Sequence record: KY555145.1 | Direction: 5' to 3' (one strand) | Length of the DNA: 64,000 nt | Part shown: piece by piece, positions 1 through 64,000 of the stretch | Numbering within the stretch: position 1 is the stretch's first letter | How the letters are laid out: each line of letters begins with the position of its first letter | The notes under the pieces: generated by a model | Database searches by the model: none | Seen by the model: only the letters and a program-made list of their open reading frames with translations | What the model was told of the DNA's origin: nothing | Program-made: the position numbers and the translations under genes

Positions 1-2
1 GG

Positions 3-779
3 GCTCTGGGCGAAGTTTTGTGGGACTACTATGACTTGCATTATTTCAAGCGCAAGCGGTCCGAGTGGAAGTACCAAAGATTTGCTTTGGTTTATCAACA
101 ACTTGCCGACGCGGCCTCGGACACCTCCATCGCGTCCAAGTTTCAGACCTACGATCACCTGCCCCACCTGGAGCCGAAGGTGCTCAAGGCCCGGCTTGAC
201 GCGGGTCACGCCGACGAGCGCAGGCGGCCGATTCCGGACCGCAAGGAGCACTTCCGGCGGGTGGTGGTCAGCGTCGACTCGGCCAACAAGCCCGGCGCCC
301 GCAACGACTACAGCGTCGCCCAGGTCTGGGGGGAGACCCACGCCCGCAAGCACTACCTGATCTACCAGGAGCGCAAGAAGGTCGACATCACCGGCCTGAC
401 CGAGATGATCGAGCGGGTGGCCAAGCGCTACGAGGTCGACGCCATCCTGGTCGAAGACAAGGGCAACGGCACCGCCTACATCCAGGCGCGGGGCCAGACC
501 GACAGCCAGCGGCGGCTCGCCCCGGCCCCGATCGAGGCGATCCAGGTCCCGAGCACCTATTCCAAGGAGTTCCGCTTCAACGAGATCGTCCCGATGATCG
601 AGGCCGGCGAGGTCTTCCTGCCGGGCAAGGCTCCGTGGCTCGACCTGCTGATCCGTGAAATCGGTCAGTTCCCCGAAGGCGCCCATGACGACCAAGTCGA
701 CGCCATGACGCAGTACCTCCGCTGGGCCAAGTCCAAGCGCACGCGGTTCGGGGCGCGCAAGGTCGGCTCGATGGGCTGA
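3..779 (+). CDS. terL: terminase large subunit, C-terminal RNase H-like nuclease domain (5' partial)
   Basis: Frame open from the window edge; motifs VSVDSA..DYSVAQVWG, LVEDKGNG, FPEGAHDDQVDAMTQ. Confidence 0.93.
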   Translation, partial: ALGEVLWDYYDLHYFKRKRSEWKYQRFALVYQQLADAASDTSIASKFQTYDHLPHLEPKVLKARLDAGHADERRRPIPDRKEHFRRVVVSVDSANKPGARNDYSVAQVWGETHARKHYLIYQERKKVDITGLTEMIERVAKRYEVDAILVEDKGNGTAYIQARGQTDSQRRLAPAPIEAIQVPSTYSKEFRFNEIVPMIEAGEVFLPGKAPWLDLLIREIGQFPEGAHDDQVDAMTQYLRWAKSKRTRFGARKVGSMG

Positions 780-851
780 CGAGGCCCGTTAACCACGTTT
801 GTTAACCTCCGCCGGGGCCTTAACCCTAACACGGCGAGGGTTAACAGGCCA

Positions 852-1005
852 GGGACCCTGGGGAATTAACCCTCCGGGGACCCTTGGAAATCGAAAGACG
901 GGGACCCTGGGCATTTTCCGCCTGGGGACCCTCCAAAATCCACCGTCGGGGACCCTGGGAAATTCATCTTCCGGGGACCCTGGGAAATTCAAAGCCGGGG
1001 ACCCT
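852..1005 (+). repeat. 7 x GGGACCCT at ~24-bp period
   Basis: Starts at 852, 877, 901, 925, 949, 974, 998. Confidence 0.9.
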
Positions 1006-1013
1006 GGCGAATC

Positions 1014-1217
1014 ATGGAGCCGACGATGGCCGGATTTCTCAACCTGATCCCGAACCTCGCGCCGTTCGCGCTCTGGGGCGTCCTGCTCTGGATCGCGGCC
1101 GAGGTCGTCTGGTCGATCAGCCTGTGGGTCTATGGCCTGCGGACCCTGTTCAAGCTGCACCGCGACGATGTGGCCGAGGCCCTGACCCTGGAGCGGGCTC
1201 TGGCACCGTTCGACTGA
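1014..1217 (+). CDS. small membrane protein
   Basis: 67 aa, hydrophobic LAPFALWGVLLWIAAEVVWSISLW. Confidence 0.7.
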   Translation: MEPTMAGFLNLIPNLAPFALWGVLLWIAAEVVWSISLWVYGLRTLFKLHRDDVAEALTLERALAPFD

Positions 1218-1286
1218 CCCAAGTCACAGACTGTAGGTTTCATGACAAGGTGAGATATTTCACAACGATTTCAAGGGCTTATTGCC

Positions 1287-1523
1287 ATGTCGCTCCGCAC
1301 GTTCTTCCACGATCTGGCCGTCCGCTTCGTCGTTTTGGGGTGGATTTTTGCCCAAAAACCCCGAAAAACCCCTCCAAAAGGGCATAATTTTCAGCCCCAT
1401 CCGCCGGCCCAGGCCCGAGACCCGGACGACATCCTGATCTGGTCGATCTCACTCGCGGCGGCGGCCGTCTGGTTCGCGCTCACAGTCAGGCCGATTCGTC
1501 AAGCCATCTCGACCACCGCCTGA
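1287..1523 (+). CDS. small membrane protein
   Basis: 78 aa, two hydrophobic stretches; IWSISL shared with previous ORF (VWSISL). Confidence 0.6.
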   Translation: MSLRTFFHDLAVRFVVLGWIFAQKPRKTPPKGHNFQPHPPAQARDPDDILIWSISLAAAAVWFALTVRPIRQAISTTA

Positions 1524-1596
1524 CCTAAGTCATAGACCGTGGGCTTCGTGACAGGATCACGCTTTCGTTACCGCTCCAGCCCTTGTGAGGCCTCGG

Positions 1597-1701
1597 ATGT
1601 TCGCCTTTCTCCGCCGGCTCAGCCTCGCCGCCGTCCATGGCGCGCTCTGGGCGATCCTGCTGGCGATGGTCGCCGTGGGCGGCCCGCGCCGCGCGCCCTA
1701 A
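1597..1701 (+). CDS. 34-aa hydrophobic peptide
   Basis: MFAFLRRLSLAAVHGALWAILLAMVAVGGPRRAP; GAGG upstream. Confidence 0.55.
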   Translation: MFAFLRRLSLAAVHGALWAILLAMVAVGGPRRAP

Positions 1702-1783
1702 AGCGCCATATCTGACGCATAAGGCCCTCTAAGGCCTCATCTGTGAGACATTCAACGCCCTCGTGTTCCTCTGAACGCGGGGG

Positions 1784-1895
1784 CGTTTTGACGTCGGCGC
1801 GTTTTCGACTTGACGCGCGAGCGTTTTGACGCGGGCGCATTTTTGATTCGACGCGCGAGCGTTTTGACGTCCGCGCATTTTTCAACTTGACGTCG
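1784..1895 (+). repeat. 3 x 38-bp imperfect tandem repeat with TTGACG motifs and T-tracts
   Basis: CGTTTTGACG units at 1784, 1822, 1860. Confidence 0.85.
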
Positions 1896-1920
1896 TTTCA
1901 TTTACCGGGAGCGCCTTAGG

Positions 1921-2110
1921 GTTAACGCCGGCCGCCGAGCCCTGGGGCGATTTACCACCGCAGCGTTAACCTAACGCCTGTTAACCTATCGGTTGTTAAG
2001 GTTAACGCCCCGTTAGGGTTAACGCCCCGTTAGGGTTAACGCCCCTTAACCCTGCGCCCGTTAAGGTTAACGCGCCCCGGCCCCGGCCCAGGCCGCCGGC
2101 GTTAACCTTA
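1921..2110. repeat. GTTAAC-rich cluster with 17-bp repeats (CtrA half/full sites)
   Basis: GTTAACGCCCC at 2001, 2018, 2035; many more TTAAC. Confidence 0.8.
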
Positions 2111-2232
2111 ACCGCCAGACCCCCGCGCCCAGGCCATACCCGGTAGGGCCTGACGGCCCTACCGGGTATGACTCCGCCCCGGCCGGGGCCAGGGACTCGC
2201 GCGGCGAGCCCGGCGCTGATTTGCGCCCCGCG

Positions 2233-2262
2233 TTTACGGTTTGTTAACGTCTGGCCTCTAGG
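2233..2262 (+). promoter_or_regulatory. early promoter with CtrA-type box
   Basis: TTTA-CGGTTTG-TTAA followed by CTCTAGGG. Confidence 0.7.
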
Positions 2263-2311
2263 GTCGCCCTTGTCCCGGCGCGATCCCGCGCCATGCAAGG
2301 AGCCGCCCGCC

Positions 2312-2497
2312 ATGATCCCCGACTCGATCATGAACCCCCGCGACCATTTCCACCGCCTGCGCGAGGAAACCGCCCGCGCTCTGGTCGAGGCCTTCGCCGA
2401 AACCGACCCCGGCGAGGATTACCGCGCCGAAGAGAAGGCCGGCGCGTGGGTTGTCGCCTATTACGACGAGTCCGGCGCTTTCGTCGCCTATCTCTAG
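2312..2497 (+). CDS. hypothetical early protein
   Basis: AAGGAG RBS, 61 aa acidic. Confidence 0.7.
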   Translation: MIPDSIMNPRDHFHRLREETARALVEAFAETDPGEDYRAEEKAGAWVVAYYDESGAFVAYL

Positions 2498-2520
2498 CCG
2501 CCTTCGCCCCTGGCGCCGCG

Positions 2521-2552
2521 TTAACGGTTTGTTAACATGTTGGCGCCAGGGT
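2521..2552 (+). promoter_or_regulatory. early promoter with CtrA box
   Basis: TTAA-CGGTTTG-TTAA. Confidence 0.75.
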
Positions 2553-2595
2553 CGCCCTTGCCCGGCGCCGCCGCGCGCCTTCGGAGAAAAGCCCC

Positions 2596-3399
2596 ATGCT
2601 CTACACCCCCGCCGCTCGCCGCCTTCGCGCCTATCGCGAAACCGCCGCGAAGAACGCCGAAATTCACGCCCGCCCGCATATGGCCGGCAACGTCGCCGGC
2701 TATAACGAATCGGTTTGGCCGACGACGGCGCTAGGCGTCGCCGCCAAGGCCGGCGCCTTCAAGCGCCCCGAAACCGCCGGCAACTGGTCGGAAGATCGCA
2801 AGGCCTATCACGCCCCCGCGTGGCCGGCCGGCTGGCGCGTGCTGGGCACGGCCGAAGAGGTCTGCCGCAAGGAAGGATCGCGCCGGGTGGAACATTCGGG
2901 ATGGTACACGACGCCCGACGACTACAGCGCCACCCTTTCGGGCTATGTGCTGCAAATCCCCGCCCGCGACGGGGTCGCCCAATACGTCGCCGGGGTCGCC
3001 CATAGCGAGTTTGACAGGGTCACCGTCTACCCCTCGCGCCGTTTCGACAACCCGCTAGACGCGGCGAGCGCCGCCGACCAAATCGCCGAACGCGACGCCG
3101 AAGAGGAACGCGAATATCAAAGCGCGTGGCAAGCGGGCGTGCGCTTCGCCGAACTGGGCGCCGAGGTCAAGGAGGCCCGCGCCGAAGCCCTGGCGATCCT
3201 TGGCGAGCGCCGCAAGGTCAAGGGGCTGGAAACCCCCGCCTTGTGCGGCGCGATCCGGGCGCAAGTCGAGTCCTTGCTGGAGAAGATCGAAGAGGCCCGC
3301 GCCAAGCGCGACGCCCTGGCGCAAGGCAATGACCCCGGCCTCATGTTCTACCCCTCGCCGCGTCTGGTCGCGGCGTTCAATGAGGGGGCCGCGTCGTGA
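2596..3399 (+). CDS. hypothetical early protein
   Basis: 267 aa, GGAG RBS, typical codon bias. Confidence 0.8.
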   Translation: MLYTPAARRLRAYRETAAKNAEIHARPHMAGNVAGYNESVWPTTALGVAAKAGAFKRPETAGNWSEDRKAYHAPAWPAGWRVLGTAEEVCRKEGSRRVEHSGWYTTPDDYSATLSGYVLQIPARDGVAQYVAGVAHSEFDRVTVYPSRRFDNPLDAASAADQIAERDAEEEREYQSAWQAGVRFAELGAEVKEARAEALAILGERRKVKGLETPALCGAIRAQVESLLEKIEEARAKRDALAQGNDPGLMFYPSPRLVAAFNEGAAS

Positions 3400-3605
3400 G
3401 GGTCGCCCGCGATAGCTTCGCCGTGTTCTGGTCGCGTCCTGGCCAGAAATGGGGGTTTCACGCCGACATGAAACGGGCGCTTTACCCGACCCCCAAAGCC
3501 GCCGCCGACGCCTTCCGCGTCATGTTCCCGCGTGACGTGGTTCGGAGCGTCCGCGACGCTTCCGGCCGCTTCCTCGCCTTCAAGGAGTCCGCCCCGTGCG
3601 CCTGA
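3396..3605 (+). CDS. hypothetical protein
   Basis: GTGA overlap with upstream stop. Confidence 0.65.
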   Translation: MRVARDSFAVFWSRPGQKWGFHADMKRALYPTPKAAADAFRVMFPRDVVRSVRDASGRFLAFKESAPCA

Positions 3606-3877
3606 TCAGCTACAACGTCAACGGAACCGGTTTCAAGGGCGGCTCTGCCCCGCCCGCCCCATGCCCTGGCCTCGCCGGTCACGCCGACGACGCGGGGCTA
3701 TGGGTTCCCGACCGTGAGACGGTCGCCGCGCTTCTCCCCCGGCGCTGGCGCCACGCCTTCGCCCGCGCGGCGTTTTGGTATGACGCCCGCGACAACAAAA
3801 AGCCTTGCCGCGCCGACCTCTACGACGCGCGCGGCCGGTACCTGACTCAGGTCTGGGCGCATCCGGTTTTCGCCTGA
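3596..3877 (+). CDS. hypothetical protein
   Basis: AAGGAG RBS; terminator follows. Confidence 0.7.
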   Translation: MRLISYNVNGTGFKGGSAPPAPCPGLAGHADDAGLWVPDRETVAALLPRRWRHAFARAAFWYDARDNKKPCRADLYDARGRYLTQVWAHPVFA

Positions 3878-3883
3878 CCAGAC

Positions 3884-3909
3884 GCCCCGGAAAATCTTCC
3901 GGGGCATTT
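3884..3909 (+). terminator. intrinsic terminator
   Basis: GCCCCGG/CCGGGGC stem then ATTT. Confidence 0.55.
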
Positions 3910-3937
3910 ACCTTTTGTTAAGGAATGGCCTCTAGGT
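3907..3937 (+). promoter_or_regulatory. early promoter with CtrA-type box
   Basis: TTTA-CCTTTTG-TTAA ... CTCTAGGT. Confidence 0.7.
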
Positions 3938-3986
3938 TAGCCCTTGCCGCCGGGCAATCCCGCCCGCCGCTTCGGAGTTTCGGCCC

Positions 3987-4505
3987 ATGCCTCAATTCGT
4001 TCTGGACACGTCGGGCCAAGTCGCCCCGCCCGCTTCGGCCAAGCTTTGGCCCTATCCCCTCGCTTGGGATCAACTGAGCCCCTTCGCGCAAGGCTATATC
4101 GAGGCCCTGTTTTTCACCGAATCGTCGCTGGCCTATAATCGCGCCGAATGGTTCGGCGCCGAGTGTCAAGAGGCCTTGGAGGAAGGCACGTCGGGCGGGA
4201 ACATTCCGGGCGACGTCGGGTTTTCCGACCTCGCGCCCGACACCCTCAACCGCATCTTGAACGATTGCGCCCGCTTCCAACGCGAGCACGCCGACACCCT
4301 GGCCAAGGCCTATAACCACGGGGGCGACGCGGGCGACTATGACGAAACCGCCGCCGGCCGTGATTACTGGTACACCCGCAACGGCCATGGCGTCGGGTTC
4401 TGGGATCGCGGCCTAGGCGAGATTGGCGAGGCCCTGGCCAGCGCCGCCCGCTACAGCGAACAAAACGCCTCTTTTGAAGAGGACGGAAAAGTCTACCTCT
4501 CTTAA
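3987..4505 (+). CDS. conserved phage protein of unknown function
   Basis: Motif GRDYWYTRNGHGVGFWDR, recalled from many phage hypotheticals. Confidence 0.8.
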   Translation: MPQFVLDTSGQVAPPASAKLWPYPLAWDQLSPFAQGYIEALFFTESSLAYNRAEWFGAECQEALEEGTSGGNIPGDVGFSDLAPDTLNRILNDCARFQREHADTLAKAYNHGGDAGDYDETAAGRDYWYTRNGHGVGFWDRGLGEIGEALASAARYSEQNASFEEDGKVYLS

Positions 4506-4532
4506 CCTTTTGTTAAGACTTGTCCTCTAGGT
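4502..4532 (+). promoter_or_regulatory. early promoter with CtrA box
   Basis: TTAA-CCTTTTG-TTAA ... CTCTAGGT. Confidence 0.75.
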
Positions 4533-4588
4533 TTGACTTCGCCGCCGGGCAATCCCGCCCGGCGGTCCTCTTCTCAGGATCGCCCCTT

Positions 4589-5641
4589 ATGACCTCTCAT
4601 TCCATGGTTGCGCACCGTTGGGCGCAGGACGACGAGAACGGCCGCACCGCGCGCGGCTTCAACATGTATTTCGAGCGCTACGGACGCGGCGCCGACCGCG
4701 TCAACGTGATTTTTTCCTACGGGACTCACTTCCCGGCCGCCGCCTTCGTGACCGACGCGCACGGCCGCCGCGTGGTCCTCTACACGACGCGCCGCCGGAG
4801 CGTTTCGACCGCGAAACACCTTTCGCATATCCGCTACGCTATCCCGTCGGGCGTGCCGGTGTTTTCCGTGCCGAACGTGTCGCGGATGCACAAGCCGGGC
4901 GGCGCGGGCGACTTCCACGGGGACAACCTGCGCGCCTATATCGAGAGCGCCGCCGGCCTCGCCGAAAAGGCCAAGCGCGCCCGCGTCAACGGCCCTTGGC
5001 TGCTTAGCCAAGCCCGCGACCAACTCGCCGAAGCGCAACGCTACGCCGACGCCTTCAAGGTCAAGGGCTTCAAGGTCCCGGCCTTGGAAGACGTCGCCGG
5101 CCAATGGGCGAAGATGACGGCCGCCAAGGCGCGGGCCGAAGCCAAGGCCCGCAAGGAAGCCGAAAAGCGCGCCCGCGAAGCCCGCGAAGCCGAACGGCTC
5201 GCCGACGCCGAAGCCTTCGCCGCGTGGATGCGCGGCGAGCGCCAGAGCGCCCCGTTTAGCTACCGGGTGCGCGATGACGGGACCGTCTATCTTCGCCGCT
5301 TCCGGGGCGTGGTCCGCGACCTGCGCAGCCAAGAGCGCGACGGCTCGCGCGTCGATGAACTGCAAACCTCGCAAGGCGCGGCCGTGCCGTGGGAACACGC
5401 GGTCAAGGCCTTCCGGTTCATCAAGCTTTGCCGCGAACGCGGCGAGAGCTTCCACCGCAACGGCCGGGTGATTCGCGTCGGACACTTCCAAGTTGACGCG
5501 ATCAGCCCGAACGGGGACATGACGGCCGGTTGCCACCGGTTCGCGTGGGATGAAATCGAACGCATCGCCAGGGCCGAAGGGGTTTTCGACCTCCCCGCCG
5601 ACGCTGGCGCCGTCGAAACCCGGCAAGCCGAACCGGCCTAA
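4589..5641 (+). CDS. hypothetical early protein
   Basis: 350 aa, AGGA RBS; ATG at 4589 preferred to the upstream TTG. Confidence 0.8.
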   Translation: MTSHSMVAHRWAQDDENGRTARGFNMYFERYGRGADRVNVIFSYGTHFPAAAFVTDAHGRRVVLYTTRRRSVSTAKHLSHIRYAIPSGVPVFSVPNVSRMHKPGGAGDFHGDNLRAYIESAAGLAEKAKRARVNGPWLLSQARDQLAEAQRYADAFKVKGFKVPALEDVAGQWAKMTAAKARAEAKARKEAEKRAREAREAERLADAEAFAAWMRGERQSAPFSYRVRDDGTVYLRRFRGVVRDLRSQERDGSRVDELQTSQGAAVPWEHAVKAFRFIKLCRERGESFHRNGRVIRVGHFQVDAISPNGDMTAGCHRFAWDEIERIARAEGVFDLPADAGAVETRQAEPA

Positions 5642-5660
5642 GCCTCCCCGCCCCTCTCGC

Positions 5661-5686
5661 GCCCCGGCTCCCCGCCGGGGCGTTTT
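5661..5686 (+). terminator. intrinsic terminator
   Basis: GCCCCGGC/GCCGGGGC then GTTTT. Confidence 0.7.
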
Positions 5687-5696
5687 CGTGTACGCG

Positions 5697-5728
5697 GTAA
5701 CCTTTTGTTAACTTCTGGCTTCTAGGGT
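5697..5728 (+). promoter_or_regulatory. early promoter with CtrA-type box
   Basis: GTAA-CCTTTTG-TTAA ... TTCTAGGG. Confidence 0.7.
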
Positions 5729-5776
5729 GACTTTCGCCGCCGGGCAATCCCGCCCGCCGGCCAAGGATCGCAGACT

Positions 5777-6076
5777 ATGAATCTTTTCGTTGTCGCCATT
5801 GACCCCGCCCTCATCCCTTCGGCCGCCGGCTTCGTGGTCGCCTCCCCCTACGGGTGCGGCAAGTGGCGCGCGTGCGTCGGGAGCGAGGCGGACATGATCG
5901 CGCTTCGCGACAAGATGCGCCGCGCGCACCCGGCCCCGGAAGGCTACAGCGTCCAGCCCCTGGCGTCGTTCCTGGCCTATCTGGAGACGGTCGGGCAAAG
6001 CCCCTACGACCAGTTTCGCGCCCGCGACGCCGCCGCCCGCATCCTTGACACCCTGACAACGCACCTCGCCGCCTAG
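5777..6076 (+). CDS. hypothetical protein
   Basis: AAGGA RBS, 99 aa. Confidence 0.75.
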   Translation: MNLFVVAIDPALIPSAAGFVVASPYGCGKWRACVGSEADMIALRDKMRRAHPAPEGYSVQPLASFLAYLETVGQSPYDQFRARDAAARILDTLTTHLAA

Positions 6077-6083
6077 TCCCGCC

Positions 6084-6112
6084 GCCCCCGGCCGCGCGCC
6101 GGGGGCGCTTTT
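6084..6112 (+). terminator. intrinsic terminator
   Basis: GCCCCCGGC/GCCGGGGGC then TTTT. Confidence 0.65.
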
Positions 6113-6133
6113 CCCTCGAAAGGATCGCCGACC

Positions 6134-6442
6134 ATGACAACCCGTCTTATCGCCGTGCGCGGCCCGACCGCCGCCGAACTCGCCGACCCGTCCAGCCGCG
6201 CGGGCGGCGCCGAAGTCGTTTTCGAGCGGCGCGACCGCGAAGGCCGCACGCGCCTTGTGTTCGCCGCGACCTGCTACGGCTCATATCAGCAATGGGGCGA
6301 AACCCGCGACGTGCTCGCCGACAACGTCGAGGCGGTCACGCTCTGGGCCGAAGGCATGGCGGCCGTTGCCGCCCTCATCGACGAGAGCGACGACGACGAG
6401 GGCGACGACGCCCCGGCCGAAGATGACGACGGGGAGGCGTGA
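6134..6442 (+). CDS. hypothetical protein with acidic tail
   Basis: AAGGA RBS, 102 aa. Confidence 0.75.
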   Translation: MTTRLIAVRGPTAAELADPSSRAGGAEVVFERRDREGRTRLVFAATCYGSYQQWGETRDVLADNVEAVTLWAEGMAAVAALIDESDDDEGDDAPAEDDDGEA

Positions 6443-6445
6443 GCC

Positions 6446-6865
6446 ATGCGCACAACCAAGGCTCAACGCTTCGCCGCCATCGCCTTTGACGCCCTGGCCA
6501 AGGCCCTAAGCGAGCCGCGCCAAGCCGTCGCCCGCGTGACCAAATGGGAGGGCGCGGGCCATAGCTTCGCCAACCTGCAACGCGATTATGAGCGGTACGG
6601 CCCCGGCGCCCGCTCATGGTTCGGCCGGGCTGAAATGCGCTTCTTTGGGACGCGCCTAGAGGCCGCGCCGCTGGATTTCCCGGCGCTGGGCTGCACCCTC
6701 TTTCTGACCTCCGAAACCCCGCCCGGCGCCGGCCGGGTCTGGACCCTTCGCGCCTATGTCTGGGCTTCGGCCGATATCACCACGCTAACCCATGGCGACG
6801 AAACCGACGCGGCGACCGCGCAAGCGGCCTTTGACCTGCTTTGGCGGGTCCTTTCGCAGCGGTAA
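6446..6865 (+). CDS. hypothetical protein
   Basis: GGAGG RBS; SWFGRAEMRFFGTRL. Confidence 0.75.
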   Translation: MRTTKAQRFAAIAFDALAKALSEPRQAVARVTKWEGAGHSFANLQRDYERYGPGARSWFGRAEMRFFGTRLEAAPLDFPALGCTLFLTSETPPGAGRVWTLRAYVWASADITTLTHGDETDAATAQAAFDLLWRVLSQR

Positions 6866-6893
6866 CCTTTTGTTAACTTCTGCCCGCTAGGGT
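6862..6893 (+). promoter_or_regulatory. early promoter with CtrA-type box
   Basis: GTAA-CCTTTTG-TTAA ... CGCTAGGG. Confidence 0.7.
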
Positions 6894-6941
6894 CTTCTTG
6901 CGGCCGGGCAATCCCGCCCGGCCGCTCAAGGATTGGATCGC

Positions 6942-7214
6942 ATGACCCGCGCTCAAGCCCTCGCCGACATGAACGCCCTTCCCGGTATCATCGCCTCCTT
7001 TGAGCGCGAGACGGGTGAATATCGCGTCACCCTGCGCTTTGGCCTGCTCCCCATGGGGCGCGGCGCCCAAGAGTGGATGCACGCGCGCCGCGAAGCCGTC
7101 GCCAGCTACAGCGACGACAAGGCCGACGCCCTGGCCACCGCCCGCGACATGTCCGCCCGCTGGGAGGCGATGAGCGCCGAAGAGCGTTCGCGCCTCTATC
7201 ACAACCCCGCCTAA
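6942..7214 (+). CDS. hypothetical protein
   Basis: 90 aa after promoter and hairpin. Confidence 0.7.
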   Translation: MTRAQALADMNALPGIIASFERETGEYRVTLRFGLLPMGRGAQEWMHARREAVASYSDDKADALATARDMSARWEAMSAEERSRLYHNPA

Positions 7215-7279
7215 AGCCCCCGCGCCGCCCTGGCCTTCGCCGGGGCGGCTCCCTCAACCCCTCGCAAGGATCGCACCCC

Positions 7280-7564
7280 ATGACCGCCCGTAAGCCCCTG
7301 ACCAAGGAACAAAAGGCCCGCCGCCGCGCGACCCGTCGCGCCGCCCGCCTCAACTGGTCGGATGAGCGCCGCGCCCGCGAATTCGAGCGTCAAGCCCGCT
7401 TCTTCCTGATGATCGCCACCCGCGCCCAAGGCGCCGGCCAAGGCCGGGAAGCCGCCCGCCTCGCCACGGCCGCACAACGCAAGGTGACTAGCTGGCGCAT
7501 GGCGCAAGCCTGCGCCCGAATTAACGCCCTGGCCGCGCATCCTTGGGCGGGGGTCGCCGCCTGA
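7280..7564 (+). CDS. basic hypothetical protein (copy 1)
   Basis: MTARKPLTKEQKARRR; duplicated at 9825. Confidence 0.75.
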   Translation: MTARKPLTKEQKARRRATRRAARLNWSDERRAREFERQARFFLMIATRAQGAGQGREAARLATAAQRKVTSWRMAQACARINALAAHPWAGVAA

Positions 7565-7746
7565 TGGCCCGCCGCGTCCGCTACATGCCGTCCGAAGCTC
7601 TGGACCTCGCCGACGCGCTCGGCGAGGGGCTGGACCTCGTCAAGGCGATGAGCGAGGCCCGCCGCGCGGGCGCGCCGATCGCCGACACCCTCGCCGCCCT
7701 CGAAGACTGGGCTTTAACCGCCGTCAACCTCATCGAAGAGGACTAA
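7564..7746 (+). CDS. hypothetical protein (copy 1)
   Basis: TGATG coupling; duplicated at 10109. Confidence 0.75.
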   Translation: MARRVRYMPSEALDLADALGEGLDLVKAMSEARRAGAPIADTLAALEDWALTAVNLIEED

Positions 7747-7751
7747 ACCCG

Positions 7752-7934
7752 ATGACGCACCCTCACGCCCTGGCGCTGATCGCCCTCGCGGAAAAGGTGT
7801 TGCCGCTTACCCGGCTGCACCCGCTGGACCAACGCGCCGCCGCCGTCGATCTAATCGGCGACCTCTACGCCCTCGCCGACTCCATCGACGCCGACCCGCA
7901 ACCCGCCGCCTTGGCGCAACCGAAGGCCGCCTAA
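7752..7934 (+). CDS. hypothetical protein (copy 1)
   Basis: GAGGA RBS; duplicated at 10297. Confidence 0.75.
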   Translation: MTHPHALALIALAEKVLPLTRLHPLDQRAAAVDLIGDLYALADSIDADPQPAALAQPKAA

Positions 7935-7937
7935 GCC

Positions 7938-8522
7938 ATGACCGCACGCCCGACCCCCGCCGCCCTTCTCGCCGCGTCCGACACCCTGGCGAATTATCTT
8001 CGCGGTTCCGCCTCGCATCGCGCCTATCCGGCGCCGGTTCTCGCCGCCCTCGAAGTGCTCGAAGATGAGGGCGCAACCGGCGCCTTTGAGCGAGGCGACC
8101 CGGACTCCGAGCCGACCCCCGGCGCCCTGAAGCTCCTAGCCGGCATGGTTTCGGCCGCCGCGTCCAATGAGGCCGAAATCATCGCCGCGAACCTGACCAA
8201 ATCGGCGACACTGGCCGAAGCCGTGGCCAGTTATGACGCGATGAGCGATCTTGCCGCATGGCTGGAATACCAAGGCGAGGACGCCGCCGCCGACGAAATG
8301 CGCGGCTATTATCTCCCTCTGGAGGGCGAAGTGAACGCCGCCCGCGCGACGGGGGAAGCCCTCGCCGCCGCGATCAAGCCCGACCCGGACGCCATGTCAC
8401 GTCTAACGCAATCGCTCGCCGAATTCGTCGGACCCTCGCGCGCCCTGCAAATCGTTGGCGAACTCCCCGCCGCCCTCAATGACGCGGACCTGATTCTAGT
8501 CCGCAAGCCCAAGGAGGCTTAG
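7938..8522 (+). CDS. hypothetical protein, variable slot allele 1
   Basis: 194 aa, coupled. Confidence 0.75.
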   Translation: MTARPTPAALLAASDTLANYLRGSASHRAYPAPVLAALEVLEDEGATGAFERGDPDSEPTPGALKLLAGMVSAAASNEAEIIAANLTKSATLAEAVASYDAMSDLAAWLEYQGEDAAADEMRGYYLPLEGEVNAARATGEALAAAIKPDPDAMSRLTQSLAEFVGPSRALQIVGELPAALNDADLILVRKPKEA

Positions 8523-8525
8523 ACC

Positions 8526-9014
8526 ATGCCCCGCGACGTTTCCCGCTTCGCCACCCCTGAAAAGATCATCGGGGGTTACCTCATGACCGCCCAACGCGAC
8601 GGGGCCATGACTGAGGCCGCCGACGTCATCGCCACCCTAGAGGCGGCCGGCTATGTGATCGCCCGCCGCCGCGACGTCTACACCGACTCCGGGGTCAAGT
8701 TGGGCGACGCCCTGGCGGCGCTTTACGACGCCGTTCCTAACTACGCCGTGCGCTCGCAACGGCTCGCCGACGCCCTGACCCCGGCGCGGGATTACGTCTA
8801 TCAACCCCGGTTCCGGGTTAAGTTGGACGCCGCCCCCGGCGCGCGCCTGACTGACTGCGAAACCGGCGCGTGCGTCTATTTCCAGCCCGGTGACGACGCC
8901 GAAGCCTTCCGCGCCCTCTTCGCCCCCTGGCTTCGCGATAACGACGAGACGGGCGACGGTAAGGCCCTGGCCTCGATGATGAACGCCACGGCCGAAGAAT
9001 ACTTTTCCGGCTAA
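8526..9014 (+). CDS. hypothetical protein, allele 1
   Basis: AAGGAGG RBS; homologous to 11078..11656. Confidence 0.8.
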   Translation: MPRDVSRFATPEKIIGGYLMTAQRDGAMTEAADVIATLEAAGYVIARRRDVYTDSGVKLGDALAALYDAVPNYAVRSQRLADALTPARDYVYQPRFRVKLDAAPGARLTDCETGACVYFQPGDDAEAFRALFAPWLRDNDETGDGKALASMMNATAEEYFSG

Positions 9015-9124
9015 GTCATCATTCCTACCGTCTATGACTTGTCACCGGCCGAACTCTTGCCCGGTGACAGTCTGGGCAAGTAAAGCTCACTCTGGATTTT
9101 ATGACTTAGCGCAAAGGATTGAAA

Positions 9125-9199
9125 TTGCTCGAAAAATTCCTAGAAGCTCACAAAGTCGTTTTCTGGCTGCTCTTGCTGGCCTGTTTGTGGCGCTTTTAA
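9125..9199 (+). CDS. 24-aa membrane peptide (copy 1)
   Basis: AAAGGA RBS plus TTG; MLEKFLEAHKVVFWLLLLACLWRF. Confidence 0.45.
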   Translation: MLEKFLEAHKVVFWLLLLACLWRF

Positions 9200-9227
9200 C
9201 GGTTTGTTAACCCCTGGCCCTCTAGGG
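9196..9227 (+). promoter_or_regulatory. early promoter with CtrA box
   Basis: TTAA-CGGTTTG-TTAA ... CTCTAGGG. Confidence 0.75.
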
Positions 9228-9282
9228 TCGAATTCCCGGCGCGGCAATCCCGCCGCCCCGGCCTTCCTTCGGAGCTTCCAAA

Positions 9283-9729
9283 ATGTTCGCTTCCGTGACC
9301 CTTCCCGCCCATGACGCCCAAGGCCTGAGCCTCGAAACCGTCCACATGGTTTTCGCCCGCGAACTGGCGCAACATTTCGACCACGTGACTTCCGCCCCCG
9401 TGGTCGAAAGCTGGACCGACGAGGAAACCGGCGCCGACCACGCGCAAGCCGCCGTCTGCTTCACCGTTTCGGCGACCCCGGCCGCGTGGGAAGCCAAGGG
9501 CGGGCGGCTCGCGCGCCGGCTGGAAAACCTCGCCGCGCGCTATGCCGCCGACTGCGACGCCCCGGCCCTGACTGTCACCCATTGCGACGGGCAAACGGTC
9601 TATGTCGGCGCTCTGGAAGCCCTGGCGCGCCCCGCTCCGGTGCAAGGCCCGACCCGCGACGCGGACCCGGCTTTCCTCCCCCGCCAGCGTGAGGACAAGG
9701 CCGCCCGCTTCGATCGCCTGACCGCCTAG
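9283..9729 (+). CDS. hypothetical protein (copy 1)
   Basis: GGAG RBS; near-identical to 11925..12371. Confidence 0.8.
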   Translation: MFASVTLPAHDAQGLSLETVHMVFARELAQHFDHVTSAPVVESWTDEETGADHAQAAVCFTVSATPAAWEAKGGRLARRLENLAARYAADCDAPALTVTHCDGQTVYVGALEALARPAPVQGPTRDADPAFLPRQREDKAARFDRLTA

Positions 9730-9746
9730 CCCCTGGCCTTCCCCTA

Positions 9747-9780
9747 GCGCACCGCCCCTAGAAAGGCGGTGCGCTTTTCT
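9747..9780 (+). terminator. intrinsic terminator
   Basis: GCGCACCGCC/GGCGGTGCGC then TTTTCT. Confidence 0.8.
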
Positions 9781-9787
9781 GTGTCTG

Positions 9788-9820
9788 TTTACTTGTTGTT
9801 AAGGAATAGCCTGCTAGTGT
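9788..9820 (+). promoter_or_regulatory. early promoter with CtrA-type box
   Basis: TTTA-CTTGTTG-TTAA ... TGCTAGTG. Confidence 0.65.
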
Positions 9821-9824
9821 CTCC

Positions 9825-10109
9825 TTGACCGCCCGTAAGCCCCTGACCAAGGAACAAAAGGCCCGCCGCCGCGCGACCCGTCGCGCCGCCCGCCTCAACT
9901 GGTCGGATGAGCGCCGCGCCCGCGAATTCGAGCGTCAAGCCCGCTTCTTCCTAATGATCGCCACCCGCGCCCAAGGCGCCGGCCAAGGCCAGGAAGCCGC
10001 CCGCCTCGCCACGGTCGCACAACGCAAGGTGACAAACTGGCGCATGGCGCAGGCCTGCGCCCGGATTAACGCCCTGGCCGTGCATCCTTGGGCGGGGGTC
10101 GCCTCCTAA
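9825..10109 (+). CDS. basic hypothetical protein (copy 2, TTG start at the junction)
   Basis: Homolog of 7280..7564; RBS lost. Confidence 0.6.
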   Translation: MTARKPLTKEQKARRRATRRAARLNWSDERRAREFERQARFFLMIATRAQGAGQGQEAARLATVAQRKVTNWRMAQACARINALAVHPWAGVAS

Positions 10110-10291
10110 TGGCCCGCCGCGTCCGCTACATGCCGTCCGAAGCTCTGGACCTCGCCGACGCGCTCGGCGAGGGGCTGGACCTCGTTAAGGCGATGAGCGA
10201 GGCCCGCCGCGCGGGCGCGCCTATCGCCGACACCCTCGCCGCCCTCGAAGACTGGGCTTTAACCGCCGTCAACCTCATAGAAGAGGACTAA
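10109..10291 (+). CDS. hypothetical protein (copy 2)
   Basis: Identical protein to 7564..7746. Confidence 0.75.
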   Translation: MARRVRYMPSEALDLADALGEGLDLVKAMSEARRAGAPIADTLAALEDWALTAVNLIEED

Positions 10292-10296
10292 ACCCA

Positions 10297-10479
10297 ATGA
10301 CGCACCCTCACGCCCTGGCGCTGATCGCCCTCGCCGAAAAGGTGTTGCCGCTTACCCGGCTGCACCCGCTCGACCAACGCGCCGCCGCCGTCGACCTAAT
10401 CGGCGACCTCTACGCCCTCGCCGACTCCATTGACGCCACCCCGCAAGCCGCCGCCCTGGCGCAACCGAAGGCCGCCTAA
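10297..10479 (+). CDS. hypothetical protein (copy 2)
   Basis: Near-identical to 7752..7934. Confidence 0.75.
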   Translation: MTHPHALALIALAEKVLPLTRLHPLDQRAAAVDLIGDLYALADSIDATPQAAALAQPKAA

Positions 10480-10482
10480 GCC

Positions 10483-11073
10483 ATGAACCCGAACCGCTAC
10501 CGCCTCGCGCCCCGCGACCGCTTCAGCCGCGAGCTTGCCGAAACGCTCTATCAGGCGGCCGAAGCCGTCGCCCGCGTGATTCCGCTAGTGCCGGAGTCCG
10601 TCCCCGATGAGCGCCGCGCGCTGGGCAAGGTCCGCGCCGACCTGCTAACCCATAGCGCCGGCGCCCTTGTTCCCAAGCCGCCGGCCGCCGTGCTCGCAAC
10701 CCTCGTTTGGGTTGTCGAGATGGCGCAAGATCGCGCGACCAACGCCGATTTCAACACCGCCCAAGAGGGACTCGACGAACACGAGTCCCTAGCCTTTGTC
10801 GCCGACTGGCTGGAAGCCGAAGGCCAGGACGTGACGCCGATTCGCAACGCGCAACCGTCCGCCGACGCCCTGGCCGAACTCGCCGCCCGTCGCGACGCCG
10901 AACAAGAGGCGCTAGACGCCTTGGAGGCCGCCGCCCTGGCCGAAGCGCCGGGCGACGTGATCACCGAAGCCTTGCGCCCCTATCTGGGCGCCACCCTGGC
11001 CGAAAACCACGCCGACGACGTGCTAGACGCCCTCACGCGCGCCGGCTTCCAAATCACCCGCAAGGAGGCTTAA
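10483..11073 (+). CDS. hypothetical protein, variable slot allele 2
   Basis: 196 aa in the same slot as 7938..8522 but highly diverged. Confidence 0.75.
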   Translation: MNPNRYRLAPRDRFSRELAETLYQAAEAVARVIPLVPESVPDERRALGKVRADLLTHSAGALVPKPPAAVLATLVWVVEMAQDRATNADFNTAQEGLDEHESLAFVADWLEAEGQDVTPIRNAQPSADALAELAARRDAEQEALDALEAAALAEAPGDVITEALRPYLGATLAENHADDVLDALTRAGFQITRKEA

Positions 11074-11077
11074 GACC

Positions 11078-11656
11078 ATGTCCCGCGCCGTTTCCACCTT
11101 CGCCACCCCTGAAAAGCTCATCGGGGGTTACCTCATGTCGGCGGCCCGTCACGGGGCCATGACCGAAGCCGCCGAAGTCATCGCCACCCTAGAGGCGGCC
11201 GGCTATGTGATCGCCCGCCGCCGCGACGTCTTCACCGATGAGGGCGAGAAGCTGGGCGACCTGTTGGCGGCGCTTTATGACGCCGTCCCGAACTACGCCG
11301 TAAGATCGCAGCGCCTCGCCGACGCCCTCAAGCCGGCGCGAGACTACGTCTATCAGCCCCGGTTCCGGGTCAAGCTGGACGCCGCGCCCGGCGCGCGCCT
11401 GACCGACTGCGACACGGGCGCAACGGTCTATTTCCAGCCGGGCGACGACGCCGACGCCTTCCGGGCCGAATTCGCCCCGTGGGTTCACGACGCCAATGTG
11501 ACGGCCGAAGGCGCGGCCCTGGCCTCGATGATGAACCCGACGGCCGAAGAGTATTTCAGCGCCAGCGGGGAAGATGACGACTTGCCCGGCGCGCTTTCCG
11601 CCTTCGATTCCGCCGGCTCCGGCCAAAGACTGGGCTACGTTCGCCCGCCTCGCTAA
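11078..11656 (+). CDS. hypothetical protein, allele 2
   Basis: Homolog of 8526..9014 with a 30-aa extension. Confidence 0.8.
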   Translation: MSRAVSTFATPEKLIGGYLMSAARHGAMTEAAEVIATLEAAGYVIARRRDVFTDEGEKLGDLLAALYDAVPNYAVRSQRLADALKPARDYVYQPRFRVKLDAAPGARLTDCDTGATVYFQPGDDADAFRAEFAPWVHDANVTAEGAALASMMNPTAEEYFSASGEDDDLPGALSAFDSAGSGQRLGYVRPPR

Positions 11657-11766
11657 GTCATCATTCCTACCGTCTATGACTTGTCACCGGCCGAAGTCTT
11701 ACCCGGTGACAGTCTGGGCAAGTAAAGCTCACTCTGGATTTTATGACTTAGCGCAAAGGATTGAAA

Positions 11767-11841
11767 TTGCTCGAAAAATTCCTAGAAGCTCACAAAGTCG
11801 TTTTCTGGCTGCTCTTGCTGGCCTGTTTGTGGCGCTTTTAA
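11767..11841 (+). CDS. 24-aa membrane peptide (copy 2)
   Basis: Identical to 9125..9199. Confidence 0.45.
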   Translation: MLEKFLEAHKVVFWLLLLACLWRF

Positions 11842-11869
11842 CGGTTTGTTAACCCCTGGCCCTCTAGGG
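11838..11869 (+). promoter_or_regulatory. early promoter with CtrA box (copy 2)
   Basis: TTAA-CGGTTTG-TTAA. Confidence 0.75.
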
Positions 11870-11924
11870 TCGAATTCCCGGCGCGGCAATCCCGCCGCCC
11901 CGGCCTTCCTTCGGAGCTTCCAAA

Positions 11925-12371
11925 ATGTTCGCTTCCGTGACCCTTCCCGCCCATGACGCCCAAGGCCTGAGCCTCGAAACCGTCCACATGGTTTTCGCCC
12001 GCGAACTGGCGCAACATTTCGACCACGTGACTTCCGCCCCCGTGGTCGAAAGCTGGACCGACGAGGAAACCGGCGCCGACCACGCGCAAGCCGCCGTCTG
12101 CTTCACCGTTTCGGCGACCCCGGCCGCGTGGGAAGCCAAGGGCGGCCGGCTCGCGCGCCGGCTGGAAAACCTCGCCGCGCGCTATGCCGCCGACTGCGAC
12201 GCCCCGGCCCTGACTGTCACCCATTGCGACGGGCAAACGGTCTATGTCGGCGCTCTGGAAGCCCTGGCGCGCCCCGCCCCGGTGCAAGGCCCGACCCGCG
12301 CGGCGGACCCGGCTTTCCTCCCCCGCCAGCGCGAGGACAAGGCCGCCCGCTTCGATCGCCTGACCGCCTAG
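11925..12371 (+). CDS. hypothetical protein (copy 2)
   Basis: Near-identical to 9283..9729. Confidence 0.8.
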   Translation: MFASVTLPAHDAQGLSLETVHMVFARELAQHFDHVTSAPVVESWTDEETGADHAQAAVCFTVSATPAAWEAKGGRLARRLENLAARYAADCDAPALTVTHCDGQTVYVGALEALARPAPVQGPTRAADPAFLPRQREDKAARFDRLTA

Positions 12372-12389
12372 CCCCTGGCCTTCCCCCTA

Positions 12390-12423
12390 GCGCACCGCCC
12401 CTAGAAAGGCGGTGCGCTTTTCT
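12390..12423 (+). terminator. intrinsic terminator (copy 2)
   Basis: Same stem as 9747. Confidence 0.8.
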
Positions 12424-12430
12424 GTGTCTG

Positions 12431-12463
12431 TTTACTTGTTGTTAAGGAATAGCCTGCTAGTGT
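12431..12463 (+). promoter_or_regulatory. early promoter with CtrA-type box
   Basis: TTTA-CTTGTTG-TTAA ... TGCTAGTG. Confidence 0.65.
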
Positions 12464-12514
12464 CTCCTTGTCGGCGGACGCATCCCGCGCCCGCCCCTCT
12501 CTGGATCGCTCCCC

Positions 12515-12907
12515 ATGGCCCGCCCCTCTGACCTGCTCAACGTCAACGCCGCCCGCGTCCTGGCTTGCCTTGAGCCTATCGCCGCCGCCGCTAAGACGGC
12601 CCCGGCCGCCGACCGCGCCGCCCTTTCCTACCTGCTCGACGCTGGCGAGTATGTCGCCGCGTGGCGCCGCAACCTCACGGAAACCGACCGCCGCAAGGCC
12701 TATGGCGCGGCCTGCGCCGCCGAAGCCCTGGCGCTCGCCAACGCCTATCAGCCCGCCACCCTGCAAGGCGGCGCCGTCCGCCGCGCTCTGGGCGCCTATG
12801 CCGCCGCCCTAAAGGTCCTGCTAGACGGGGAGCCGGTCAAGGCGGTGCGCGCCGCCGAAGGCGCGGCGCTTTCGGTCCGCGCCCGCTACGCCAACACCCG
12901 CCTTTAA
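12515..12907 (+). CDS. Ala-rich hypothetical protein
   Basis: 130 aa, typical codon bias. Confidence 0.75.
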   Translation: MARPSDLLNVNAARVLACLEPIAAAAKTAPAADRAALSYLLDAGEYVAAWRRNLTETDRRKAYGAACAAEALALANAYQPATLQGGAVRRALGAYAAALKVLLDGEPVKAVRAAEGAALSVRARYANTRL

Positions 12908-12935
12908 CCTCTTGTTAACACCCCCCGGCTATGGT
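12904..12935 (+). promoter_or_regulatory. early promoter with CtrA box
   Basis: TTAA-CCTCTTG-TTAA ... GGCTATGG. Confidence 0.7.
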
Positions 12936-12961
12936 CGGGGGGTCGCAAGGAGACACCCGAC

Positions 12962-13156
12962 ATGACCCGCCCCGGCCCCGCCTCGCTCTTGACCCCGCAA
13001 GCCCGCTTCTCGTCGTCGCGCGTCCTGATCCTTCCGGGCGCGGCGCCTATGCCGATTCGCCAGCCGCGCGGCCTTAGCGCCGTCGAGTGCGTCGCCCTTG
13101 GCGTGACGCTGGGCGCGGCGCTCTACCTCGCCGCCCGCGTGTTCGGTCTGGTCTGA
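12962..13156 (+). CDS. small membrane protein
   Basis: AAGGAG RBS; C-terminal hydrophobic helix. Confidence 0.7.
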   Translation: MTRPGPASLLTPQARFSSSRVLILPGAAPMPIRQPRGLSAVECVALGVTLGAALYLAARVFGLV

Positions 13157-13499
13157 CCAGACCCCCGCCCCGGCCCTACCGGTAGGGCCGGGGGTGTGTC
13201 CCATAATGAGACACCCCCCGCCACCTAGTATCTTTTTTGATTCGGAGGGACCCAAAGGCCCCCTACGTTAACCATTTTTCGCGGCGCCCCCCGGCGCCTA
13301 CGGATCATTTTGAAAAATCGCGTTGACAAAACCAGCAATCAACGTCAAGGATCGTGACGTCGAGCAGCCCCGCCCGACACGGGCGGCCCGCCCCCCATTC
13401 GCCGCCCGACGGCCCCATCTCCGACGTCCACCGGGGGTGGGGCCTTTTCATTTTCCAGCCGGGGGACCCAAGGCCCCCTGGCTTTGTAAATCGGACCGC

Positions 13500-13571
13500 C
13501 AAAAGGTCCCTCCAAAAATTTTCAAAACCAGAAACGACAGGTTGACACTTCCAGACTTGGCTTCTAAGTGT
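13500..13571 (+). promoter_or_regulatory. sigma70-type promoter with A-tract UP element
   Basis: TTGACA 13542, 17 bp, TAAGTG. Confidence 0.7.
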
Positions 13572-13602
13572 TGCGCGACGACACGCAATCGAGGAGCCCG
13601 TC

Positions 13603-14349
13603 ATGACCGACGACATCGCCGCCGCCACCCCGCTGACCAAGTTCCAGCCCTACGACTGGCGCGGCTATATCGAGTTCCCCGCCACGCTCGATCTGGCCAA
13701 GCTGGTCCAGGCCGTCTACGCCCGCTCGGTCCCCAAGGGCCTGGGCTTCCTCCACTTCGCCCCCGGCGATCTGGACGAGGGCCGCGTCACCACCGCCATC
13801 TATGACGCCCAGGAGCGCTTCACCGAGGCCGAAGCCCAGTCGGCGCTCGATTTCAACGGCGAACCCCGCGACAGCCGTCACCGCTTCTTCGACTTCGACT
13901 ATGTCGACGGCCGGGCGGTGAAGTTCAACCTCTACCGCGACCTCAACGATCGCCGCTTCTACAGCGAACTCGACTGGTATGACCATTCCGAGTACGACGT
14001 CTTCGATCTGGTCGCCACCCTGCGCGACCTGTCCGATGCCGACACCAAGGCCTATCTTGACGCGGTCGCCGCCGCCAAGGCCCAGAAAAAGGCCGACGAG
14101 TTCGCCGCGACCGAAGCGCGCGCCCTCCTCCTGGTCCGCGCCCTGAAAAACGTCATGGGCGGCTCGGAGACCATCCCCCGCGAGGAGTTCTATCGCCGCT
14201 ATGGCGGCAAGCCGAGCGTCATGTACGCCGCCGACGCCCAGGATCGCCCCTATTTCGACTACGCGTTCAACCGCGACCACACCATTGTCACCGTCCGGCC
14301 GGACGAGGGCGGCGAGACCCTCTACGCCCGCGACGCCGTCCCGGCCTGA
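13603..14349 (+). CDS. hypothetical protein
   Basis: GAGGAG RBS, 248 aa. Confidence 0.85.
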   Translation: MTDDIAAATPLTKFQPYDWRGYIEFPATLDLAKLVQAVYARSVPKGLGFLHFAPGDLDEGRVTTAIYDAQERFTEAEAQSALDFNGEPRDSRHRFFDFDYVDGRAVKFNLYRDLNDRRFYSELDWYDHSEYDVFDLVATLRDLSDADTKAYLDAVAAAKAQKKADEFAATEARALLLVRALKNVMGGSETIPREEFYRRYGGKPSVMYAADAQDRPYFDYAFNRDHTIVTVRPDEGGETLYARDAVPA

Positions 14350-14353
14350 TCCC

Positions 14354-14581
14354 ATGAGCGACGAACGCGGCCCCGGCCACACCAAGTTCTACGCCTCCGA
14401 GGACGGCAAGCACGTCATGCGCTGCCTGAACAACGACCCGGCCTGGGTCAGTCCGGTCGTCCATGACGAGGCCCCGTTGCCGGCCTGGAAGATCGCCTCG
14501 ATGTTGCAGGACGCCTATAATCTCGGCCGGCGCGAGCAGCAGGAGATCATCCGCCGCGCCATTGGAGCCTCTTCGAAATGA
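14354..14581 (+). CDS. hypothetical protein
   Basis: 75 aa, coupled. Confidence 0.7.
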   Translation: MSDERGPGHTKFYASEDGKHVMRCLNNDPAWVSPVVHDEAPLPAWKIASMLQDAYNLGRREQQEIIRRAIGASSK

Positions 14582-15252
14582 CCGACCTGACCCTTGGCGA
14601 GCGCTATGCGCGGGAGGCCCTGGCGGTCGCCCTGTTCAGTCTGCGGAGCATGCCCGCGACGATTGGCGGCGCCTCGACCGCGTTCTGGCACGAGATCACA
14701 CCCCAGCAGCGCGGAAGCTGGCGCGAGCAGGCCGATCGCCTCGTCGCCGAGCAGGGCGGCGACGCCACGGCCGTCACCAAGGACCAGAAGCGCAAGCTGG
14801 AGCGCTGGGAAGGCGAACTGCTCGCCCTGGCCAGCGGCCTGGACCCGGACGGCTATCACGACGCCAAGGACCACCGCGCCGACAAGGACATCGCCTCCTA
14901 CTATCAGGAGATGCAGCCCTACGACTACAAGCTCTCCAACGAGGTGCTGCTGAACGCCCACTCGCACGCCGACGCCCTGGGCCTGGACCTCCCGGCCTTT
15001 CCGACCGACTACTTCTCGCCCCAAGCGGTCGAGTCGGTCAGCCGGCGCGTCCTGACCGACTGGGAGGCCTGCGTCATGGCCGTGTCGCAGAAAGACATCC
15101 CGCGCCGCTACGAGAACTACAAGTTCTCCGTCCCCTTCGCCTTCCGCTTCACCGAAGAGACCCTGGCCCTCTTCAACGCCGTCATTCCCCTGGGAACCGA
15201 CCGCGACGTCCCCAACCGCACGCCGGCCGACAACAAGAGGTACCCCGCCTGA
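14578..15252 (+). CDS. hypothetical protein
   Basis: 224 aa, ATGA overlap. Confidence 0.8.
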   Translation: MTDLTLGERYAREALAVALFSLRSMPATIGGASTAFWHEITPQQRGSWREQADRLVAEQGGDATAVTKDQKRKLERWEGELLALASGLDPDGYHDAKDHRADKDIASYYQEMQPYDYKLSNEVLLNAHSHADALGLDLPAFPTDYFSPQAVESVSRRVLTDWEACVMAVSQKDIPRRYENYKFSVPFAFRFTEETLALFNAVIPLGTDRDVPNRTPADNKRYPA

Positions 15253-15524
15253 TGCGCCGTCTCGCCATCCTGACCCTCGCCGCGATCACCCTGACCGCCT
15301 GCGCCGAGCAGACCAAGGTGGACGATCAGGTCTACGCCACGCTGGAGAACGGCTGCGTCGTCCACAAGATCGTCCGCCAGGAGAAGGGCAGCATGTTCGT
15401 CGAGGAGGTCTTCACCACCGTCTGCCCCAACGGGGCGACCCGGACGGAGTGGGAGATCACCAAGATGGTCGGCAAGACGGTGACCGTCGAACGACACGCC
15501 ACCGAAACCCCGGCGGTGCGCTAA
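15252..15524 (+). CDS. predicted lipoprotein
   Basis: MRRLAILTLAAITLTA-C: signal peptide with lipobox. Confidence 0.7.
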   Translation: MRRLAILTLAAITLTACAEQTKVDDQVYATLENGCVVHKIVRQEKGSMFVEEVFTTVCPNGATRTEWEITKMVGKTVTVERHATETPAVR

Positions 15525-16060
15525 TGACCGCCGCCCTGACCCTCGCCCGCCGCTTCACCCCCACCGATCTGGCCGGGGCGATGAAAATGGTCGCCCCTTA
15601 CGGCATCCTGGCCGATCCCCGCGCCGCCAGCCTCGCCGCCTCCATGGGGATGGCCTCGGGCGACGCCCGGCACGAAGACACCATCCTGGGCCTCAAGGTC
15701 CTGCTGTTCAAGAACGTCCCGGTCTGGACCGAGGCGGCGCTGACCCTGGCGCCCGAGCCGCCGCTGGGCGAGGTCCTGCGCTTTCTGATCCTCGGCCGCG
15801 CGGCCCACACCAAATTCATCGCCCGCCGGGCCGAGGCCTGGGGCTGGCGCGAGCAGTACGACCCGATGTTCGCCACGCCCGAGAACTACTGCGCCCTGCG
15901 CGACCAGTTCCAAGCCGACTTCCCCGAGCGCCACTTTGGCGGGACCCACGGACTGAACAAGCAGGGCCTCGCCGATCTCCTGGCCCGTGACGATGTCTTG
16001 GATGTCCAGTTCCACGTCCCCGCCGCCCCGGCCGACGCCATCGAAGACTTCAACCCGTAG
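15524..16060 (+). CDS. hypothetical protein
   Basis: 178 aa, TAATG coupling. Confidence 0.75.
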   Translation: MTAALTLARRFTPTDLAGAMKMVAPYGILADPRAASLAASMGMASGDARHEDTILGLKVLLFKNVPVWTEAALTLAPEPPLGEVLRFLILGRAAHTKFIARRAEAWGWREQYDPMFATPENYCALRDQFQADFPERHFGGTHGLNKQGLADLLARDDVLDVQFHVPAAPADAIEDFNP

Positions 16061-16067
16061 GCGTATC

Positions 16068-16439
16068 ATGAGCGTCAACTACTATATCGAGCGCGCCGTC
16101 CGGGCGCCGGAGAAGGGCTTCGCCAGGGTCCGCCACATCGGGCAGTGGGCCGACGGCCGCTTCCTCTTCCAGGGCGCGACCTTCCGGACCACGCGGGCGT
16201 GGCGTGACCATCTCCGAACCCTGACGGACGACGAGCGCATCGCCAGCGAGAACGGCGTGGTCATGACCCCGAACGAGTTCTGGACCATGGTCGGCCAGAC
16301 CCTGGCCAACGACACCACGCTCGACTACGCTCTGAACGTCGCCCAGGGCTTTGAGCAATACAGCCTCGCGCGCGGCTTCCTGGAGGGACGCTACTGGATG
16401 GACGGCCCCTTCGCCTTCACCAGCAACGAATTCCATTGA
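16068..16439 (+). CDS. hypothetical protein
   Basis: 123 aa. Confidence 0.7.
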   Translation: MSVNYYIERAVRAPEKGFARVRHIGQWADGRFLFQGATFRTTRAWRDHLRTLTDDERIASENGVVMTPNEFWTMVGQTLANDTTLDYALNVAQGFEQYSLARGFLEGRYWMDGPFAFTSNEFH

Positions 16440-16864
16440 TGCCCGGATTTTTCGCCCGCCTGCTTTACCGGATCGCCGGCGTCGCCCCGATTAACACGCC
16501 CAGGACCGCCGCCCTGGTCGCGGCGGTCTGGTGGACGACCCGGATGAACATCGACGCCGCCGTCGACCCTGGCACGAGCGATGCCGAAAAGCTCCAACTG
16601 GCCGACGCCTTCCAGGACGAGCTTTGCCGGCTGATCGACGGGCGCCTGGGGCGGATCGGTAAGCGTTCCGAGGGGCTGGCGATCGACTTCGACTACACGC
16701 CCGACCCGTTGCTGGCCGAGGCCCTGCGCAAGGCCGGCGTCTCGCGCAGCGTCTGGAGCGATCTGTGGCTCAACAAGACCCGCATGGTCGTCCAGTCCCA
16801 CCAGATCAGCGTCAAGCCCGGACTGGCGGGCCAGCGCTACACCATCCCCATCGGAGAGGCCTGA
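16436..16864 (+). CDS. hypothetical protein
   Basis: Coupled, typical codon bias. Confidence 0.75.
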   Translation: MMPGFFARLLYRIAGVAPINTPRTAALVAAVWWTTRMNIDAAVDPGTSDAEKLQLADAFQDELCRLIDGRLGRIGKRSEGLAIDFDYTPDPLLAEALRKAGVSRSVWSDLWLNKTRMVVQSHQISVKPGLAGQRYTIPIGEA

Positions 16865-17166
16865 TGCCCTACTACCGCAAGAAGCCCGTCGTGATCGAGG
16901 CGATCACCTTCGACGAACTCGTCGCCCACGGGATCGCCGAGTACAAGGCCGGGCGGGGGAACTACGTCAACGGCATGCCCTGGTCGTTCGACTACAAGGG
17001 CCAGCGGATCACCCACGAGGACGATGACACCTATCTGATCCCGACTCTGGAGGGGACCATGACCTTCAGCCGAGGCGCGATGCTGATCACCGGGGTCCAG
17101 GGCGAAGTCTACCCGTGCGCGATGGACATCTTCGAAGCAACCTACGAGCGCGTGGAGGCCCCGTGA
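16864..17166 (+). CDS. conserved phage protein (YRKKPVVIEA family)
   Basis: YRKKPVVIEA..IPTLEG..GEVYPC..IFEATYE. Confidence 0.8.
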   Translation: MPYYRKKPVVIEAITFDELVAHGIAEYKAGRGNYVNGMPWSFDYKGQRITHEDDDTYLIPTLEGTMTFSRGAMLITGVQGEVYPCAMDIFEATYERVEAP

Positions 17167-17432
17167 GCAAGTCCCAGCCCAGCAAGGCCGAACTGATGGC
17201 GGTCGGCGAGCGCAAGCACGAGACCTGCCGCTACGGCCGCCTGACCGAGATGTGGACCACCAACCTCGTCACCAACAAGGAGACGGCGGGCGTGGCGCCG
17301 CTCTGCACCTTCGATCCGCCCGGCGATCTCCCGCCGGCCCTCAAGCGGGTCTGGGGCGGCATCATCGACCTGGATCGCGACTGCGCCGTCTGTCTGGCCC
17401 ATCGCGAGGTGCCGGCGGAGCCGCTCCCGTGA
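17163..17432 (+). CDS. hypothetical protein
   Basis: GTGA coupling. Confidence 0.65.
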   Translation: MSKSQPSKAELMAVGERKHETCRYGRLTEMWTTNLVTNKETAGVAPLCTFDPPGDLPPALKRVWGGIIDLDRDCAVCLAHREVPAEPLP

Positions 17433-17725
17433 GCAAGACCTGGGACCACCGCGTCTTCTGCCCTTGCGGCCACAATGACGAGCACTATGGCGGCGATCCG
17501 GCCCTGGCCGGGTACTGGTACAAGAACGACGTCTGCCCCCGCTGCGCCACGCGCGGCGACCGCTGGCGCGTCTTCACCGTCCGCTGGGTCTCGAAGGCCA
17601 AGCTCTGGGCGCCGTGGACCTGGGGCCGGGGCTATTGGGAGGCCGACACCGGCGAGGCGCGCAAGCCCCTGACCGAGGTCTGGCCGGTGCTCGCGGGCAA
17701 GGAGGCGATCCATGCCGAAATCTGA
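17429..17725 (+). CDS. putative Zn-binding protein
   Basis: CPCGH ... CPRC. Confidence 0.65.
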   Translation: MSKTWDHRVFCPCGHNDEHYGGDPALAGYWYKNDVCPRCATRGDRWRVFTVRWVSKAKLWAPWTWGRGYWEADTGEARKPLTEVWPVLAGKEAIHAEI

Positions 17726-18113
17726 GGTCGACGGCGTCCTTGACGCGGCCTTCCCGCCGCTGGTCAAGGTCTGGACCTACGACAAGGCCCCGCGCTACCG
17801 CGCCAAGCGAGTCCTGCGCATGGAGCACCACGCCGCCCCAAGGACCATCTGGGTCGTCGGCCGGCGCCTGCCGCTTCCGTGGATCAACCTCTACTGGCCG
17901 CTGCGCTACTGGTATGTCGAGCCGGGCGAGAAGCCCATCAAGCTCGCCGCCCAGTTCAGCACCCCCGAGGCCGCCGCCAAGTTCATCGTCTCCAAGCCGG
18001 ACTTCTTCCCTCACCGCCCGGCCGTGCGCCTGGATGATGTCCACTACTTCACCCAGCGGGGCGATCCGGCCATCCTGGGCGAGCCCAAGCCCCGCAAGGA
18101 GCGTGTCTTTTGA
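17712..18113 (+). CDS. hypothetical protein
   Basis: AAGGAGG RBS. Confidence 0.75.
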   Translation: MPKSEVDGVLDAAFPPLVKVWTYDKAPRYRAKRVLRMEHHAAPRTIWVVGRRLPLPWINLYWPLRYWYVEPGEKPIKLAAQFSTPEAAAKFIVSKPDFFPHRPAVRLDDVHYFTQRGDPAILGEPKPRKERVF

Positions 18114-18775
18114 GCATCCGGATCGGCGAGCGCCACCTCGAATACACCACCGACAAGGTCTACTGGCTCCCGCGCGGCTATTCCAAGCGGAGCGGCCGGT
18201 ACGTCTACCCGCACCAAGGCTGGTCGTGGACCGAGTGGCGCTCGGAGGTCACCGACACCTACGAGACCCTGGAGCGCGCCCAGCAGGCGATCTCCGGCGG
18301 CTATCTCAAGGACATGATCAAGTCCCAGGAGATCGTCGACATCGTCATCCTCCAGGTTCGCACGGTCCGGGAGATCGTCGAGGACCGCACCATCGTGGCC
18401 CATGACCTCGCCGGCAAGCCACTCGACCGAGCCGAGCCGTCGGTGAGCGCCCAGGGTCATGTCCTGGAGCCGGGCGCCTATGTCTTCCTCAACTATGACG
18501 GCGACGCGGACCCGACCACCTATGCGGTCTATGGCAAGGTCCTGGCCATCCACGAGGACCGCGTCAGCCTGTGGGTGGTCAACGGGGCCTGGACCATGGT
18601 CCTGACCGCCGCCGACGGGACCTTGCGGGTCGCGCCCGAGAGCCACGGCCCCGCCGGGCGCGAGGTCTTCATCCTCTATGCCGGCGAGCCGCCCAACCCC
18701 TTGACCGGGTCGGACTTCTACACCGACCAGTTCAACGCCTATCTCAAGTTGCGCGGCCTGGAAGCCGCCGCCTGA
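18110..18775 (+). CDS. hypothetical protein
   Basis: 221 aa, AAGGAG RBS. Confidence 0.75.
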   Translation: MSIRIGERHLEYTTDKVYWLPRGYSKRSGRYVYPHQGWSWTEWRSEVTDTYETLERAQQAISGGYLKDMIKSQEIVDIVILQVRTVREIVEDRTIVAHDLAGKPLDRAEPSVSAQGHVLEPGAYVFLNYDGDADPTTYAVYGKVLAIHEDRVSLWVVNGAWTMVLTAADGTLRVAPESHGPAGREVFILYAGEPPNPLTGSDFYTDQFNAYLKLRGLEAAA

Positions 18776-18783
18776 AGGACATC

Positions 18784-19395
18784 ATGACCGACTCGCCTCT
18801 TCACCCGACCGACCGCGCGATCCTCGACCTCCTCCAGGAGGAGGCCGCCGAGACCCTGCTGGAATTCGCCCCGGTGATCGGCCGGCTGATCAAGATCGCC
18901 TCCAAGGTCAAGCGCTTCGGCAACGGGACCAACCCGTTCGAGCCGGACGCCAAGCCCAACTTCGAACTCCTCGAAGACGAGATCGGCGATCTGGAGGCCC
19001 TGGTCGACCTCCTGTCCGAGCGCGGTCTGGTCTCTCGCGAGCGGATCAACGCCCGCAAGGTCTGGAAGCGCGGCATGCTCAAGGTCCACAAGACCCTTCC
19101 CGAGGACGCCTTCTCGGTCGAAAACCTCCCGCCGCCCACCGTGCAGGGCCTTGACCTGGACCCGTCCAACCCCATTGTCGCTCTGGCGGCGCACGTCCGC
19201 AACGGCGGCTACACCGCCCTCTTTGGCGGTCACGCCCCGTCGGCCGAGCCGCCCGAGCCGGGCAAGCCGCTCTACATCCGCTACATCGACAGCCAGTCGA
19301 TCCATTCCAACCGCTTCCTGTCCTGGGAAGAACTGAGCAGCGCCGACCGCCGGCGGTGGAACGACGCGGCCCAGGCCGGCAAGATCGCTCCGTAA
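18784..19395 (+). CDS. MazG-like NTP pyrophosphohydrolase domain protein
   Basis: LQEEAAE ... SKVKRFG ... LEDEIGDL pattern. Confidence 0.6.
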   Translation: MTDSPLHPTDRAILDLLQEEAAETLLEFAPVIGRLIKIASKVKRFGNGTNPFEPDAKPNFELLEDEIGDLEALVDLLSERGLVSRERINARKVWKRGMLKVHKTLPEDAFSVENLPPPTVQGLDLDPSNPIVALAAHVRNGGYTALFGGHAPSAEPPEPGKPLYIRYIDSQSIHSNRFLSWEELSSADRRRWNDAAQAGKIAP

Positions 19396-19407
19396 CGAGG
19401 ACCCCCC

Positions 19408-19977
19408 ATGACCCAACTTCTCCCCGACACCCTCTATGTGACGGCCCAGGACCTGCCCGAGGGTCCCGTCTACAGCGCCACGACCCAAGAAGGCCTGTCC
19501 GACGCCGTGCGCTACACGCGGTTCGATCACGACCAGCATATCAAGGCCGCTCAAATGCTTCTGGCCGGCGCCACGATCCACGAGGCCCACGGGCAGTACG
19601 GCATCGCCGCCGGTCTGAAGGCGGCCGTGACCGAGGCCGGCGTCAACATCGTCGGCGAGGCCACCGACATCCTCAAGGCCCAGGAACTGACGATCGCCCA
19701 GATGCGTCGCCAGCGCAACGACCTCCTGGTCGCCAACAACCACTATCTGGCCGACGCCCGCGCCGCGCGGGCCGGCGAGCCGTCCCCGCCGGTGACCCCG
19801 GAGGTCGCCGACGCCATCCGGGCGATCGGGATCGACGCCCTTCAGCGCAAGGCCAAGGACTACCTGGAGGACTACGAGTACCGGGGCGAGTTCGGGACCT
19901 TCCAGCCCGGCCCGCAGGAACGGGTCGTGCTCGACGATCTCCTGCAAGGTTTCCTGGCCCTGATCACCGAGGCCTGA
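19408..19977 (+). CDS. hypothetical protein
   Basis: GAGGA RBS, 189 aa. Confidence 0.75.
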   Translation: MTQLLPDTLYVTAQDLPEGPVYSATTQEGLSDAVRYTRFDHDQHIKAAQMLLAGATIHEAHGQYGIAAGLKAAVTEAGVNIVGEATDILKAQELTIAQMRRQRNDLLVANNHYLADARAARAGEPSPPVTPEVADAIRAIGIDALQRKAKDYLEDYEYRGEFGTFQPGPQERVVLDDLLQGFLALITEA

Positions 19978-19978
19978 C

Positions 19979-20209
19979 ATGGACGAGGCGGCCATCCGAG
20001 AGGAGTTCGAGCGCCGGATGTTGACGCTGATGCGCAACGCCCCGCCCGGCTATGTCCAAGCCGCGCTGGAGCGCCGGCCGGATGGTCGCTACGTCCAGAT
20101 GACCATCCAGCGCAACTACCGCCACTTCCGGATCGGCTTCGAGATGGGCTACATCGCCCGCGCCAAGGACGACGCCCTGAAGGGCATGAAGAAGGGCTCC
20201 AAGCGGTGA
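19979..20209 (+). CDS. hypothetical protein
   Basis: 76 aa, coupled. Confidence 0.7.
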   Translation: MDEAAIREEFERRMLTLMRNAPPGYVQAALERRPDGRYVQMTIQRNYRHFRIGFEMGYIARAKDDALKGMKKGSKR

Positions 20210-20424
20210 TCCCCTACGATCTGCGCCGGCAGCATGACGAGTGGGGTAACGCCGAGCACCTCCTGTCGCCGCTCGACGCGGGCAAGCTGCGCGACAACGA
20301 CTGGCGCCGCGTCTCGGGCGATTGCGTCTGCGCGGTCTGTGGCAAGCTCTACTACGACCATCCGCCCGTCCTGGGCGCGCTCTGGCTCAACCGCATCTGC
20401 GATGGGAACTTGGTGAAGCTCTGA
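20206..20424 (+). CDS. small Zn-ribbon protein
   Basis: CVCAVCG ... ICDG. Confidence 0.65.
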   Translation: MIPYDLRRQHDEWGNAEHLLSPLDAGKLRDNDWRRVSGDCVCAVCGKLYYDHPPVLGALWLNRICDGNLVKL

Positions 20425-20591
20425 TGAAGGACGACAAGGGCCTCCCCATGGCCTTCACCCTGATCGGGGCGATCGCCCTGATCATCATCCTGTCGACGAT
20501 CTTCCTCGGGGTCGCGCGGCGCTATGGCTGGACCGAGCCGAAGCTGGACCTGAATCTGGACCCGCCCGAAACTGTGAGGCCCATTCGATGA
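20424..20591 (+). CDS. small membrane protein
   Basis: 55 aa with one TM helix. Confidence 0.6.
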   Translation: MKDDKGLPMAFTLIGAIALIIILSTIFLGVARRYGWTEPKLDLNLDPPETVRPIR

Positions 20592-20794
20592 TCAATCCCG
20601 ACGGCGTTCTGATCAAGACCTGGGAGGTCCACTGTCGGGCCTGCCAGGAGCCCTATCTGGGCATCCGGGGCGACATGTCCCAGGCCCAGGCGGAGCTTCG
20701 CAAGATGGGCTGGCGCACGCGCGGCGGTCGCTGGGTCTGCGCGGACTGCGAGCCGGGCGTGCCGATCGGCCACCGGTGGACAGATGAGCCCTGA
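20588..20794 (+). CDS. small Zn-finger protein
   Basis: CRAC ... CADC. Confidence 0.65.
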   Translation: MINPDGVLIKTWEVHCRACQEPYLGIRGDMSQAQAELRKMGWRTRGGRWVCADCEPGVPIGHRWTDEP

Positions 20795-20885
20795 ATGACT
20801 TACCTGTCGTCCATATAGGGCCATTACGCCTTACCTGTAAGGCGCCCGGAAATGGGCTAGTCGCGGCTCCAAGCCCTCTGGAGGG

Positions 20886-21089
20886 CTACTTTTCCATGAA
20901 TTTCCGCACCTGGAGGTAGCGCCCAAGCAAGTCGTGCAGCACCTCCGCCTCCCGGAGCGTGATGATCTGCTCGCCGAGCGAGGTCGGCCCCTCTAGGGCG
21001 ACCAGTACCTGATCGTCGACCGCATCCTCGATCGTCACCACGATGGGGTTGCCAAGTTCGTTGATGAACGCCTTCTGAAGCTGTCGCAC
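20886..21089 (-). CDS. hypothetical protein
   Basis: AAGGAG RBS on the minus strand, just downstream of the protease gene. Confidence 0.65.
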   Translation of the reverse strand: MRQLQKAFINELGNPIVVTIEDAVDDQVLVALEGPTSLGEQIITLREAEVLHDLLGRYLQVRKFMEK

Positions 21090-21093
21090 GGTG

Positions 21094-21840
21094 CTACTCC
21101 TTGAGGTAGCCGGCGGCGATCGCCTCGGCCCTGGTGTCGGCTTTGCTCAGGACCGAATAGCCCCGCGCCTGGATGAAACGGACGTCCTCGTAAAGCTGGA
21201 CCTCCAGCTTGCCGTCGAGCGCGATGCGCCCCAGCCGAACGGGCGAGGCCACGAACGGCGCCGGCTCTCCGCCCTTCCAGACATTGATCTCGACCTCGCC
21301 GCGATCGGCCGTCGCCACCACCAGCGAGGCGTGGCCGCCGATCCAGTTGGGATTCCAGATTTCCAGCCACATCGTGTCGCCGCCCGCGCCGGCGTCGGCC
21401 AAGCGGCGCGCCAGCGTCAGGGCGTAGTCCTCGCAGTCGCCGCAGAAGGCGTTTTCGGCCCAAAAATCGCTCTTTTGGTACATCGTGCGGTCGGAAGTGT
21501 ACTGAAAAGTGCTCCTGAGCGCCTTGTCTTGCTCAAAAACCTCTGAAAATGCCAATTTTTGCCCCTTCCTGACCTCGCAGAGGGGATTTTTGGCCCATTT
21601 TTCGCAGAAAACCCGCAGATCGGGGATCGCCACCGCCACTTCGCCGCCATAGGCGGGCGTCTCGTCGCCCGAGCCGCTGGATTTCGGGTCGGCGGGGCAT
21701 TGGTGGTCGACGGCGGCCGGCGCGGTGACGAACGGCAAGTCCTGGCCCGGCGCGGCGAGGGAAAGAGCGCTCCAGGCGAACAAGCCCAGGGCGCCAAACA
21801 GGATCGTTGCGATCGCGACGACGACAAGCCAGAAACGCAT
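21094..21840 (-). CDS. transglutaminase-like cysteine protease (BTLCP/LapG family), N-terminal membrane or signal segment
   Basis: GDCEDYAL catalytic Cys motif, GHASLVV His motif; ATG 21840 (or GTG 21849). Confidence 0.75.
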   Translation of the reverse strand: MRFWLVVVAIATILFGALGLFAWSALSLAAPGQDLPFVTAPAAVDHQCPADPKSSGSGDETPAYGGEVAVAIPDLRVFCEKWAKNPLCEVRKGQKLAFSEVFEQDKALRSTFQYTSDRTMYQKSDFWAENAFCGDCEDYALTLARRLADAGAGGDTMWLEIWNPNWIGGHASLVVATADRGEVEINVWKGGEPAPFVASPVRLGRIALDGKLEVQLYEDVRFIQARGYSVLSKADTRAEAIAAGYLKE

Positions 21841-21910
21841 GATCGACACCCCTTAAGTGTCATTAACCATGACACAAGATGTCGTGAATCGCAACATTCG
21901 CGCATAAGAA

Positions 21911-21943
21911 GAGCCCCGCCTGTCGTGATTCCAGGCGGGGCTC
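21911..21943. terminator. 12-bp hairpin
   Basis: GAGCCCCGCCTG/CAGGCGGGGCTC. Confidence 0.6.
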
Positions 21944-21953
21944 GTGCTGCTTA

Positions 21954-22001
21954 GGAGAAACAGAAGAGAAGAGGTCGATCCCTGGGTGGCGGATCAACCT
22001 C
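21954..22001 (-). terminator. intrinsic terminator (minus strand)
   Basis: 11-bp stem 21971-81/21991-22001 then UUCUCUUCUGUUUCU. Confidence 0.65.
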
Positions 22002-22009
22002 TCGACAGT

Positions 22010-22021
22010 TTACTTGAGCAT
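22010..22021 (-). other. minigene Met-Leu-Lys-stop
   Basis: AAGGAAGGAG RBS then ATG CTC AAG TAA. Confidence 0.5.
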
Positions 22022-22083
22022 ACCGGTCTCCTTCCTTGGTCTGGTCTGTCTGGCGGCCTTGCGTGGCCCCTTGTGCAGATTTG

Positions 22084-22112
22084 AAGCTAAACCGGCAACG
22101 AAACGGCGTCAA
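22084..22112 (-). promoter_or_regulatory. sigma70-type promoter (minus strand)
   Basis: TTGACG, 17 bp, TAGCTT. Confidence 0.6.
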
Positions 22113-22142
22113 GACCTAAATGTGCTGATTCACGACTTCGAA

Positions 22143-22159
22143 TGTCGTGAATCTTGACA
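22143..22159 (+). promoter_or_regulatory. late promoter motif upstream of portal
   Basis: TGTCGTGAATCTTGACA. Confidence 0.75.
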
Positions 22160-22267
22160 ACCGGGCGTTAACCATGCCATTTTCCCGCCTACCTGCCCCA
22201 CCGGTAGGGCCTCCAACGTCAACTTGGGGAGGATGCGTGCGTCCTCCCCTCCTTCTCCGGGCGCCGC

Positions 22268-24166
22268 ATGGCCGGTCAGACGCCGAACTCCCTGAACATC
22301 TCGCGGGTCGCCCGCGCGACCTCGCAGGCCATCTATCTGGTCACCCATCCCGAGTACCAGCACTGGCGCTCGGAGTGGACCAAGCTGCGCGACGTCCTGG
22401 CGGGTCAGCGCGAGATCAAGCGCAAGGGCGAGGCCTATCTGCCGGCCATGAAGGGCGCCGACAAGGACGACTACAAAATCTACCTGGAGCGGGCGACCTT
22501 CTTCAACATGCTCGCCCAGACGCGCGATGGCATGACCGGCATGGTCTTCCGCCGCGACCCGTCGATCAAGAACCTGCCGCCCAAGTTCAAGGACGCCGTG
22601 CGGCGCTTCGCCAAGGACGGCTCCTCGCACGCCACTTTCGCCAAGGCGGTCCTGTCGGACCAGTCGGGCATTGGCCGCTACGGCGTCCTGGTCGACGTCA
22701 CCGATTCCCCGGTCCGCAACGCCCAGCCGTCGAGCTTCGCGGTCGGCTACGCGGCCGAAAACATCCTCGACTGGGACGAGGTGGTCGACACCGCCGGCTT
22801 CTATGTCCCCAGCCGCGTCCTGCTGCGCGAATTCGTCCGCGACCTGCGCTGGAAGAGCGACATCGAGCCCCTGACCACCGCCAAGGCCCGCAAGGCGCGC
22901 GCCGAGGCCCTGGCCTCCGGCTCCTCGTCCAGCCCCCTGGTGCGCCAGACCGCCCGCACCCTGGGCGGCTACAGCTACATCACCGTCTATCGGGAACTGA
23001 AGCTCGAAGAGATCGAGTGGCCGTCCGGCGAGGTCAAGCCCGCCTACGTCCAGTACCTCTACGAAGAAGACCCCGAGTCGACGCCGATCGCCCGCCTCGT
23101 CCCCAATGTCCGGGGCGAGCCGCTCGACTTCATCCCCTTCAAGTTCTTCGGCGCCTCGGGCAACACCGCCGACGTCGAAAAGCCGCCGCTGCTCGACATC
23201 TGCGACCTCAACCTGTCGCACTACCGCACCTACGCCGAACTCGAATACGGCCGCCTGTTCACCGCCCTGCCGGTCTATTACGCGCCGGGCACCGACAGCG
23301 AGGGCACCGGCGAATACCACATCGGCCCGAACATGGTCTGGGAAGTCCCGCAGGGCTCCGAGCCGGGCATCCTGGAATATACCGGCCAGGGCCTGAAGGC
23401 CCTCGAAACCGCCCTCAACGACAAGGAGCGGCAGATCGCCGCGATCGGCGGCCGGATGATGCCCGGCGCCTCCAAGTCGGTGTCGGAGAGCAACAACCAG
23501 ACGACCCTTCGCGAGGCCAACGAGCAGTCGCTGCTCCTCAACATCATCCAGGCCTGCGAGGCGGGGATGACCGACGTCGTCCGCTGGTGGCTGATGTGGC
23601 GCGACGTGCCGCTCGCCGAGACCCAGGACCTGCGCTATGAGATCAACACCGACTTCCTGTCGACGCCGATCGGCGCGCGCGAGATGCGGGCGATCCAGCT
23701 TATGGCCAACGACGGCCTGCTGCCCGACCCGGTCTTCTACGAGTACATGCGCAAGGCCGAGGTCATCTCCTCGGACATGACCTTCGAGGAGTTCCAGGAA
23801 CTGCGCGCCGATCCGGATTCGTTCATCAACAACCCGGACGCCCAGGCCCGCCAGCGCGGCTTCACCAACCGCAGCCAGGAACTCGAACAGACCCGCATGG
23901 CGCGCGAGGCCGACTTCACCCAGCAGAAGATCGACATCCAGGAGCGCGCCGTCGCCGTCCAGGAAGGTCACGCCGAAGTCGCCCACTCCGTCGGTTCGAC
24001 CTCGGTTTCGGCCTCGCGCAAGCTGGGCGATCCCGAGCAGGCCAAGCCGGCGCAGGCCGAGGCCGCCCAGATCGCCAACCAGCGCCGCCAGATCAGCAAC
24101 GCCGCCAAGACCCCGCCGGCGGCGCCGGGCGCTCCCCCCGCCCCGAACCCGAGGACCGCCCGATGA
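22268..24166 (+). CDS. portal protein
   Basis: 632 aa; YLERATFFN, PPLLD...NLSHY motifs; position. Confidence 0.88.
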   Translation: MAGQTPNSLNISRVARATSQAIYLVTHPEYQHWRSEWTKLRDVLAGQREIKRKGEAYLPAMKGADKDDYKIYLERATFFNMLAQTRDGMTGMVFRRDPSIKNLPPKFKDAVRRFAKDGSSHATFAKAVLSDQSGIGRYGVLVDVTDSPVRNAQPSSFAVGYAAENILDWDEVVDTAGFYVPSRVLLREFVRDLRWKSDIEPLTTAKARKARAEALASGSSSSPLVRQTARTLGGYSYITVYRELKLEEIEWPSGEVKPAYVQYLYEEDPESTPIARLVPNVRGEPLDFIPFKFFGASGNTADVEKPPLLDICDLNLSHYRTYAELEYGRLFTALPVYYAPGTDSEGTGEYHIGPNMVWEVPQGSEPGILEYTGQGLKALETALNDKERQIAAIGGRMMPGASKSVSESNNQTTLREANEQSLLLNIIQACEAGMTDVVRWWLMWRDVPLAETQDLRYEINTDFLSTPIGAREMRAIQLMANDGLLPDPVFYEYMRKAEVISSDMTFEEFQELRADPDSFINNPDAQARQRGFTNRSQELEQTRMAREADFTQQKIDIQERAVAVQEGHAEVAHSVGSTSVSASRKLGDPEQAKPAQAEAAQIANQRRQISNAAKTPPAAPGAPPAPNPRTAR

Positions 24167-24489
24167 GCTACCTCCTGTCGCCCTACAAGGCCCCCGAGCC
24201 CGACGCGGTCGCCGCCCACGCCAAGACCCTCCTGGCCCAGCAGGGCTACAGCGCCCGTGACGCGCTGATCGGGCGCTGCCAGGAAGCGAGCGTCGATCTG
24301 GCCCGCACCGCCGGTCTCAACGCCGCCGAGGCCGCCGAGGTCGAGGCGGAGATCGCCAACTTGCAGCGGCTGATCGCCGAACTGGTCGCCACCCAAGCCA
24401 AGCTGGAGGCCGAGGGCCGCAGCGCCTACGAAGCCGCCGCCCTCAACGCCGCGACGGCCGTCTATCTGTCGCGCGGCCTGACGCCGTAA
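24163..24489 (+). CDS. hypothetical protein
   Basis: ATGA overlap with portal. Confidence 0.75.
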   Translation: MSYLLSPYKAPEPDAVAAHAKTLLAQQGYSARDALIGRCQEASVDLARTAGLNAAEAAEVEAEIANLQRLIAELVATQAKLEAEGRSAYEAAALNAATAVYLSRGLTP

Positions 24490-24508
24490 CCCTAGCTTGT
24501 AGAGTAAC

Positions 24509-24688
24509 ATGCCCTCGCGCTACGATTCCCTGGAAGACCTGCTGCACGACCTCGATCACGAGGGCATCGTGGACGATGGCTTTGGCGAACTGGACGAGGA
24601 GGACCTATCCCTTCTCGCCCCGCCGGGCAAGAAGACCGCGCCCGCGCCGGCCGCCAAGAAGCGGGGCCGCCCCAAGAAGGCGACCTGA
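24509..24688 (+). CDS. 59-aa acidic protein with AT-hook-like tail
   Basis: D/E-rich N-half, KKRGRPKK C-terminus. Confidence 0.6.
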   Translation: MPSRYDSLEDLLHDLDHEGIVDDGFGELDEEDLSLLAPPGKKTAPAPAAKKRGRPKKAT

Positions 24689-24927
24689 TGCGCCACGCCT
24701 CCGCTCGCTGGAACGTCCTGACCGTCCGCCTGGACGACGTCGCCCATTGGGTCGACGAGGTCGACGTGGTCATCACCGATCTGGAGACGGGCGAGCACCC
24801 GCGCGGCGAGGACGGCGAGTTCCTCCCCATCCTGTCGGCGACTCCTGAAACCATCACCCTCTACAACGGCCACGCCATCGCCGGCCGCTACGAGATCACC
24901 TCCAGCCTTGAGGCGCCCCGTGTCTGA
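24688..24927 (+). CDS. hypothetical protein
   Basis: TGATG coupling. Confidence 0.65.
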   Translation: MRHASARWNVLTVRLDDVAHWVDEVDVVITDLETGEHPRGEDGEFLPILSATPETITLYNGHAIAGRYEITSSLEAPRV

Positions 24928-25093
24928 GACGACCCTGGTCGGCGATCCGAACGCCGAGCGGACCATCGAGGTCCTGGCCATGCACCCCGACGAGGCTGCG
25001 ACCTTCGTCCCCACGCCCGAGCAGGCCGCCAAGATCGCGGCGGGCGACATGATCATCGGGATCATCCGCTACGGCCCCCCGCCGACGTCGTGA
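24920..25093 (+). CDS. hypothetical protein
   Basis: GAGG RBS, 57 aa. Confidence 0.6.
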   Translation: MSETTLVGDPNAERTIEVLAMHPDEAATFVPTPEQAAKIAAGDMIIGIIRYGPPPTS

Positions 25094-25102
25094 ATCTTGA
25101 CA
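25087..25102 (+). promoter_or_regulatory. late promoter motif
   Basis: GTCGTGAATCTTGACA. Confidence 0.7.
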
Positions 25103-25153
25103 CACCATGTCAGGTGTGATGACGTAGCCCTCGTTAACCACGAGGGCTTTTCC

Positions 25154-25411
25154 ATGACCACCGCCGTCGACATCCAAGCCGCCGGGCACAACCTGATCGT
25201 CTACCTGACGGACATCTATGTCGAAGACGGCGAGGCCCAGGAGCGCGACTCCATCGAGTTCGTCCGCAAGGGCGCCAAGCGGACCTTCCACGTTCACCAG
25301 ACCCGCGACCTCTATGTGACCGAGGTCCGCGACGCCGAGACCGATCTCAACGCCCTGATCGACGCCGGCGACGAGGCGGCGGCCCGCCAGTACATCGCCG
25401 AGGCGACTTAA
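25154..25411 (+). CDS. hypothetical protein
   Basis: 85 aa, GAGGG RBS. Confidence 0.7.
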   Translation: MTTAVDIQAAGHNLIVYLTDIYVEDGEAQERDSIEFVRKGAKRTFHVHQTRDLYVTEVRDAETDLNALIDAGDEAAARQYIAEAT

Positions 25412-25601
25412 GTTCATAGCGGCGCCGATTGCCCAGCGGGCGCATGCCGGACACGCGCTGGGAAACCAAATCGGCCGCGATGCGCGCGAGGGCTTTTTGA
25501 TGCAGGCCTAGCGCGTCAACAGGTGGCGCCGGCTCCTGGGTTCCAGGGGTTCCTTTCAACCTGAATCGCGGCAAGTCCGGGCTCCTTTCCCAGAGGGCTC
25601 C

Positions 25602-26180
25602 ATGAGCGACGATTTCGACAAGCGTTTCGACGAGATGAAGGCGGCCCTGGACGGCGTCGCGCCGGGCCAGCTTCGGCTCCCCTTCCCCGGATCGGCCTCG
25701 GCTTCGGCCGAGGAGTTGATCCGCCGCTTCTCGGCCCTCAATCCCGCCCCGGCCTTCGTGCTCGGGGCGGCCGTCAAGCTCTCGGACGCCCCGCCCGAGC
25801 CGCTGCTGCGCGACGGCCACGCCGACGAGGTCTTCGTCGACCTGCCGTTCGACCACAAGACGGTGGCCGACTGCAAGGCCAAGTTCGTCGACAGCCACAA
25901 GGTTCTCCAGGGCTTTTCGGGCGGGGCGGTCGAGGAAGCGGCGCCCAAGATCACGATCCAGGTCTATCTCAAGAACGGGCAGGTGCGCGAGTACGACGTC
26001 GACACCCAGGCCGCCGCCCGCGAGCACGCCTACGAGATCATCCAGACCGGCTACCGCGCCGTCGACGAGGCCGATCCCTGCACCCTGACCCACTGGCCGC
26101 CGCACGAGATCAAGAAGGTCAAGCTCAAGGCCGCCAAGCCGTGGACGACCCGCTTTTTCGACCGCGTGCGGGGCACCTGA
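25602..26180 (+). CDS. hypothetical protein
   Basis: 192 aa, GAGGG RBS. Confidence 0.75.
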   Translation: MSDDFDKRFDEMKAALDGVAPGQLRLPFPGSASASAEELIRRFSALNPAPAFVLGAAVKLSDAPPEPLLRDGHADEVFVDLPFDHKTVADCKAKFVDSHKVLQGFSGGAVEEAAPKITIQVYLKNGQVREYDVDTQAAAREHAYEIIQTGYRAVDEADPCTLTHWPPHEIKKVKLKAAKPWTTRFFDRVRGT

Positions 26181-26416
26181 TGACCACCGCGTTCGACGCC
26201 GTCCTCGCCCGGATCGAGTCCGGCGAGCCCTTTACCTATGCCGGCCTGAGCGCGGTCAACGACGCGGCTGGCGGGAACGAGGCGCGCGACCGGCTGGCCG
26301 ACCGCACGATCCAGAAGTACCGCCGCAAGGGCTGGATCACCTTCACCCGCGAGGGCCGCTACGTGGTCTGGCGTCCGACGCCGGCCGGCGCCGCCCAGTT
26401 CAACCTCCAAGCTTAG
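26180..26416 (+). CDS. hypothetical protein, possibly winged-helix-like
   Basis: TIQKYRRKGWITF. Confidence 0.65.
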   Translation: MTTAFDAVLARIESGEPFTYAGLSAVNDAAGGNEARDRLADRTIQKYRRKGWITFTREGRYVVWRPTPAGAAQFNLQA

Positions 26417-26426
26417 GAGCCCGTCC

Positions 26427-26810
26427 ATGTGCGTTGTTTCCGCCGTGATGGACTACGGCCGCCGGCAATGGCCCGACCTGATGGGGCCGGGCGGTCCGAC
26501 CATTGTGCCGGGCGTGGATCAGCCCTGGTTCGAGATCGTCTCGCCCGGCCTGCCGCCGGCCCCGGTCCGTCCCCAGCCCAAGGTCCCGACCCGCGCCGAG
26601 ATCGAGGCTTTCCGCCGGCTGGTCCAGGCCGCCAATGAATTCGACCAGCAGACCGGCCAGCCGCACTGCGAGGACCCCGAGAAGATCAAGCTGCTCGACG
26701 CGATCAACAAGCTGGCCGATCGCCTCGACGCCATCGAAAAGCGTCTCGCCGCCCAGGACAGCGCCGACGCCGAGGACGCGGCGGCGATCACCGCCTCGGT
26801 CAAGACGTGA
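26427..26810 (+). CDS. hypothetical protein
   Basis: AGGAG RBS. Confidence 0.75.
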   Translation: MCVVSAVMDYGRRQWPDLMGPGGPTIVPGVDQPWFEIVSPGLPPAPVRPQPKVPTRAEIEAFRRLVQAANEFDQQTGQPHCEDPEKIKLLDAINKLADRLDAIEKRLAAQDSADAEDAAAITASVKT

Positions 26811-27052
26811 GCGTCTTTGATCTCCCGGCCGACGGCTTTGATCGCCGCAAGCCGCTCTATCGGGTCTTCAACATCGACGGCGAGAAGCAGTGGTGGACGG
26901 TGATCGCCGCCCTCAACGCGCCGGGCCGCCGCTGCACCAAGCAGGAGGCCATGGGCTGCGAGGACTATGTCGCCGCCCATGCCTGGGCCGAGCACTTCTG
27001 GAACTGTTACGCCGCCACTGGCAAGGCGACCATCTACGAGAGCACGCGATGA
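26807..27052 (+). CDS. hypothetical protein
   Basis: Coupled. Confidence 0.7.
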   Translation: MSVFDLPADGFDRRKPLYRVFNIDGEKQWWTVIAALNAPGRRCTKQEAMGCEDYVAAHAWAEHFWNCYAATGKATIYESTR

Positions 27053-27333
27053 AACTCACCGTCAGCGGTCAGGACATGAGCGGGACCGAGACCGTCTATC
27101 TGATGCTGGTCCCCCGCGTGGGCGTGCGCCTGGAGAGCGACAAGCCCGTCACCCTGACCTTCGATCCGCTGCCCGGCGCGGCCGGCGCCGTCAGGGTCGA
27201 TCCCAAGACCCCCCTGACCCTGGCCGAGAACCCCAAGCCGAGCGAACTGCGGCTGCTGCCGGCCGGCGCCGAGCAGGTCTTCTACCTCAACGCCAATGGC
27301 CGCTGGATGGTGACCTTCCGGGAGGAGCCGTGA
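27049..27333 (+). CDS. hypothetical protein
   Basis: ATGA coupling. Confidence 0.7.
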   Translation: MKLTVSGQDMSGTETVYLMLVPRVGVRLESDKPVTLTFDPLPGAAGAVRVDPKTPLTLAENPKPSELRLLPAGAEQVFYLNANGRWMVTFREEP

Positions 27334-27569
27334 AACCGGCCCAGCCCATGCCCAACGGCATGCCGTTCGGGCGCGACGGCTTCCCGCGCGTCGAGAAGAT
27401 CGACGCGGTGCGCAACATCGTCACCTTCCACACCGGCGAGACGGCCCCGATCACCAGTTACCTCGCCGGCGGCGAGGAGGTCGGCAACCCGCTGCGCGCC
27501 CAGGTCATCGTCTGCGGCCCCTATCGCGGTAAGTGGCTGGTCATTCCGGTCGAGGAGGGTGACATTTGA
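27330..27569 (+). CDS. hypothetical protein
   Basis: GGAGGAG RBS. Confidence 0.7.
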   Translation: MKPAQPMPNGMPFGRDGFPRVEKIDAVRNIVTFHTGETAPITSYLAGGEEVGNPLRAQVIVCGPYRGKWLVIPVEEGDI

Positions 27570-27805
27570 GCCGCCCCCGCAGCGTCACCGAAGTCCTCTG
27601 CGACGACTTCCGCGCCCTCCTGACCACGGGCTTCTACGTCACCGACGAGCATGGCGAGGTCCATGGGCCGGGCACGCCGCTGGGCGATGCGGCCCTGGCG
27701 GCGACCAAGGCGTGGCGCGGCGATCTCTGGAAGGCCTTCCGCCCGATCGACGACAGCATGTGCCCGGTCCGCGTCCACGAGCGCGAAGCCGCCAAGCGTC
27801 CGTGA
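27566..27805 (+). CDS. hypothetical protein
   Basis: GAGGAGG RBS. Confidence 0.7.
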   Translation: MSRPRSVTEVLCDDFRALLTTGFYVTDEHGEVHGPGTPLGDAALAATKAWRGDLWKAFRPIDDSMCPVRVHEREAAKRP

Positions 27806-28173
27806 CCCATCGTCCCTCGGCCTATCTCCGGACCCCGCCGATGCGCTATCCCGGCCCTTCCGGCTTCGACGAACGGCTGCACCGGGCCGACGGGCGCGCG
27901 ACGCGGCTTTTGGTCGCGCCGCATCTGGCCTGGGCGCTCCACCAGCTACGGCGCTATGGTTCGCCGATCGACTGGCTCTTGCCGGCGACGCGCGAGGGCC
28001 TCGCCGCGCCGGGCGATCGCCCATTCGGCCAGAAGACGGTGCGTCTCAAGCTCGGGCGCCGGCGGCTGACCCGCCTGGGCGACTACCTCGAATACATGCA
28101 GTTCGCGAGTGATGTGGACCTTGCAACCTACAAGCAGTGGCTGAAGGAGACGCCGATTTTTCCGGTGTCGTGA
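27802..28173 (+). CDS. hypothetical protein
   Basis: GTGA coupling; start uncertain. Confidence 0.6.
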   Translation: MTHRPSAYLRTPPMRYPGPSGFDERLHRADGRATRLLVAPHLAWALHQLRRYGSPIDWLLPATREGLAAPGDRPFGQKTVRLKLGRRRLTRLGDYLEYMQFASDVDLATYKQWLKETPIFPVS

Positions 28174-28182
28174 TTCTTGACA
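28166..28182 (+). promoter_or_regulatory. late promoter motif
   Basis: TGTCGTGATTCTTGACA. Confidence 0.7.
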
Positions 28183-28218
28183 CCCTATGTCGTCTGTGGT
28201 GACATCCGCTCGTTAACC

Positions 28219-28584
28219 ATGACGGGCTCCCCGATGATCCGCCTGACCAAATCCCAGCACTACACGAACACGGCGGAGAACGACCGTAGCTGGTATCTCG
28301 ATCCGGGCCTGACCTTCGAGGTCCACGGCCTGCCTCCCGTCAAGCCGGAGCAGAAGATTGGCTACCCGGACGCCGGCGCCCTGGTCGTCCTTCATGGCGA
28401 GGCCCACTATGTCGACGAGGATGTCGAAACCATCCTCACCTTGATCAAGATCGCGCGGAACCCGCAGCGCTATCGACTGGCGACGACCGAGGGGAAGCTG
28501 ATCGCCCACGAGGACCTGATCTACCTCGGCTACTCGGACGGCTCGTTCGATTACGGCCTGATGGGCGAGGAGCGCTACCAGTGA
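28219..28584 (+). CDS. hypothetical protein
   Basis: Follows promoter; start uncertain. Confidence 0.65.
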   Translation: MTGSPMIRLTKSQHYTNTAENDRSWYLDPGLTFEVHGLPPVKPEQKIGYPDAGALVVLHGEAHYVDEDVETILTLIKIARNPQRYRLATTEGKLIAHEDLIYLGYSDGSFDYGLMGEERYQ

Positions 28585-29261
28585 TTGGCAACCTCATCGC
28601 GCTTCGTCAGAACGAAGCCCTGGCCCTGGCGCGCGGCGTGCTGTCGAGCCCCGATCCGGTCGGTCACATCACCCGCAAGCTGGCCCAGGCCCTGGTTGAC
28701 GAAGCCGCGCTCTACGAGGACCGGCGCCTCGCCTTCATGCACCCTTCGATCCTTTGCGCCAACGGTGAGTATTACGACTTCACCGATCCGGACGCCTTTT
28801 CCTGGGACATCGAGGTGATCGCCGCTGGCCTGCGCGCCCCGCGCTTCACCGCCCAGACCCGGAGCCTGGGGACCTATTCGATCCTCCAGCACTCGGTCCT
28901 GGCCAGCTACATCGTCCCCAAGGGCTTCGAACTGGAGGCCCTGCTGCACGACGCCCAGGAGAGCGTGCTCGGCGACAAGGCCACGCCGTTCAAAATCCTC
29001 CTGCCCGACTACAAGCACTACGAGGACGCGGCCGAGCGCGCCGTGCGGCGCAAGTACGGCCTGCCCGAGACGATGTCGCGCGAGGTCAAGCACGCCGACG
29101 TCGTCATGCTCGCCACCGAGAAGCGGGACATCATGCCCAACCCCGAGGACGAGTGGGAAATGCTCAGGGATATCAAGCCCTTGGACTTCCCGATCGAGGT
29201 TTGGGACGTCGAGCACGCCCGCAAGGTCTTCCTCGACCGCTTCGCCGATCTGACGGCCTGA
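28581..29261 (+). CDS. HD-domain 5'-deoxynucleotidase (YfdR/YfbR-like)
   Basis: RFTAQT..YSILQHS..ALLHDAQESVLGD..KHAD..LATEKRD. Confidence 0.85.
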   Translation: MIGNLIALRQNEALALARGVLSSPDPVGHITRKLAQALVDEAALYEDRRLAFMHPSILCANGEYYDFTDPDAFSWDIEVIAAGLRAPRFTAQTRSLGTYSILQHSVLASYIVPKGFELEALLHDAQESVLGDKATPFKILLPDYKHYEDAAERAVRRKYGLPETMSREVKHADVVMLATEKRDIMPNPEDEWEMLRDIKPLDFPIEVWDVEHARKVFLDRFADLTA

Positions 29262-29300
29262 CGTCCGCTCCTGACGTAGAACGATACGAGAACATCCGCT

Positions 29301-29825
29301 ATGCGCCATGTCACCCTCACCCTGGATGGTCCGATCGCCGTCGGCAAGTCGCGGCTGCTGCGCACCATCGCCTTCGCCCTGGAGAAGACCTATCCGGGCA
29401 AGTTCGCCTTCACCGGCGACGTGGTCGACTGCGCGCCCCTGGCGGTCAACACCATCGAGCCGATGACCATCACCGTGGTCGAGAAGACCGACGGCCGCGC
29501 CTATCCCGTGACCCAGGCCGCGCTCTTGAGCGCCGAGGCGGCGCGCGAACTGACCGCCGGCCTGACCAGCGACGAACTCGTGGCCGAAATCTCCAAGGCC
29601 GTCGGCGCCGCCGCCCGCGCCGGCCTGAGCCGCGCGGTGATCGGCAAGGACATCGTGCGCGGGGTCTCCGACTGGAACGGCGACGCCAACGACACCGTGA
29701 TCGGCCGGGCCGCCAAGCAGGCGCGCGCCGCCGGCTACGCGGTCAAGAAGGGCATGGATGGCGACCTCGTCATCGAGTGGAAGACCAAGGTCGCTCCGCC
29801 CTTCGCCGGCTATCTGGACCGCTGA
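29301..29825 (+). CDS. hypothetical protein
   Basis: 174 aa. Confidence 0.75.
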   Translation: MRHVTLTLDGPIAVGKSRLLRTIAFALEKTYPGKFAFTGDVVDCAPLAVNTIEPMTITVVEKTDGRAYPVTQAALLSAEAARELTAGLTSDELVAEISKAVGAAARAGLSRAVIGKDIVRGVSDWNGDANDTVIGRAAKQARAAGYAVKKGMDGDLVIEWKTKVAPPFAGYLDR

Positions 29826-29829
29826 GCCG

Positions 29830-30033
29830 ATGTCGACCCGCATCCAGCCGCATGACCTTCGCCTCCAGTCGGCGATCGCCGACTTCCACGAGCGCAACCT
29901 GATGTGCCCGGAGCCGGACTGCGACTGGGGCGTGATCGAGACCGGGGAAGAGGACCCCGACACCTGCATCCCCATCACCAAGACCTGTCCGGTGTGCGCC
30001 GGCCGGGGCTTCCTGCCGAAGAAGGCCGCCTGA
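29830..30033 (+). CDS. small Zn-finger protein
   Basis: CPEPDC ... CPVC. Confidence 0.65.
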   Translation: MSTRIQPHDLRLQSAIADFHERNLMCPEPDCDWGVIETGEEDPDTCIPITKTCPVCAGRGFLPKKAA

Positions 30034-31091
30034 TGACCGACGTCTACGCCCCCGATCTCTGCATCTACCATGGCAACTGCGCCGACGGGTTCACCGCCGC
30101 CTGGGCGGTCTACCGCCGCTTCGAGGGCGCGGTGCAGTTCCTGCCCGGCGTCTACGGCCGCCAGATCAGCGACGACGTCGTGCTGGGCCGCCACGTCCTG
30201 CTGGTCGACTTCTCCTTCAAGAAGGAGGAGTTGAAGCGCATCGCCCAGATCGCCGCCTCGGTGACCATCATCGACCACCACAAGTCGGCGGCCGAGGACC
30301 TCAAGGACTTCATCGTCTCCGAGGCGCTGATGGACCTGACCCCGGCCGAATACGCCGAACTCTGCCATTTCGCCGGGCGCCTGCCGATCCGCGCCCTGTT
30401 CGACATGGATCGCTCGGGCGCGGGCATGACCTGGGACTTCTTCCACCGCGACACCCCGCGCATGAAGATCATCGACTATGTCGAGGACCGCGACCTGTGG
30501 CGCTTCGACCAGGAAGGCTCGCGCGAGGTCTCGGCCTACATCTTCGCCCACGACTACCGCTTCGACAACTGGGACGCCCTGGCCGGCGAGATCGAGATCG
30601 ACCTCCCGACGGTGATCGCCGCCGGCGCGGCGATCGAGAAGAAGCACCACAAGGACATCGGCGAGCTTCTGCGCCAGACCCAGCGCGAGATGATCATCGG
30701 CGGCTACCGCGTGCCGGTCGCCAACATGCCCTACACCCTGGCCAGCGACGCGGCCAACAAGATGGCCTCCACCCCGCGCGCCGACGGCACCCTGCCGGCC
30801 TTCGCCGCCTGCTACTTCGACAACAACGCCGGCAAGCGGGCCTTCTCGCTGCGGGCGATCGATGGCGGCGCCGACGTCTCGCAGATCGCCAGCCAGTACG
30901 GCGGCGGCGGGCACGCCAAGGCCGCCGGCTTCTCGGCCGACCAGGGCTGGGAGGGCGAGGGCGACGAGGCCTATGACGCGTGGCTGAAGACCAGGGTCGC
31001 CGCCAGCATCGCCGAACTGGAAGCCGGCAAGGGCATCCCCGGCGAACTGGTCGAGGCCGAGTTCGCCAAGCGCCGGGCGGGGACGGCGTGA
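30033..31091 (+). CDS. DHH/DHHA1 phosphoesterase with antitoxin-like C-terminal tail
   Basis: YHGNCADG, VDFS, IDHHKSA, GGGGHAKAAGF. Confidence 0.88.
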   Translation: MTDVYAPDLCIYHGNCADGFTAAWAVYRRFEGAVQFLPGVYGRQISDDVVLGRHVLLVDFSFKKEELKRIAQIAASVTIIDHHKSAAEDLKDFIVSEALMDLTPAEYAELCHFAGRLPIRALFDMDRSGAGMTWDFFHRDTPRMKIIDYVEDRDLWRFDQEGSREVSAYIFAHDYRFDNWDALAGEIEIDLPTVIAAGAAIEKKHHKDIGELLRQTQREMIIGGYRVPVANMPYTLASDAANKMASTPRADGTLPAFAACYFDNNAGKRAFSLRAIDGGADVSQIASQYGGGGHAKAAGFSADQGWEGEGDEAYDAWLKTRVAASIAELEAGKGIPGELVEAEFAKRRAGTA

Positions 31092-31264
31092 CCGAGACCC
31101 GCACCCGGATCGCCAAGGCCGTCCACACCCTCGTCAAGGTGCTGACCGCGCCCGACGTCCCGGACGAACTGACCAAGAAGCTCGTCCTCGCCGATATCAA
31201 ACGCGCCCGCTGGGAACTCCAGGAGATCGAGCAAATCTGCCAACAGGAGATCGCCGGTGGCTGA
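31088..31264 (+). CDS. hypothetical protein
   Basis: GTGA coupling, 58 aa. Confidence 0.65.
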   Translation: MTETRTRIAKAVHTLVKVLTAPDVPDELTKKLVLADIKRARWELQEIEQICQQEIAGG

Positions 31265-31733
31265 TCTGACGATCAATCTCGACGCCCTGCCGGCTCCGCC
31301 CGAGCCGCCGGCCTATGATTTCCGGGACGATCACAACCTCGTCCCCCGAGCCCGGATGATCGCCGACGGCCTCCTGGCCGGCCGCCACATCCTCCATGGC
31401 GACGAGCACACCCTGGCGCGCGCCGTGATCGTGCTGCTGGAGGAGCGGGAGAAGAAGGCCAATTCGCCCTGCACCCTGATCGTCGTCGAGGGCGTGGTCG
31501 AGCGCGATCGGCTGCAAAAGCTGCTCGACCCGACCACCAAGGCCTTCCACGTCATCACCCCGATGCAGCGCGGCGACGCCACGCGGGGCCGGCGCTATGC
31601 GGCGATCTTCGTCCGCTATCCCTCGGCCGCGTGGTTCGACGCCAAGAACGTCGAGACCCACCAGTTCCAGGCCTGGGAACGCGAGCACCTTTTCCCCCGC
31701 CTCCTCAAGGGCGGTCACTTCCAGCACATCTAG
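31257..31733 (+). CDS. hypothetical protein
   Basis: AGGAG RBS. Confidence 0.7.
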   Translation: MADLTINLDALPAPPEPPAYDFRDDHNLVPRARMIADGLLAGRHILHGDEHTLARAVIVLLEEREKKANSPCTLIVVEGVVERDRLQKLLDPTTKAFHVITPMQRGDATRGRRYAAIFVRYPSAAWFDAKNVETHQFQAWEREHLFPRLLKGGHFQHI

Positions 31734-31739
31734 GACCCC

Positions 31740-31904
31740 ATGCAACAGCCCGAAACCATCACCGTCGACGTCCAGCCGGCCGAAGTCCCCGCGCCCAAGC
31801 CGCGCCCGCGCGCCAAGGTCCACGAGCCCCAGCGGTTCAACACCTTCAAGGCCGCCCTGTTCGGCACCACGTCCCTGATCCAGATCACCCGCTACGCCGG
31901 ATGA
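31740..31904 (+). CDS. hypothetical protein
   Basis: 54 aa, AGGA RBS. Confidence 0.55.
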   Translation: MQQPETITVDVQPAEVPAPKPRPRAKVHEPQRFNTFKAALFGTTSLIQITRYAG

Positions 31905-32170
31905 ACCCCTCCCGCCGCCGCGCGATGCTGGCCCAGATCGAGACCTGCAAGCAGTCGAGCTTGGTCGTCGAGGAGGCGACCAAGCACTGGCGGCGCGATT
32001 ACGAGGCCTATCACCACGTGATGGTCTCCGGGCAGGTGGGACGCTATTCCGACGAGGCCATGAAGGCGCTTACCCTCCAAGCCTCCGCCACCTATGAGGC
32101 CCTTCTGGACGCGCTCCGCGTACACGCCAACAACCTCGAACGCCTGCGTTCGCTGCGAGGCTCCTTCTGA
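31901..32170 (+). CDS. hypothetical protein
   Basis: ATGA coupling. Confidence 0.65.
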   Translation: MNPSRRRAMLAQIETCKQSSLVVEEATKHWRRDYEAYHHVMVSGQVGRYSDEAMKALTLQASATYEALLDALRVHANNLERLRSLRGSF

Positions 32171-32610
32171 TGCGCTACTATCTCGACACCGAGTTCAATG
32201 GCTTTGGCGGGGAGTTGATCTCCCTGGCCCTGGTCCGCGAGGACGGCAAATGGCTGTACCTCGTCTACGAGACGCCCAAGGCGGTCGATCCGTGGGTCGC
32301 CGAGAACGTGATCCCGATTGTTCACCTGCCGGGCCTGCTGCCGATCCACGTCTCCCACGAGGCGGGGGCGGAATTCCTCGCCCAGTTCCTGGCGGGCGAC
32401 GACTCGGTCGAGATCATCACCGACTGGCCCGACGACATCCGCTACTTCTGTCAGGCGATCATCGCCGGCCCCGGCATGCTATCGCCCATGGTCCCGAATC
32501 TGAAGTTCTCCATGGTGCGGACCGACGCCTACCCGACCACCTTGCCGGGCGCGGTGCAGCACAACGCCGTCTGGGATGCGCGCGCCCTGCGCCACCTCAT
32601 GCTCTCGTGA
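32170..32610 (+). CDS. DEDDh 3'-5' exonuclease
   Basis: YYLDTEF ... DWPDD ... HNAVWDA. Confidence 0.8.
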   Translation: MRYYLDTEFNGFGGELISLALVREDGKWLYLVYETPKAVDPWVAENVIPIVHLPGLLPIHVSHEAGAEFLAQFLAGDDSVEIITDWPDDIRYFCQAIIAGPGMLSPMVPNLKFSMVRTDAYPTTLPGAVQHNAVWDARALRHLMLS

Positions 32611-33137
32611 GGCCCACGGCTCGGCGCCGGCGTAAGAAGCCGGCGCGCAACTTCCGGATGATGGCGGCGACCTCGACCACGAGCGTCGCCACCCACCGCA
32701 CCTATCCGGGCAAGCTGATCGCCCCGGCGCCGGGCCACTGCCGCTGGTGTACTGGCCCCATCCTCAAACCGGACGGCTCGATCAACCGCCGCAAGACCTT
32801 CTGCTCGCAGGTCTGCGTCTCCCACTACCTGCTGCGCGCCGATCCCGCCGAGATGCGCCGCCACGTCTTCTTCCGCGACCAGGGCGTCTGCGCCATGTGC
32901 AAGAAGCGCTGGCTCTACCTCGACGACGCGTGGCAGGCCGACCACATCGAGCCCCTCTTCCTGGCCTTCGGGGACCTCGCCTACTGGGAGCCGGAGAACG
33001 TCCAGGTCCTCTGCACCGACCCCTGCCACAAGCAGAAATCGGCCGACGACATGCGCAAATACGGCTTCGTCCTGAAGCTGACCCGCGAGCAAAAGAAGCC
33101 CCAGGAGCGGCGCCGGTTAGCCGAAAGGTTGGGTTAA
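32607..33137 (+). CDS. HNH endonuclease with N-terminal Zn finger
   Basis: CRWC..CSQVC; RDQGVCAMC..ADHIEP..NVQVLC..CHKQK. Confidence 0.85.
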   Translation: MRPTARRRRKKPARNFRMMAATSTTSVATHRTYPGKLIAPAPGHCRWCTGPILKPDGSINRRKTFCSQVCVSHYLLRADPAEMRRHVFFRDQGVCAMCKKRWLYLDDAWQADHIEPLFLAFGDLAYWEPENVQVLCTDPCHKQKSADDMRKYGFVLKLTREQKKPQERRRLAERLG

Positions 33138-33150
33138 GTCAAGCGCGTAG

Positions 33151-33167
33151 TGTCGTGAATCTTGACA
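33151..33167 (+). promoter_or_regulatory. late promoter motif upstream of head operon
   Basis: TGTCGTGAATCTTGACA. Confidence 0.75.
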
Positions 33168-33295
33168 TTCGGCGTATTTTTTGCTAGGTTCCCCAGCATC
33201 CCGATAGAGGTTGGCACATCCCGACGCCGCCAGCCGTCTCGCAACGCGACGGGTCGTCGCCCATACCACGGGGTCCGTGGGTAGAGAGAAACTGT

Positions 33296-34087
33296 ATGCC
33301 TGTTCTGTCCTACGATACGCTCGACATGGTCCCCGAGGGCCTGCGCGAGTTCGCGAAGCAAGTCGACGGCAGCGAGAAGTTCCAAGTGAACGTCGTCAGC
33401 GCCGCGAAGATCGACGAGTTCCGCGACAACAACATCAAGATTTCGAAGGAGCGTGACGCGCTCCTGGAGAAGGTGGCCCGGCTGGAGCCGATCGTCGGCG
33501 AAGACCCGGACGCCTTCAGCGCCAAGCTGACGGAACTGCAAGCGATCGCTCAGCGCGTCGCCGACGGTGACCTGAAGGAAGGCCGCGCCCTCGAAGAAGC
33601 GCTCCAGAAGCGCACCGAGGAGATGCGGAAGCAGTACGACGACCGTCTCCAGCAGACGGGCAAGGAACGGGCCGCGTGGCAGTCCAAGCACGATGAACTG
33701 GAGCGCCGGTTCAAGCAGTCGCTGGTCAGCAACGCGATCACCGCCGCCGCGATGGCGCAGGGTTCGGGCATCGACCCGACCGCGATCAGCGAGGTGGTCC
33801 GCTCGGGCCTGGACGTGTTCAAGGCCGACGATCAGGGCCGTCTGACCCCCTATGTGGGCGACGCTCCGCTCTACGGCGCCGACGGTGTCACGCCGATGAC
33901 GCCGAAGGAATGGCTGCAAAAGCTGAAGGAGGAGAAGCCGTTCTTCTTCCTCAACAGCAGCGGCGGCGGGGCCGGCGGCGACAAGACCAAGACGGTTCAC
34001 GGCGTCACGCCGGAGCGTCTGAAGGGCATGTCGGCGGCCGAGCGTCTGGCCATCGCCAATGGCGAGAAGTCGGCGCGGCTGCGCTAA
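33296..34087 (+). CDS. head scaffolding protein
   Basis: Coiled-coil 263 aa directly before capsid; ends FF..SSGGGAGG. Confidence 0.7.
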   Translation: MPVLSYDTLDMVPEGLREFAKQVDGSEKFQVNVVSAAKIDEFRDNNIKISKERDALLEKVARLEPIVGEDPDAFSAKLTELQAIAQRVADGDLKEGRALEEALQKRTEEMRKQYDDRLQQTGKERAAWQSKHDELERRFKQSLVSNAITAAAMAQGSGIDPTAISEVVRSGLDVFKADDQGRLTPYVGDAPLYGADGVTPMTPKEWLQKLKEEKPFFFLNSSGGGAGGDKTKTVHGVTPERLKGMSAAERLAIANGEKSARLR

Positions 34088-34350
34088 GTCACGAAACCCT
34101 GGTTTCGTGATCTGATCTAGGCCCCTCGGGGCGGAGTTGCCGGGCTCTCTTGCAAAAGCCCGGACCGATTTCGCCCGCACGGGCCAGAGCTTGAGCGCCG
34201 ATCCTGGCGATCGCTCGAACAAGTCAAGTCACGAAACTCTGGTTTCGTGACAAGAGAATTCCCTCGGTGACGGCCGGTCGACCGAGGGGCAGACCGAGAC
34301 GGGGTCCGTCTCTCAACCAGACCGGTGCGAACACCAAGAGGAGCAAGCCA

Positions 34351-35286
34351 ATGGCTGCTGTGACCCTGCTGCAAGCGTCCGAAATGGCGCTCGGCAACGA
34401 CGAAGTCAAGCGCGCCGCGATCATCGAACTTTTCGCGACGCCCGACATCCTGCGCGTGATCCCGTTCCTGGACATCCAGGGCGGCGCGTACACCTACCTG
34501 CAAGAAGGCCAGCTCTCGGGCGTCGCCTTCCGGGGTATCAACGAGTCCTACGACACGTCGACCGGCGTGATCAACCCGCAAGTCGAGCGCCTGCGCATCG
34601 TCGGCGGTGACCTGGACGTCGACAAGTCCCTGCTGAAGACCCACGGCGCCAACGTGCGTTCGCAGCAGGAGCGCATGAAGGTCAAGGCCCTGAGCCTGTA
34701 CCTCGCCGGCAAGATCATCAACGGCGACTCGGAAGCCGACCCCCGCGAGTTCGACGGTCTGCGCAAGCGCATCACCGGTTCGCAACTGTTCCCGGCCGGC
34801 GCGACCGCTGGCGGTGACGCCCTGTCGCTGGCCGTCCTGGACGAAGCCATCGACGCGGTCGACGGCGCCACGCACCTGATCATGTCGAAGCGCATGCGCA
34901 ACCTGCTCGCGCAGTCGGCCAACAACCCCAACGTCACCGGCTACGTGACCTGGGACAAGGACGAGTTCGGCATGCGCGTGATGCGCTACGCTGACCTGCC
35001 GATCCTGGTCACCGACTACGACGACAAGAACCAGCAGGTCATCGACTTCAACGAAGCCTGCCCTGGCGGCGGCTCGGCGGTCGGCACCTCGATCTACGTC
35101 GTCAACATCGGCGACGAAGGCGTGGTCGGCCTCCAGAACGGCGTCATGGAGATCGAAGACCTCGGCGAGATCGACGCCAAGCCGGTTCTGCGCACCCGCG
35201 TCGAATGGCTGGTCTCGCTGGCCGTCCTGAGCGGTCGCTCCGCCGCTCGCGTCTGGGGCATCAAGAAGGCCGCCGTCACCCGCTAA
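34351..35286 (+). CDS. major capsid protein
   Basis: GAGGAG RBS, 311 aa, HK97-type pattern (FRGINESY, REFDGL), strong codon bias. Confidence 0.88.
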   Translation: MAAVTLLQASEMALGNDEVKRAAIIELFATPDILRVIPFLDIQGGAYTYLQEGQLSGVAFRGINESYDTSTGVINPQVERLRIVGGDLDVDKSLLKTHGANVRSQQERMKVKALSLYLAGKIINGDSEADPREFDGLRKRITGSQLFPAGATAGGDALSLAVLDEAIDAVDGATHLIMSKRMRNLLAQSANNPNVTGYVTWDKDEFGMRVMRYADLPILVTDYDDKNQQVIDFNEACPGGGSAVGTSIYVVNIGDEGVVGLQNGVMEIEDLGEIDAKPVLRTRVEWLVSLAVLSGRSAARVWGIKKAAVTR

Positions 35287-35363
35287 GGGTGATGGCTCAG
35301 GGGGCTCCTAGCCCCCTGACCTTCCTGGTCCTCTCCACCCCCATCTAAGCAGGAAATCCCCAG

Positions 35364-35810
35364 ATGGAATCCAAGATTCGTCACCAGTACGACGCGCTCC
35401 TGGCGCTTCAGCCGGTCGGCACCGCTGCGGTGACCGCCGACGGCTCGTCCGTCAACGCGGTGGACATCTACCGCATCGCCAACGGTCGCGGCGACGTCGC
35501 CGGCCGCTACGGCATCGGTTCGTTCGACATCGTGTTCTACTTCAAGTCGGCCGTCACCGGCGGCGCGACCCCGGAGACCTACACGATCAACGTCGTGACC
35601 ACCGACGCCGACGGCGCCAACCCCGTGGTGCAGGAGACCTTCACGGTCGAAAGCACCATGATCGGCGACCCCTACGTCCTGGCCTTCCACCCGGCCACGC
35701 TGAAGCTGAAGGACGCCGACGCCGCCAAGGTGAAGCTGACCATCGACGTGGCCGGCACCGCGCCGTCGCTCGACTTCTACGCCTTCGTGGCCCCGCACTC
35801 GCACCAGTAA
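35364..35810 (+). CDS. probable minor capsid/decoration protein
   Basis: Beta-rich 148 aa after capsid. Confidence 0.6.
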   Translation: MESKIRHQYDALLALQPVGTAAVTADGSSVNAVDIYRIANGRGDVAGRYGIGSFDIVFYFKSAVTGGATPETYTINVVTTDADGANPVVQETFTVESTMIGDPYVLAFHPATLKLKDADAAKVKLTIDVAGTAPSLDFYAFVAPHSHQ

Positions 35811-35845
35811 TGGGCGAGCCGGGTTCCCGGCGTTCGGTCAAAGTC

Positions 35846-35878
35846 AACCCCCGGACCCTGGTCCGGGGGTTTTCTTTT
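35846..35878 (+). terminator. intrinsic terminator after head genes
   Basis: CCCCGGAC/GTCCGGGG then T-run. Confidence 0.75.
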
Positions 35879-35897
35879 GGGCGATACGGCCCAGAAA

Positions 35898-35914
35898 TGT
35901 CGTGAATCTTGACA
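35898..35914 (+). promoter_or_regulatory. late promoter motif
   Basis: TGTCGTGAATCTTGACA. Confidence 0.75.
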
Positions 35915-36001
35915 CAAGGGCCGTTTCATGCCAGAAGTCAAGTCTCTTTTGAGCGCGGCATAGAAGGGCCGTGCCGGTCTCCCCCGAAACGGAAAATCCC
36001 C

Positions 36002-36388
36002 ATGAGCAACAAGAACCTCGTGCCCGTCTACTCGCCGGAAGGCAAGAAGGAACTGCACACCCGCCTGAACGCCTACGACCTCGTCAATGGCGCCGGCTGG
36101 ACCTGGAAGCCGGGCATCGAGACCACGCCGGCCGCGATCCCGCCCTACCGCGCTCCGGCCGTCGGCGCTGAACCGGCCCAAGCCGTGCTGGATCGCGCCG
36201 GTCACCGCAACGATCGCACCCTGACCGAAGTGGTCGGCGACGAAGCCGAGGCCGACGCTGATCTGGACGTCGCCGAGGACGAAGTCGTCGAGGACGCCGC
36301 TGACGAGGCTCCGGTCGCCGAAGAAGCCCCCGCCGCCCCTGCCGCCCCGGCGGCGCGCGGTCGTGGCCGTAAGCCCACGGCGGCCTAA
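36002..36388 (+). CDS. hypothetical late protein
   Basis: 128 aa, acidic/Ala-rich then basic tail. Confidence 0.7.
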   Translation: MSNKNLVPVYSPEGKKELHTRLNAYDLVNGAGWTWKPGIETTPAAIPPYRAPAVGAEPAQAVLDRAGHRNDRTLTEVVGDEAEADADLDVAEDEVVEDAADEAPVAEEAPAAPAAPAARGRGRKPTAA

Positions 36389-36391
36389 GCC

Positions 36392-36673
36392 ATGGTGGAA
36401 CTCGGCTACTTCAGCAAGACCTGGGTCGTGGACGTCACCTCGACCTCCGACGTCTTCCCCAACCCCGGCAACGGGCAGACCTTCATGCTGCGCGCCGACC
36501 GCAAGATTCACCTCGCGCGGTCGGTGGACAACAACGCCGAGGCCACCACGGGCGACTGCCTCCTCCTGGCCGACGAGCCCGCCAGCTTCGCTATGGAAGT
36601 CGGCGGCTCGATCGCCTTCATCCTGGCCGCCGGCGAGACCGACGGCAAAATCTTCATCACCCAGGTGAACTAA
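36392..36673 (+). CDS. probable virion protein
   Basis: 93 aa in late operon. Confidence 0.65.
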   Translation: MVELGYFSKTWVVDVTSTSDVFPNPGNGQTFMLRADRKIHLARSVDNNAEATTGDCLLLADEPASFAMEVGGSIAFILAAGETDGKIFITQVN

Positions 36674-36676
36674 GCC

Positions 36677-37069
36677 GTGGCGAACCAGTCCTACAAGCTG
36701 CACGACGTGATCATCGCCTACGTCAAGGCCAGCAACCCGGAACTCGGGCTGCTGACCGCCGCCCCGAGCCCGGACGGCACCGGCGTGGTCGAGCCCAACA
36801 GCGTCTTTGGCTACGGACGTCAACCCATCGTGTTTGGCACGACCGTGCGCATGACCGGCGTCGACGCCGGCAAGTCCTCGATCTCCAACACCGTGCCGAT
36901 CGTCTTCGGCCCGACCGTCACCGACGGCTGGCCGACGGTCACCCACTGGGGCGTGTTCGACGAGAACGGCGACCTGCTCGACTACGGCCCGCTGCCGGCG
37001 ACCCGCACCCTGCCGGTCGGCGACTCGATCTCGTTCGGTGTGGGGGCGGTGCAACTCCGCTACGCCTAA
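36677..37069 (+). CDS. probable virion structural protein
   Basis: YGRQPI..N...F....W.TVTHWGVFD pattern of phage tail-associated proteins. Confidence 0.7.
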   Translation: MANQSYKLHDVIIAYVKASNPELGLLTAAPSPDGTGVVEPNSVFGYGRQPIVFGTTVRMTGVDAGKSSISNTVPIVFGPTVTDGWPTVTHWGVFDENGDLLDYGPLPATRTLPVGDSISFGVGAVQLRYA

Positions 37070-37072
37070 GTC

Positions 37073-39016
37073 ATGGCCCGCGTCTGGACCGCACGCGCTG
37101 GCGCCCTGGTCCGCTCCGAAGCGGTCCTGGTCTCCAATCTCCAGCAGGCGACCGAGTTCGTCGGCGAGATCGCGTTCGACGCCACCCTCAAGCCCTATTC
37201 GGGGCAGTCCTCCACCATCGTCGCCGAGTTCGGCCTCGATGGCGACTCGGTCTGGTGGCCGGGCTATCCGGTCGCGTTCGATCCGCCGTTCCTGATCATC
37301 GGCGAGTTCGGGCTGAGCCTGTCGAAGGGCGCCTCGTCGATCTTCCCGTTCGAGTTCGACCGGGGCATCGACGACAAGACCTCCCTGGTCCAGGCCCTGA
37401 ACGACGCCGGCTACACGGGCGGCGGGGGCGGCACGCCCTTCGATGACAGCTTCGACATCGTCCTGAGCGACGGCGACGAGGATGTCTCGCAAGGCGCACT
37501 GGACCTCACCGGCCTGTCGGTCGGCGAGTCGATCGTCAATCTCGACGTCCTGCTCGGCAAGCTGATCCCGCCGATGCCGCCGGCCTTCCCGAACGGCACC
37601 CTGTCGATCAGCAACACCGCCGGCAACGACCCGCGACTGGCGAGCGGCTTCACCGACAACATCGGCTCGGGCCTGACGGCGGGGACCTCGGTCACCCGCA
37701 TCACCGCCGCCGGCGTCTCGACCTTCGCCTTCAACGATGTCGGTCCGGGCAACACCGGCGTCCTACAGGCCCTGCTCAACGGCGCGGTCGCCGCCACCCG
37801 CACCCTGACCGGGACGGATGAAGGGACCTATTCGGGGCTGGTGATCGCCGACCAGAAGGACTACCCGACCGATCGGCCGGGCTTCTGGAAGTCGATGGAC
37901 GTCAGCCTCAACCTGCTGGCGGTTCCGGTCGGGGTCGACAAGATCAGGCTCAATCATACGGCGGCGGGCCAGACCAACGAGGTCGTGTTCATCCGTGACA
38001 CCCTGACGGCGACCCCGACGGTGACGGCCGGCAGCGTGGTGCAGGAGACCGCCGGAACCCTGGCCTATTCGTCGAGCGTGCCTCACTACGGGACGGGCGC
38101 CACCCTGACGGTGGGCATGTCCTACAACAACATCGCAGGGGAGACCTATTACGGCGGCGCGGACCCAGTGTCCATCTCCGGCTCCAACTCGATCATGACG
38201 ACCAAGACGCTGAGCTACGGCGCCATTGGCTTCACCACGCCGTTCGCGCGCAACACCACCGCCGCCCAGGCCATCACGCCCCAATCGGTCGCCATCGACG
38301 GCACCAACGTCCACACCTCGGGCGTGATCCAGGGCACGGCGCGCAACGTCAACGGGGCCTCGGCCACGGCGACCCTGTCGTCGACGGTGATCCTGGTCAA
38401 GCGAGGCACGGCGACCGGCAAGCTCGACGAGCTTTCGATCCCGGTCACGGGCATGGGCTCCACCCCCAACGGCCTCAACGCCATCCGGGTGGGCCTGGGC
38501 GCGGGCGACACCCCGGCCGGCACGCCTCAGTCCTGGGATCAGACGGCGGCGCTCGCCTCGCATGAAGCGGCGGTCGTCGCCGGCATCATGGGGCACAACC
38601 AGAACAACTACGCCACCGGCTACCTCCCGGTGGGTCCCAACCTCTCGGTGGGCCGCACCGGGGCGCAGTACGTCACCCTGTCGTTCAAGCGCGCCTCGCG
38701 TTCGACGTTCCGGATCGCCATCACCGGGTCCTACGCGGGCTGCTGGATCAAGCTGCCGGGCGTCTCGGACGTCCAGCCCAACGCCCCGAACGGCTGGTGG
38801 AATGGCTTCCAGGCCTATGATGGCGCCGGCATCCCCGGCGAGGCCGGCGACCCGAACGCCGGCTGCGCGCTCGGCGCGGTCATGACCGGAGCCTCCGGGA
38901 CGTTCCAGATGACCTTCGGTACGGAGTCCTCGACCAACGCGACCAACAACGAAATCCTGGTCCGCTTGAAGTTCAACGCGGGCCAGAGCCTCACGGCTCT
39001 GTCGTTCACGAGCTAA
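37073..39016 (+). CDS. probable virion structural protein
   Basis: 647 aa Thr/Gly-rich beta protein. Confidence 0.75.
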   Translation: MARVWTARAGALVRSEAVLVSNLQQATEFVGEIAFDATLKPYSGQSSTIVAEFGLDGDSVWWPGYPVAFDPPFLIIGEFGLSLSKGASSIFPFEFDRGIDDKTSLVQALNDAGYTGGGGGTPFDDSFDIVLSDGDEDVSQGALDLTGLSVGESIVNLDVLLGKLIPPMPPAFPNGTLSISNTAGNDPRLASGFTDNIGSGLTAGTSVTRITAAGVSTFAFNDVGPGNTGVLQALLNGAVAATRTLTGTDEGTYSGLVIADQKDYPTDRPGFWKSMDVSLNLLAVPVGVDKIRLNHTAAGQTNEVVFIRDTLTATPTVTAGSVVQETAGTLAYSSSVPHYGTGATLTVGMSYNNIAGETYYGGADPVSISGSNSIMTTKTLSYGAIGFTTPFARNTTAAQAITPQSVAIDGTNVHTSGVIQGTARNVNGASATATLSSTVILVKRGTATGKLDELSIPVTGMGSTPNGLNAIRVGLGAGDTPAGTPQSWDQTAALASHEAAVVAGIMGHNQNNYATGYLPVGPNLSVGRTGAQYVTLSFKRASRSTFRIAITGSYAGCWIKLPGVSDVQPNAPNGWWNGFQAYDGAGIPGEAGDPNAGCALGAVMTGASGTFQMTFGTESSTNATNNEILVRLKFNAGQSLTALSFTS

Positions 39017-39025
39017 GGGGCGGCC

Positions 39026-39724
39026 ATGGCGATCAACAGCACTGAACTCGTCGACCGGCTGATCAAGCTGGTCGCCTTCGGGGTCACCAAGACCGGCAAG
39101 GCCTCCGACAAGACCGGCTCCAACGAGTCGATCCCCTCGCCGACCGTGGTGTTCCCCGAGAACATCTGGAACGAGAAGGCGCTGCTGCCGGCGACGCCGC
39201 CGACGGCCGACACCGCCCAGGTCAAGGTCTATTCAGGCGCCACCCGCATCCGGGCGACCGCCGATCCGACCGCCCAGCCCAACGAGACGTGGCTGGCGAC
39301 CTCGACCTTCGGCACGCCGTCCACCCGGCTGACGAACTTCATCGCCCCCTCGGTGGCGGGCTCGGGCTACGCGGCCCGCGTCTTCATCGGGGACCCCAAT
39401 ACCGGCCCGGCGGCCCGTATCTTCCCCGACACCACGGGCGAGGAATGGACCTTCGACTACATCGCCGGCGTCCTCAACTTCCCGACCGCCGTGCCGGGCT
39501 CCAAGACCGCCACCATCGGTTCGGGGAGCGTGAGCATCGCGGCCAACGGCATCTATCTCGAACTCTACCGCTACATCGGGGCTACCGGCGGCGGCGGAGG
39601 CGGGGTCGACCCCGGCAGTCTCGGCACCATGGCCTACCAGGACGCCGACGCGGTCGCCATCACCGGAGGCGACATCAGCAATGTCGTCTTCACCAACGTC
39701 ACCATCGACGGTGGAACCTTCTAA
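39026..39724 (+). CDS. probable virion structural protein
   Basis: 232 aa, ends LGTMAYQDA..VAITGG fibre-like repeat. Confidence 0.7.
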   Translation: MAINSTELVDRLIKLVAFGVTKTGKASDKTGSNESIPSPTVVFPENIWNEKALLPATPPTADTAQVKVYSGATRIRATADPTAQPNETWLATSTFGTPSTRLTNFIAPSVAGSGYAARVFIGDPNTGPAARIFPDTTGEEWTFDYIAGVLNFPTAVPGSKTATIGSGSVSIAANGIYLELYRYIGATGGGGGGVDPGSLGTMAYQDADAVAITGGDISNVVFTNVTIDGGTF

Positions 39725-39743
39725 CCCCCAGGAGCCCTGAACC

Positions 39744-40160
39744 ATGGCCTCTCTCGTCTATAACTCCATGCTGCACGATCTGGTCAACGGCGACATCGCC
39801 TTTGACACCGACACCTTCAAGGTGATGCTGGTGACCTCGGCCTACACGCCGAACAAGGACACCCACACCCGCAAGAACCAAGTCACCAACGAGGTGACGG
39901 GCGCGGGCTACACCGCTGGCGGACAGAACTCGGCCGTGACCATCACGCCCGACACCGCCAACGACCGCGAGGACCTGTCCTTCGCCACGGTCACCTGGAC
40001 CAGCGCCACCATCACCGCCCGCGCGGCCGTGATCTACAAGGACACCGGCACGGCCGCGACCTCGCCGCTGATCGCCTATGTCGACTTCGGCACGGACGTG
40101 TCGTCGACCAACGCGAACTTCGCCGTGTCGTTCTCGTCGCCGCTGCGCTTCCAGAACTAA
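39744..40160 (+). CDS. probable virion structural protein
   Basis: DTDTFKVML..NEV.G.GYTAGG..ITARAAVIY..LIAYVDF. Confidence 0.75.
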   Translation: MASLVYNSMLHDLVNGDIAFDTDTFKVMLVTSAYTPNKDTHTRKNQVTNEVTGAGYTAGGQNSAVTITPDTANDREDLSFATVTWTSATITARAAVIYKDTGTAATSPLIAYVDFGTDVSSTNANFAVSFSSPLRFQN

Positions 40161-40233
40161 GCCCTAAGTCACGATCCTCTGAGATCGTGACTTAGTCCGC
40201 CTCCTCGTCTCCGCCGCCTCAAGGGTCTTCGCG

Positions 40234-43200
40234 TTGGTCGATATCGTCGCCGGCACGCCTGTGTCCGTCTCCTATTCGGGGGCGTCGACGACCTATGTCG
40301 CGGCGGAAACGGGCCAGATGACCGTCCACCTGTGGGGCGGCGCGGGCGCGGGCGGCTACTATTCGAATGGCGCGGGCGCCGCCAACAAGTACGGCGGCGC
40401 GGGCGGCTACGCCACGCTCTCCTTCCTGGTCAAGCAAGGCGATATCCTGACGATCGAGGTTGGCCAGGGCGGGCAGGTCGCCACGGGCTCGGGCACCACG
40501 GCGACGGCGGGTGGCGCCGGAGGCTGGCCCGATGGCGGCTATGGCGGCAAGTCGACCAACGCCTATATCGGCTTTGGCGGCGGCGGCGGCTCGACCCGCC
40601 TCTACCGCAACGGCGAACTGATCGGCGTCGCGGGCGGCGGCGGCGGCGCGACCGGTCTCTATAACGGCGGCAATGGCGGCGGTGTTGCCGGCTTGGCCTC
40701 GGCCGACGCCAACTCCGGTGCGGGCGGCACCCAGAGCGCGGGGGGCACGGCGGGTACGGGCACCCTGGCGATCCAGACCGGCCTTGGGTTCCAAGGCGGT
40801 CGCGGCGGCACGACCGCCTCGACCGCCCATGCCTATGCTGGCGGCGGCGGCGGCGGCGGCCTTTACGGCGGGGCCTCTAACGGCGGCGGGTCGCTGGGCG
40901 GCGGCTCGGGCGGCGGCGGCTCGGGCTACATCAACCAGAACCTCCTCTACACCGGACGCCTCCAGGCGGCGCGGGCTGATACGAACGGCGTGCCGTTCGA
41001 TGTCGCCGGCATCCGTCCTGCCGGGGTCGCCGAGGGCGGCACGGGACCGACGGTCGCGAGCACCGGCTGGGGCTCGATCACGCCGGGCGGTGACGGTTTC
41101 GCCTATCTGTCCCTGACCTCCGTGGCTTCGGCGACGGCCTTCCCGACCACGGGTACGACCACGCTCGCCTATAGCGGCGCGCGGCAGGTCTACACCGTCA
41201 CCCAGCTTTCCACGGTCGACATCGAGATGTGGGGTGCGGGTGGTGGCGGCGGCTTCTACACCACCGGCGGCGCTTCGCCGCGCTACGGCGGGGCGGGCGG
41301 CTATACCAAGTTCACCAAGGTCTTGTTCCCCGGTGATGTCGTCGAGATCGAGGTGGGTCAGGGCGGGCAGGCCCCGGACGGGGTCGGCGGCAATATCGGC
41401 GGCGCGGGCGGCTGGCCCAATGGCGGGGACGCGGGACGTCCGTCCGCTAACGTCAATGCCTATATGGGCGGCGGCGGCGGCTCGACCAACATCTACGTCA
41501 ACGGGCGGCTGCTGGGCGTGGCCTCGGGCGGCGGCGGCGGGACCGGCTTCCTGAACGGCGGCAACGGCGGTGGCAAGTGGGGCCTCGCCGACGCCAATGG
41601 CGCGTCCGGCACGGCCGCCACCTGGGCGCGGGACAACAGCACCAGCACGGGTCTGGCGCGTGGCTTCCTGCTGCGCGGCGGCCACGGCTCGCCGAACGAA
41701 ACCCGTGACATCGCCCACGCCAATGCGGGCGCGGGCGGCGGCGGCGGTTACTGGGGCGGCGGCGGCGCGCGGGGCAGTGTCGGCGGCGGCGGCGGCGGCT
41801 GCGGCTACATCAACGGCGACCTGACCTGGAATCGCGATTATCAGTGGGGCACCCAAGGCACCGGCCAGCCTTACACCGGCGGCGCCTATGCGTCTGGCGT
41901 GGGCGTGGGAGGCACGTGCGGCACCAGCGCCGGCACCACGACCAATGGCGGCGACGGCCAGATCGTCTTCACCGTCACGGCCGCCAGCACCACGACCCTG
42001 CCGACCGACAAGAACGCCCTGACCTATAGTGGCGCGGTCCAGCACTATGACGTCCCGTCCGCCGGCGTGATCGACCTGAAGATGTGGGGCTCGGGCGGCG
42101 GCTCGGCGGTGCGCTCCACTGGCACGCCAGCGCGGGGCGGCGGTGGCGGCTGCACGCAGGTCCCCTTCATTCCGATCAAGCCGGGTGACATCATCACCTT
42201 CGTCGTGGGGCAGGGGGGACGCGGCGCGGTCGACGCCAACTCCATCTCGCCGGGTGGCTGGCCTAACGGGGGCTATTCGGGACCTTCGGCCTCGGCGGGC
42301 GGCGGCGGTGCCAGCCTGTGCTACCTCAACGGCGAACTGGTCGCGGTCGCCGGCTCGGGCGCGGGCGCGGGTATCTCCAACGGCGGGTTCGCCGGCGGCG
42401 CGGCCTCGTGCGATCCCGGCTATGTCAACTTCACCTCGCATGGCGGCACCCAGACCACCGCCGGCTGGTGCCCGACGCGCGTGCTCGAAGGCACCACCTA
42501 CGGCACCTACATGCTGGGCGGCGATGGCCAGATCGACGGCGTCGCGCCCAACAACGTCAACGTCAACACGGGCGGCGGCGGCGGCGGCGGCTATTATGGC
42601 GGCGGCGGCAACGCCACCAACTCCAGCCGCTATTGGGGCGGCGGTGGCGGCTCGGGCTACATCAACCCGAAGTTCGCCGGCACCATCACCGGCTCGACCA
42701 GCGTCAACGCCGCCAACAACACCGATCCCGACTATGTCGCGGGCGTCGGCGTCGCGGGCGTCGGCTCGACGACCTATAACAACCCCGTCACCAATGGCGG
42801 CGATGGCCGGATCGTCTTCACCTATGATATCCCGCCCAATCTGGTCGAAAGCCTGACCACGGCGGTGCCGGTCGACGGTACGGTCAAGACCTATATCGTT
42901 GGCGCCGACGGCGATCTTGTCCTCGATCTGTGGGGCGGCGGTGGCGGCGCGGCGACCATGTTGGCCGCCGGCGGCAGCGAGCGCGGCGGCGGCGGCGGCT
43001 ATGTCGGCGGTACCTACCCGGTCACCGCCGGGCAGGTCATCCGGTTCTATAATGGTCGCGGCGGCGGCGGTGGGGTCTATACCAGCGGCACGGCCACGAC
43101 CCTGGTCGGGACGGGTGGTCCTGGCGGCTGGCCCGACGGTGGTCCTGGCGGTTATTACGCTGGTGCGGTGAGCCCGGCTCAGAACGGCATCCTGGCGGGC

Positions 43201-46200
43201 GCTGGCGGTGGCTCGTCGCGGGTCTATGTCGACGATCAACTGATCCTGGTGGCTGGTGGTGGAGGCGGCGGCGGTGACGGGGGGACTACCCGCACGCCGG
43301 GCGGCGGCGGCGGCCTGACGGGTGGAGATTCCGATGCGCCGTCGGGGCGTAACTTTGGCGCCACGCAAATTAGAGGGGGCTATAATAGTAACCGACCGAC
43401 TGATCAAACGTCGTCTGGTGGGCTGCTGCGTGGCGGCTCGGGCTTTGCTACTGGTGCTTCGAATAGCACCAGCAGCGCCTCGGCAGGCGGTGGCGGCGGC
43501 GGCGGCCTGTTTGGTGGCGCTGGTTCTGGTAACTCGGTCATCTTCATTGGCGGCTCTGGCGGCTCGGCCTTCATCTACGACGGTCTGACGGTCGCGAAGA
43601 GCGATCCTTTCCGCGCCGAGGTCATCGCCCAGATGACCTTTGAAAGCGGCGGGGTCATTGACGATGGCCGGCTCCGTGAAATCTTGCCGGTCGATACTGC
43701 ACCGACGGCTGTCACCACTTCGCCCAAGTACGGTACCTATTGTGGCAACTACCCCGGTAGCGGCCATACTACCATGTCCGTGCCGGCCTTCGGCTTGCAG
43801 AATTTCACGATCGAAGCTTGGTTCAACCCACCTTCGCTGAGCAATGGCGTGCTGTTCGCCTACGGCAACAGTGGTGTCGGCGGGTTTACGCTGCACTATG
43901 CGGGCACGACGCTCTACCTGCGTCACAATGGTGACGCGGCGACCGATGTGACCTGGGCCGACACGGGGCGCACCGCCAACGTCTGGGCGCACTACGCTGT
44001 CGTGCGCGACATGGCGGGCACCCGCGTCTACAAGGATGGCCGGCTGGTCATTACCTATGTCAACTCGATCGGCACGAGCTTCACCGCCACCCAACTAACC
44101 CTGGCCAACTACACTGGTGCCTCGGGCAACAGCACGCGCTTCACCGGTCGGATCGACGAGTTCCGCGCCACCCTCGGCGCGGCGCGTTATGTCAAGCCGT
44201 TCACCCCGGCGTCGTTCGCGGCGACGTCCCCGGCGGTTCCGACGTTGACGTCCACCGTCCAGGCCCCGCAGGGCTCGTCGGGCAACGCAGCCAACAATAC
44301 CTCGCCCAATTATATCGCCGGACGCGGCGTCGGCGCTCAGACGCGTCTGTCGGCGGGCACCGCCCCGTCGGGCGGCGATGGTCAGATCAGTTATTTCATC
44401 GCCACCTCGACCATCTCGGCGTCCGGGCCGATCGGCACGGTCACGGTCTCGGGCCTGACCGACGCCGCCGCCGGCGCCTTCTATCCCCTGCCCGGCGTGG
44501 GCTCGGTCGTCGTCGAGCCCTACACGGGCGCACGCGTCAACTACGAGGTCACCGAGCCCGGCGGCGCGCGGATCAAGGTCGAGATGTGGGGTGCCGGGGG
44601 CGGCGGCAGTTCGGCCAATAACACCCTGACCACCAACGGCGGCGGCGGCGGCGGGTACACCGTCATCGAACTCGATCTCGTCCAGGGCGACCGGATCACC
44701 GTCCAGACGCCGTCGGGCGGCGCGGGCGGCGTCAACGCCGGCAGTGGTTCGGCGATCAACCTCGGCGGCTACCCCGACGGTGGCGATGGTTATCGTCCGG
44801 CCTTCACGGCGCTCAACTGCGGCGGCGGCGGCTCGGCGCGCCTGTGGGCGCAAGGCAATCTGGCGGCGGTCGCCGGCGGCGGCGGCGGCGCGGCCTATGG
44901 CGGCGGCGGCTATGACTTCCCTGGCGGCGCGGGCGGCGGCAACCTCGGCGGCCCTGGCGCCTATGACGGCGTCAACGCCCCCTTCCCCAATGGCGGCGGC
45001 ACCCAGGTCGCGGGCGGCGCGGGTACGGCCAACGGCGTCAATGGGACGTCGCTGCAAGGCGGGCACGGCGGCACCGTTTCGGGGATCGCCAACAACGGCT
45101 GCGGCGGCGGCGGCGGCTATTATGGCGGCGGCGGCGGCGGCGCCTATAAGTCGGGTGGCGGCGGCTCGGGCTACGTCAACACGGGCCTGCCGGGCTACCG
45201 CACGGGCTCCACCACGGGCGGCTCGGGCAACTTGCCGGCCGGCATGTCCTCGCCCAACTACGTTTCGGGCATTGGCGTCGGCTCGAACGGCAAGGGCGGG
45301 GCGTTCACCAACGGCGGCAACGGCCGGATCGTCATCTCGGTCATCACCCCGACGCCGGGCAACGCGTCGGGCTCGATCGGCACCGTCAACGTCTCGGGCC
45401 TGAACAATTTCGGTCTGTTGATCGGCGTTCCGACCGGGCCGCTCGACACCATCGACGTCGTTGTTCCGGTCGGCGTCTCGGGCCAGCCCGGTTTCGCCGA
45501 AGGCCCGCTGACCACCATTGGCGTCGGCCCGGCCGAGACGATTCCCCGGGCCCAGGCGATCGTCATCGTCCCGATCAACGATCAGACCTCGATCCTGATC
45601 GAACCGCCGATCAACGCGCCACTGGAGGTCCCTGGCGACGGGATCGGCGAGCTTGACACGATCCTCGTCTCGCCGTTCGATTCGACCCAGACGGCGGGTG
45701 TCGCCTTCGATGTGGCGGACCTGCCGACCATCATCCTGACCGCGCCCGAGGGCGAGGCGGTCGAGATTCCCCCGGTCTTGACGTCCGGCGATATCGGCAC
45801 GGTCGTGGTCACCACGCCCGAGGCGACGACCCAGATCATTCCGCCGGTCGAGACCAGCGGGGCCATCGGCACCATCACCGTGGTGACGGTGACGGGCGAG
45901 GCGTCGTGGAATAACAACGTCTCGGCCTCGGGCGATATCGGCACGATCACCCTCGCCGCGCCGACCGCCGACGCCGTGGGCGACGATCTAGCCATGGGCG
46001 ATATCGGCACGATCACGGTGATCGCGCCCGAGGGCGTGGCGCTCCAGGACGCCGCCGTCGCGGCCGACATCGGCACCATCTCGGTCTATCCGATCGAGGG
46101 TGGTCAACCCGGCGACGCGGTCGGCGACATCCCCTATATTCAGGTGGTCACGCCGGGCGCGACGGTCAACGCCTCGTCGGGCGACGACATCTCGCTCTAC

Positions 46201-47787
46201 GCCGATATCGGCACGATCTATGTCCTTCAGGTCTACGGCCAGGGCTTCTGGATTTCCGAGGACAACTACGTCCACGCCCTGCCGGACCCGCTGATCGTCA
46301 GCATCACCGCCGCGCCGCAAGCCTCGGCGCGCGGCGACGTCCATATCGTCCAGCCGCTGCCGACCATCGTCGTCACCGCGCCGGTCCCGGTCGCGGCCGG
46401 TAATGCCCTGGCCGACGCCTATACGGGCGATTTCATCATCCTGGTCGCCGCGCCGGTTCCGCAAACGGAACTGAACGCGAACGTCAACGTGGCGATGCCG
46501 CCGCCGATCGTCATCAACGGCAATGACGCGGAAGCCTCGCTTGACGTCACCGTCCCGTTCAGCGACACGGCGGTGTTCATCACCGGCCCCGAGGCTCTGG
46601 GTCTGGGCTTCCACGGGGCGGACCTTGGTCCGCCGATCGTGGTCACGCCGCCGCAGGGCGGTCCGGAGATTTCGGTCGAAATCTTTGTCGATCCCGGCAC
46701 GATCCTGGTGGAGGCCCCGCGCTTCCACTATATCCCGCCGATCACGGTTCTGCCGCCCGAAGGCGTGGCGCTCGACGCCAAGTCGGCCGAGGCCTCCGGT
46801 GATCTCGGCACCATCACCATCGGGGTCCCGACCGGCGGCTACCAAGCCAACGTCGCCATCAACCTGCCGCTGCCGACGATCTTCGTCAACGTCCCGCAGG
46901 TCATGGTCTTCGCCTCGGTCGCCGTCTCGGGCGACATCGGGACGATCACCCTCACCCCGCCGGCCGCCACCCTGACCACCGGCGCGGACGCGGCCTTCAC
47001 CCTGCCCGGCCCGATCGTCGTCACCGCGCCCGAGGCGACGGCGACGGCGGGCACGGCGGCGGCGACCTCCGGCGCCCTGACCACGATCACCCTGACGTCA
47101 ACGCCGGTAGTGGCTCGGCGATCAACCTCGGTGGTTATCCCGACGGCGGTGACGGTTATCGGCCGGCCTTCACGGCGCTCAACTGCGGTGGCGGCGGCTC
47201 GGCGCGTCTGTGGGCGCAAGGCAATCTGGCGGCCGTCGCCGGCGGCGGCGGCGGCGCGGCCTATGGCGGCGGCGGCTATGACTTCCCTGGCGGCGCGGGC
47301 GGCGGCAACCTCGGCGGCCCTGGCGCCTATGACGGCGTCAACGCCACCTTCCCCAATGGCGGCGGCACCCAGATCGCCGGCGGCGTCGGCACGGCCAACG
47401 GCGTCAACGGAACGTCGCTGCAAGGCGGTCACGGCGGCACCGTTTCGGGGATCGCCAACAACGGCTGCGGCGGCGGCGGAGGCTATTACGGCGGCGGCGG
47501 CGGCGGCGCCTACAAATCTGGCGGCGGCGGCTCGGGCTACGTCAACACCGGCCTGCCGGGCTACCGCACGGGCTCGACCACGGGTGGCTCTGGCAACCTG
47601 CCGGCCGGCATGTCCTCGCCCAACTATGTCTCGGGCATCGGCGTCGGCTCGAACGGCAAGGGCGGGGCGTTCACCAACGGCGGCAACGGCCGTATCGTCA
47701 TCTCGGTCATCACCCCGACCCCCGGCAATGCCTCAGGTACGATCGGCACTGTTGACGTCTCGGGCCTGGACAACTTCGGCCTGCTGA
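40234..47787 (+). CDS. giant Gly-rich fibre protein with LamG-like domain, N-terminal part (out of frame after 47096)
   Basis: Five W-G-x-GGG modules, LamG-like FTIEAWFNP..WAHYAVVR..GRIDEFR; last ~230 codons are frameshifted. Confidence 0.75.
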   Translation: MVDIVAGTPVSVSYSGASTTYVAAETGQMTVHLWGGAGAGGYYSNGAGAANKYGGAGGYATLSFLVKQGDILTIEVGQGGQVATGSGTTATAGGAGGWPDGGYGGKSTNAYIGFGGGGGSTRLYRNGELIGVAGGGGGATGLYNGGNGGGVAGLASADANSGAGGTQSAGGTAGTGTLAIQTGLGFQGGRGGTTASTAHAYAGGGGGGGLYGGASNGGGSLGGGSGGGGSGYINQNLLYTGRLQAARADTNGVPFDVAGIRPAGVAEGGTGPTVASTGWGSITPGGDGFAYLSLTSVASATAFPTTGTTTLAYSGARQVYTVTQLSTVDIEMWGAGGGGGFYTTGGASPRYGGAGGYTKFTKVLFPGDVVEIEVGQGGQAPDGVGGNIGGAGGWPNGGDAGRPSANVNAYMGGGGGSTNIYVNGRLLGVASGGGGGTGFLNGGNGGGKWGLADANGASGTAATWARDNSTSTGLARGFLLRGGHGSPNETRDIAHANAGAGGGGGYWGGGGARGSVGGGGGGCGYINGDLTWNRDYQWGTQGTGQPYTGGAYASGVGVGGTCGTSAGTTTNGGDGQIVFTVTAASTTTLPTDKNALTYSGAVQHYDVPSAGVIDLKMWGSGGGSAVRSTGTPARGGGGGCTQVPFIPIKPGDIITFVVGQGGRGAVDANSISPGGWPNGGYSGPSASAGGGGASLCYLNGELVAVAGSGAGAGISNGGFAGGAASCDPGYVNFTSHGGTQTTAGWCPTRVLEGTTYGTYMLGGDGQIDGVAPNNVNVNTGGGGGGGYYGGGGNATNSSRYWGGGGGSGYINPKFAGTITGSTSVNAANNTDPDYVAGVGVAGVGSTTYNNPVTNGGDGRIVFTYDIPPNLVESLTTAVPVDGTVKTYIVGADGDLVLDLWGGGGGAATMLAAGGSERGGGGGYVGGTYPVTAGQVIRFYNGRGGGGGVYTSGTATTLVGTGGPGGWPDGGPGGYYAGAVSPAQNGILAGAGGGSSRVYVDDQLILVAGGGGGGGDGGTTRTPGGGGGLTGGDSDAPSGRNFGATQIRGGYNSNRPTDQTSSGGLLRGGSGFATGASNSTSSASAGGGGGGGLFGGAGSGNSVIFIGGSGGSAFIYDGLTVAKSDPFRAEVIAQMTFESGGVIDDGRLREILPVDTAPTAVTTSPKYGTYCGNYPGSGHTTMSVPAFGLQNFTIEAWFNPPSLSNGVLFAYGNSGVGGFTLHYAGTTLYLRHNGDAATDVTWADTGRTANVWAHYAVVRDMAGTRVYKDGRLVITYVNSIGTSFTATQLTLANYTGASGNSTRFTGRIDEFRATLGAARYVKPFTPASFAATSPAVPTLTSTVQAPQGSSGNAANNTSPNYIAGRGVGAQTRLSAGTAPSGGDGQISYFIATSTISASGPIGTVTVSGLTDAAAGAFYPLPGVGSVVVEPYTGARVNYEVTEPGGARIKVEMWGAGGGGSSANNTLTTNGGGGGGYTVIELDLVQGDRITVQTPSGGAGGVNAGSGSAINLGGYPDGGDGYRPAFTALNCGGGGSARLWAQGNLAAVAGGGGGAAYGGGGYDFPGGAGGGNLGGPGAYDGVNAPFPNGGGTQVAGGAGTANGVNGTSLQGGHGGTVSGIANNGCGGGGGYYGGGGGGAYKSGGGGSGYVNTGLPGYRTGSTTGGSGNLPAGMSSPNYVSGIGVGSNGKGGAFTNGGNGRIVISVITPTPGNASGSIGTVNVSGLNNFGLLIGVPTGPLDTIDVVVPVGVSGQPGFAEGPLTTIGVGPAETIPRAQAIVIVPINDQTSILIEPPINAPLEVPGDGIGELDTILVSPFDSTQTAGVAFDVADLPTIILTAPEGEAVEIPPVLTSGDIGTVVVTTPEATTQIIPPVETSGAIGTITVVTVTGEASWNNNVSASGDIGTITLAAPTADAVGDDLAMGDIGTITVIAPEGVALQDAAVAADIGTISVYPIEGGQPGDAVGDIPYIQVVTPGATVNASSGDDISLYADIGTIYVLQVYGQGFWISEDNYVHALPDPLIVSITAAPQASARGDVHIVQPLPTIVVTAPVPVAAGNALADAYTGDFIILVAAPVPQTELNANVNVAMPPPIVINGNDAEASLDVTVPFSDTAVFITGPEALGLGFHGADLGPPIVVTPPQGGPEISVEIFVDPGTILVEAPRFHYIPPITVLPPEGVALDAKSAEASGDLGTITIGVPTGGYQANVAINLPLPTIFVNVPQVMVFASVAVSGDIGTITLTPPAATLTTGADAAFTLPGPIVVTAPEATATAGTAAATSGALTTITLTSTPVVARRSTSVVIPTAVTVIGRPSRRSTAVAAARRVCGRKAIWRPSPAAAAARPMAAAAMTSLAARAAATSAALAPMTASTPPSPMAAAPRSPAASARPTASTERRCKAVTAAPFRGSPTTAAAAAEAITAAAAAAPTNLAAAARATSTPACRATARARPRVALATCRPACPRPTMSRASASARTARAGRSPTAATAVSSSRSSPRPPAMPQVRSALLTSRAWTTSAC

Positions 47788-49462
47788 TTGGTGTCCCGAC
47801 GGGTGACATCGGGACGATCGATGTCGTCGTTCCGGTGGGGCAGTCGGGCCAGCCGGGCTTTGCCGAAGGTCCGCTGACCACCATTGGCGTGGGTCCGCCG
47901 GAAACGATTCCCCAGGCCCAGGCCGTCGTCATCGTTCCGATCAACGATCAGACCTCGATCCTGATCGAGCCGCCGATCAACGCGCCGCTGGAGGTTCCTG
48001 GCGAGGGCATTTGCGAGCTTCCGACGATCGTCGTCACGGGATTTGAGTCCAGCCTCGAAGCGGGCGCGACCTTCGACGCCACCGATCTCGGGACGATCCT
48101 CCTCGTCGCCCCTGAGGCCGATGCGGTCGAGATTCCGCCGGTCGAAACCAGCGGCGCCATCGGCACGGTCATCGTCACCGCGCCCGAGGCGTCGACCCAG
48201 GTCATTCCGCCGGTCGAAACCAGCGGCGACATCGGCACCATCACCGTTGTGACGGTGACGGGCGCGGCGTCGTGGAACAACGATGTCTCGACCAGCGGCG
48301 ACATCGGCACGATCGTCGTCACCTCGCCGGAGGCCGATGCCGTTGGCGACGATCTGGCCACGGGGGACCTCGGCACGATCATCGTGACCGCGCCCGAAGG
48401 CGTCGCACATCAGGACGCCAATGTTTCGAGTGACATCGGCACCATCTCGGTCTATCCGATCGAGGGTGGCCAGCCTGCCGACGTGGTCGGTGATGTTCCT
48501 TATATTCAGGTCGTCACGCCGGGCGCCACGGTTAGTGCCTCGTCGGGCGACGATATCGCGCTCTATGCCGACATCGGCACGATCTATCTTCTGCAAGTCT
48601 ACGGCCAGGGCTACATCATCTCGGACGACAACTTCGTCCACGCCCTGCCCGACCCGCTGATCATCAGCATCACGGCCGCACCCGAGGCCTCGGCGCGCGG
48701 CGACGTCCACGTCGTCCAGTCGCTGCCGGTCATTAACGTCGACCCGCCGGTCCCGCTGTCGACGGGCGAGGGTTTTGTTGACGGTTACACGGGCGACTTC
48801 ATCATCCTGGTCGACCCGCCGGTTCCGCTGACGGAACTGAACGCGAACGTCAACGTGGCGATGCCGCCGCCGATCGTCATCAATGGCAATGACGCGGAAA
48901 CCTCGCTCGACGTCACGATCCCGTTCAGCGATACGGCGGTGTTCGTCTCCGGTCCCGAGGCCCTGGGCCTGGGCTTCCATGGCGGCGAGATGGGGCCGCC
49001 GATCCTGGTCACGCCGCCGGAAGGCGGGCCTGAGATTTCGGTCGAAATCTTTGTTGACCCCGGCACGATCCTGGTGGAGGCCCCGCGCTTCCACTACATC
49101 CCGCCGATCACGGTGCTCCCGCCTGAAGGGGTGGCGCTGGACGCGCACTCGGCCGAGGCCTCCGGCGATCTGGGCACCATCACCATCGGGGTCCCGACTG
49201 GCGGCTATCAAGCCAACGTCGCCATCAACCTGCCGCTGCCGACGATCTTCGTCAATGTCCCGCAGGTCGTGGTCTTCGCCTCGGTCGCCGTCTCAGGTGA
49301 CGTCGGGACCATCACGCTCACGCCGCCTGACGCCACGCTGACGGCGGGCGTCGATGCGTCGTTCGCCCTGCCCGGCCCGATTGTCGTCTCGACGCCCGAA
49401 GCCACGGCGACGGCGGGCTCCTCGGCGGCGACGTCCGGCGCCCTGGGCACGATCACGATCAC
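44731..49462 (+). repeat. 2366-bp tandem duplication of diverged alleles inside the fibre gene
   Basis: Offset 2366 at 44731/47097, 45244/47610 and 47074/49440. Confidence 0.92.
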
Positions 49463-50993
49463 GCCGCCCGAGGGCTTGGTCTCGACCGGCACGGCAGCGG
49501 CGACCTCGGGCGCGATCGGCACGATCGTCGTGTCGCCGTTCGACGGCAGCGTCTTCATCTCCTATCCGGGCAACGCGTCGGGCGCGATCGGCACGATCAT
49601 CGTCACCCCGCCGGCGGTGAGCCTCACCCACGGGCACGACCTGTCGATCGCCCTGCCCGGCCCGATTATCATCACCGCGCCTGAGGCTCAACCGCAGGCG
49701 GGCGCGACGGTCTCGGGTGATATCGGCACGATCATCGTCACCCCGCTCGACGGGCATGCCACCGGCGATACCGTCCTGGCTTCGGGGGATATCGGCACGA
49801 TCGTCGTCTCCACCCCGGACGGCGAGGCGACGGGACGTGGTCTGGGCTCGGGTGCGATCGGCACGATCGTCATCACCCCGCCGGCCGCGACCCTGACGGC
49901 GGAGGCCAACAAGGCGGTCGCCCTGCCCGGCCCGATCATCGTCACCCCGCCGACCGGCGTGGGTCAGGTCCCCGCTGCGGCGGCGGGTGATCTGGCGACG
50001 ATCACGATCACCAGCGTCCCCGAGGCGACGCTGTCGATCGGCCAGGACATCTCGGGCCAGATCGGAACCATCACGGTCACCCCGCCTGAGGCGTTCCCGC
50101 AAGGCTCGGTGTTCGTCGATCCGACCGACGAGATGGTCGTGCAGCTTCTGCCGCCGCAGGCCATCCTCTTCCAGGAAGCCACGGTCATCGTCGGCTTCCC
50201 GACGGTCTACCTGATCGCGCCCGAGGCCATCACCTATTCGCTGGCCGAGTTCGCCTCGATCACCTTGCTGCCGCCGGACGCCTATGTCGACGTTCCGCTG
50301 CCGCTGGGCAAGAACCGCATCCGCTATCGCCGCAACAACACCGCCGGGCTCGCTCCGACCAGCCTGCGGCCCAACGAAATCGCGCTGAACGAGACCGACG
50401 GCCTGCTGTTCACGCGTGACGGGTCCGGCGCGGTCAAGGCCACGCCGCTGGGCTTCCTGACTGGCGCAGGCGTGCCGCCGCCGGTCACCGACAACGGCAA
50501 GGTCCTGTCGGGCGGCCTGTCGTGGGAAACGCCCAACACCCGCTATCTCCTGCCGGTGCGCAACGCGCCGCCGGCTGGTACGCGCATCGCCCTGGGCGAG
50601 GGCGTCGTGGGGGTCTCGACCTTCACCCCGACGGTCGACGTCGTCTATACGCGGCCGTTCTTCGTGGCCAAGACCATCGACATCCAGGCGCTGTCGGTCG
50701 ACGTCGTCACCGCCGCCGCCGCCACCGCCGAACTTGGGCTGATCGGCTGGTCCCTGGCCGGCGCGCCCGGCGCGACCCTGGCTCTGGGCACGGTCAGCAC
50801 GGCGACCACGGGGATCAAGACCGCGACCGGCACGGCCGTGACCTTGACGCCGGGCTGGTATGCCTCCACCTTCAAGGTCACCGGCGCGGCGGGGGCGGCG
50901 TTCCGGGCTCCGACCGCACCGACGGCGATCGCGCCGGACTTCACCGTGACGCCGGGCGCCCCGGCGCCGGTCATGGCTGACCTGGAGGCCTAA
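47610..50993 (+). CDS. giant fibre protein, C-terminal part (frame open from 47097)
   Basis: Second allele continues into SGDIGTITV repeats and the C-terminal domain. Confidence 0.7.
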   Translation: MSSPNYVSGIGVGSNGKGGAFTNGGNGRIVISVITPTPGNASGTIGTVDVSGLDNFGLLIGVPTGDIGTIDVVVPVGQSGQPGFAEGPLTTIGVGPPETIPQAQAVVIVPINDQTSILIEPPINAPLEVPGEGICELPTIVVTGFESSLEAGATFDATDLGTILLVAPEADAVEIPPVETSGAIGTVIVTAPEASTQVIPPVETSGDIGTITVVTVTGAASWNNDVSTSGDIGTIVVTSPEADAVGDDLATGDLGTIIVTAPEGVAHQDANVSSDIGTISVYPIEGGQPADVVGDVPYIQVVTPGATVSASSGDDIALYADIGTIYLLQVYGQGYIISDDNFVHALPDPLIISITAAPEASARGDVHVVQSLPVINVDPPVPLSTGEGFVDGYTGDFIILVDPPVPLTELNANVNVAMPPPIVINGNDAETSLDVTIPFSDTAVFVSGPEALGLGFHGGEMGPPILVTPPEGGPEISVEIFVDPGTILVEAPRFHYIPPITVLPPEGVALDAHSAEASGDLGTITIGVPTGGYQANVAINLPLPTIFVNVPQVVVFASVAVSGDVGTITLTPPDATLTAGVDASFALPGPIVVSTPEATATAGSSAATSGALGTITITPPEGLVSTGTAAATSGAIGTIVVSPFDGSVFISYPGNASGAIGTIIVTPPAVSLTHGHDLSIALPGPIIITAPEAQPQAGATVSGDIGTIIVTPLDGHATGDTVLASGDIGTIVVSTPDGEATGRGLGSGAIGTIVITPPAATLTAEANKAVALPGPIIVTPPTGVGQVPAAAAGDLATITITSVPEATLSIGQDISGQIGTITVTPPEAFPQGSVFVDPTDEMVVQLLPPQAILFQEATVIVGFPTVYLIAPEAITYSLAEFASITLLPPDAYVDVPLPLGKNRIRYRRNNTAGLAPTSLRPNEIALNETDGLLFTRDGSGAVKATPLGFLTGAGVPPPVTDNGKVLSGGLSWETPNTRYLLPVRNAPPAGTRIALGEGVVGVSTFTPTVDVVYTRPFFVAKTIDIQALSVDVVTAAAATAELGLIGWSLAGAPGATLALGTVSTATTGIKTATGTAVTLTPGWYASTFKVTGAAGAAFRAPTAPTAIAPDFTVTPGAPAPVMADLEA

Positions 50994-50996
50994 GAC

Positions 50997-51665
50997 ATGC
51001 CGACCAACATCAACATGCCGCCGGACTCCACCCTGCTGGCGGACATCCTGCTCAATGGTGGGGCGGGCGCGCCGGCGGACCTGGAGGACGGCGAACTCTA
51101 CATCGACGAGGCGGGCCGCACGCTCTATGTCGAGACCGTGGTCGGCGTCCAGCCTATCCCACTCGACGTCGGCTATGTCCCGCGCCGCCCCAGCGGCACG
51201 CCGCTCGACTACGTGGTCAACAAGACCGAGACGGGCGCCGAGTGGGGGCCGCTGGACGGCGGCGCGGGCGGCTCGCCGTTCGATGCGGCCGAGTTCCGCG
51301 TCCCCGGTCTGGCTCCCACGGGCCTGGACACGGTCGTCATGCCCGGCGCGTCCGGTGGGCTGGGATTGTTCGAGATGCCGATCCAGGACGTGCTCCTGAG
51401 CATCCGCGTACACGCTTCGGCCGGCGCGGGGTCCGTCACCGTCGCGCTCTACCCGTTCAACGGCTCGCTGGGCTCGTTGATCTTCAGCCAGACCCTGACG
51501 TTCGCCGCGCCCGAAGCCCAGGTCGTGCCTGTGTCCGTGCCTCTCCCTCCCGGAATCTACGCCTGGGTCTGGACCGGGACCGATGGGCTGACCCTCGACG
51601 CGGTCAAGGGATCGTTGCCCTGGGCGACGCGCGAGCAAGTCCATCCCGTGGCGATGAAGTTCTAA
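50997..51665 (+). CDS. fibre-associated protein
   Basis: GGAGG RBS; DGELYIDE..LY motif. Confidence 0.7.
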   Translation: MPTNINMPPDSTLLADILLNGGAGAPADLEDGELYIDEAGRTLYVETVVGVQPIPLDVGYVPRRPSGTPLDYVVNKTETGAEWGPLDGGAGGSPFDAAEFRVPGLAPTGLDTVVMPGASGGLGLFEMPIQDVLLSIRVHASAGAGSVTVALYPFNGSLGSLIFSQTLTFAAPEAQVVPVSVPLPPGIYAWVWTGTDGLTLDAVKGSLPWATREQVHPVAMKF

Positions 51666-51667
51666 AG

Positions 51668-52444
51668 ATGGCCATCCAGAACCCCCATTCCACGACGCCG
51701 GGCGTGATGCCGCACCTGACTCCCGGAGAGGTCGGCGTCAACAAGGCCGACGACATTCTCTGGTTCCGCTCCCAGGGCCGGCGCGTGCCGATCATCCTGA
51801 GCGACCTCACCCGCGCCCCGCCGGCGGACGGCTATGTGGGCGCGCCCCTGGCCCTGGAGGGCGGCGCGCCGGTCTGGAACGTCAAGCTCTTGCCGTCCTC
51901 GATTGTCGCCGGCGCGGTCAAGGTCGACCTGCCGCCCGCCGCCGGCCTGCACGCCATGCCCAGCGTCCTGCTCCAAGGCCTGGGAACCGACCGCGTCCTG
52001 GCGGCCAACGACCTGGACCTCACCCCCTTCTATGTCCGCTCCGACTCCATCACCCTGACCCATCTGGCCTTCAGCGTGCGCTCGGCGGGCGCGCCGGCCA
52101 TGCGCGTGGGGATCGTCGATAGCTTCGGCGTCGTCCAGGCCGACATCCTGGTCGCCGCGCCGGTCGTGGGGGCCAATGTCGTGGCGCTCTCGCCGGTCCT
52201 GACCCTCCAGCGCGGCGTCTACCGCACCATCCTGGCGACGACCGGAGCGGTGACCGTGGGGATCGCCACGGGCGCGCGCATGGAACAGGGCTGGGACATC
52301 ATCGCCGACGCCCCGTCGTTCATCCACGGCTACAGCGGCAGCAAGAACACCGCTGGCGGCATCGGGAGCCTGCCGGCGCTGACCCCGCGCCGCGACCCCG
52401 CGCCGGGCCAGGATCACGCCGTCCTCCTGCGCTGGACGGCGTGA
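51668..52444 (+). CDS. fibre-associated protein
   Basis: PGEVGVNKADDILWF motif, paralogous C-domain. Confidence 0.7.
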   Translation: MAIQNPHSTTPGVMPHLTPGEVGVNKADDILWFRSQGRRVPIILSDLTRAPPADGYVGAPLALEGGAPVWNVKLLPSSIVAGAVKVDLPPAAGLHAMPSVLLQGLGTDRVLAANDLDLTPFYVRSDSITLTHLAFSVRSAGAPAMRVGIVDSFGVVQADILVAAPVVGANVVALSPVLTLQRGVYRTILATTGAVTVGIATGARMEQGWDIIADAPSFIHGYSGSKNTAGGIGSLPALTPRRDPAPGQDHAVLLRWTA

Positions 52445-52453
52445 ATCTTGACA
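52439..52453 (+). promoter_or_regulatory. late promoter motif
   Basis: GCGTGAATCTTGACA, TTAACC downstream. Confidence 0.7.
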
Positions 52454-52506
52454 CTCGGTCGAAATACGGTTAACCTGCGCGCTCATCTGGAGTTTCGAGC
52501 GCCAAC

Positions 52507-52773
52507 ATGGCCGAGCTTGTCCGCATCTATCACCCCGAGACGAACGAGCCGTTCGACGTGATTCCGTCGACCGCCGAACGTCTGCGCCTGGGTCAAGGTC
52601 TGGACGGTCTGGTGTGGCTCTCGCAGCCCTTCTCCCGCGCCGCTGCCGAAGAGCCGGCGCCGGAAGCCCCCAAGGGGCGAGGTCGTAAGCGCGTCGCCGC
52701 GCCCGTCTCGGACGAAGCCGAAGACGATGGCTGGCGTGACGCGCCGACCGAGGACGCTTCCGAAGCCGCGTAA
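52507..52773 (+). CDS. hypothetical protein
   Basis: 88 aa. Confidence 0.7.
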   Translation: MAELVRIYHPETNEPFDVIPSTAERLRLGQGLDGLVWLSQPFSRAAAEEPAPEAPKGRGRKRVAAPVSDEAEDDGWRDAPTEDASEAA

Positions 52774-52817
52774 GGCGCTTCCCCGTCCACTCTGCTGAAA
52801 TTCGGTCTCAGTCCCAT

Positions 52818-52893
52818 GTCGGTCTAGCTCATGGGGTAGAGCGGCGGTCTCCAAAACCGCGCGTGGCAGGTTCGAGTCCTGCGACCGGCGCCA
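52818..52893 (+). tRNA. tRNA-Trp(CCA)
   Basis: Cloverleaf, loop CT-CCA-AA, CCA end. Confidence 0.9.
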
Positions 52894-52898
52894 TTTCC

Positions 52899-52973
52899 GC
52901 GTCCATCGTATATGGGTTATTGCTTCGCGTTGCCAACGCGACGAACCGGGTTCGAGTCCCGGTGGACGCTCCA
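52899..52973 (+). tRNA. tRNA-Gly(GCC)
   Basis: Loop TT-GCC-AA, CCA end. Confidence 0.9.
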
Positions 52974-52979
52974 ATTCAT

Positions 52980-53053
52980 GCGGGTATAGCTCAAAGGGAG
53001 AGCTACTGCCTTCCAAGCAGAAGATGCGGGTTCGAGCCCCGCTATCCGCTCCA
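52980..53053 (+). tRNA. tRNA-Gly(TCC)
   Basis: Loop CT-TCC-AA, CCA end. Confidence 0.9.
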
Positions 53054-53074
53054 AATTTTTCTTCCACGACAAGC

Positions 53075-53103
53075 TTGACAGCCGTCGAGTTTTGTGAGAG
53101 CCT
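53075..53103 (+). promoter_or_regulatory. sigma70-type promoter, tRNA operon 1
   Basis: AAATTTTT UP tract, TTGACA, TTGTGAGAGCCT. Confidence 0.65.
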
Positions 53104-53112
53104 TCAACCACT

Positions 53113-53175
53113 ATGACGCACCTCCTGACCCGTTACGAACGCGAGGCCACCGGCCTCGATACCACCACCGCCTAA
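53113..53175 (+). CDS. leader peptide 1 (20 aa)
   Basis: MTHLLTRYEREATGLDTTTA overlapping the terminator hairpin. Confidence 0.6.
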   Translation: MTHLLTRYEREATGLDTTTA

Positions 53176-53202
53176 AAGCGGTTCTGGTAACCGAGGCCTT
53201 TT
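53152..53202 (+). terminator. attenuator terminator 1
   Basis: GGCCTCG/CGAGGCC outer stem, ACCA/TGGT and ACCGC/GCGGT inner stems, TTTT. Confidence 0.6.
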
Positions 53203-53209
53203 GTCATGT

Positions 53210-53287
53210 GGCCCGGTCGTCTAGCGGTTTGCAGGATTCGTGACTTTCAATCACGAGAGCGGAGTTCGAGTCTCCGTCGGGCCTCCA
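53210..53287 (+). tRNA. tRNA-Glu(TTC)
   Basis: Loop CT-TTC-AA, CCA end. Confidence 0.9.
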
Positions 53288-53308
53288 CCCAAAGTCTCCT
53301 CTGAGCTT

Positions 53309-53383
53309 GGTGCGTTCGTATATCGGTCAATACTCCGGATTGTCGATCCGGCAAGAGGGGTTCGATTCCCCTACGCACCGCCA
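53309..53383 (+). tRNA. tRNA-Asp(GTC)
   Basis: Loop TT-GTC-GA, CCA end. Confidence 0.9.
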
Positions 53384-53395
53384 GGGCTCCTCCCT

Positions 53396-53554
53396 ATGCC
53401 TCTTCAGTCGGGTTCGAGCGACGCCGTCGTCTCGCACAACATCGCCAAGCTGATCGACGAAGGCTACTCCAAGGAGCAGGCCGTGGCGATCGCCCTGTCC
53501 CAGGCGCGCAAGCCGCGCCGTCCGAAGGTCTCGCGCGGCTCACGCCGGCGCTGA
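53396..53554 (+). CDS. small basic protein (52 aa)
   Basis: [31 protein letters not shown], recalled phage family. Confidence 0.7.
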
Positions 53555-53623
53555 CCTCGCCTCGCTAAAGCACCCCAGTTCCCGGCCTCGTCGTGAGGCC
53601 GCCTGCGGTCGCGCGAGGCTTCC

Positions 53624-53848
53624 ATGACCTTTCTTGATCTTCGTTCGCAGTCGAGCGCCGCGCTCCTGCGCCATGTGTCTTCCCGATCCCCGATGGCGGA
53701 AGCGGCTCGCACCGAGTTGCTGACCCGAGGCCTCGTCCCGCTCCTCACGCGGCACAACGGCTGGCGCCTCGCCCCGAGCGAGCCCTTTCCGCAGCATCTC
53801 ATCCCGCGCCCCGATCCGCTCGCGAGGTTCACGTGGCGGGCGGGATGA
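53624..53848 (+). CDS. hypothetical protein
   Basis: GAGG RBS, 74 aa. Confidence 0.55.
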   Translation: MTFLDLRSQSSAALLRHVSSRSPMAEAARTELLTRGLVPLLTRHNGWRLAPSEPFPQHLIPRPDPLARFTWRAG

Positions 53849-53868
53849 AGATTTTTCTCACGACATGC

Positions 53869-53897
53869 TTGACATCCGTCTGAAGTTGTGAGAGCCT
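53869..53897 (+). promoter_or_regulatory. sigma70-type promoter, tRNA operon 2
   Basis: TTGACA ... TTGTGAGAGCCT, same design as 53075. Confidence 0.65.
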
Positions 53898-53991
53898 GTC
53901 CAACGTCACGGGTCACGACACTCCTCGTAGTGCAAAAGCGCGATCCTTCGTTATTCCCAGGCCGCCAGCGGGCGGCCGTTCGAGAGTCATC

Positions 53992-54138
53992 ATGTTCGCC
54001 TTGTCGCATAACAGCCTGAGCCTGAAAGCCGCCTCTCCGGCGACGCTTTCGCTTGCGCTGTCTCCGACGGCCGCGACGGCCGCGACGCCCTCGACCAAGC
54101 CGACCCACTCGGCCTCGCACTCGACGGATCACCTCTAG
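53992..54138 (+). CDS. leader peptide 2 (48 aa)
   Basis: MFALSHNSLSLKAASPATLSLALSPTAATAATPSTKPTHSASHSTDHL. Confidence 0.65.
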   Translation: MFALSHNSLSLKAASPATLSLALSPTAATAATPSTKPTHSASHSTDHL

Positions 54139-54203
54139 GGTATCTCGTCTCAGGTGCAGGCCTTGGAGCCGCACCCGCTACCAACATCCTGTTGACCTAG
54201 CGC

Positions 54204-54240
54204 AAGGCGGCTCCCAGCAAGGAGACCGCCTTTTCTTTTT
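54204..54240 (+). terminator. attenuator terminator 2
   Basis: AAGGCGGCTCC/GGAGACCGCCTT then TTCTTTTT. Confidence 0.8.
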
Positions 54241-54252
54241 CGCGTTGATCAT

Positions 54253-54328
54253 CGGGGTGTAGCTCAGTCGGTAGAGCGCTCGGTTCGGGACCGAGAGGCC
54301 GTGGGTTCGAGTCCCGCCACCCAGACCA
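54253..54328 (+). tRNA. tRNA-Pro(CGG)
   Basis: Loop TT-CGG-GA, CCA end. Confidence 0.9.
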
Positions 54329-54335
54329 ACGCCAT

Positions 54336-54410
54336 CGGGATGTAGCTCAGCGGTAGAGCGCGCGGCTGGGGGCCGCGAGGCCGCAGGTTCGAGACCTGCC
54401 ACCCCGACCA
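54336..54410 (+). tRNA. tRNA-Pro(GGG)
   Basis: Loop CT-GGG-GG, CCA end. Confidence 0.88.
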
Positions 54411-54415
54411 ACAAC

Positions 54416-54488
54416 GCTGCTGCGCCTGGATCGGCGCCGGCCCCTTGGTATGGGGAAGTAGAAGGTTCAATTCCTTCCAGCAGCACCA
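54416..54488 (+). tRNA. atypical tRNA-Thr(GGT)
   Basis: Perfect 7-bp acceptor G1-C72/C2-G71, loop TT-GGT-AT, aberrant D-arm. Confidence 0.6.
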
Positions 54489-54493
54489 ACAAC

Positions 54494-54563
54494 GCCGATG
54501 CCTCTAGGAGGACACGTCTTTCGTAATGACGTCAGGTGGGTGCGATCCCCACTTTCGGCTCCA
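54494..54563 (+). tRNA. atypical tRNA-Thr(CGT)
   Basis: GCC/GGC acceptor, ACGTC/GACGT stem, TT-CGT-AA closed by a T.T pair, small D-arm, CCA end. Confidence 0.55.
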
Positions 54564-54600
54564 TCAAGAGATGATCAAGGAGAGATCAGACGAAACAAAT

Positions 54601-54687
54601 GGATGTGTCACCTCAGTGGCGAGAGGACCGGGCTCTTAATCCGGCAGCGAAAGCTCATCGTGGGTTCGAGTCCCACCACATCCTCCA
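54601..54687 (+). tRNA. tRNA-Lys(CTT) with long variable arm
   Basis: Loop CT-CTT-AA; variable arm AGC-GAAA-GCT. Confidence 0.8.
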
Positions 54688-54692
54688 ATAAT

Positions 54693-54783
54693 GCACGAGT
54701 GACCCGAGTGGCGAAGGGCGTCGACTTTTAATAGACTAGGCGTCCGCGCCTCACCGAGGGTTCGAGTCCCTCCTCGTGCTCCA
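54693..54783 (+). tRNA. tRNA-Lys(TTT) with long variable arm
   Basis: Loop CT-TTT-AA; variable arm AGGCG-TCCG-CGCCT. Confidence 0.8.
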
Positions 54784-54789
54784 GGTTGT

Positions 54790-54873
54790 GCGAAAGTGGC
54801 GGAACGGCAGACGCACTGGTCTCAGGTACCAGCGACTTCGGTCATGAGGGTTCGAATCCCTCCTTTCGTACCA
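54790..54873 (+). tRNA. tRNA-Leu(CAG)
   Basis: Class II cloverleaf, CCA end. Confidence 0.9.
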
Positions 54874-54880
54874 ACGACAT

Positions 54881-54965
54881 GCCGGTCTGGCGGAAATGGC
54901 AGACGCAGTGGCTTCAAGTCCCACCGCCTTCGGGCGTCCCGGTTCGAGGCCGGGGACCGGCACCA
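54881..54965 (+). tRNA. tRNA-Leu(CAA)
   Basis: Class II cloverleaf, CCA end. Confidence 0.88.
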
Positions 54966-54970
54966 TTTGA

Positions 54971-55059
54971 TGCGAAGTGGCGGAACTTTGGTAGACGCAC
55001 CGGCATGAGAGGCCGGCGCCCTTCGGGGCGTGAGGGTTCGAGTCCCTTCTTCGCGACCA
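54971..55059 (+). tRNA. tRNA-Leu(GAG)
   Basis: Class II cloverleaf, loop AT-GAG-AG. Confidence 0.88.
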
Positions 55060-55066
55060 ATATAAT

Positions 55067-55138
55067 GCCGGACGGCGCAGGCGCGCGGGGGAGGTTGTGT
55101 CCCTCCTTGGCTCCGATCGTTACGGAGGTTCGGTTCCA
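55067..55138 (+). tRNA. atypical tRNA-His(GTG)
   Basis: GGAGG/CCTCC stem, loop TT-GTG-TC; non-canonical T-loop ATCGTTA. Confidence 0.55.
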
Positions 55139-55142
55139 TTAC

Positions 55143-55213
55143 GGGGTATGCGCAGGGCGCAGGCATCCTTTGCAAGGAAGTCGGGGTGGGTTCGAGTCCC
55201 ACATACTCCACCA
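55143..55213 (+). tRNA. tRNA-Ala(TGC)
   Basis: G3:U70 identity pair, loop TT-TGC-AA. Confidence 0.82.
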
Positions 55214-55217
55214 ACAT

Positions 55218-55305
55218 GGTAGGTTGGCTGAGAGGCCGAAGGCGCCCGTTTCGAAAACGGGAGGACCGCAAGGTTCCGTGGGTTCGAATCCCACACCTAC
55301 CTCCA
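55218..55305 (+). tRNA. tRNA-Ser(CGA)
   Basis: Class II cloverleaf. Confidence 0.9.
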
Positions 55306-55309
55306 ACAT

Positions 55310-55397
55310 GGATGTATGGCTGAGAGGCCGAAGGCGCCCGCTTGGAAAGCGGGTGAACCGCAAGGTTCCGTAGGTTCGAATCCTACTGCATCCGCCA
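55310..55397 (+). tRNA. tRNA-Ser(GGA)
   Basis: Class II cloverleaf. Confidence 0.9.
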
Positions 55398-55401
55398 ATA
55401 T

Positions 55402-55488
55402 GGTAGGTGGTTCCGGCCTGGGGCCGGACCCGGTTGCTAACCGGCCGGAGCCGCAAGGCTTGGGGTTCGATTCCTCCTCCTACCGCCA
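55402..55488 (+). tRNA. tRNA-Ser(GCT)
   Basis: Class II cloverleaf. Confidence 0.85.
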
Positions 55489-55531
55489 CTTCGATGTTGA
55501 CACCCGCAACGCGGCCTGTCATACGTCACGA

Positions 55532-55745
55532 CAGAGCGAACACCCCCCGGCCGGGTTTGTTGTCATACCGGGTCGTCACGCCCCGTCGGGGCTCTAGTAG
55601 CTCTTCGTGTGGAGTTTTCCGCCTCCCTCCCAGACAAGGAGGCGGACCCAACCAACATCGCGATCTCCCGTGATCGTCGGCGACGGGCGCCGTCAGAGAC
55701 CTTTGCCTGCGCGGCTTCGCTGCGGCCCTGGTCTCGTCCCGACCA
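55532..55745 (+). ncRNA. candidate structured small RNA
   Basis: Own promoter (TTGACA 55497, CATACG 55520); several hairpins; no convincing ORF. Confidence 0.4.
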
Positions 55746-55764
55746 AATTTTTTCGTCGTGGTGC

Positions 55765-55793
55765 TTGACACTGCGAAACTGTTCTGCTAGGGT
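55765..55793 (+). promoter_or_regulatory. sigma70-type promoter, tRNA operon 3
   Basis: AAATTTTTT, TTGACA, GCTAGGGT. Confidence 0.7.
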
Positions 55794-55800
55794 TCACGTC

Positions 55801-55899
55801 ATGAGCAAGACCTATCGTCAATTTGTGCGCCAGATTCAGGTCGTCCGGAATATCCGGGCGGGCCGCTCGCGCATGGCTGACGAAGGGTTCCGGGACTAG
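55801..55899 (+). CDS. leader peptide 3 (32 aa)
   Basis: MSKTYRQFVRQIQVVRNIRAGRSRMADEGFRD, nearly leaderless ATG. Confidence 0.7.
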   Translation: MSKTYRQFVRQIQVVRNIRAGRSRMADEGFRD

Positions 55900-55928
55900 G
55901 TCCCACTCCACGTTCAACCAGTTTCGCG

Positions 55929-55960
55929 AAGGCCCGCCTGGACACCCAGGCGGGCCTTTT
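55929..55960 (+). terminator. attenuator terminator 3
   Basis: AAGGCCCGCCTGG/CCAGGCGGGCCTT then TT. Confidence 0.85.
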
Positions 55961-56001
55961 CGCATTTCAGCTTCAGATCACGGAGATCGCCAAACAGACA
56001 C

Positions 56002-56086
56002 GGATGCTTAAAGCTGGAGGGCTCCAGCCGGGGACTGTAAATCCCCTCTCTTCGGAGGAGTGGTTCGATCCCACAAGCATCCACCA
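56002..56086 (+). tRNA. tRNA-Tyr(GTA)
   Basis: Loop CT-GTA-AA, long variable arm. Confidence 0.85.
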
Positions 56087-56091
56087 ACCAC

Positions 56092-56167
56092 GGACTCGTA
56101 GCTCAGCAGGTAGAGCGCCGGCTTGAAACCCCGGAGGTCGGAGGTTCGACTCCTCCCGTTTCCACCA
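56092..56167 (+). tRNA. tRNA-Phe(GAA)
   Basis: Cloverleaf, two acceptor mismatches. Confidence 0.85.
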
Positions 56168-56172
56168 ACAAC

Positions 56173-56248
56173 GCCCGATGAGCCAGATGGGAAGGCGCCG
56201 CCGCGACATGGCGGGATTGAGAAGGTTCGATTCCTTCATCAGGCACCA
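56173..56248 (+). tRNA. tRNA-Val(GAC)
   Basis: Loop GC-GAC-AT. Confidence 0.85.
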
Positions 56249-56250
56249 AT

Positions 56251-56326
56251 GCAAGTGTAGCTCAGTTGGTAGAGCAGCGGACCGATAATCCGCCCGTCCC
56301 TGGTTCGAGTCCAGGCATTTGCACCA
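56251..56326 (+). tRNA. tRNA-Ile(GAT)
   Basis: Loop CC-GAT-AA. Confidence 0.88.
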
Positions 56327-56333
56327 ATTCTGA

Positions 56334-56408
56334 TGTGGCATAGCTCAGGGGTAGAGCGCGCGCTTGATAAGCGTGAGGACGGGGGTTCGAAGCCCTCTGC
56401 CACTACCA
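56334..56408 (+). tRNA. tRNA-Ile(GAT)
   Basis: Loop TT-GAT-AA. Confidence 0.88.
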
Positions 56409-56441
56409 GTTTCCAGGCCGGCGGAGATGCGCCGGACCTGA

Positions 56442-56517
56442 TGGCGTTTAGCATAGTGGGAGTGCAGGGGTGTCACATACCTCGATCGAACTGGTTCGAT
56501 TCCAGTAACGCCAACCA
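56442..56517 (+). tRNA. tRNA-Val(CAC)
   Basis: Loop GT-CAC-AT. Confidence 0.85.
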
Positions 56518-56522
56518 ATCGT

Positions 56523-56596
56523 TGAGGGTTCGTCTAACGGTAGGACGGCTGGGTCTGGTCCAGCTAATCTAGGTTCGAGTCCTAGCCCCTCATCCA
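56523..56596 (+). tRNA. tRNA-Gln(CTG)
   Basis: Loop GT-CTG-GT. Confidence 0.87.
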
Positions 56597-56604
56597 AATA
56601 CTGT

Positions 56605-56680
56605 TCAGGGTTAGTTTAGCTGGTAAAACACTGGGTTTTGGCCCCGGCGTCGCTAGGTTCGAAGCCTGCACCCTGATCCA
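56605..56680 (+). tRNA. tRNA-Gln(TTG)
   Basis: Loop TT-TTG-GC. Confidence 0.85.
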
Positions 56681-56691
56681 TTTGAGTTTAT

Positions 56692-56766
56692 TCCAGTCAA
56701 TGCACAAGGTGTGCAGCGGCACTGTTAATGCCTGTGAGCCCGGTTCGATTCCGGGGTCTGGAGCCA
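56692..56766 (+). tRNA. tRNA-Asn(GTT)
   Basis: Loop CT-GTT-AA. Confidence 0.87.
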
Positions 56767-56792
56767 ACACGCCGGCCGAGGCCGGCACAAGC

Positions 56793-56875
56793 GCCCTGGT
56801 AACCGAGGGGGACTACGAATCCCTTAGTCGTAGCAGGAGTTGAAAAGGGTGGTTCGAATCCACTCCAGGGTGCCA
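56793..56875 (+). tRNA. atypical tRNA-Arg(ACG)-like, D-arm-less
   Basis: 7-bp acceptor, GGGGA/TCCCT with loop CT-ACG-AA, canonical T-loop, CCA end. Confidence 0.5.
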
Positions 56876-56882
56876 AATTCAT

Positions 56883-56965
56883 AGCGCGCAGGCCGAGCAG
56901 GATCATCGTCAGGCGTCGCCCTCCGAAGGCGAAGAGGCCCGGTTCGAGTCCGGGGCGCGCTGCCA
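56883..56965 (+). tRNA. tRNA-Arg(CCG) with enlarged D-loop
   Basis: Loop CT-CCG-AA; 17-nt D-loop. Confidence 0.8.
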
Positions 56966-56968
56966 TTC

Positions 56969-57046
56969 GCGCAGGTAGCTCAACGGACCCAGAGCGACCG
57001 TCTTCTACACGGAGGGTTGGGGGTTCGAATCCCTCCCTGCGCGCCA
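56969..57046 (+). tRNA. tRNA-Arg(TCT)
   Basis: Loop CT-TCT-AC. Confidence 0.9.
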
Positions 57047-57327
57047 AGCTTGACGAGTGATGCCGAATCGCTCAGCCTCCCGATCGGCTCTCGATGGGCC
57101 TCCACAAACCCAGTTCCGGACGATCTTCGAACGCGGCCTGCCGTGGAGGGGTGCTGGAAGGGCCGGGGTTGTGGAAACCGTCGAGCATCTCCTACATCCG
57201 GATCGGGCCTCCTGGGGGCTCCTCCGGTCAACCAGGGCCTGACCCGACCCCGGAGATGCGCCGTCTACGATCACCCAGGACCGTCCTGGCGGTGGAAAGG
57301 GTCTGAAATTTTTCTGGCGCTGATGTG

Positions 57328-57460
57328 TTGACACTCCTCGGAGGTTCGTCTAAAACCAGCAGCGTCAGAGCGGCGTTGGACCACGAGGTCCGCCGCGAGC
57401 TTCTGCGTTGTCGTCAGGAACGGCCCGTCAGCAATCCCGCTGGCGGGTCGTTTCGTTTTG
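57328..57460 (+). ncRNA. candidate ~100-nt small RNA with promoter and AAUCCC-loop terminator
   Basis: TTGACA, 17 bp, TAAAAC; hairpin CCCGTCAGC-AATCCC-GCTGGCGGG then T-rich tail. Confidence 0.5.
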
Positions 57461-57494
57461 GGCGCAATGCGACGTTCAGTCCAACCATGGGTAG

Positions 57495-57511
57495 TGTCAT
57501 GAATCTTGACT
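57495..57511 (+). promoter_or_regulatory. late promoter motif
   Basis: TGTCATGAATCTTGACT. Confidence 0.65.
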
Positions 57512-57579
57512 TTCGGCACTTATTCCGGTAGCTTTCCCGACATCAGCAAACGCTCACAAGTCGGGGACCGAGAGCCGTC

Positions 57580-57996
57580 ATGTCGCAAGACCACAACGGC
57601 TCGTCCTCGGGCCAAGAACGCATCTACCAGAAACTGGATGAGCTTGGCTCCATGCACGCGCGCACCCGTGAAGATATTGCCCGCATCCAGGAGATGATGC
57701 GAGCGGTCGGTTCGTCGCAGGAGCGGATCGAAAAGCGCCAGGATCATTTCGAGCGCGAAATCTGGCGTGAGATGGAAGACCGCGCCGCGCGCACGAGCGC
57801 CCAACTCGACGAAATCAAGAGCCACACCAACCTGCGCATCGAGGAGATCGAGGCCAAGGTCGACACGATCCGCGAGGAACGGATCGCCGAGAAGGCCCAG
57901 TGGCGCGGCCCCGAGAAGGCCATCGCCGCCCTGGTCGCCGTCGCCGGGGCCATCGCCGCCTTCGCCACGATCCTCACTTTCCTGAAGGGACACTAA
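57580..57996 (+). CDS. coiled-coil protein with C-terminal TM helix (holin/XhlA-like candidate)
   Basis: Coiled coil plus AIAALVAVAGAIAAFATILTFL. Confidence 0.6.
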   Translation: MSQDHNGSSSGQERIYQKLDELGSMHARTREDIARIQEMMRAVGSSQERIEKRQDHFEREIWREMEDRAARTSAQLDEIKSHTNLRIEEIEAKVDTIREERIAEKAQWRGPEKAIAALVAVAGAIAAFATILTFLKGH

Positions 57997-58088
57997 GGCT
58001 TATAGTCAAGCTTGCGCACCTGCGGCCAGAAGTCGCGCTTCTTGACACCCGATCTGGGCCGGCATAACCATAGGGCCATCGTTCCTGG

Positions 58089-58310
58089 GTGGAGTTTTCC
58101 CTAATGGCTGTCGCGCTTACTGTCGTCTCGGTTGAGACCGAATCTACCATCCAAGGTGTTGACCCCGACGCGGCGCATGGGCGCCTGATCGAGGTCCTGC
58201 ATACCGCCGCAGAAGCGGGTCTTGGGGAAATGACGTTGGAAGTCAAAGCGGAGATCGCGGCGCTGCTCCAGCAGGCGTCCGTGGAACTCTCCCACTGCCG
58301 GCCGGTGTAG
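58089..58310 (+). CDS. hypothetical protein
   Basis: 73 aa; start may be ATG 58104. Confidence 0.5.
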   Translation: MEFSLMAVALTVVSVETESTIQGVDPDAAHGRLIEVLHTAAEAGLGEMTLEVKAEIAALLQQASVELSHCRPV

Positions 58311-58344
58311 GGGTCCCGTAAATCGCCATCCCAGAGGGAGCGAC

Positions 58345-59211
58345 GTGTCCGAGTCTGCTGAGTTCAACCCGCTCGACCAAAATCAGTTCCCTCCTCGCCT
58401 CACCAAGGCTGCTGCGCGACAGGCGCGGCGCCAGGAGCGCAGCCAGAAAAAGGACCCCACGGCCAACAAGCCGAACTACAAGGCGCTCGAAGCCAAGACC
58501 GAACGCCAACGTCGCTATATCCAGGCCCTCAAGGCCGGTGAAAGCGTCATCGCCATTGGCGGAGCCGGCACGGGGAAGACCTATATCCCGTCCCGGCTCT
58601 TCGCCAAGAAGCTGATCGAGGCGAAGATCGAACGCCTGATCATCGCCCGCGTCACCGCCTCGCGCCCCAAGCACGCCCTGGGCTTCCTGCCCGGCAAGCT
58701 GGAAGCCAAGCTCGCGCCGTGGCTCGTCCCGGTGATCGAGGGCGTCAAGGCCGAGATGAACGCCCAGACCTACACGCAGTTGCAGGAAGCCGGCAAGATC
58801 GAGTTCGCCTCGTTCGAGCACATGCGCGGGCGGACTTTCGCCGAGTGCTGCGTCCTGCTCGACGAGGCCCAGAACGCCGACTACAAGGACCTGAAGATGG
58901 TCCTGACCCGCTGGGGCGAGAACGCCCAATACGCGGTCACCGGCGACATCGACCAGATCGACGTCGACGATTCGGGCCTGGAGACGGTCGTCGACATCGT
59001 CGAGACCCACGACATCCCGATCCACGTGATCGAGTTCACCGACGAGGACGTGGTCCGCTCGCCCATGGCCAAGGCCTGGGTCAAGGCGTTCTCCGCCCAC
59101 GAAGGCAAGGACGAACGGGCGCGGCGCTTCCACCGTCCCGCTGTCAGGAATCTTGACGTCCTGCCAGCTTTTATCGATAATGGCCGTGTCACGAAACCCG
59201 TGGCGTCGTGA
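58345..59211 (+). CDS. phoH: PhoH-family ATPase
   Basis: GGAGTGKT Walker A, LGFLPG, HMRGRTF, LDEAQNA, TRWGE, GDIDQID, DVVRS. Confidence 0.93.
   Translation: MSESAEFNPLDQNQFPPRLTKAAARQARRQERSQKKDPTANKPNYKALEAKTERQRRYIQALKAGESVIAIGGAGTGKTYIPSRLFAKKLIEAKIERLIIARVTASRPKHALGFLPGKLEAKLAPWLVPVIEGVKAEMNAQTYTQLQEAGKIEFASFEHMRGRTFAECCVLLDEAQNADYKDLKMVLTRWGENAQYAVTGDIDQIDVDDSGLETVVDIVETHDIPIHVIEFTDEDVVRSPMAKAWVKAFSAHEGKDERARRFHRPAVRNLDVLPAFIDNGRVTKPVAS
59142..59158 (+). promoter_or_regulatory. late promoter motif inside phoH
   Basis: TGTCAGGAATCTTGACG. Confidence 0.55.
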
Positions 59212-59228
59212 CAAAGACGTAGCGCACC

Positions 59229-59750
59229 ATGGCCTTCACCTTCGTTGTTGAGACTGGCGCCGGGGACCCGGCCGCGAACTCGTACTGCGACGTGCAGTTC
59301 GCGGACGACTACATCTACGCCAATGTCTACGCCAACACCGCCTGGGACGCGCTGGATCAGGACGGCAAGGAACGCTTCCTGGTCCGGGCGTCCAAGTACC
59401 TGGACCGGTCGATCGCCTGGGCCGGGGAGAAGGTCGATGAGGACTCCGGCCTGCGCTGGCCGCGCGCTGGCGTCTATGACGTCGACGGCTTCCTGATCCC
59501 CAGCGACGCCATCCCGCAGCAACTCATGGAGGCCACCGCCGAGATGGCGGCGGCCCTCATGAACAACGACTGGACCTCGCCGCAGACCACGCGCGGCATG
59601 AAGGAAATCCAGGTCGACGTCATCGAACTGAAGTTCGACAGCGAAATCCAGCGCGGCTCCATGCCCGACATCGTCATGTCGATCCTCGAAGGTCTGGGGG
59701 TCGTCAAGACCGGCACCCGTCCGGCCTTCAAGAAGATCATCCGCCACTAA
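59229..59750 (+). CDS. head-tail adaptor (DnaT-like family)
   Basis: ANSYCDV..ADDY..RASKYLD..GLRWPR..IPQQLMEAT. Confidence 0.8.
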   Translation: MAFTFVVETGAGDPAANSYCDVQFADDYIYANVYANTAWDALDQDGKERFLVRASKYLDRSIAWAGEKVDEDSGLRWPRAGVYDVDGFLIPSDAIPQQLMEATAEMAAALMNNDWTSPQTTRGMKEIQVDVIELKFDSEIQRGSMPDIVMSILEGLGVVKTGTRPAFKKIIRH

Positions 59751-60142
59751 TGGCCCTCGAAGCCTTCATCCGTTCGCAGGTCGTCGTCGCCTTCAACCAG
59801 CTAGACGACATCGCCAAGCGTTGGACCTACGTCCAGCGCTCGGGCGATCCGGTGCGTGACGTCGAGACCGGCGTGACCACCTACCCGTCGACCGAGATCG
59901 TCATTCCCAAGGCGGTCAAGGTCCGGTTCAAGAAGGACGAGAAGGACGCCCACGGCCAGACCCTGGTGGGCGAGAAGGTCCTGTTCCCCCGCGTCTACCT
60001 GCCGGGGGATTTCGAGACCGCCACGTCCGACTATCTCGTCGACGAGAAGGACATCATCTGGGAGATCATGAGCGACCTGGGCGACCCGGCCTCGGCGCTG
60101 GCGATGTTCCAGGTCCGCAGCACGCGGAAGAAGACCCCGTGA
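59750..60142 (+). CDS. head-closure/head-tail joining protein
   Basis: Position and size. Confidence 0.6.
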   Translation: MALEAFIRSQVVVAFNQLDDIAKRWTYVQRSGDPVRDVETGVTTYPSTEIVIPKAVKVRFKKDEKDAHGQTLVGEKVLFPRVYLPGDFETATSDYLVDEKDIIWEIMSDLGDPASALAMFQVRSTRKKTP

Positions 60143-60612
60143 AGACGGGCGGAGCCAAGCTCAGCTTCTACACCGACGGGAACCTGGAGGCGGCGTTCAA
60201 GCGCTTCTTCGCCACCGCCGAGAAGCGCTATGACGAGCGCGCCGATCGCCTGCTGATCAAGCTGAACGAACTGATCCTGGCGCGCACGCCCGTCTGGGAG
60301 GGCGACACGATCCACAACTGGCGCTGGTCGACGCGGGCGCCGGACATGCGTCACGAAGCCCCGCTCGACAATGGCGATCCGGGCCGCACGAGCGAGATGA
60401 GCCTGGGCGAGGAGCCGCGCCGCCGCGTCAACGAGACGCGCCCGCGCCAGTCTCTGGCCGGCGCGCTGCGCGCCAAGGAGCCGATCGACATCTATCTGAC
60501 CAACACCGCCGAGAGCGCGGTCGATCTCGAATACGGCCTGCTCCCGACCAGGGCGCAGAGCCGAAACAAAATGGGCATGGTCCGAATCTCCATTAAAGAG
60601 GTGTTCGGGTGA
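60139..60612 (+). CDS. neck/tail completion protein (HK97 gp10-like)
   Basis: RTPVWEG...NW..S ... IYLTN...Y/LEYG. Confidence 0.7.
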   Translation: MKTGGAKLSFYTDGNLEAAFKRFFATAEKRYDERADRLLIKLNELILARTPVWEGDTIHNWRWSTRAPDMRHEAPLDNGDPGRTSEMSLGEEPRRRVNETRPRQSLAGALRAKEPIDIYLTNTAESAVDLEYGLLPTRAQSRNKMGMVRISIKEVFG

Positions 60613-60683
60613 TCCCCGCCCTCATCATTCTGCCGCGCGTCTATCTCGCCGCGTGGCTGTCGTTCTGGCTGGGAGAGGACTGA
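60609..60683 (+). CDS. 24-aa hydrophobic peptide
   Basis: MIPALIILPRVYLAAWLSFWLGED, coupled at both ends. Confidence 0.4.
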   Translation: MIPALIILPRVYLAAWLSFWLGED

Positions 60684-61138
60684 TGCTCGAACACGACATG
60701 CTCCGGCAAGTCCTGGAGCAGCAGGCGGTCACCGCCGCCCCGACGATCGGGCTGAAGCTGAGCTTCGACAACTCCGAATTCGTCCAGCCGAAGGATGGCC
60801 TGCACTGGGCCGAGTTCTGGGTCCAGACGGGCAACACCGTCCCGTGCGAGGTCGCCGGCCCGCGCGGCTACGAAAAGACCTCCGGGCTGATCCAGTTCAC
60901 CCTCAAGGCTCCGGAGGAAGAGGGCAACGGCGCGATCCTCAAGAAGGCGGGCGCGCTCAAGAAGGTCTTCAACCGCCGGCAATGGGTCGTGCCGCCGGAT
61001 GGCTATGTCACCCTCGACCCGATCTCGGTTCAGTCGCACGGCAAGCCGATCGACGGCTTCTATAATGTCGTGGTCTGGGCGACCCTCTGGTTCCACCACC
61101 GCGATCCCGACGCCGACGATCGCTGGATTCGCGGTTGA
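60683..61138 (+). CDS. tail terminator protein
   Basis: DNSEF..P, G.IQFTLKAP..EG; position before tail tube. Confidence 0.7.
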   Translation: MLEHDMLRQVLEQQAVTAAPTIGLKLSFDNSEFVQPKDGLHWAEFWVQTGNTVPCEVAGPRGYEKTSGLIQFTLKAPEEEGNGAILKKAGALKKVFNRRQWVVPPDGYVTLDPISVQSHGKPIDGFYNVVVWATLWFHHRDPDADDRWIRG

Positions 61139-61160
61139 CCACGTCTTTCACGCCGGCTAA

Positions 61161-61177
61161 GGTCGTGAATCTTGACA
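61161..61177 (+). promoter_or_regulatory. late promoter motif upstream of tail tube
   Basis: GGTCGTGAATCTTGACA. Confidence 0.75.
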
Positions 61178-61281
61178 TTTCCCAAAGTCTAGGGTAGGGT
61201 CACCACACTTGCGATGCAGGGCCGGGTCGGCACGCTCGCTGACCCCCTTTTGTCACAAAACCGTGGATTGGTGACCTGCCC

Positions 61282-63114
61282 ATGGCTGCATCGTTCTTCG
61301 CCGACTCCAACCGCGCGCGGATGCGCTACATCAAGGAGAACAACGTTGTCTGGGGCGTGACCCCCGCCAGCGGCGTCTCCCGTGAACTGCGGTACACCGG
61401 CTCCACCGTCAACGCCCAGAAGGACACGACCCTCTCGGAAGAAATCCGTGCTGACCGCATGGTGTCCGAGATCGTCGAGGTCGCCGCGCGCACGACGGGC
61501 GAAATCAACATCGAATTCTCGGCCGGCTCGCACGACGACCTGCTGGAAGCCTTCATGTATGGCGCCTGGACGCGCCCGATGACCTTCGACTCGGTCCAAG
61601 GCGTCTCGCTCGAATGGGGCGACACCGACACCCTGTACGTCAAGGGCAAGAACGTCACGCCCTACTTCTTCGCCGGCCGCCGCGTCCGCACCCAGGGCTT
61701 CATCAACGTCGCCAACAACGGCTACTGGCAGATCGACACGATCACCTTCAACGCCGGCGCCAACCGCACCGAGATCAACATGTCGACGTCGACCGCTGTC
61801 GCTGAGCGCGGCACGGCCTACTCGGCGCTGTACGACGCCAACGACGTCATCGTGCTGAACAACACCGCCATCCGCGCCGGCACCGCCGGCGAGGCGGCGT
61901 TCGACTCCAACGGCTCCAACGCCTTCGCTGCGGCGATCGCGGCGGGCCAACTGTCGGTCGGCCAGAAGATTTTCGTCGAAGGCCTGGGCTTCGAGACCGG
62001 CACGGTCGTCCTGGCTGGTCTGCCGACCGCCGGAGCCCGCGTCCAGATCAGCGACGGCGTCAAGACGGTGCCCTTCCAGTTCGGCGGCTCGGCGGCTCAG
62101 CCGACCGTGGTCGTCACCCTCGGCGCCGACGAGACGGAGACCGCCCAGAACCTCGCCGACGCGATCAACAAGCTGCGCGTGCGCAAGCAACTGGAAGTCG
62201 GGGCCTCGGCCGCGACCGGCACCGTGACCCTGCGCAACCTGCTGGTCACCGGCGGCTCGATCATCGAGACCGTGGCCGACGCCAATGTCACCGTGACCAA
62301 CTTCTCGGGCGGCGACGCCTCGCTGCGCGGCGTGTTCACGATCGAAGCGCTGACCGACGACAAGATCACCGTCAACCCCGCGCCCGCGACCCTGGCCAAC
62401 ACGACGGCCAAGGTCAACATCAAGGGCTCGATGCTCCGCAACCCGTTCGACCCGGACGTGATCACGGCGCAGTCGTTCACCTTCGAGACCGGCTTCGAGG
62501 ACGTCGACCAATACTACCTCGCCGACGGCATGCGGATCGGCACGATCGCGCTGAACATCGCCGCCAACTCGATCCTGACGGGCTCGTTCGGTCTGCAAGG
62601 CCGCGCCTCGACCCGCCAGAACACCTCCAAGCTCGGCGAAGCGCCCTACACCGCGCTCCAGACGACCGCGACGCCCGTGGCCAACGCCACCGTCAACGTC
62701 GGCAAGATCGCGATGAACGGCGAAGAACTGTCGACCGCCGTGCAGTCGATCGCCATCAACGGCACGAACAACCTGCGTGACCAGATGGCCGTGGGCTACA
62801 AGTTCCCCGCCGGCATCGGCGCGGGCCGCATGGAAATCTCCGGCTCGCTGGTCGCCTACTTCGCCGACGGCAACCTGTGGGACAAGTTCATCAACCACGA
62901 GACCGTCTCGGTGAGCTTCCCGCTGACCGACGTGCTGGGCAACCACTACGAGTTCACGATCCCGGCGGCGAACTTCTCGACCGACACCGTGAACCCGGCC
63001 GGCGGCAACCAGGACATCATGGAGAACCTGGAATACACCGCCAAGCGCGACCCGGTCACCGACTGCCAGTTCCAGATCGACCGCTACTCGTCGATCTTCG
63101 CGAACACGAACTAA
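61282..63114 (+). CDS. major tail tube protein
   Basis: 610 aa; WGVTP..LRYTG, SEEIRADR, GRMEISGSL..YF. Confidence 0.85.
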   Translation: MAASFFADSNRARMRYIKENNVVWGVTPASGVSRELRYTGSTVNAQKDTTLSEEIRADRMVSEIVEVAARTTGEINIEFSAGSHDDLLEAFMYGAWTRPMTFDSVQGVSLEWGDTDTLYVKGKNVTPYFFAGRRVRTQGFINVANNGYWQIDTITFNAGANRTEINMSTSTAVAERGTAYSALYDANDVIVLNNTAIRAGTAGEAAFDSNGSNAFAAAIAAGQLSVGQKIFVEGLGFETGTVVLAGLPTAGARVQISDGVKTVPFQFGGSAAQPTVVVTLGADETETAQNLADAINKLRVRKQLEVGASAATGTVTLRNLLVTGGSIIETVADANVTVTNFSGGDASLRGVFTIEALTDDKITVNPAPATLANTTAKVNIKGSMLRNPFDPDVITAQSFTFETGFEDVDQYYLADGMRIGTIALNIAANSILTGSFGLQGRASTRQNTSKLGEAPYTALQTTATPVANATVNVGKIAMNGEELSTAVQSIAINGTNNLRDQMAVGYKFPAGIGAGRMEISGSLVAYFADGNLWDKFINHETVSVSFPLTDVLGNHYEFTIPAANFSTDTVNPAGGNQDIMENLEYTAKRDPVTDCQFQIDRYSSIFANTN

Positions 63115-63264
63115 GGGCTTAGTCACGATTCCCCCGAATCGTGACAGCCCCACCCGCTTCCCCCGATAGACCAAAGTCCCCAGGACAGAAGTCTCAGCGC
63201 TGAGCAGGGCCGCCCGGAAATCGGGGCCGGGCGGCCCACCCTCCCCGATACGGAATCCCCGAAC

Positions 63265-63693
63265 ATGACCGACAAGATCAAGATCGACATGCTGGACCTC
63301 TTCTCGACCGATCGCGAGTCGGAAGAAGCGGGCGTCTGGATTTACCTGGACGAGGCCGAGCAGACCGGTTTCAAGATTCGCGCCCTGGGCGCCAAGGCGG
63401 TCCTCGACCTGCGCGAGGAACTGACCAAGAAGTACCAGTCTCTGATCCGCGCGGGCGGCAAGCTCCCGGACGAGAAGGTCGAGGAAATCAACCTGAAGGT
63501 CATCGCCGGCGGCGTGCTGGCGGACTGGAAGGGTATCATCGTCGGCGGCGAGGAAATCCCCTACAGCGCCGAGGCGGCCTATACGGTCCTGAGCAACCCG
63601 AAGCTGGGCAAGATGTCCGCCTTCATCGCCCAGCACTCGATGGACGCCCAGAACTATCGCGACGACGCCCGTGAGGACGCCGCAAAAAACTAA
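63265..63693 (+). CDS. tail assembly chaperone (gpG-like)
   Basis: After tail tube; ends GCA AAA AAC TAA. Confidence 0.8.
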   Translation: MTDKIKIDMLDLFSTDRESEEAGVWIYLDEAEQTGFKIRALGAKAVLDLREELTKKYQSLIRAGGKLPDEKVEEINLKVIAGGVLADWKGIIVGGEEIPYSAEAAYTVLSNPKLGKMSAFIAQHSMDAQNYRDDAREDAAKN

Positions 63694-64000
63694 CGGCGGC
63701 TCTGGAGTTCACGCTCAGCCAGAAGCACGGGGGCAGTGGGCGCGTCAAGTCGGCGGCCCGCGCCCCCAATGCTGAATCGCCTGACGACTGGCTGGCGCGG
63801 ATCAAGGCTCAGAACTCCGCTCCTCCGCCGAGCGCGGACGACGAGTTCGACCTGAACGCAGAGCCGAAGGGGATTGAGCCCTATCCGGACCTCCTGTGGG
63901 TCTGGGACGGTTTCTGGCGCCTCTCGAACAAACGCCCCAACGGCATGTCCGGCCCGATGCGGATTCCGACCTCGGAGATCGAGGCCTTCACCCGCATCCG
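63684..64000 (+). CDS. -1 frameshift extension (gpGT-like), 3' partial
   Basis: Slippery A-AAA-AAC; -1 frame open to the window end, WDGFWRLSNKRPNGMSGPMRIPTSEI. Confidence 0.8.

Follow-up and report, generated by a model that had tools for sequence, protein, structure and literature searches.

Leader ORFs matched to downstream tRNA genes in Caulobacter phage Ccr29: candidate attenuators of phage tRNA groups

The tRNA array of Caulobacter phage Ccr29 raises the question of whether the short ORFs that precede groups of its tRNA genes control the transcription of these genes. The window analysed here comprises 64,000 nucleotides and is identical to nt 1-64000 of KY555145.1 (Caulobacter phage Ccr29, phiCbK-like). 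The array is found at 52818-57046 on the + strand, as are all the Ccr29 features described below. A preliminary description had proposed that three sub-operons of the array each begin with a promoter, a short ORF and an intrinsic terminator facing a competing helix, and that the leader peptides are composed of the amino acids of the tRNAs that follow.

Leader units and tRNA groups

ARAGORN with default settings finds 25 tRNAs in the array, and relaxed settings add His(GTG), Ser(GCT), and two Arg. Tyr(GTA) at 56002-56086, the Thr(CGT)-like gene at 54494-54563 and Asn(GTT), which ARAGORN names 'Ile(aat)', were assigned via orthology to canonically called tRNAs in relatives; for Tyr and Asn this orthology rests on the annotated tRNAs of Gurke, Bajun, and Colossus. 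The Ccr29 Tyr, Thr-CGT, Asn, His, and Arg-ACG genes fall below the default detection thresholds, yet they are needed for the sets discussed below to be exact. These genes might be decaying.

Unit 1 opens with a putative promoter-like element at 53075-53102, consisting of TTGACA (53075-53080) and a conserved GTGAGAGCC (53094-53102). The -35 box is found at the same position in all relatives, and the ATG of the leader lies about 10 nt 3' of the element. Leader ORF 1 (MTHLLTRYEREATGLDTTTA, 20 aa, 53113-53175) precedes tRNA-Glu(TTC) and tRNA-Asp(GTC) at 53210-53383. Unit 2 has a similar putative element at 53869-53896 (TTGACA at 53869-53874, GTGAGAGCC at 53888-53896), so that the motif TTGACA-N13-GTGAGAGCC is common to both units. 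Leader ORF 2 (gp089, 48 aa) spans 53992-54138, and its tRNA group at 54253-55488 contains 14 tRNAs: Pro(CGG), Pro(GGG), Thr(GGT), Thr(CGT)-like, Lys(CTT), Lys(TTT), Leu(CAG), Leu(CAA), Leu(GAG), His(GTG), Ala(TGC), Ser(CGA), Ser(GGA), and Ser(GCT).

In unit 3 the putative promoter-like element at 55765-55793 combines TTGACA (55765-55770), a 15-nt spacer and GCTAGGGT (55786-55793). The ATG is found 7 nt past GCTAGGGT, as in leaderless mRNAs, and leaderless translation is common in Caulobacter. Erythrobacter phage L02, Sphingobium phage Lacusarx and uncultivated IMG/VR contigs have the same geometry in canonical form, TTGACA-17-TATCAT/TATACT-7-ATG. Leader ORF 3 (MSKTYRQFVRQIQVVRNIRAGRSRMADEGFRD, 32 aa, 55801-55899) is followed at 56002-57046 by Tyr(GTA), Phe(GAA), Val(GAC), two Ile(GAT), Val(CAC), Gln(CTG), Gln(TTG), Asn(GTT), Arg(ACG)-like, Arg(CCG), and Arg(TCT). 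A simple sigma-70 scan detected no promoter at the leader units; from the conserved -35 boxes we infer that each unit has its own.

All three leader ORFs are kept in Caulobacter and Brevundimonas phages. BL57, Colossus, Gurke, Bajun, and Kabachok retain leader ORF 1 at a length of 20-21 codons; its amino acids vary around an invariant E-x-E and an invariant D. Leader 3 is present in Shapirovirus, Poindextervirus, Colossusvirus, and three Brevundimonas phage lineages. In 10 phages it has 31-32 codons, with synonymous third-position changes and a 3-nt in-frame deletion, and its length stays fixed while its surroundings diverge, in the promoter spacer as well as in the 3' region. In silico, this pattern of change reads as a coding signature, and the leader ORFs are presumably translated.

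Leader composition and the downstream tRNAs

The amino acids of tRNA group 2 are A/S/L/T/P/H/K, and an exact recount agrees with the preliminary description that 44 of the 48 residues of leader 2 belong to this set (44/47 without the initiator Met). The recount likewise bears out the run in leader 3, where the 15 residues of codons 5-19 are exclusively Y/F/V/I/Q/N/R, the amino acids of tRNA group 3. The codons of leader 2 cover all 14 downstream anticodons and codons 5-19 of leader 3 cover 10 of 11, although this coverage is not significant once the amino-acid sequence is given (P=0.15 and 0.11). When it comes to leader 1 there is no set enrichment, only 3/19 (3/19-20) residues being in the set. 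The preliminary description had called its Glu/Asp match weaker; the leader is conserved and structured.

With the amino-acid background of the phage itself as reference, the binomial P is 8e-15 for leader 2 and about 1e-6 for the run in leader 3. Among the window's 753 six-frame ORFs both leaders rank first, but the runners-up score 41 (of 47) and 12, so that in one genome alone the match is less extreme than the binomial values suggest. A permutation test, which had been suggested as a check, gave a strongly non-random result: none of 200,000 shuffles of the amino-acid labels reached the observed total, in Ccr29 and L02 alike (P < 5e-6). Assigning the leaders to their correct sets gives a score of 66 in Ccr29, where no other assignment exceeds 50, and of 57 in L02, where none exceeds 29. 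The leader-tRNA match is not due to chance.

Within the Dolichocephalovirinae the tRNA sets are invariant and the leader substitutions remain within the set. In the leader 2 homologues of Colossus, Gurke, Bajun, and Kabachok, 84-94% of the residues belong to the set in spite of low sequence identity, and 44 of the 49 alternative residues in columns 2-35 are within it. For the core of leader 3 this is the case for 11 of 13 alternative residues, compared to 8 of 23 in the tail and a mutational expectation of 0.23. The in-set changes of the core include non-conservative swaps (F/N, V/R, I/Y/N).

L02, Lacusarx and the IMG/VR contigs arrange their tRNAs in other groups, and the leader composition shifts accordingly, so the check for co-variation between leaders and tRNAs was positive. 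L02 has MFNVIAMNNPAPAIMVPVAMA... upstream of Pro, Pro, Met, Val, Ile, Ala, and Asn, MTFGRTKRDRREGDERGFTS upstream of Lys, Gly, Asp, Ile, Glu, Arg, and Phe, and MFTQTALHLLTQTTLCWQCQYSSLSPF (L02-C) upstream of Ser, Tyr, Leu, Thr, His, Gln, Cys, and Trp. Lacusarx carries MFTRFGKRDRREGERGFSL, and also MFTQTTLLTQCHYWQLLSSSSL (Lacusarx-C), in which 20 of 21 residues are in the set of the Ser-Tyr-Leu-Thr-His-Gln-Cys-Trp group that follows it. Seven IMG/VR contigs contain further variants. That the leaders follow the new tRNA groupings is the strongest evidence for a link between the two.

One may ask whether the ORFs rather encode functional micro-proteins, for instance low-complexity or basic peptides, whose likeness to the tRNA sets is coincidental. 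Leader 2 is indeed an annotated protein matching phrog_12742, a family of unknown function, leader 1 is conserved as a peptide sequence, and spurious frames in high-GC genomes often give peptides rich in A, S, T, and P, as the window runner-up at 41/47 illustrates. However, the residue order is scrambled between L02-C and Lacusarx-C while the composition is retained, Cys, Trp, His, and Tyr, which are rare, occur exactly where matching tRNAs follow, and no Pfam match was found. Together with the tolerated in-set swaps and the permutation result in two independent arrangements, this makes the micro-protein reading very improbable.

RNA structure and the proposed switch

The hairpins of all three units are independently annotated as rho-independent terminators in the GenBank records of phiCbK, Karma, and Swift. 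The terminator of unit 3 (55931-55962) consists of GGCCCGCCTGG (55931-55941), CCAGGCGGGCC (55946-55956), and TTTTCG, and 99.2% of its cells are paired in 10 phages. Upstream of it, at 55841-55864, segment 1 (55841-55848) and segment 2 (55854-55864) can form a 1:2 hairpin, while segment 2 has the 5' arm of the terminator as an alternative partner (2:3). The 1:2 helix has double-sided changes at column pairs 47:55 and 49:53; in the 2:3 helix 95.8% of cells are paired and three pairs have changed on both sides. Slid controls for the pairing of the unit 3 helices reached at most 68% paired cells.

Folding of the full-length unit 3 region gives 1:2 plus terminator in ten phages, and truncation 5' of the 3' arm gives 2:3 in all ten. 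A simulated ribosome footprint on codons 2-13 keeps 2:3, while one on codons 15-26 loses it, and L02-A folds behave in the same way. Unit 3 is thus predicted to contain the classical 1:2, 2:3, and 3:4 helices of an attenuator, each excluding its neighbour, and in silico these mutually exclusive helices are conserved. Since equilibrium folding favours 2:3 even without a ribosome, termination in unit 3 would depend on kinetics.

The unit 2 terminator (54207-54240; GCGGCTCC ... GGAGACCGCC then TTTTCTTTTT) is located 13 nt 5' of tRNA-Pro and is almost invariant across 11 phages; 3' of the Colossus leader 2 no convincing terminator was found. The switch region at 54111-54172 comprises a hairpin around the stop codon (54111-54162) and the segment GGAGCCGC (54165-54172), which is complementary to the 5' arm of the terminator. 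Gurke, Bajun, and Kabachok are predicted to form a comparable competing helix. In equilibrium folds the antiterminator of unit 2 forms at any ribosome position in the ORF, an insensitivity that counts against control by the ribosome.

The RNA elements of unit 1 are found at 53142-53205: helix A (53142-53148) is a competitor for B (53152-53158), the long hairpin B:C (53152-53198) carries an apical stem (53167-53182), and TTTTGTC (53199-53205) follows as a T-tract. Six lineages are predicted to form the hairpin, with covariation in its basal stem, while the T-tract is weak and shows no conservation. With a ribosome stalled at the first Glu codon the folds predict that the hairpin is favoured, which is opposite to a demand logic, and the regulatory logic of leader 1 as modelled is ambiguous. 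The layout described for the three units holds, with strong terminators in units 2 and 3 and a weak one in unit 1.

Taken together, units 2 and 3 are fairly likely to be ribosome-mediated transcription attenuators that gate phage tRNA sub-operons, as is unit 1 in some form. Each transcript would start from the unit's own promoter and open with a short translated ORF, whose codons are those read by the downstream tRNAs and which would be multivalent, covering seven to eight amino acids. When decoding is fast, the ribosome would run through or past segment 2, the 3:4 terminator would form and transcription would stop before the tRNAs. If matching charged tRNA is scarce, any such codon would be slow, and a ribosome stalled upstream of segment 2 would let it pair with the 5' arm of the terminator, so that RNA polymerase enters the tRNA genes. 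The new phage tRNAs would then relieve the stall, giving a negative feedback loop for each tRNA group. The direction of this regulation, from stalling to read-through, is probable, and the depletion, uncharging or anticodon-nuclease cleavage of tRNAs invoked in the preliminary description may be the physiological trigger. As first formulated, the demand model is supported in part: by the match, the co-variation and the unit 3 helices, but not by the unenriched leader 1, the position-independent unit 2 folds or those hairpins of the relatives that have no U-tract.

It is possible, but rather unlikely, that the leaders sense the decoding of matching codons with an output other than stall-induced read-through of an intrinsic terminator. 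This could be Rho access, processing by RNase E or RNase P or stability of the tRNA precursor, or a reversed direction in which stalling leads to termination and tRNA synthesis is off during starvation. The ambiguous or reversed logic of unit 1 and the indifference of the unit 2 antiterminator to the ribosome are in line with such an output, and the C-type hairpins of L02 and Lacusarx, about 10 nt 5' of the first tRNA, have little or no U-tract. Moreover, the stop codon is found in a hairpin loop in all three Ccr29 leaders, for which the classical model has no need: in leader 1 it is in the apical loop of B:C, and in leader 3 in a small hairpin, GGGAC-TAG-GTCCC (55892-55904), which has a counterpart of other sequence in every lineage. 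However, the terminators of unit 2, unit 3, and L02-A are strong, conserved, and canonical with U-tracts, the segment that can pair with the terminator arm is kept with compensatory changes, and the in-set codons are placed directly 5' of it, a position also seen in the trp, his, and ilv attenuators.

It is hardly credible that these stretches only serve the tRNA precursors as structured non-coding 5' leaders or small RNAs, with incidental, untranslated ORFs. In favour of this reading, the RNA structure is strongly conserved, the Shine-Dalgarno sequences are weak, the 'AGRS' motif of leader 3 merely spells segment 2, and unit 2 has a conserved, structured 5' UTR of about 90 nt 3' of its promoter-like element, with compensatory changes in a GGCCGCC/GGCGGCC hairpin in Swift, Magneto, and Ccr5. 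Against it, the frames are open and of fixed length across lineages 60-70% identical, substitutions are synonymous or in-set, composition tracks the regrouping of tRNAs in L02 and Lacusarx, and the promoter-to-ATG geometry suits leaderless translation.

Comparison with known systems

The tRNA clusters of T4, T5, RcXuper, and Phosso resemble that of Ccr29 in being arrays with internal promoters, interspersed small ORFs and stable RNAs. However, the small ORFs of T5, RcXuper, and Phosso show no composition match to downstream tRNAs, and these three tRNA-rich phages are without matched leaders. The preliminary description knew of no attenuation of phage tRNA genes, and our literature search likewise found no report of leader-peptide control over phage tRNA clusters.

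In the T-box riboswitches of Gram-positive bacteria the choice between terminator and antiterminator also reports tRNA charging, and it controls genes that supply aminoacylation and decoding. The T-box, however, binds uncharged tRNA directly via a specifier codon without ribosome or ORF, and each element reads one tRNA; no T-box match was found within the window. The pheST attenuator with its pheM leader senses a single amino acid and controls the E. coli phenylalanyl-tRNA synthetase. Here too a component of the decoding machinery rather than amino-acid synthesis is attenuated, but the system is cellular and the regulated gene encodes a synthetase, while the tRNA-Phe gene pheV of E. coli is without a leader.

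The phage units are most readily compared to the attenuators of amino-acid operons (trp, his, thr, leu, pheA, ilvGMEDA/ilvBN), to which no sequence or Rfam relationship was found. Like these, each would combine a promoter of its own with a short ORF containing many 'regulatory' codons, 1:2, 2:3, and 3:4 helices of which neighbours are exclusive, and an intrinsic terminator before the regulated genes. A response to more than one amino acid is known from ilvGMEDA (Leu/Val/Ile) and thr (Thr/Ile), but the phage leaders cover seven to eight amino acids compared to one to three. They also differ in that the leader ORF crosses segment 2 and ends in a hairpin loop between segments 2 and 3, and in being located in a lytic phage. 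Finally, the phage units would regulate tRNAs and not enzymes, and the product would therefore directly relieve the stall. If this is true, leader-peptide attenuation extends to tRNA genes, as a previously undescribed feedback switch.

Organization of the tRNA array

The DNA was identified as nt 1-64000 of Caulobacter phage Ccr29 (KY555145.1), a phiCbK-like Shapirovirus. Its tRNA array is found on the + strand at 52818-57046 and contains 25 tRNA genes according to ARAGORN with default settings, and Rfam concurs for most of them. Relaxed ARAGORN settings added His(GTG) (55065-55148), Ser(GCT) (55402-55488), and two Arg genes, Arg(ACG)-like and Arg(CCG) (56793-56965). Tyr(GTA) (56002-56086), whose D-arm is unusual in being extended, a Thr(CGT)-like gene whose anticodon stem is degenerate (54494-54563), and Asn(GTT) (56692-56766), labelled 'Ile(aat)' by ARAGORN, were assigned by orthology to canonical calls or annotations in Colossus, Gurke, Bajun, Kabachok, and BL10; these genes are all on the + strand. 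The Tyr, Thr-like, His, Ser(GCT), Asn, and Arg genes are missed or mislabelled by default ARAGORN, Rfam, or the GenBank record. According to the phiCbK genome paper, none of the phages it covers has a Thr or Tyr tRNA; the three hairpins described below receive no comment in it. Both Lys tRNA genes are unusually long, 87-91 nt.

The array consists of four groups: Trp-Gly-Gly; Glu-Asp; Pro/Thr/Lys/Leu/His/Ala/Ser; and Tyr/Phe/Val/Ile/Gln/Asn/Arg. Ahead of each of the last three come a TTGACA box, a short ORF, and a hairpin with a T-run behind it. The boxes are found 20-120 nt 5' of ORFs of 20, 48, and 32 codons (leaders 1, 2, and 3, heading units 1, 2, and 3), a layout that is kept in at least ten phages, and the genes downstream of the leaders in Ccr29 are tRNA genes only. 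All three hairpins are given as rho-independent terminators in the phiCbK, Karma, and Swift records, an independent annotation based on TransTermHP. A generic sigma-70 scan detected no promoter at the leader units, so the putative promoters are proposed from their conservation only.

Another motif, (c)gtcgtgaatcTTGACA, is found at nine intergenic-looking sites on the + strand of the window (22154, 25097, 28177, 33162, 35909, 52448, 57506, 59153, and 61172). It differs from the TTGACA-N13-GTGAGAGCC form of units 1 and 2 and probably represents a phage promoter class. Near the left end of the genome, at 1788-1892, five close copies of (cg)ttTTGACGcg are found within about 110 nt, which may form an iterated binding site or else a cluster of promoters. 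Many leaders start with ATG TTC (Met-Phe) regardless of the tRNA set downstream (window 53992 and, in loci extracted from relatives, L022 4610 and 7732, L027 5368 and 6695, L021 9002, and the IMG/VR loci L029-L035). Several leaders are situated exactly 7 nt past a -10 hexamer, a spacing which suggests leaderless mRNAs and perhaps a common initiation requirement.

Some further features are found between the units. About 230 unannotated nt separate tRNA-Ser(GCT) from the promoter of unit 3 (55497-55753). Within this stretch a promoter-like TTGACA lies at 55497 and a hairpin with T6 at 55730-55753, but there is no convincing ORF; in the same interval Karma has an annotated reverse-strand CDS, and Swift an extra ~600 bp. 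A conserved GC-rich segment of about 200-290 nt, with the motif ...GGCCGTGCGG...GAAGGCCATATGC...GGCGCCGG(G)CCAGCAGG..., lies between tRNA-Gly(TCC) and the promoter of unit 1 in Poindextervirus, Colossus, and the Brevundimonas phages (L003 1848-2140, L004 1861-2150, L015 3030-3230, L014 3690-3880). It is partial in BL57 and missing from Ccr29 and phiCbK, and it looks like a structured RNA. Neither of these two neighbouring RNA-like stretches has a match in Rfam. A 74-codon ORF at 53624-53848, unannotated in Ccr29, is an annotated gene in phiCbK, Karma, Magneto, and Ccr5, and in phiCbK a 498-nt reverse-strand gene is inserted between this ORF and unit 2. The region just 5' of the promoter of unit 3 holds a peptide deformylase gene in Colossus, Gurke, Bajun, and Kabachok, and in some of these also a metallophosphoesterase gene (L012 3790-4311, L014 10522-11064, L020 8258-8935, L021 7641-8183). 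The position of the deformylase gene indicates that translation-related functions cluster with the tRNA array.

Leader composition and tRNA identity

The preliminary description proposed that the leaders are composed of the amino acids of the tRNAs that follow them. For leader 2 (53992-54138) its count is exact: 44 of 48 residues, or 44/47 without the initiator Met, belong to A/S/L/T/P/H/K (set 2). Leader 3 (55801-55899, ATG at 55801) contains, as described, YRQFVRQIQVVRNIR, 15 residues that use only Y/F/V/I/Q/N/R (set 3) and include all seven. When the amino-acid frequencies of the long ORFs in the window are used as background, where sets 2 and 3 cover 0.40 and 0.33, the binomial P for leader 2 is 8e-15, and a run like that of leader 3 has a probability of about 1e-6. 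Both leaders rank first among the 753 six-frame ORFs of this high-GC window; the runners-up reach 41/47 and a run of 12, so a single genome is suggestive rather than decisive. The permutation test asked for in the preliminary description gave a clear result, as none of 200,000 label shuffles attained the observed total of 66/97 (P < 5e-6), and in Ccr29 the correct leader-to-set assignment scores 66 compared to at most 50 for the five wrong ones. The weaker match suggested for leader 1 (53113-53175) did not hold; with 3/19 residues in its set (P=0.4) it is not enriched, and it fits set 2 better than its own, so composition matching was rejected for this leader. Codon-level design beyond the amino-acid level was likewise rejected. 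The leader codons cover 14/14 downstream anticodons for leader 2 and 10/11 for leader 3, but coverage of this order follows from the peptide sequence and from codon usage (P=0.15 and 0.11).

The three leader ORFs occur in each of the Dolichocephalovirinae lineages that were examined, that is Shapirovirus, Poindextervirus (BL10, Rogue, RBC8), BL57, Colossusvirus (Colossus, CcrPW), and the Brevundimonas phages Gurke, Bajun, and Kabachok, and leaders 2 and 3 retain their enrichment in set residues in five to seven lineages. Between Ccr29 and BL10, leader 3 differs by five synonymous substitutions at third positions and an in-frame deletion of 3 nt, while the promoter spacer is unalignable, and in ten phages its length is constant at 31-32 codons. 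Leader 3 bears a coding signature and is presumably translated. Its aligned peptides include MSKTYRQFVRQIQVVRNIRAGRS..., MMTYRNNVRQIRVRQFNLAGRS..., MMTYRQNVQNIRVVRFYRAGRS..., and MTSYRQNVQNIRVVRFNRTGRS.... In the core, 9 of 14 columns are variable, yet 11 of the 13 alternative residues are in Y/F/V/I/Q/N/R (mutational expectation 0.23), and some of the exchanges, F/N, V/R, and I/Y/N/F among them, make no physico-chemical sense. Of the 23 alternative residues in the C-terminal tail, only 8 belong to the set. The invariant 'AGRS' spells RNA segment 2, the strand shared by two of the predicted helices. Homologues of leader 2 have little common sequence and still have 84-94% of their residues in the set, and in columns 2-35 this is the case for 44/49 alternative residues. 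This indicates that composition, and not sequence, is selected, as would be expected of a codon sensor but not of a folded peptide. A 9-nt tandem duplication in Ccr29 leader 2 (GACGGCCGC twice, 54066-54083) is absent from ten other aligned phages; it inserts Thr-Ala-Ala, three codons that are all in the set.

The tRNA sets are constant across the Dolichocephalovirinae, and true co-variation was therefore sought outside the subfamily. Erythrobacter phage vB_EliS-L02 is Cbk-like with 58% GC and has a tRNA order unlike that of Ccr29. In each of its three units a canonical promoter (TTGACA-17-TATCAT or TATACT) leads into a short ORF that is followed by a hairpin. The leader MFNVIAMNNPAPAIMVPVAMACVEGTRD precedes Pro, Pro, Met, Val, Ile, Ala, Asn; MTFGRTKRDRREGDERGFTS precedes Lys, Lys, Gly, Gly, Asp, Ile, Glu, Glu, Arg, Arg, Phe, Arg; and MFTQTALHLLTQTTLCWQCQYSSLSPF precedes Ser, Tyr, Leu, Leu, Thr, His, Gln, Gln, Ser, Cys, Trp, Thr. 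Amino acids that are separate in Ccr29 are here joined (P and A with V, I, and N; G, E, D, and K with R and F), and the leaders follow, which is the co-variation that the preliminary description had proposed to look for. The matrix of leaders against sets is strongly diagonal, with 20/27, 15/19, and 22/26 compared to at most 7 off the diagonal, and none of 200,000 label shuffles attained it.

Sphingobium phage Lacusarx has two orthologous units. MFTRFGKRDRREGERGFSL is followed by Lys, Lys, Gly, Asp, Glu, Glu, Gly, Arg, Phe, and MFTQTTLLTQCHYWQLLSSSSL by Ser, Tyr, Leu, Leu, Thr, His, Gln, Ser, Cys, Trp. The latter has 20/21 residues in its set, with all eight amino acids, in an order that is scrambled relative to L02. 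The counterpart of the first L02 leader (A-type) is absent before Pro(CGG) in Lacusarx. Seven uncultivated IMG/VR contigs carry further leader variants, for instance MFTQTALQSLTGSLLCWHSQYSSLSPF, ahead of similar arrays. A scan of IMG/VR with the unit 3 motif pattern recovered only already known phages. No matched leaders were found in Rhodobacter phage RcXuper or Sinorhizobium phage Phosso, where the best P in the same scan was 6e-3 over 21 tRNA runs. L02 also has a very hydrophobic, Leu-rich ORF of 37 codons (MLVAIGILILICLLGG..., 9231-9344, L022) that abuts tRNA-Leu(TAA) with no terminator between them. It has zero TTA codons and is probably a membrane peptide, not a leader.

Predicted RNA switches

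The preliminary description stated that each unit has a helix competing with the terminator, and for unit 3 the folds agree with this. The helices are named by four segments, where 1:2 is the anti-antiterminator, 2:3 the antiterminator, and 3:4 the terminator. Full-length folds gave the same predicted arrangement in 10/10 phages: a 1:2 hairpin (55841-55848 with 55854-55861, + strand), a small hairpin with the stop codon of leader 3 in the loop (55892-55904), and the terminator 3:4 (55931-55956, then TTTT). When the transcript is cut before the 3' arm of the terminator, codons 18-21 instead pair with the 5' arm in a 2:3 helix of 12-13 bp. With a ribosome modelled as a 28-nt masked footprint, the sequestration probability of the terminator arm is about 1.0 when codons 2-13, which are the in-set codons, are in the A-site, and 0.1-0.6 for codons 15-26, where the ribosome is over segment 2. 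In the alignment the terminator is paired in 99.2% of cells compared to at most 68% with slid partners, and the antiterminator in 95.8% compared to at most 55%. Three antiterminator pairs are altered on both sides; Bajun has G to A in segment 2 and C to T in segment 3, and Colossus GU to UA. RNAalifold independently gives 1:2 and 3:4, with compensatory changes in 1:2. The first unit of L02 (L02-A) folds in the same way. A mutually exclusive set of helices with codons placed to be compatible with stalling is thus predicted for unit 3 in ten phages and for L02-A, and unit 3 appears to have the anatomy of a textbook attenuator.

The terminators of units 2 and 3 have GC-rich stems of 9-13 bp and U-tracts and are nearly invariant. 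For unit 2 the terminator is strong (54207-54240, + strand), and its 5' arm has a complement in GGAGCCGC (54165-54172); folding predicts comparable helices for Gurke, Bajun, and Kabachok. The competing helix is thus present, but its coupling to the ribosome is not evident. Equilibrium folds with ribosome masking gave no switch, the antiterminator forming at any ribosome position, and the leader 2 ORF terminates 5' of the switch elements. The coupling might be relayed by the hairpin containing the stop codon (54111-54162). Colossus has no convincing terminator at the position of unit 2.

Unit 1 is predicted to form a long hairpin whose basal stem covaries and whose apical loop holds the stop codon, and the small competing helix A:B is kept through compensatory changes. 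The T-tract, however, is weak and variable, and a stall on the first Glu codon of leader 1 is predicted to favour the hairpin. The C-type hairpins, found in L02 and Lacusarx, have a slight U-tract or none.

The stop codons of all three leaders are situated in hairpin loops (53167-53182, 54111-54162, and 55892-55904), and other lineages share the arrangement although their sequences differ. In the classical attenuation model no stop codon is called for in this position, and the placement may therefore matter, possibly with a role in ribosome release or timing.

A putative sensor of decoding and its relation to known attenuators

Units 2 and 3, like the equivalent units of related phages, are likely to be leader-peptide attenuators gating tRNA sub-operons. 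A ribosome that decodes any codon of the downstream tRNAs slowly would stall 5' of segment 2, the antiterminator 2:3 would then form, and the tRNAs would be transcribed, while rapid decoding would allow the terminator to form. Since the tRNA products would relieve the stall, each tRNA group would be under negative feedback. The sensor half, in which leader codons match tRNA identities and are selected as a set, is strongly supported by the sequence comparisons. The output half, that is intrinsic termination and the direction of regulation, is well supported by the folding models for unit 3 and L02-A and plausible for unit 2. Translation, the transcription start sites, read-through, and the physiological trigger are inferred. 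According to the preliminary description, a tRNA group would be transcribed only when the cognate host tRNAs are depleted, uncharged, or cleaved; a trigger by anticodon nucleases is compatible with the results, and amino-acid starvation would trip the same switch. An RNA-seq time course of phiCbK has been published (PMC10688885).

On balance, we lean towards a wider reading as well, in which Cbk-like alphaproteobacterial phages carry a codon-resolved decoding homeostat where stalling on a multivalent leader turns on the matching tRNA sub-operon. The phages in question infect Caulobacter, Brevundimonas, Erythrobacter, and Sphingobium, and uncultivated relatives are included. If so, the phage would provide tRNAs as they are needed, for example once those of the host have become diluted, degraded, uncharged, or cleaved by anticodon nucleases.

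The reasons why large phages carry tRNA arrays are debated and include compensation for codon usage, replacement of host tRNAs degraded in infection, and escape from tRNA-cleaving defences. To our knowledge, next to nothing is known of how such arrays are regulated. A cis-acting sensor of decoding speed would mean a demand-driven and feedback-controlled tRNA supply, group by group, and would make the rival hypotheses directly testable, offering an experimental route to when, and for what reason, phages express tRNAs of their own. The leaders also serve tRNA annotation, as they predict Tyr, Thr, Asn, and His tRNAs despite the absences reported in the original genome papers, and they could be reused as compact synthetic sensors of tRNA availability.

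Classical attenuators control genes for amino-acid biosynthesis or transport, or aminoacyl-tRNA synthetase genes. No target of this class is found in the Ccr29 units, and as only tRNA genes are downstream, the units were not assigned to a described attenuator family. A permissive cmscan of 52000-58500 gave only tRNA-type and chance-level matches, with no T-box or Rfam leader (His_leader, Trp_leader, Thr_leader, Leu_leader, and others). Of the three leaders, leader 2 alone matches a PHROG, of unknown function, and none belongs to a Pfam family. No description of leader-peptide control of tRNA genes was found in the full-text literature searched, including papers on phiCbK, Lacusarx, the phiCbK RNA-seq, and pheL, older subscription journals being outside its coverage. 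Two possible precedents were rejected: small ORFs in the tRNA region of phage T5 resemble ordinary proteins, and Escherichia coli pheV is without a leader, its promoter being directly before the tRNA.

Functionally, the phage units resemble the trp, his, thr, and ilv attenuators, and like ilvGMEDA they are multivalent. They differ in that the targets are tRNA genes, that each leader covers 7-8 amino acids, that they are found in a lytic phage, and that the ORF runs across segment 2 to a stop codon in a hairpin loop. If the reading is true, attenuation is extended to a new target class, the RNA components of translation, with an unprecedented multivalency of 7-8 amino acids, and these units would be the first attenuators on tRNA genes and the most multivalent known.

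Follow-up and report, generated by a model that had tools for sequence, protein, structure and literature searches.

The tRNA genes of phages are usually regarded as constitutive cargo, and the locus described here raises the question of whether the supply of two such tRNAs could be set by a leader that is read by a ribosome. The locus lies in Caulobacter phage Ccr29, a phiCbK-like phage and the source of the window (the whole stretch of 64,000 nt analyzed, from KY555145.1). Directly 5′ of its tRNA-Glu and tRNA-Asp genes, Leader 1 unites a promoter with a mini-gene of 20 codons and with RNA hairpins that compete with one another. Our preferred reading, which we hold only tentatively, is that Leader 1 is a conserved translation-coupled RNA switch gating the two tRNAs, most likely a ribosome-dependent transcription attenuator; it looks like a ribosome-operated switch on tRNA production. 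The features referred to below, with the basis of each assignment, are as follows.

53055..53061, + strand: A/T-rich UP-like element ATTTTTC, 5′ of the −35 (motif pattern)
53075..53080, + strand: −35 hexamer TTGACA of the leader promoter (spacing kept in orthologues)
53098-53103, + strand: putative weak −10, GAGCCT
53113..53175, + strand: leader ORF, 20 codons, ATG to TAA, with no Shine-Dalgarno sequence (conserved frame in 14 sequences)
53137..53145, + strand: Glu codons GAA (53137-39) and GAG (53143-45), split by CGC (E-R/S-E in the alignment)
53142..53148, + strand: segment 1, CGAGGCC, identical to segment 3 and able to pair with segment 2 (folds, covariation)
53152..53158, + strand: segment 2, GGCCTCG, partner of segment 1 or segment 3 (folds, duplex energies)
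53152..53198, + strand: long 2:3 hairpin of 17 bp and −28.5 kcal/mol, whose apical loop includes TAA, 53173-75 (folding, covariation)
53158..53160, + strand: Asp codon GAT (invariant in all lineages)
53192-53198, + strand: segment 3, CGAGGCC, followed by TTTT at 53199-53202 (sequence read)
53199..53202, + strand: U-tract TTTT, then GTCATGT, between hairpin and tRNA (sequence read)
53190..53217, + strand: possible 3:4 pairing of ACCGAGGCC (53190-98) with GGCCCGGT (53210-17, the 5′-terminal 8 nt of tRNA-Glu) (duplex energy)
53210..53287, + strand: tRNA-Glu (UUC), first gene after the switch (ARAGORN; Rfam, 47.8 bits)
53309..53383, + strand: tRNA-Asp (GUC), second gene after the switch (ARAGORN; Rfam, 57.5 bits)

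A conserved module ahead of two tRNA genes

The module upstream of tRNA-Glu and tRNA-Asp is kept in ~10 lineages of the Dolichocephalovirinae, represented in our alignment by 14 sequences. Its carriers are Shapirovirus, Poindextervirus, BL57, Colossusvirus, Bertelyvirus and three Brevundimonas phage groups, together with one IMG/VR jumbo phage and one metagenome contig. Common to the lineages are the A/T-rich element with TTGACA, the ATG, the ORF, the hairpin with the stop codon in its loop, and segment 1, an upstream element that rivals for the 5′ base of the 2:3 hairpin. The IMG/VR search with a first 15-mer returned 64 loci, among which the true matches were known isolates only, while a second DNA pattern gave one new jumbo phage in IMG/VR and at least one true match among the metagenome loci listed; single-copy status was checked within the 64-kb window. 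The module lies 4–11 nt 5′ of tRNA-Glu, which follows it in every lineage, and tRNA-Asp comes next in the lineages checked (all except UViG_3300001199; the CcrRogue copy is annotated as a pseudo-tRNA). The genes upstream of the module vary by lineage.

The promoter assignment draws on a motif, ATTTTTY-N8-14-TTGACA, that occurs five times in the window, always on the + strand (28156, 53055, 53851, 55747 and 57308), where none is expected (100 shuffles). TTGAC(A/G) stands 29–33 nt 5′ of the ATG in 12 of the 14 orthologues; MG_L112 has CTGACA 29 nt before the ATG, and CcrBL9 only GTGTCA, a poor −35, 36 nt before it. A 30-nt motif, CTTGACA-N12-TGTGAGAGCCT, has its sole other copy at 53868, ahead of Leader 2. 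Scanning the Leader 1 region for E. coli-type promoters returned no promoter and no −10, and the −10 is poor by the E. coli consensus. That a simple promoter and terminator scan missed both the promoter and the hairpin is an effect of its rules and not evidence against either: the 2:3 hairpin escaped because the loop and stem rules exclude interrupted stems. No promoter was found between the 2:3 hairpin and the tRNAs, and the conserved tRNAs therefore depend on read-through. One Logan contig from a phiCbK RNA-seq study covers Leader 1, and it may derive from DNA. None of the raw data sets examined for Leader 1 expression, one Ribo-seq and two RNA-seq runs, contained reads from the phage, which speaks neither for nor against expression, and a search of the supplement of the phiCbK RNA-seq paper for gp079–gp084 found nothing.

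A promoter followed by ~90 nt that end in a hairpin and U-tract also has the shape of an sRNA gene, and Leader 1 might be a stand-alone small gene, encoding a trans-acting RNA of ~90 nt or a functional micropeptide, with the tRNAs reached by incidental read-through. Such roles have alphaproteobacterial precedents, as two papers (PMC6614838, PMC7298713) describe for Sinorhizobium rnTrpL and peTrpL, an attenuator-derived RNA and a leader peptide that can act in trans. We nevertheless consider a stand-alone gene distinctly improbable, given that the unit always sits 4–11 nt 5′ of tRNA-Glu and tRNA-Asp whatever its upstream neighbors, that these tRNAs have no promoter of their own and that the peptide is little conserved, close relatives differing by many non-synonymous changes; trans activity would, in any case, be compatible with attenuation.

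Two mutually exclusive helices that covary

An earlier note on this DNA had described a terminator that carries the stop codon in its loop and competes with an upstream helix: GAGGCC (53143-53148) was said to pair with GGCCTC at 53152, and GGCCTCG alternatively with CGAGGCC at 53192-53198 ahead of TTTT (53199-53202). Both pairings can be read directly, and both proved longer than described. The upstream pairing extends to CGAGGCC (53142-53148) with GGCCTCG (53152-53158), and the 2:3 hairpin reaches 17 bp as an interrupted stem (GGCCTCG/CGAGGCC, TACCA/TGGTA, ACCGC/GCGGT) closed by the loop CTAAAA, in which the TAA is found. The placement of the stop codon is kept: across the lineages the hairpin measures 16–21 bp, its arms covary, and the TAA or TAG of the ORF is always in the apical loop.

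The minimum-free-energy fold of the 156-nt spacer is the 2:3 hairpin, and the spacer is considerably more stable (−50.5 kcal/mol) than its shuffled counterparts (−35.0 ± 3.5 kcal/mol in 200 shuffles; z = −4.38, with 0/200 as good). Folding only the part before the stop codon yields the 7-bp 1:2 hairpin CGAGGCC-ACC-GGCCTCG. As segment 2 is common to both, the 1:2 and 2:3 helices are mutually exclusive in every lineage, and the alternative pairing behind the switch proposed in the earlier note appears both in the folds and in covariation across the ~10 lineages. On a model-fitted alignment, 83% of the 2:3 cells are paired, compared with 27–43% when the partners are slid, and two-sided changes affect 13 cells versus 4.8 in shuffles (0/500 as high). 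Compensatory changes in 1:2 are seen in Bajun (GACCC/GGGTC) and Bertelyvirus (CGGCTC/GAGCCG). Comparison of matched with permuted lineage duplex energies supported both 1:2 (p = 0.003) and 2:3 (p = 0.0006), with controls at 0.36 and 0.91, and RNAalifold, run on an unbiased alignment, predicted the 1:2 helix and the apical stems; part of the 1:2 signal comes cheaply, because the GGCC core of segments 1–3 is self-complementary. The Ccr29 fold also pairs the start codon with the GTCAT that follows the U-tract, a pairing dropped because the lineages do not conserve it.

The 2:3 hairpin is a predicted rho-independent terminator in the records of phiCbK (TransTermHP), Karma and Swift, the phiCbK records giving nothing further. 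In the relatives the U-tract comprises 2–5 U within the first 8 nt. It is good, together with the 2:3 hairpin, in Ccr29/phiCbK (UUUU), Bajun and L112, and weak (2–3 U in 8 nt) in Bertelyvirus, CcrRogue, UViG_3300001199 and MG_L112, the last of which has a UUUU run whose first U is placed in the stem by the fold. The terminator function claimed for 2:3 is in keeping with the UUUU of Ccr29, but because the U-tract is weak in several lineages the hairpin may not be a terminator everywhere. A plain rho-independent terminator ending an operon was rejected as an explanation: the hairpin stands ~90 nt after a conserved promoter and 11 nt before two conserved tRNAs, with no promoter between.

It is quite unlikely that Leader 1 is a structural element that is never translated, whether it served as a leaky terminator, as a site of processing by RNase or as a stabilizer of the tRNA precursor, with the ORF and its Glu and Asp codons as by-products. 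The annotators of phiCbK marked a terminator only, and interrupted hairpins of 17–21 bp with an A/U-rich 3′ flank do look like sites for RNase III and RNase E. At 62% G+C an open frame of 20 codons is nothing unusual, and stems hold most of the conserved codons, E-A belonging to segment 1 and G-R/L-D-T to segment 2 and the middle stem. However, the −10, the flanks and the codons after the ATG vary, but the ATG itself, at the predicted transcript start, never does, and the loop retains only TAA or TAG, in frame. Moreover, the poorly conserved 24 nt at the 5′ end are free of indels in ~10 lineages, and the single indel elsewhere is of 3 nt; GAT is invariant although its pairing context differs among lineages, and neither a plain terminator nor a processing site would have any use for the conserved competitor, segment 1.

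The leader ORF and the predicted direction of the response

The preferred, attenuator reading depends on the ORF being translated. The ATG, the frame and an in-frame TAA or TAG are kept in all 14 sequences, the ORF having 20 or 21 codons; in Ccr29 it runs from the ATG at 53113 to the TAA at 53173-53175 and encodes the peptide MTHLLTRYEREATGLDTTTA. Its GC3 (0.70–0.84) exceeds GC1 and GC2. Non-synonymous changes are frequent even among close relatives but spare Glu, Asp and Thr, a pattern that would be expected of a leader peptide, not of a functional protein. The leader mRNA is probably leaderless, or has a 5′ UTR of ≤3 nt, because there is no Shine-Dalgarno sequence; a predicted transcription start 2–3 nt before the AUG in four lineages would weaken leaderless initiation.

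E-R/S-E is present in all lineages but Bertelyvirus, which has a single GAG; the GAG, kept in every lineage, overlaps segment 1 (53143-45 in Ccr29). The invariant GAT is the minor Asp codon, with 103 GAT versus 511 GAC in the long ORFs of the window. The Glu and Asp codons to which the earlier note had drawn attention (GAA 53137, GAG 53143, GAT 53158) are thus present, with at least one Glu codon and the GAT kept everywhere, but they are not enriched (3/19 codons in the Leader 1 ORF versus a 12.5% background; P = 0.43) and form no run, and the idea of Leader 1 as a codon-matched leader was dropped on this count. The same note had offered Thr as a second input. The ORF does contain six Thr codons, including ACC ×3 in tandem at 53161-53169, and, as had been remarked, no Thr tRNA follows directly, the nearest tRNA-Thr(GGT) being in the next block (54416-54488; ARAGORN). 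The ACC run is, however, confined to Shapirovirus and Poindextervirus, where it builds the 5′ arm of the hairpin stem, and the alignment retains just two Thr residues, Thr-2 (replaced by Ile in Marchewka) and the one that follows Asp; as a conserved feature, a Thr input was rejected as lineage-specific and structural.

The only invariant residues lie near the C-terminus (D, T, then small), just before the stop codon in the loop, and so might belong to a nascent-peptide arrest sensor, in which the C-terminal G-R/L-D-T-x-A/T-A/S-stop would stall the ribosome in the hairpin loop, perhaps upon sensing a ligand, and the stalled ribosome would keep the terminator from closing, much as TnaC-type leaders act with respect to Rho. 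The peptide has no similarity to known arrest peptides, and the conservation of these residues is explained by RNA constraints, since they coincide with the conserved stems; we regard an arrest sensor as highly improbable.

Sequence comparison shows the anatomy, its conservation and the covariation. For an attenuator we infer the transcription start, translation of the ORF, termination, and both the sign and the amino-acid specificity of the response; the mechanism would run as follows. A host-type promoter (A/T-rich element and TTGACA) would give an RNA with its 5′ end at, or ~3 nt from, the AUG, and a ribosome would read the 20-codon ORF through segments 1 and 2 and halt in the 2:3 loop. With no ribosome, or one that lags before codon 9, the stable 2:3 hairpin and UUUU would form 11 nt before tRNA-Glu, and transcription would end with a leader RNA of ~90 nt. 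A ribosome positioned anywhere from the GAG to the stop codon would instead mask segment 2 and the 5′ arm, so that no hairpin forms and the polymerase enters the tRNAs. Slow decoding of GAG (Glu) or of GAT (Asp, a minor codon read by wobble) would hold the ribosome there and give more tRNA-Glu and tRNA-Asp, while segment 1, as an exact copy of segment 3, would rival it for segment 2 and set a basal level. In E. coli, ribosomes repress intrinsic terminators placed at or just past a stop codon (PMC4824070). The earlier proposal that a ribosome stalled at the Glu and Asp codons masks the 5′ arm of the terminator agrees with this scheme for GAG 53143 and GAT 53158 but not for GAA 53137: given the usual ribosome footprint, a stall there covers segment 1 only and should therefore favor the hairpin rather than mask its 5′ arm. 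GAA, the first Glu codon met, should thus act in the wrong direction for a demand sensor under the attenuator model.

A possible fourth segment, and comparison with known leaders

In all nine lineages examined, despite six types of acceptor stem, the first 8–10 nt of tRNA-Glu are complementary to the hairpin's 3′ base, and this complementarity may make a fourth segment. In Ccr29 the modeled 3:4 duplex has an energy of −14.7 kcal/mol (−8.5 ± 2.7 in shuffles), and the lineages range from −12.5 to −15.6 kcal/mol versus −8 to −11 in shuffles (mean z, −2.3); against the 5′ strand of tRNA-Asp the same base reaches only −5 to −11 kcal/mol. The matched lineage arrangement ranked 13th of 720 permutations, with no derangement better, and an eight-lineage test gave p = 0.011. 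With segment 2 masked, segment 3 pairs with the tRNA in the minimum-free-energy folds of PW, Kabachok, Bajun and Ccr29 (in Ccr29, with the tRNA 3′ end), whereas the cloverleaf is still favored in BL57, Kikimora and BL9.

A switch in tRNA folding or processing, which we consider unlikely, would have segment 3 pair with either segment 2 or segment 4, the 5′ strand of the tRNA-Glu acceptor stem. In the 1:2 plus 3:4 state the nascent acceptor strand would be trapped and the precursor not matured. A stall on the Glu codons, which overlap or closely precede segment 1 in the manner of the Trp codons of trpL, would free segment 2; 2:3 would then form and lock segment 3, and tRNA-Glu would fold and be processed, making 2:3 the ON state and not a terminator. 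That the position of the ribosome on a leaderless mini-ORF sets tRNA-Glu maturation, with or without termination, is similarly a claim to which we give little credence. The four-segment arrangement has the right logic for the first Glu codon, and fits both the absence of 3:4-type pairing from Leaders 2 and 3 and the conservation of the short 4–11-nt spacing to the tRNA where the U-tract is not conserved. It has the wrong logic for the invariant GAT, however, and 2:3 in Ccr29, Bajun and L112 has a good U-tract and would terminate. The statistics are also moderate (p ~0.01–0.02) for G+C-rich strands, which pair easily, and the tertiary stability of real tRNAs lies outside the model of the fold program. 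Moreover, the complementarity is mathematically the same as a mimicry of the tRNA-Glu acceptor stem by the 2:3 base, which could serve another purpose. The spacer was rejected as a tRNA or tRNA-like remnant: neither ARAGORN nor Rfam calls a tRNA in it, and the hairpin base alone resembles the acceptor stem. Rfam 15, T-box and riboswitch models included, has no match to 53054-53209 at E ≤ 1, while the flanking tRNAs match.

Returning to attenuation, Leader 1 shares with the leader-peptide attenuators of amino-acid operons and pheST (trpL, hisL, thrL, pheL, pheM) a promoter-proximal short ORF over mutually exclusive helices, a G+C-rich hairpin with a U-tract before the regulated genes, and a peptide poorly conserved except for a few codons, the relevant ones on or next to segment 1. 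It differs in that the genes behind it are tRNA genes rather than biosynthetic or synthetase genes, in having one or two Glu codons and one Asp codon with no run or enrichment, in its probably leaderless mRNA, and in having three clear segments rather than four, because the stop codon is inside the terminator loop (the possible fourth being the tRNA). It resembles pyrBI-type coupling attenuators in that the ORF enters the terminator hairpin, so that a ribosome following closely would block the hairpin and read-through would be set by how tightly translation follows transcription; unlike them it has no evident nucleotide-sensitive pause region, and it has a competing segment 1 and tRNAs downstream. 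Leader 1 and T-box riboswitches would both sense tRNA status and choose between terminator and antiterminator ahead of genes of the same amino-acid system, but T-boxes bind the tRNA directly, need no translation and serve Gram-positive synthetase and amino-acid genes. Sinorhizobium trpL (rnTrpL/peTrpL) is an alphaproteobacterial ribosome-dependent attenuator, but of a host amino-acid operon and with no sequence similarity.

Full-text literature searches and the phiCbK genome paper yielded no account of phage tRNA genes being controlled by a leader or an attenuator. If the attenuator reading is true, the phage would measure decoding capacity and adjust its own tRNA supply via a ribosome-read leader, which would bear on codon-usage adaptation and on escape from host defenses that cleave or deplete tRNAs, and would extend classical attenuation to tRNA genes and leaderless mRNAs. 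If functional, the match between leader hairpin and tRNA-Glu acceptor would represent control of tRNA maturation by competing folds, not found described in the literature searched, and on the four-segment reading the phage would tune tRNA-Glu supply to decoding speed by co-transcriptional RNA folding. phiCbK and Caulobacter offer a tractable model for testing the switch.

Two further leaders of the same phage, Leader 2 (53869-54240) and Leader 3 (55765-55960), have the same promoter class followed by a short ORF, a hairpin with U-tract and a tRNA block, and in Leader 3 the ATG stands 30 nt after the −35, as in the layout of Leader 1. Unlike Leader 1, both have canonical terminators, which come after the stop codon and are not complementary to the first tRNA. 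Their ORFs are strongly enriched for the amino acids that their own downstream tRNAs carry (40/47, P = 2e-9, and 17/31, P = 5e-4, respectively, versus P = 0.43 for Leader 1), and this, with the shared promoter class, argues for an attenuator. Leader 1 is the weakest of these leaders for codon matching, but it is deeply conserved.

Anatomy and setting of Leader 1

Leader 1, the promoter, 20-codon ORF and competing hairpins that precede tRNA-Glu and tRNA-Asp in Caulobacter phage Ccr29, is found within the 156-nt spacer that separates tRNA-Gly from tRNA-Glu, at the start of a 25-tRNA region. Coordinates in KY555145.1 and in the window are the same.

52980-53053, tRNA-Gly(UCC), 5' neighbor of the spacer
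53113-53175, Leader 1 ORF, 20 codons, ending in TAA
53210-53287, tRNA-Glu(UUC), 3' neighbor of the spacer
53309-53383, tRNA-Asp(GUC), next after tRNA-Glu

The spacer carries no annotated feature in the Ccr29 GenBank record and matched no Rfam family; its hairpin is listed as a "predicted rho-independent terminator" (TransTermHP) in the phiCbK, Karma and Swift records. The phiCbK genome paper describes only tRNAs and TransTermHP terminators, with "leader" and "attenuat" absent from its text, and no case of phage or bacterial tRNA genes under leader-peptide control emerged from full-text literature searches.

Direct reading of the sequence located every motif described in the earlier note at the position given there, including the stop codon proposed to sit in a terminator loop: the TAA occupies the apical loop CTAAAA. 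The hairpin is larger than had been described (17 bp, interrupted, 53152-53198, −28.5 kcal/mol) and is followed by TTTT, with tRNA-Glu starting 11 nt past the stem. Segment 1 (CGAGGCC, 53142-53148) is identical to segment 3 (53192-53198), and segment 2 (53152-53158) is complementary to both. Compared with shuffled sequences, the spacer folds with z = −4.4, and the 1:2 hairpin appears when only the RNA preceding the stop codon is folded.

Across relatives, the promoter consists of an A/T-rich tract and TTGAC(A/G), with 29-33 nt from the −35 end to the ATG (36 nt in CcrBL9, where the −35 is poor), and no Shine-Dalgarno sequence precedes the leader ATG in the lineages compared. If the −10 element measures 6 nt and follows a spacer of 17 nt, the predicted start site falls on the A of the ATG itself or 2-3 nt upstream of it. 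A window motif search for ATTTTTY-N8-14-TTGACA returned five copies where chance alone would give none:

28156, + strand
53055, + strand
53851, + strand
55747, + strand
57308, + strand

Four of the five head the three tRNA leaders and one small RNA unit. Leader 3, which like Leader 2 is a similar unit before another tRNA block, is leaderless-like as Leader 1 is, because its ATG lies 30 nt past its −35; the 5' UTR of Leader 2 is ~90 nt.

Conservation of the module and its two helices

The Ccr10 and Ccr2 sequences are 100% identical to the Ccr29 window, and the phiCbK-like Shapirovirus phages 96-98% identical. Regions 5' of tRNA-Glu were compared in Poindextervirus (CcrBL10, CcrRogue), BL57, Colossusvirus (CcrPW, CcrColossus), three groups of Brevundimonas phages (Kabachok with Marchewka; Bajun; Kikimora), Bertelyvirus (RB23, BL47, CcrBL9), an IMG/VR jumbo phage (UViG_3300001199) and a metagenome contig (L112). 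The module of promoter, ORF, hairpin and competing segment is present in all of them, behind a variable 5' neighbor (tRNA-Gly, skipping-rope RNA or protein genes). We regard the feature as genuine and its conservation as deep. The ORF has 20 or 21 codons, an invariant ATG and a single indel of 3 nt; its stop, TAA or TAG, is in frame and within the apical loop in every relative, and its GC3 (0.70-0.84) exceeds GC1 and GC2. That Leader 1 is an untranslated structural element is improbable. The peptide varies apart from M1, one GAG and D-T near its end; a stand-alone small gene is a shade less probable still, and an arrest-peptide sensor very unlikely. Of the sequencing runs, only one contig from an RNA library, which may be DNA, spans the region.

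The hairpin in relatives comprises 16-21 bp (−27 to −34 kcal/mol) and ends 4-11 nt 5' of tRNA-Glu, and segment 1 is able to pair with its 5' base. In a covariance-model alignment of 15 sequences, which leans towards the 2:3 structure because it was fitted to it, the 2:3 hairpin is 83% paired (27-43% with slid partners); its double-sided changes number 13, compared with 4.8 for shuffles, none of which (0 of 500) scored as high. The 1:2 helix is 70% paired (23-42% slid), its score being reached by 16 of 500 shuffles. Compensatory changes in 1:2 occur in Bajun (GACCC/GGGTC, the segment 2 change being a synonymous Gly codon) and in Bertelyvirus (CGGCTC/GAGCCG, register shifted by one), and RNAalifold on a plain MAFFT alignment independently predicted the 1:2 and apical stems. 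An alignment-free test compared duplex energies of same-lineage and permuted-lineage segments in eight lineages; the 1:2 pairing reached p = 0.003 and the 2:3 pairing p = 0.0006 (negative controls, 0.36 and 0.91). Both helices are supported by this test together with the covariation. The self-complementarity of the GGCC core is a caveat.

Poindextervirus phages carry ~290 nt extra between tRNA-Gly and the promoter, and BL57 ~110 nt. The extra sequence (noted at L003:381-477 in CcrBL10) is found likewise in CcrRogue, in a shorter version in BL57, and is lacking in Ccr29; in CcrBL10, the copy scanned, its first part matches skipping-rope RNA (RF02924) with 48.6 bits against a gathering score of 36.7. 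tRNA-Asp follows tRNA-Glu in the lineages checked, a set not including the jumbo phage, and the CcrRogue copy is annotated as a pseudo-tRNA. In the jumbo phage, a tRNA-Glu-like gene behind the leader (L080:5121-5200) has a UUC anticodon loop and an aberrant-looking T-arm region, and was not called by ARAGORN.

Possible pairing with tRNA-Glu, codon content and proposed mechanism

The final 24 nt of sequence ahead of the tRNA, made up of the hairpin 3' base and the tail, show complementarity to the 5' end of tRNA-Glu, its first 8-10 nt (segment 4), a relationship the earlier note had missed.

53190-53198 with 53210-53217, candidate 3:4 pairing in Ccr29, ACCGAGGCC with GGCCCGGT

The complementarity is found in nine of nine lineages tested, despite six kinds of acceptor stem, with energies of −12.5 to −15.6 kcal/mol where shuffles give −8 to −11 (mean z −2.3); against the tRNA-Asp 5' strand, the same leader end reaches merely −5 to −11 kcal/mol. 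Among 720 permutations, the matched leader/tRNA arrangement comes 13th, and none of the derangements does better. Nothing like it occurs between Leaders 2 and 3 and their first tRNAs. It is equivalent to the 2:3 hairpin base mimicking the tRNA-Glu acceptor stem, and segment 3 pairs with the tRNA in folds of some lineages when segment 2 is masked.

Against codon backgrounds from long, high-GC3 ORFs of the window (E 5.9%, D 6.7%, T 6.9%), Leader 1 has 3/19 Glu/Asp codons (P = 0.43) and is therefore not codon-matched as enrichment. Residues cognate to their own downstream tRNAs make up 40/47 in Leader 2 (53992-54138, P = 2e-9) and 17/31 in Leader 3 (55801-55899, P = 5e-4; 13/18 in its first part). 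Despite the non-enrichment, codon identity and position are conserved in Leader 1: GAG is present in every lineage and GAT, the minor Asp codon (103 versus 511 GAC), is invariant although its pairing context varies. Thr is enriched in Ccr29 (6/19, P = 0.001); the run of three ACC codons occurs only in Shapirovirus and Poindextervirus and forms the 5' arm of the stem, and the suggested second input from Thr was not upheld.

The usual ribosome footprint is assumed, in which the enclosed mRNA ends at about +13 to +15, counted from the first nucleotide of the P site. A ribosome whose A site holds GAG (53143) would lie over segment 1 and the start of segment 2, and one positioned anywhere between GAT (53158) and the stop codon would cover segment 2 and the 5' arm. 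Anywhere from GAG to the stop, the hairpin base adjoining the U-tract would be unable to form. Because of this block, and since ribosomes repress terminators sited at or just past stop codons (PMC4824070), read-through would follow when translation paces transcription or when a ribosome stalls on the GAG or GAT codon, and absent or lagging ribosomes would give the hairpin. A polymerase tightly coupled to a ribosome that has reached the stop codon would stand at ~53199-53202. The proposed masking of the terminator 5' arm by Glu/Asp stalling would hold for GAG and GAT and fail for GAA (53137), where the footprint would reach segment 1 only and 2:3 would be favored. Such an effect has the wrong direction for a 2:3 terminator and the right one for a four-segment tRNA-folding switch with 2:3 as its ON structure and 3:4 as its OFF state. 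The variable U-tract among lineages also fits such a switch, which we consider unlikely. Ribosome-dependent attenuation is our tentative preference, held at slightly below even confidence. It ranks first, followed by the tRNA-folding switch, the structural element, the small gene and the arrest sensor. The reading we prefer for Leader 1 is a translation-coupled RNA switch before tRNA-Glu/Asp, with a putative Glu/Asp specificity and an output that may be termination or tRNA folding.

Further tRNA-like stretches

By eye, 56002-56086 is tRNA-like: its acceptor stem is GGATGCT/AGCATCC, with A and CCA after it, GTA (Tyr) stands in the anticodon loop, the variable arm is long, the T-arm has GGTTCGATCC and the D-arm is odd; neither ARAGORN, Rfam nor the GenBank record calls it. 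Leader 3, just 5' of it, has a Tyr codon. Two unannotated stretches, 55402-55484 and 56792-56872, match only the Rfam tRNA-Sec model (44.0 and 25.1 bits, under the gathering score of 47); the former may be a tRNA-Ser, because it has GCT in the anticodon loop and a long extra arm.
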